A stretch of 20,030 bases of DNA from the IMG/VR virus record IMGVR_UViG_3300009520_000051; one strand, written 5' to 3'. How positions within the stretch are numbered: the first letter of the stretch is position 1; each line of letters opens with the position of its first letter. The position numbers and the translations under genes were made by a program. Positions 1 to 20,030 of the stretch are shown piece after piece. A model generated the notes under the pieces. It made no database searches and was not told where the DNA came from. It was given only the letters and a program-made list of their open reading frames with translations. The stretch is from a virus.

Positions 1-7066: not shown

Positions 7067-7396
7067 TTACGGGCAGACCGCCTGGTCGTAGCCCTCGTCC
7101 TTGCACTCATGATGCAGAAGGTGGTCTTCGCACTTCTCGCCGGTCTTCATGAACATGACCTCGCAGACTTCGTTCCCGACGCGCACATACCTCTTCGCGG
7201 GTTTGGGCGGGTTCACGATGACGAGGACGACCACGACCCAGATCGGCGATAGGACGATCAGGAGCTGCATCCAGTACGGCATCCAGCGTGGAAAGGCGTC
7301 AGGATCGGGCCGATGGCAGAGGCACGTCTGCTTGCAAGGACAGTTTCGTTCCCTCTCTTCTCCGCGCTCTCGTGCGCGTCTCAGCATACCGAGCAT
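7067..7396 (-). CDS. Cys-rich membrane protein, 109 aa, with one TM segment (WMQLLIVLSPIWVVVVLVIVNP)
   Basis: Strong SD GGGGGAGG 4 nt upstream of the ATG. Hydrophobic helix plus multiple Cys. Confidence 0.55.
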   Translation of the reverse strand: MLGMLRRARERGEERERNCPCKQTCLCHRPDPDAFPRWMPYWMQLLIVLSPIWVVVVLVIVNPPKPAKRYVRVGNEVCEVMFMKTGEKCEDHLLHHECKDEGYDQAVCP

Positions 7397-7411
7397 CAGA
7401 CCTCCCCCATC

Positions 7412-7765
7412 TCAATAGGCCCGCTGCCACTCGCGCAGGTAGCAGCTCGCCTCGGGCGCCGACAGCGCGCTGTCCGTGAGCGGCGTGATGCGGACCACGA
7501 GGCCGCCGTCTTGATTTTTGACGTCCATCACGAAGTTCATCGCAGCGCTCGTGCGACCGTCCTGGAACTTGATCCAACCCGTCCAAGCGTGGTGCCCACG
7601 ACCCCGAGCGTAGGTCATGGAGGAAAACTTGGCGTCCGGGTGGAAGCACTGGAGGAGGCGGGGCCCGAAACCCTCCGCGTCGTCGGCGTGGACGGACGCC
7701 GGCAGCGCGACAACGGCCGCCGCAAGGAGGAAGGAGACCAGGAACTTTTTGCCGGTGTTCGTCAT
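7412..7765 (-). CDS. Secreted hypothetical protein, 117 aa, with N-terminal signal peptide (MTNTGKKFLVSFLLAAAVVALPASVHA)
   Basis: Signal-peptide-like N-terminus. ATG abuts the stop of the RHH gene. Confidence 0.55.
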   Translation of the reverse strand: MTNTGKKFLVSFLLAAAVVALPASVHADDAEGFGPRLLQCFHPDAKFSSMTYARGRGHHAWTGWIKFQDGRTSAAMNFVMDVKNQDGGLVVRITPLTDSALSAPEASCYLREWQRAY

Positions 7766-7990
7766 TTAGCTTTTGTAGCTACGTTGTAGCCCGCCGTCAA
7801 GACCGTCAAGACTCACTTTCAACCGCATCGCGTGACGGATCCACTCCGAGACCGTAGTGAAATTAGCTTTCTGTGCCGCGCACTGCCACTTCTCCCACTC
7901 GTCCTCCGAGACGCGGACCCTCACGGTGTGATCGAGGTTCGCTCTCCCGCTCTTGGGCTCGCTCTTGGGCTCTTTAGCCTTCTTCCGCAT
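7766..7990 (-). CDS. Ribbon-helix-helix (CopG/MobC-like) DNA-binding protein, 74 aa; an alternative start at 8053 is possible
   Basis: HTVRVRVSEDEWEKWQCAAQKANFTTVSEWIRHAMRL fits a beta-strand then helix, loop, helix RHH pattern. GC3 is about 75%, against about 55% for the antisense ORF 7832..8077. Confidence 0.55.
   Translation of the reverse strand: MRKKAKEPKSEPKSGRANLDHTVRVRVSEDEWEKWQCAAQKANFTTVSEWIRHAMRLKVSLDGLDGGLQRSYKS
7771..7790 (+). repeat. 20-bp element copy 1: TTTTGTAGCTACGTTGTAGC (contains palindrome GTAGCTAC)
   Basis: Exact match to the copy at 8070..8089. It encodes the C-terminal LQRSYKS* of the RHH gene. Confidence 0.8.
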
Positions 7991-7993
7991 GCG

Positions 7994-8013
7994 CCACAAC
8001 GTAGCCACAAAAA
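7994..8013 (-). repeat. 20-bp element copy 3 (inverted, 17-18/20): TTTTTGTGGCTACGTTGTGG on the minus strand, 3 nt upstream of the RHH ATG
   Basis: Read directly: the plus strand is CCACAACGTAGCCACAAAAA. Confidence 0.6.
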
Positions 8014-8069
8014 TACCGCCCCGCAAGACCCGGCTCGAGATAATTGCCCGCACCCCTGGCGCCCTCAGA

Positions 8070-8089
8070 TTTTGTAGCTACGTTGTAGC
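8070..8089 (+). repeat. 20-bp element copy 2: TTTTGTAGCTACGTTGTAGC, in the divergent intergenic region
   Basis: Exact 20/20 match to 7771..7790. It is followed by the palindrome GACCGCAAAGCGGTC at 8096..8110. Confidence 0.8.
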
Positions 8090-8126
8090 TCGACAGACCG
8101 CAAAGCGGTCAGGAAAGACGGAAAAC

Positions 8127-8405
8127 ATGATCATCCAGAAAGCATTCCTCGCCCTCGCCATGGTGGCAGGCGTCTCGGCAGTCACGCTCACCCCCGCCGT
8201 CGCGGAGGCTCGAGGCGGCCATGGCGGTGGCCACTTCAGTGGCGACCATTCCAGCAGCGCCCATTACGGCGCAGGTCACTCTTACGGCGGGCACTACGGC
8301 TATCGCACTCCCTACGGCTACGGCTACCGTCCGTACTTCAGCGGCTGCGCGTACGTGACGGCGTGGGGTCAGTGCGTCCGGCCAGGCTACCGATACGGCT
8401 GGTAA
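8127..8405 (+). CDS. Secreted Gly/Tyr/His-rich small protein, 92 aa: signal peptide MIIQKAFLALAMVAGVSAVTLTPAVAEA then GHGGGHFSGDHSSSAHYGAGHSYGGHYGYRTPYGYGYRPYFSGCAYVTAWGQCVRPGYRYGW
   Basis: Internal ATG of track ORF 7953..8405 with a purine-rich SD (GGAAAGACGGAAAAC). High GC3. Divergent from the RHH gene. Confidence 0.55.
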   Translation: MIIQKAFLALAMVAGVSAVTLTPAVAEARGGHGGGHFSGDHSSSAHYGAGHSYGGHYGYRTPYGYGYRPYFSGCAYVTAWGQCVRPGYRYGW

Positions 8406-8490
8406 ATCGACGTCGATCCCAAAGAAAAAACGCAACAACCGGTGCTCGCCACCCCCTGTTAAGAGTAGAGGCTCTGACGGATAGCTCCGC

Positions 8491-8895
8491 TCATCCCGAT
8501 TCCTTCTCCGTAACCAACGGCAACTCGATATTTTTCCGGCGCTCGATCTCGAGGAGGATGGCAGCGTGGGCTCGCACCCAGTCACCCTTGCGCATCAGCC
8601 TGCAACTCATGAAGATTGGGTAACCGTTGACCGAGCGCGGCCCCTGCGCGTCGAGGTACTCGTAGACGACCCCGATGTCCGCGATGTCCTCGGGCGTGTA
8701 GCCGTCGAGCGCGCCAAACGCGAGGGGCATGAAGATCGTCTTCATCATGTCGAGGTCACTCGCGGGTAAATGGTTCGACGTGAAGATCTGCCCGCTCGCG
8801 AAGTCGTCCACGAACTTGCGCAGCTCGTCGTCCGTGAGGCGCACGAGCTTGTGGTCGCCCGGCTTCACCTGCTCTTTGGTCTCGCTCGCGCTCAC
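8491..8895 (-). CDS. Hypothetical protein, 134 aa; last gene of array A
   Basis: ATG at 8895 overlaps the upstream stop (ATGA). Convergent with 8127..8405. Confidence 0.55.
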   Translation of the reverse strand: MSASETKEQVKPGDHKLVRLTDDELRKFVDDFASGQIFTSNHLPASDLDMMKTIFMPLAFGALDGYTPEDIADIGVVYEYLDAQGPRSVNGYPIFMSCRLMRKGDWVRAHAAILLEIERRKNIELPLVTEKESG

Positions 8896-9383
8896 GGCGA
8901 CGCCTGAAGAATGGGTGGCGTCAAAGGGCTCGTCGACAACGCTTCGAAGGCGTCAAGACGAACACAGCCTTCGTCATCATCCAGATCCCCGACGTACCAT
9001 TCGCACGAACGGTGGGAGAAGATGGCGATGATCGGCGTGCCTTTGTACCGGATCCAGTAATATCCCTCCGGCCGGAGGGTCCGCTTCGCTTGCAGCTCGA
9101 CCTCCCACTCCCGCTGCCTCTCCGCGTGGTCGGTTCGGGACTTCGCCTCCATGGCGATCTGCTCATCGCAGTCCTTGGACTCCACCACGCGCACGGCCCC
9201 GTGAGGGCCGTAGCAAGCCTTCGACCTCAGCGGCGAGTCCTTCAAAAGCTCGACCTGCTTTCCCATCCCGCACTTGCCGATGCACTTGTACGTTTGGGTG
9301 GGCTCAGTGCCCGGCATGTTTCCGTTGATCGTGTTCGTCGGCACCCAGTTGTCGGGGTTCGTGTGATCGACATTTTCGCTCAT
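8892..9383 (-). CDS. Hypothetical Cys-containing protein, 163 aa (CIGKCGMGK...)
   Basis: Internal ATG at 9383 forms an ATGA overlap. Upstream part of the track ORF is Arg-rich noise. Confidence 0.5.
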   Translation of the reverse strand: MSENVDHTNPDNWVPTNTINGNMPGTEPTQTYKCIGKCGMGKQVELLKDSPLRSKACYGPHGAVRVVESKDCDEQIAMEAKSRTDHAERQREWEVELQAKRTLRPEGYYWIRYKGTPIIAIFSHRSCEWYVGDLDDDEGCVRLDAFEALSTSPLTPPILQASP

Positions 9384-10147
9384 GGAGAAGTAGCCCCTGA
9401 GGCGACAGTCGACCAACACCCATAGCTCGCGCACCCGACGAGCGGGCAGAGCGCGCCATGCATCTTCGGCACAAGCTCGGGCTCCGTGACGAAGCAGGCG
9501 GCGAGCTTGCACGCGATGCCGAACGTGTTGCCCGAGTGTTCCTTGTAGAGCAGGCCGACCACGCGCTTCTGCTGCTCCTCGTACGACGACCGTGCGAACG
9601 TGGCGATGGCGTCGCCGTCCTCCAGCGCCGCCGCGATTTTGATAGCCTCCTCGCAGCAGAAAAGCTCGTACGGGCCGAAGTTCCAGCCCCACTCGGGCTG
9701 CCGCATGAAGAACTCAAAGCGTGCACGGAATTGCTCCGGCATGGCCGTGATCCGCTTCGCGGTCTCCTCGGCTTTCGTGGCCCACTCGGCTTGTTTCTTC
9801 TCGTTATCCGTCTCCACGGACAAGAGGTGCGCGGCTTGCTCCTCCTCGGCGGTCTGGTAGCGGTAAAGTCCGGCAAGCCTGACACGATCCATCGAGCGCG
9901 CCGGCAATATCGGCGTTCGCTCGACTAGCCCGATGCCGCGCACGACGTACCCGAAGCCGCGACCGAATAGGCGCAGCGTGTCGCCGGGCTCGGGTAGGCG
10001 CAGGCCGTACTCGCTGCGCACAACGAGGGAGCTTCCCTCGACGAAGTCCACAATACAGCCGTCGTCCGATTCCCTCACGGACTTCACGACCCAGTCTTTG
10101 TGCTCAGCGTCGCGCGCCGCGACGTCCATCTTGTCTTGCAGATTCAT
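9380..10147 (-). CDS. Hypothetical protein, 255 aa
   Basis: Long ORF with ordinary composition; 4-nt gap to the upstream gene. Confidence 0.55.
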   Translation of the reverse strand: MNLQDKMDVAARDAEHKDWVVKSVRESDDGCIVDFVEGSSLVVRSEYGLRLPEPGDTLRLFGRGFGYVVRGIGLVERTPILPARSMDRVRLAGLYRYQTAEEEQAAHLLSVETDNEKKQAEWATKAEETAKRITAMPEQFRARFEFFMRQPEWGWNFGPYELFCCEEAIKIAAALEDGDAIATFARSSYEEQQKRVVGLLYKEHSGNTFGIACKLAACFVTEPELVPKMHGALCPLVGCASYGCWSTVASGATSP

Positions 10148-10151
10148 CCGA

Positions 10152-10595
10152 TCAATTCTTTTTCTTGCGCTCGTACGCGGCCGAACGCTGCTGGATTTCG
10201 GAGAGCTTCTTCTCCGCCGACATGGCCCTCGCCAAAAGGCTCCTGAACTGGGTCCTCATGAAATCGTCGGCGTTTGTTGTCGCGCGCGCTCCGACTCCAC
10301 GGATCACGACGAGACCGCGGCCATGGTGATCGAAGAGCGCGCGGCGGATCGCGGAGGCCTGGTTGTGGACGGCAAGCTCGAGAGCGCTACCGGGATTAGG
10401 AGCCCGTTCCAGGCTGAGAGTGTGTTTGGCGATCAGACTCCACTGGACGACGTGCAGCGGCAACTTCCGTGCAGCGAAATCGAGCAACGCGGCGGCGCGA
10501 GCCGCGCGACTCCTCCCGCCACGACGTTCCTTCGCTGAGTCAGGGAAAGTGAACCCCGCGAGCGTAGCTTCGAACTTTTGCTGGAACGACGGCAT
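10152..10595 (-). CDS. Hypothetical protein, 147 aa
   Basis: Track ORF; 3-nt gap to the upstream gene. Confidence 0.5.
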   Translation of the reverse strand: MPSFQQKFEATLAGFTFPDSAKERRGGRSRAARAAALLDFAARKLPLHVVQWSLIAKHTLSLERAPNPGSALELAVHNQASAIRRALFDHHGRGLVVIRGVGARATTNADDFMRTQFRSLLARAMSAEKKLSEIQQRSAAYERKKKN

Positions 10596-10598
10596 GAA

Positions 10599-10841
10599 CT
10601 AAGTCTTCTCGGCCGGATGCCGCTCGCGTCCGCACCTGCGGCACTTGAAGTCCGAGACGACGGGCGTTCCTCCGATGGTCTGGGGAAGCGGAGGAAGCAT
10701 CCCGGCGTGACCGGCATGCACGTAGTCGTGGCCCCACGTTTTGCAGCACAGCTCCGCTTGCTGCTGCACGTGCTCAGCACTCGCTGGCTGGTCGGACATG
10801 AGATGGGTCAAGAAAAGCTTCTCGCGAAAATCCGTCGTCAT
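10599..10841 (-). CDS. Cys/His-rich small protein, 80 aa (CCKTWGHDYVHAGHAG...FKCRRCGRERH)
   Basis: Internal ATG preceded by a GGAGAGG SD. Possible zinc finger. Confidence 0.45.
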   Translation of the reverse strand: MTTDFREKLFLTHLMSDQPASAEHVQQQAELCCKTWGHDYVHAGHAGMLPPLPQTIGGTPVVSDFKCRRCGRERHPAEKT

Positions 10842-10934
10842 GATGAGCACCTCTCCACAAGTTCCAAGTCCCAAGCGATGGGAGGCTCACGCCTCTGGCG
10901 CTCGGCACGCCTATCGAGTTCAACCCGATGATCC

Positions 10935-11255
10935 TCATCCCGACCTTCCTAACCGATCGAGATTCACAAGGAGCCAGGAGCGCTCCCCTTCATCCATGAA
11001 CCACGGAAACGCTTTCGCCTTGGACCCGGTCTTAGTCATCGCCATGTCGAGACCATCGCCCCATACGAGGAGCTGCGGGCGACCGGTCGCGTCGTTCTCC
11101 GTCCGACACCACCAACGATCGCCTTCGTCACTCGTGTACATCGACTGGAATTCCTCAGGATTACTCGGGACTTCTCCTTTTTTGTATTCCCAATCCCTGA
11201 GTATGGCCTTCTTCACCTTCGCGAACACAGACGGTACGGGCGCCTTCGCCTTCAC
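10935..11255 (-). CDS. Hypothetical protein, 106 aa
   Basis: ATGA overlap with the upstream gene. Confidence 0.5.
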   Translation of the reverse strand: MKAKAPVPSVFAKVKKAILRDWEYKKGEVPSNPEEFQSMYTSDEGDRWWCRTENDATGRPQLLVWGDGLDMAMTKTGSKAKAFPWFMDEGERSWLLVNLDRLGRSG

Positions 11256-11572
11256 AGTGACCCCGTCGCGAGCATGTTGATGCGCTTGCAGAAGAGGAGC
11301 GCCTCGGCCTCATTGCCGAACCCGATCTCCTCGCCGTCCACGTCGGCCTTCGAGAAGACCGCGGGCCCGACGATGCACTCACCGTCGAGCACGAAGTTGA
11401 GCGGCAGCTCCTTCGAGAGGCCATCGTCGTCCACGTAGCCGTGGACGTCCGGCGTGAGCTTGATCCCGCAGAGGTACCCGCCGTCGAGGAGGTGCTGGAG
11501 CGACTCGAGCGAGTTCTCGATCGTGACGACCTCCGCGGGGAGCGCGGGCCTCTTGTGAACGACCCGGATCAT
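11252..11572 (-). CDS. Hypothetical protein, 106 aa
   Basis: ATGA overlap with the upstream gene. Confidence 0.5.
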   Translation of the reverse strand: MIRVVHKRPALPAEVVTIENSLESLQHLLDGGYLCGIKLTPDVHGYVDDDGLSKELPLNFVLDGECIVGPAVFSKADVDGEEIGFGNEAEALLFCKRINMLATGSL

Positions 11573-11958
11573 CGGGTTTCAGGCTCCCCGATCGCCGCGC
11601 AACCTGCAGGCGTGAGCTTGTACGACCACCGGTACTGCGCCGTCTTTCGCCCCGCCGACATCGAGTACATCTCCCATCGACGTTCGAGGAGACCGAGCCG
11701 GCCCATCTCGAAGGCGAAGTTCTCCTGCGACGCTGTCTTCGGGAACTCGTGCTCGTGCGAGAAGAGCCGAAGCCGCCGGAGGTCGGATTTCGTCAGCTCC
11801 ATCTTCTTCGTGCTCGTCGCCACCGTCATCACGCCGCCGCCTCCATTCTTGACATACTTTCGTACCGTCACCTTGCCGTCAATAGGTAACGCATCACCGC
11901 TTCTCTGGTCGAACTCTCGCACTCTGGCTTCCGTGATTTCTTTCGGTTCATCGCTCAT
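11569..11958 (-). CDS. Hypothetical protein, 129 aa (MSDEPKEITEARVREFDQRSG...)
   Basis: Internal ATG with a GGAGAGGA SD upstream. The upstream portion of the track ORF is Arg/Ala-rich noise. Confidence 0.5.
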   Translation of the reverse strand: MSDEPKEITEARVREFDQRSGDALPIDGKVTVRKYVKNGGGGVMTVATSTKKMELTKSDLRRLRLFSHEHEFPKTASQENFAFEMGRLGLLERRWEMYSMSAGRKTAQYRWSYKLTPAGCAAIGEPETR

Positions 11959-11981
11959 GATCGCGATCCTCTCCTGGACGC

Positions 11982-12305
11982 TCACCAAATGCCGGGTGCT
12001 CTCAAGCAATGCTCGAAGTGATCGATCGCGATGGACAGCTCGCACTTGTCGTCGTGGAGATCCTGCCGCTGCTTGTCCTTGGGGGGCTTGTCGGGACTCC
12101 ACTTGGGCGGGCTCCCGCAGACGGGGCACGCGCCCTGCCCCGCGAACATCTCGACGGCTCGCAAAAGCGTGAGCATGCGCGCGTTGCGCCTGGTGCGCAC
12201 CTCCGCCCACCGGGCCTCGGTCTCCTGAATCGCGAGGACAGTTTGGCCGATGCGATCAGCGGAATCTACAAGAGCTTCCAACGCCTTCGCATGAAGATTC
12301 ATCAC
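11982..12305 (-). CDS. Hypothetical protein with CPVC...C...HC motif, 107 aa
   Basis: ATGA overlap with the upstream gene. Possible Zn-binding. Confidence 0.5.
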   Translation of the reverse strand: MMNLHAKALEALVDSADRIGQTVLAIQETEARWAEVRTRRNARMLTLLRAVEMFAGQGACPVCGSPPKWSPDKPPKDKQRQDLHDDKCELSIAIDHFEHCLRAPGIW

Positions 12306-12514
12306 GAACTCGCCGTGTAGCGCCGGTCGAGCGAACCGAGGAACTTGGCGATCTCGCCGAGCAGCTTCGCCTGGGCTTGGGCCGCGTTCGGCGCCCCGGC
12401 GGCATGAAGCTCGTCGCTGATGATGTCCCGCGCGAGGACGAGCAGGCGAATGCTCCTCTTCTGCTGCGCGCCGGTGAACATGACCATCGGGTCATTCTTC
12501 TTCCGCGCCCTCAT
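12302..12514 (-). CDS. Hypothetical small protein, 70 aa
   Basis: Internal ATG at 12514 forms an ATGA overlap. Confidence 0.45.
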   Translation of the reverse strand: MRARKKNDPMVMFTGAQQKRSIRLLVLARDIISDELHAAGAPNAAQAQAKLLGEIAKFLGSLDRRYTASS

Positions 12515-12849
12515 AGCCCGAGCTTCTTTCGACGCTCGAGCCAGTCCTTCTCGAACTCGTCCTTCGCCTTCTCGACGCGCTTCGCCTGCGCCCTCCAGCC
12601 CGTCACCTCCGCCTTGAGCGCCGCGATCGTCTTCTTGTGCTTCTGCGCGATGATCTTCGCAGCTTTCGTCACCGCCGCGCGGAGGATGGGCGCGCACCTG
12701 TCGCACGTGTCGTTGATGCAGTGGAACCCTGGCCGCCGATCGTCAACATCCCAACCGCCGAAATCCTCGCCCGTCGTCTGAAATCCGCCGTTGTTGTCCG
12801 GCGCCGAGCTGATCCGGTTTCCGCATGCCCCGCAATAGACGCCCATCAT
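12511..12849 (-). CDS. Zn-ribbon plus coiled-coil small protein, 112 aa (YCGACGN...CINDTCDRC...)
   Basis: Internal ATG at 12849 forms an ATGA overlap. Two CxxC pairs. Confidence 0.5.
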   Translation of the reverse strand: MMGVYCGACGNRISSAPDNNGGFQTTGEDFGGWDVDDRRPGFHCINDTCDRCAPILRAAVTKAAKIIAQKHKKTIAALKAEVTGWRAQAKRVEKAKDEFEKDWLERRKKLGL

Positions 12850-13205
12850 CCACGCTCTCTTTCCGGCGCAACGAGGTTCTCCCACGCGCCCTCCTTGTAG
12901 ATCGTCGCCTCGACGTCCCACGGACCCGCCGTGTAGCAGCCGCCGGCCACGAAGACCTTCTTGCCCTTGTACTTCACGAGCGCGCCACACGACCCGTTGC
13001 CCTGCGCGTAGGCCGTCGCGTGCATCTTGATGTCGAGGCCGCGACCCTTGTATTTCATCGTGAGCGCCGAGTGCATGGGGCTCGACTCCTTGGCTACGAC
13101 TTCGCCCTTCTGATCGACGAACTTGAGCACGCGGAGCATGAGCGCGTCGAGCGGCTTGGCCTCCTCGTCCCCCTCGTCCTCATCACGCATGCGACTCCTC
13201 GCCAT
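12846..13205 (-). CDS. Hypothetical protein, 119 aa, with acidic N-terminus
   Basis: Track ORF; it overlaps the 3' end of the AAA gene by 23 nt. Confidence 0.5.
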   Translation of the reverse strand: MARSRMRDEDEGDEEAKPLDALMLRVLKFVDQKGEVVAKESSPMHSALTMKYKGRGLDIKMHATAYAQGNGSCGALVKYKGKKVFVAGGCYTAGPWDVEATIYKEGAWENLVAPERERG

Positions 13206-14853
13206 CGCTCGTCTTGAGGTCGAGAAAGTTCGACACGTACTTGAACAGCTCGAGATCGATCTTGTTCTTCTTCGGGTCGCGCTTGTGGAGCATCCGGCCG
13301 AGCTTCAAGAGGTTCTTGACGTTCCTGCCCGAGATCTTCGGGAACTCGGTCACGAGCTGCCGGATCGTCCCGACCGGCATCTCCATCCCGTACTGCTTCG
13401 AGAGGACGCCCCAGATCTCGACGAGCTGGTCTCGCGTCGGCAGCGCGTACCGGATCCACGCGGTCGCGCGGCTCATGATGGCGTCGTCGATCACGGTCGC
13501 CCGGTTCGACGTGAGGAAGAGCACGCCGCGGTAGTGCTCGAGGACGCGGAGGAACACCCCCACGATAGCGTTCTGCTGGATGTCCGAACCGCGCGCGTGC
13601 ACGTAGACGTCCGCCTCGTCGATGAGCAGGATCGCTCGCCAACGCGACGCGCGCGTGAGCACCGTGAGAAGCTCCTTCTCGACCTTGGACTCCTCCGTGC
13701 CGAGCTGCGAACACTGGACGACGTAGAGCGGCTTCTTGATCTCCTCGGCGAACACCTCCGCGGTGAGCGTTTTGCCGGTGCCGGGCGGGCCGGTCGCGAT
13801 CACGATCGTGCCGCCTGTCTTGCCCTTGATGATATCCTCCATCACCTCCGAGGATCCCTCGACGAGGATCGTAATGAGGGATTTCGTCTGCTCGTCGAGC
13901 ACGAGCTTCGAGGCTGCAGTCTTGTCGTACTCGTACGGCGTGAGGTTCCGGACGTGGATGAGCATGAACTCGTGCCGACCGAGGTCGAACACTTTGACAT
14001 AAGGGTGGACGGGCTTGGCAACGTCGCCATCCTCGTCTTCGTCGTCGTCATCGTCGTCGTCGCTCTTGCCACCCTTCTTCCAGAAGGAAGCGTCGGCCGT
14101 GGTCCCATCCTCGCGATTACGGCTACTCGATCGCTCCTCCTCTTCATCACCGTCGTCCATCACGACGGTAGCCGCTTGCCCCTCCCGCTCCATCGCGATC
14201 TCTTGGTAGCTGTAGTAGCTCTCGGGGTAGCCGGTCCCGACCGCCCTGAACTGCGCACCCGTCAGCGGCGCGAGCCTCTTGTAAAGCTCGATGTCCTCCA
14301 TGTACACGGCGACCGCCTCGTCCGTCTCGAGGTGGTAGCCCTTCGCGGCGAGGATCTCGGGCACCGTCTTGCCCAGGTCCGGGACGTGGAACCTGAGCGA
14401 CTCGCCGTCCGAATACCCGCGCGTCACAGCCTCGAACCTCACGGTCACGTTGGCCTGGCTGCCACTCCGCGGATCCGCCTTGTTGTACGCGATGTGCGCG
14501 ACGAAGTACGGCACGGCGAACCCGTCCGACTCATCGTGAAAGAGCCACTTGTTCGGGGAAGGCTCGACGTACGCCCGGAGGGCCGCTGCGAAGGGCTCGA
14601 GCTTGCCGACCTTGTTGCCGCTCGGATCCGCACGGAGCTTCCTGTAAGAGGTGATCTTCCGGCAGAGAGTCTTGCCCGTCCCGTCGTCATTCTCGTCCTT
14701 CGAGGCGCGCGCGTGGACGGCTTCGAGCTGTTCGTCCGTGAATCTCCCGGCGTCGATGTCGATGAACTGGTCCGCGTCGCGGTACGACACCGCCCGCCTG
14801 ATGGCTTCGGTCTTGACGTCCTTCAGGTACCGGACGCGGATGTGCAGGTTCAC
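13183..14853 (-). CDS. AAA+ ATPase, ~556 aa: unknown ~300-aa N-terminal domain, acidic linker (DDDDDDDEDEDGD), C-terminal classical AAA domain. Start likely GTG at 14853, not the track's ATG at 15027.
   Basis: Walker A GPPGTGKTLT, Walker B ILLIDEADVY, sensor-1 LTSNRA. The first 58 codons of the track ORF are Arg-rich and overlap the upstream gene in another frame. Confidence 0.75.
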   Translation of the reverse strand: MNLHIRVRYLKDVKTEAIRRAVSYRDADQFIDIDAGRFTDEQLEAVHARASKDENDDGTGKTLCRKITSYRKLRADPSGNKVGKLEPFAAALRAYVEPSPNKWLFHDESDGFAVPYFVAHIAYNKADPRSGSQANVTVRFEAVTRGYSDGESLRFHVPDLGKTVPEILAAKGYHLETDEAVAVYMEDIELYKRLAPLTGAQFRAVGTGYPESYYSYQEIAMEREGQAATVVMDDGDEEEERSSSRNREDGTTADASFWKKGGKSDDDDDDDEDEDGDVAKPVHPYVKVFDLGRHEFMLIHVRNLTPYEYDKTAASKLVLDEQTKSLITILVEGSSEVMEDIIKGKTGGTIVIATGPPGTGKTLTAEVFAEEIKKPLYVVQCSQLGTEESKVEKELLTVLTRASRWRAILLIDEADVYVHARGSDIQQNAIVGVFLRVLEHYRGVLFLTSNRATVIDDAIMSRATAWIRYALPTRDQLVEIWGVLSKQYGMEMPVGTIRQLVTEFPKISGRNVKNLLKLGRMLHKRDPKKNKIDLELFKYVSNFLDLKTSDGEESHA

Positions 14854-14924
14854 GACGTTCTCTCCCCGATCGCCGCCACGATGACGGAGACGACGAGGAT
14901 CGCCATGTAGACGATCGCGCTCAT
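14850..14924 (-). CDS. 24-aa hydrophobic micro-peptide MSAIVYMAILVVSVIVAAIGERTS (single TM helix)
   Basis: GGAGGA SD 7 nt upstream. Its ATG overlaps the stop of 14924..15205, and its TGA overlaps the GTG that probably starts the AAA gene. GC3 is about 95%. Confidence 0.35.
   Translation of the reverse strand: MSAIVYMAILVVSVIVAAIGERTS

Positions 14925-20030: not shown

Follow-up and report, generated by a model that had tools for sequence, protein, structure and literature searches.

Three conserved 20-bp sites as candidate operators of a predicted ribbon-helix-helix repressor in a jumbo-phage-like element

What is the function of a 20-bp element that recurs three times around one small gene of an uncultured viral element? 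We addressed this question in the window, i.e., the whole stretch of DNA analyzed here, which is an entire JGI contig of 20,030 bp. The initial annotation had offered two readings of the repeats: a set of operators through which a ribbon-helix-helix (RHH) protein would control its own gene and a divergent neighbor, or the att-like ends of a miniature integrated element. On the evidence presented below, we consider it likely that the three 20-mers are operators of a 74-aa RHH protein and that they form a three-operator regulon within a moron-like insertion in a jumbo-phage-like element.

Nearly all genes of the window lie on the minus strand. Among them is the candidate RHH-type repressor gene (7766..7990, minus strand), which encodes 74 aa between an ATG at 7990 and a TAA at 7766. 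This start agrees with the starts of its homologues; some gene callers extend the gene to a GTG at 8053, giving 95 aa. Directly 3′ of it, with zero gap, follows the gene for a 117-aa protein with a signal-peptide-like N-terminus (..LPASVHA/DD; 7412..7765, minus strand). The 117-aa gene is the conserved gene of the locus, with homologues of 42-76% identity on many related contigs, including those of lineages that lack the RHH gene, while its product had zero matches in Pfam, PADLOC, and NCBIfam. On the other side of the RHH gene lies the sole plus-strand gene nearby (8127..8405). Its 92-aa product, hereafter the Gly/Tyr-rich protein, begins with a segment resembling a signal peptide, continues with a body rich in Gly, Tyr, and His, and contains two Cys residues; its family comprises only 4 clusters among 5.8 billion proteins. 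A PadR regulator is encoded two genes downstream and, when six local proteins were compared with PADLOC and NCBIfam, nothing apart from PadR was recovered.

We then located the repeats precisely. As initially annotated, the 20-mer TTTTGTAGCTACGTTGTAGC occurs in two exact copies on the plus strand, at 7771-7790 and 8070-8089, forming direct repeats (20/20) that lie 299 bp apart. The upstream copy relative to the Gly/Tyr-rich gene, which we call site A (8070..8089), lies 5′ of this divergent gene; its 3′ end is 37 nt from the ATG at 8127, as had been reported, and it consists of two TTGTAGC heptads 11 bp apart. Site B (7993..8012, minus strand) is the inverted copy, reads TTTTGTGGCTACGTTGTGGC, and matches the 20-mer at 18/20 positions. 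This degree of match is in line with the earlier description, but the coordinates are 7993-8012 rather than 7994-8013, and the distance to the RHH start codon, whose A is at 7990, is 2 nt instead of 3. Site C (7771..7790) is an exact copy that falls within the last 8 codons of the RHH open reading frame (ORF) and ends 5 nt from the ATG of the 117-aa gene at 7765. Since the RHH ORF runs from 7990 to 7766, the idea that the copies bracket the RHH gene did not hold: the copy at 7771-7790 is inside the gene and does not flank it. Every copy had also been said to contain a palindrome together with the hexamer TACGTT; the inverted copy (GTGGCTAC) does keep TACGTT, but it lacks a perfect GTAGCTAC. 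A further palindrome, GACCGCAAAGCGGTC, was found where the initial annotation had placed it, at 8096..8110 (plus strand), within the predicted 5′ UTR of the Gly/Tyr-rich gene. The Gly/Tyr-rich gene is the presumed target of site A and the 117-aa gene the presumed target of site C.

Each 20-mer can be described as a pair of direct TTGTRGC heptads with a spacing of 11 bp. Eight such heptads are present in the 20-kb window, six of them within the three sites, compared with 2.2 expected overall. No match to the 20-mer arose in 100 dinucleotide-preserving shuffles, so that none of the three copies is expected by chance, and a scan of the window that allowed up to 3 mismatches found no copies beyond the three sites.

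Since dispersed copies of the repeat would have indicated a mobile element, the distribution of the motif was examined more widely. Look-ups with exact proteins recovered 16 near-identical contigs from many metagenome samples (1 SNP in 1.1 kb); within the stretches of up to ~19 kb examined per contig, each contains exactly three exact matches to an 18-mer of the site. The same 18-mer had no match in IMG/VR. A degenerate version searched against GTDB (one genome per species, 596 Gb) gave 64 single-copy matches, compared with ~69 expected by chance. About half of these 64 matches come from Saccharibacteria/TM7-type genomes and seem to reflect a single sequence that these genomes share; Rfam identified no RNA family at four of these loci. 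The GTDB matches have no bearing on the locus studied here. Scans of metagenomic and viral collections with the 117-aa family and the degenerate site pattern gave chance matches only, none of which encoded a relative, and a literature search for the motif returned only chance matches to primers. Thus, across the window, the related contigs, IMG/VR, and GTDB, the 20-mer is locus-specific and nowhere present at high copy number, and the outcome that the initial annotation had named as speaking against the operator reading did not occur.

As for the element itself, megablast with the complete window as the query returned no match from collections of phages or plasmids. Related loci are found on contigs of 264 and 279 kb, which carry long one-directional arrays of small unknown genes. 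An AAA ATPase encoded in the window matches phrog_29662 end to end and shares 35% identity with a protein from two jumbo phages of Bacillus, PBS1 and AR9. The element is thus probably a jumbo phage, although structural genes were not encountered.

We next asked how well the RHH assignment of the 74-aa protein is supported. The Pfam NikA-like model matched with an E-value of 6.8e-5 and 23.4 bits, which is below the curated cut-off of 27, and the matches in PHROG, to repressor and Arc-like families, were weak. A precomputed NikA-like match of the homologue in lineage L082 was likewise weak. A profile search of 1.8 billion representatives recovered only 24 weak relatives, and several of the distant relatives found in this way match NikA-like (31.7 bits) or RHH_1. 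An AlphaFold2 (AF2) model built from only 3 sequences had a pLDDT of 61 and gave an empty Foldseek result, and an alignment of 16 sequences was used instead. In the resulting model, residues 21-60 have pLDDT values of 88-96, and an extended segment (21-28) is followed by two helices (29-41 and 47-65), in the beta-alpha-alpha order of the RHH superfamily. Most of the Foldseek matches listed against the PDB are RHH domains, including NikR (1.3 Å over 43 residues); MazE9, PrpA, ParD, Arc, and CopG are among the other top matches, with E-values of ~1 because the domain is short. A sequence search of the PDB with the RHH profile yielded only spurious matches to designed repeat proteins, and an hhalign comparison with the Arc sequence was in register but not significant. 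With the Pfam score below its cut-off and Foldseek E-values near 1, the assignment therefore rests on consistency across the tests and not on any single significant score, and it is on this basis that we accept the modeled RHH fold for the window protein. The predicted DNA-reading strand, HTVRVRVS, is invariant in all three lineages that share the operators. This invariance and the 11-bp spacing of the heptads would be compatible with RHH dimers that read the major groove through a two-stranded antiparallel sheet and assemble on repeated subsites.

The sites also coincide with promoter-like elements. In front of the RHH gene, a TTGCGG hexamer (8026-8021) is separated by 17 nt from TACGTT (8003-7998), which is followed after 7 nt by the ATG (element at 7998..8026, minus strand); site B fills the spacer and the -10 of this candidate promoter. 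A second element (7772..7800, minus strand) sits inside the RHH ORF, in front of the 117-aa gene, and consists of TTGACG (7800-7795), 17 nt, TACAAA (7777-7772), and 6 nt before the ATG at 7765. Its spacer and -10 are filled by site C, and the proposed -10, TACAAA, is without the usual final T. The element of the Gly/Tyr-rich gene (8056..8084, plus strand) is weaker and inferred from CTGGCG (8056-8061), 17 nt, and TACGTT (8079-8084), the latter within site A; its -35-like hexamer is poor, with the window sharing CTGGCG with L082 and the related lineage L081 having CTAGCA. No Shine-Dalgarno sequence precedes the RHH gene or the 117-aa gene. The RHH mRNA is therefore probably leaderless, and the mRNA of the 117-aa gene is probably leaderless as well. 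The Gly/Tyr-rich gene of the relatives is preceded by AGGTGA or AGGTGG ribosome sites. A strict form of the promoter pattern, defined after the sites had been seen, occurs 2 times in the window versus 0.02 expected, while a standard sigma-70 scan found no promoter in this region. In L081 and L082, better versions of the same elements are present in the same place, i.e., TACGAT for the RHH gene and TTGACA-17-TACAAA-6-ATG for the 117-aa gene. The predicted hexamers with which the sites overlap thus resemble -10 and -35 boxes, are conserved, and keep a constant spacing. As they were read by eye and with a post hoc pattern, we regard the promoters as well-motivated predictions.

To assess conservation, we turned to relatives that keep the RHH gene. 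Only two diverged relatives of the RHH protein were found in 5.8 billion proteins (P0002 and P0003, 72-80% identical). Their contigs, L081 and L082, carry the same three-gene module and all three sites, with positions and orientations kept. Site A is conserved at its position at 19/20 in L081 and 18/20 in L082, with 17/20 alignment columns invariant; at the place of site B, the relatives read TTTTGTAGCTACGATGTAGC; and 19/20 columns of site C are invariant across the three lineages. In the three-way alignment, invariance amounts to 85-95% for the sites, compared with 40% for the 57-nt spacer between sites A and B and 71% for the RHH coding DNA. The only conserved block in this spacer, TCTTGCGG, accounts for one third of its invariant columns, and the centre-to-centre distance between sites A and B is 77 bp in all three lineages. 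The comparison has limited power, as only three independent lineages carry the system.

The alignment was particularly informative for site C, which lies in coding DNA. Its translation ends in ..GLQRSYKS* in the window and in ..YNVATKTK* in the relatives, since a 22-nt length difference upstream places the site in a different reading frame. Because the DNA of site C is kept despite this frame shift, selection acts on the DNA and not on the peptide; judged from the alignment, site C is conserved as DNA. The palindrome at 8096-8110 behaves differently. It lies in an insertion of 22 nt that only the window lineage has, the corresponding columns being gapped in L081 and L082, and is therefore outside the conserved switch.

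We also compared lineages without the RHH gene. This set (n=8: L201/202, L203/204, and L205-L210) comprises seven contexts from among the relatives that a search with the 117-aa family recovered at 42-56% identity, and that of one distant Gly/Tyr-rich homologue. In none of the eight was the 20-mer present, even when 5 mismatches were allowed. Sites were hence found in 3/3 lineages with the RHH gene and 0/8 without it. PadR, by comparison, is encoded in 6/8 of the lineages lacking the RHH gene. The occurrence of the sites therefore follows that of the RHH gene, not that of PadR. The 117-aa gene is kept in 7/8 of the RHH-less lineages, mostly behind a different conserved promoter block, and in 0/8 is it adjoined by a Gly/Tyr-rich gene. 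The block, one per locus (for example, CCCTTGCGCGGGGTGTAAGGGGGCGTTACGGTGTGTTCATG), contains TTGCGC-17-TAYGRY-6-ATG before the 117-aa gene, so that this mRNA would be leaderless too. A pattern scan indicated that the RHH and 117-aa promoters of the window share their architecture with this 117-aa promoter of the relatives; the similarity rests on that scan, as a MAFFT alignment of the RHH promoter with the relatives' promoter misplaced the -35. What the analysis shows is three sites that are conserved and occur together with the RHH gene, as well as an RHH-like fold of its product.

The gene order in these lineages suggests how the module came to be where it is. In those RHH-less lineages that have both genes (L201/202, L208, and L209), nothing but non-coding DNA separates a 134-aa gene from the 117-aa gene that comes after it, whereas the Gly/Tyr-rich and RHH genes lie between these two genes in the window. 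L081 and L082, like the window, have the pair ahead of the 117-aa gene. The variable segment accordingly begins where the 134-aa gene ends, reaches the ATG of the 117-aa gene, and contains the Gly/Tyr-rich gene as well. Phage morons are self-contained cassettes inserted between conserved phage genes, and here, too, the cassette is located between genes that are adjacent in related genomes. By gene order, then, the RHH gene and its Gly/Tyr-rich neighbor behave as a moron-like insertion that separates two conserved genes.

Based on these observations, we propose the following switch, for which we infer the promoters, the leaderless starts, the binding of the RHH protein, its stoichiometry, and the sign of regulation. 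The 11-bp spacing of the heptads within a site amounts to one helical turn, so that a pair of RHH dimers could sit on them side by side, sharing one face of the DNA. At site A, the bound protein would cover the spacer and the -10 and thereby block the divergent Gly/Tyr-rich gene. At site B, it would cover the promoter of its own gene, in which 7 nt separate the -10 from the ATG, resulting in autorepression. At site C, it would cover the internal promoter, whose -10 ends 6 nt before the ATG, and block the 117-aa gene. By keeping RNA polymerase from three promoters, the RHH protein would repress itself and both flanking genes for secreted proteins. It could also act as an activator instead of a repressor. 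The comparative evidence thus favors the original proposal of an operator set for RHH autoregulation and divergent control, with sites that are locus-specific, conserved, linked to the RHH gene, and placed over predicted promoters. This proposal had nevertheless included two targets only. With site C on the predicted internal promoter of the 117-aa gene, a third has to be added, and three regulated targets are therefore expected.

Could the sites be read by a factor other than the RHH protein? PadR, a host factor, or an RNA polymerase or sigma factor specific to the element might be considered, in view of the -10-like hexamer in each site. Members of the PBS1/AR9 group of jumbo phages use their own RNA polymerases, and the AAA ATPase of the window resembles theirs. 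However, the orientation of site C with respect to its gene is opposite to that of sites A and B, an inversion that would be incompatible with a directional promoter element, and the motif is found at no other gene in 20 kb. For PadR in particular, its presence in six of the eight RHH-less lineages contrasts with the absence of the 20-mer from all of them, and the 117-aa gene of these relatives has a promoter free of the 20-mer. We therefore regard a different reader of the sites as unlikely. An action at the RNA level was considered as well: through their complementarity, sites B and C could pair into a long-range stem of 20 bp around the RHH ORF, serving, for example, in processing or translational control. 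Both differences between the two sites in the window are A-to-G changes that remain G-U pairs on the RHH sense strand, as such a stem would allow. Compensatory changes are nevertheless lacking, A-A and A-C mismatches appear in L081 and L082, and the covariation score was not above that of shuffles. Rfam found no match in 7300-8600. Moreover, site B would be outside the RNA if transcription starts at the ATG, and the stem leaves site A without a partner role. It is thus very improbable that the sites act as an RNA stem.

The second reading in the initial annotation took the direct copies at 7771-7790 and 8070-8089 for att-like ends of a miniature RHH cassette; as a variant, they might be the sequences between which the RHH gene is deleted. 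Their being perfect direct repeats (20/20) at a distance of 299 bp would suit this idea, as would the presence of the RHH region in some related elements and its absence from others. The repeats, however, are not at the boundaries of the variable segment, since the Gly/Tyr-rich gene lies outside them. In the relatives, the two copies differ from each other, matching at 19/20 in L081 and 17/20 in L082, and a third, inverted copy exists. All 16 near-identical contigs are intact, with no excised or empty form (0/16), and the motif is not dispersed at other loci. Scans of ~20 of the larger ORFs of the window with Pfam and PHROG revealed no recombinase family. As the copies miss the presence/absence boundaries, diverge in relatives, and are not accompanied by an emptied locus among the 16 contigs, the att-like interpretation is not supported, and we give it hardly any weight. 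Together, these comparisons leave the reading of the three 20-mers as operators of the RHH protein as the one we favor.

Among known systems, the operator reading of the locus recalls the immI region of phage P22, where Arc and Mnt are small RHH repressors. A ~21-bp operator there binds two dimers ~11 bp apart over divergent promoters, and Arc represses its own transcript as well as the opposite gene. The locus studied here would similarly combine a phage RHH protein with a ~20-bp operator, subsites 11 bp apart, and divergent promoters, which are predicted in our case. In contrast to Arc, which has one operator with inverted, pseudo-symmetric subsites, the present system has three candidate operators made of direct heptads, and one of them is inside the coding sequence of the repressor itself, where it would serve an internal promoter. 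The similarity between the sequences of Arc and the window protein is not significant. A second parallel is the omega protein of plasmid pSM19035, a global regulator of the RHH type that acts at three promoters through 7-bp heptads in direct or inverted orientation. One RHH protein, three promoters, and repeated 7-bp heptads would likewise make up the switch proposed here, in which binding is predicted. The omega heptads (WATCACW) are, however, contiguous, with a 7-bp period, and occur in arrays of 7-10. The sites of the window do not form contiguous arrays: they have exactly two heptads each, 11 bp apart and of different sequence.

The predicted fold, the putative operator over the protein's own promoter, and a second gene that follows immediately are also reminiscent of CopG/MetJ repressors and of RHH antitoxins such as ParD, MazE9, and PrpA. 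Unlike in the antitoxin systems, the second gene here encodes a signal-peptide-like protein of no toxin family and occurs without the RHH gene. A type II toxin–antitoxin system with an RHH antitoxin was accordingly rejected as a candidate, given that the 117-aa protein looks secreted, has no match to a toxin or defense family, and is RHH-free in 7 lineages. With morons, the pair shares its presence in one clade, its absence from related elements, and its own promoter-like elements. It departs from them in that it would have brought in its own repressor and put a pre-existing downstream gene under that repressor; a clear terminator was not identified.

These comparisons point to a familiar kind of genetic switch, and knowledge of RHH repressors is left unchanged by it. 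What sets it apart most is a putative operator and promoter in coding DNA that are conserved irrespective of reading frame, together with the apparent capture of a resident leaderless gene by a repressor-bearing cassette. For the latter, we tentatively suggest a history in which a moron with a regulator altered the wiring of a phage gene that is conserved. On this view, the leaderless promoter that originally drove the 117-aa gene may have passed to the RHH cassette, the spacer element of this promoter (CCCTTGCGCGGGG..AAGGGG in relatives) may have been exchanged for the heptads, and a second leaderless promoter, together with an operator, may have been rebuilt in the last codons of the repressor.

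The module is compact and directly testable, with a 74-aa protein, three 20-bp sites, and three targets, and the family of large uncultured elements that harbors it has almost no genes of known function. The module would offer an example of an operator and promoter embedded in coding sequence that are conserved as DNA rather than as protein, and of an inserted cassette that brings a resident gene under its repressor. If the rewiring we suggest did take place, one repressor would time the release of two secreted proteins, one of them an unusual Gly/Tyr/His-rich peptide.

In relatives that lack the ribbon-helix-helix (RHH) gene, a strongly conserved block of ~40 nt was found immediately 5' of the 117-aa gene, with one block per locus (L201, 9964-10003; L203, 5030-5069; L205, 4004-4043; and starting at 656 in L206, 2523 in L208 and 2917 in L209). 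The block reads CCCTTGCGCGGGGYGYAARGGGG...TAYGRY-6-ATG and contains a CCCTT/AAGGG inverted repeat that spans the spacer of the predicted promoter. The block may serve a different regulator as its operator, which the RHH heptads would have supplanted in the window clade (the window, L081 and L082). One of these relatives, L203, also carries an IS1595-family transposase insertion (1975-2964), with the 117-aa gene lying ~2 kb downstream, and has a truncated homologue of the 134-aa gene, a conserved neighbour.

The RHH gene of the window itself contains two short tandem duplications that are private to the window, both on the minus strand. A 12-bp unit, GAGCCCAAGAGC, occurs twice at 7949-7972 and encodes EPKS-EPKS in the N-terminal tail of the RHH protein, while a 9-bp unit, GTCTTGACG, occurs twice at 7795-7812 and encodes LDG-LDG. 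The 9-bp duplication also doubles the -35-like TTGACG of the predicted internal promoter, and it contributes to the difference in length that puts site C, the candidate operator inside the 3' end of the gene, in another reading frame. A further promoter-like element, TTGCGC-16-TACGGT, lies at 19045-19018 (minus strand) in the gap 5' of a 478-aa gene (ATG at 18987). Since its hexamers are identical to those of the predicted 117-aa gene promoter in the relatives, they hint at a promoter consensus common to the element or its host.

About half of the 64 GTDB matches to the degenerate 18-mer of the operator motif (L001-L064) were single copies in Saccharibacteria/TM7-type genomes (e.g., L028, 6811-6828). 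These look like one common sequence, for which an Rfam search of four loci returned no RNA family, and they are unrelated to the RHH locus of the window.

Downstream of the 117-aa gene, the minus strand of the window encodes a 109-aa protein that is rich in Cys and has a single hydrophobic span (7067-7396) and a PadR regulator (6688-7110). Most relatives likewise pair the 117-aa and PadR genes, which are generally separated by a ~100-aa gene with no demonstrable homology to the 109-aa protein of the window; this recurrence suggests a small envelope-directed gene set. The top NCBIfam match of PadR, "padR_acidobact", was sub-threshold and is a possible hint of an acidobacterial host.

A gene for an 863-870-aa protein, which runs off the window start (1-1821, minus strand; other copies at L065 14604-17216 and L201 13131-15722), is kept across the window's family of large phage-like elements, and its product has a Pfam match to MVP_shoulder (major vault protein) plus a faint Vault_3 match. 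An AAA ATPase (13183-15027, minus strand) gave a full-length match to phrog_29662 (E=2e-89), a family annotated "ATP-dependent protease", and shared 35% identity over 88% of its length with a protein encoded by PBS1 and AR9, two jumbo phages of Bacillus. With these ATPase matches as the chief clue, and with related loci residing on contigs of 264-279 kb, the element is probably a jumbo phage.
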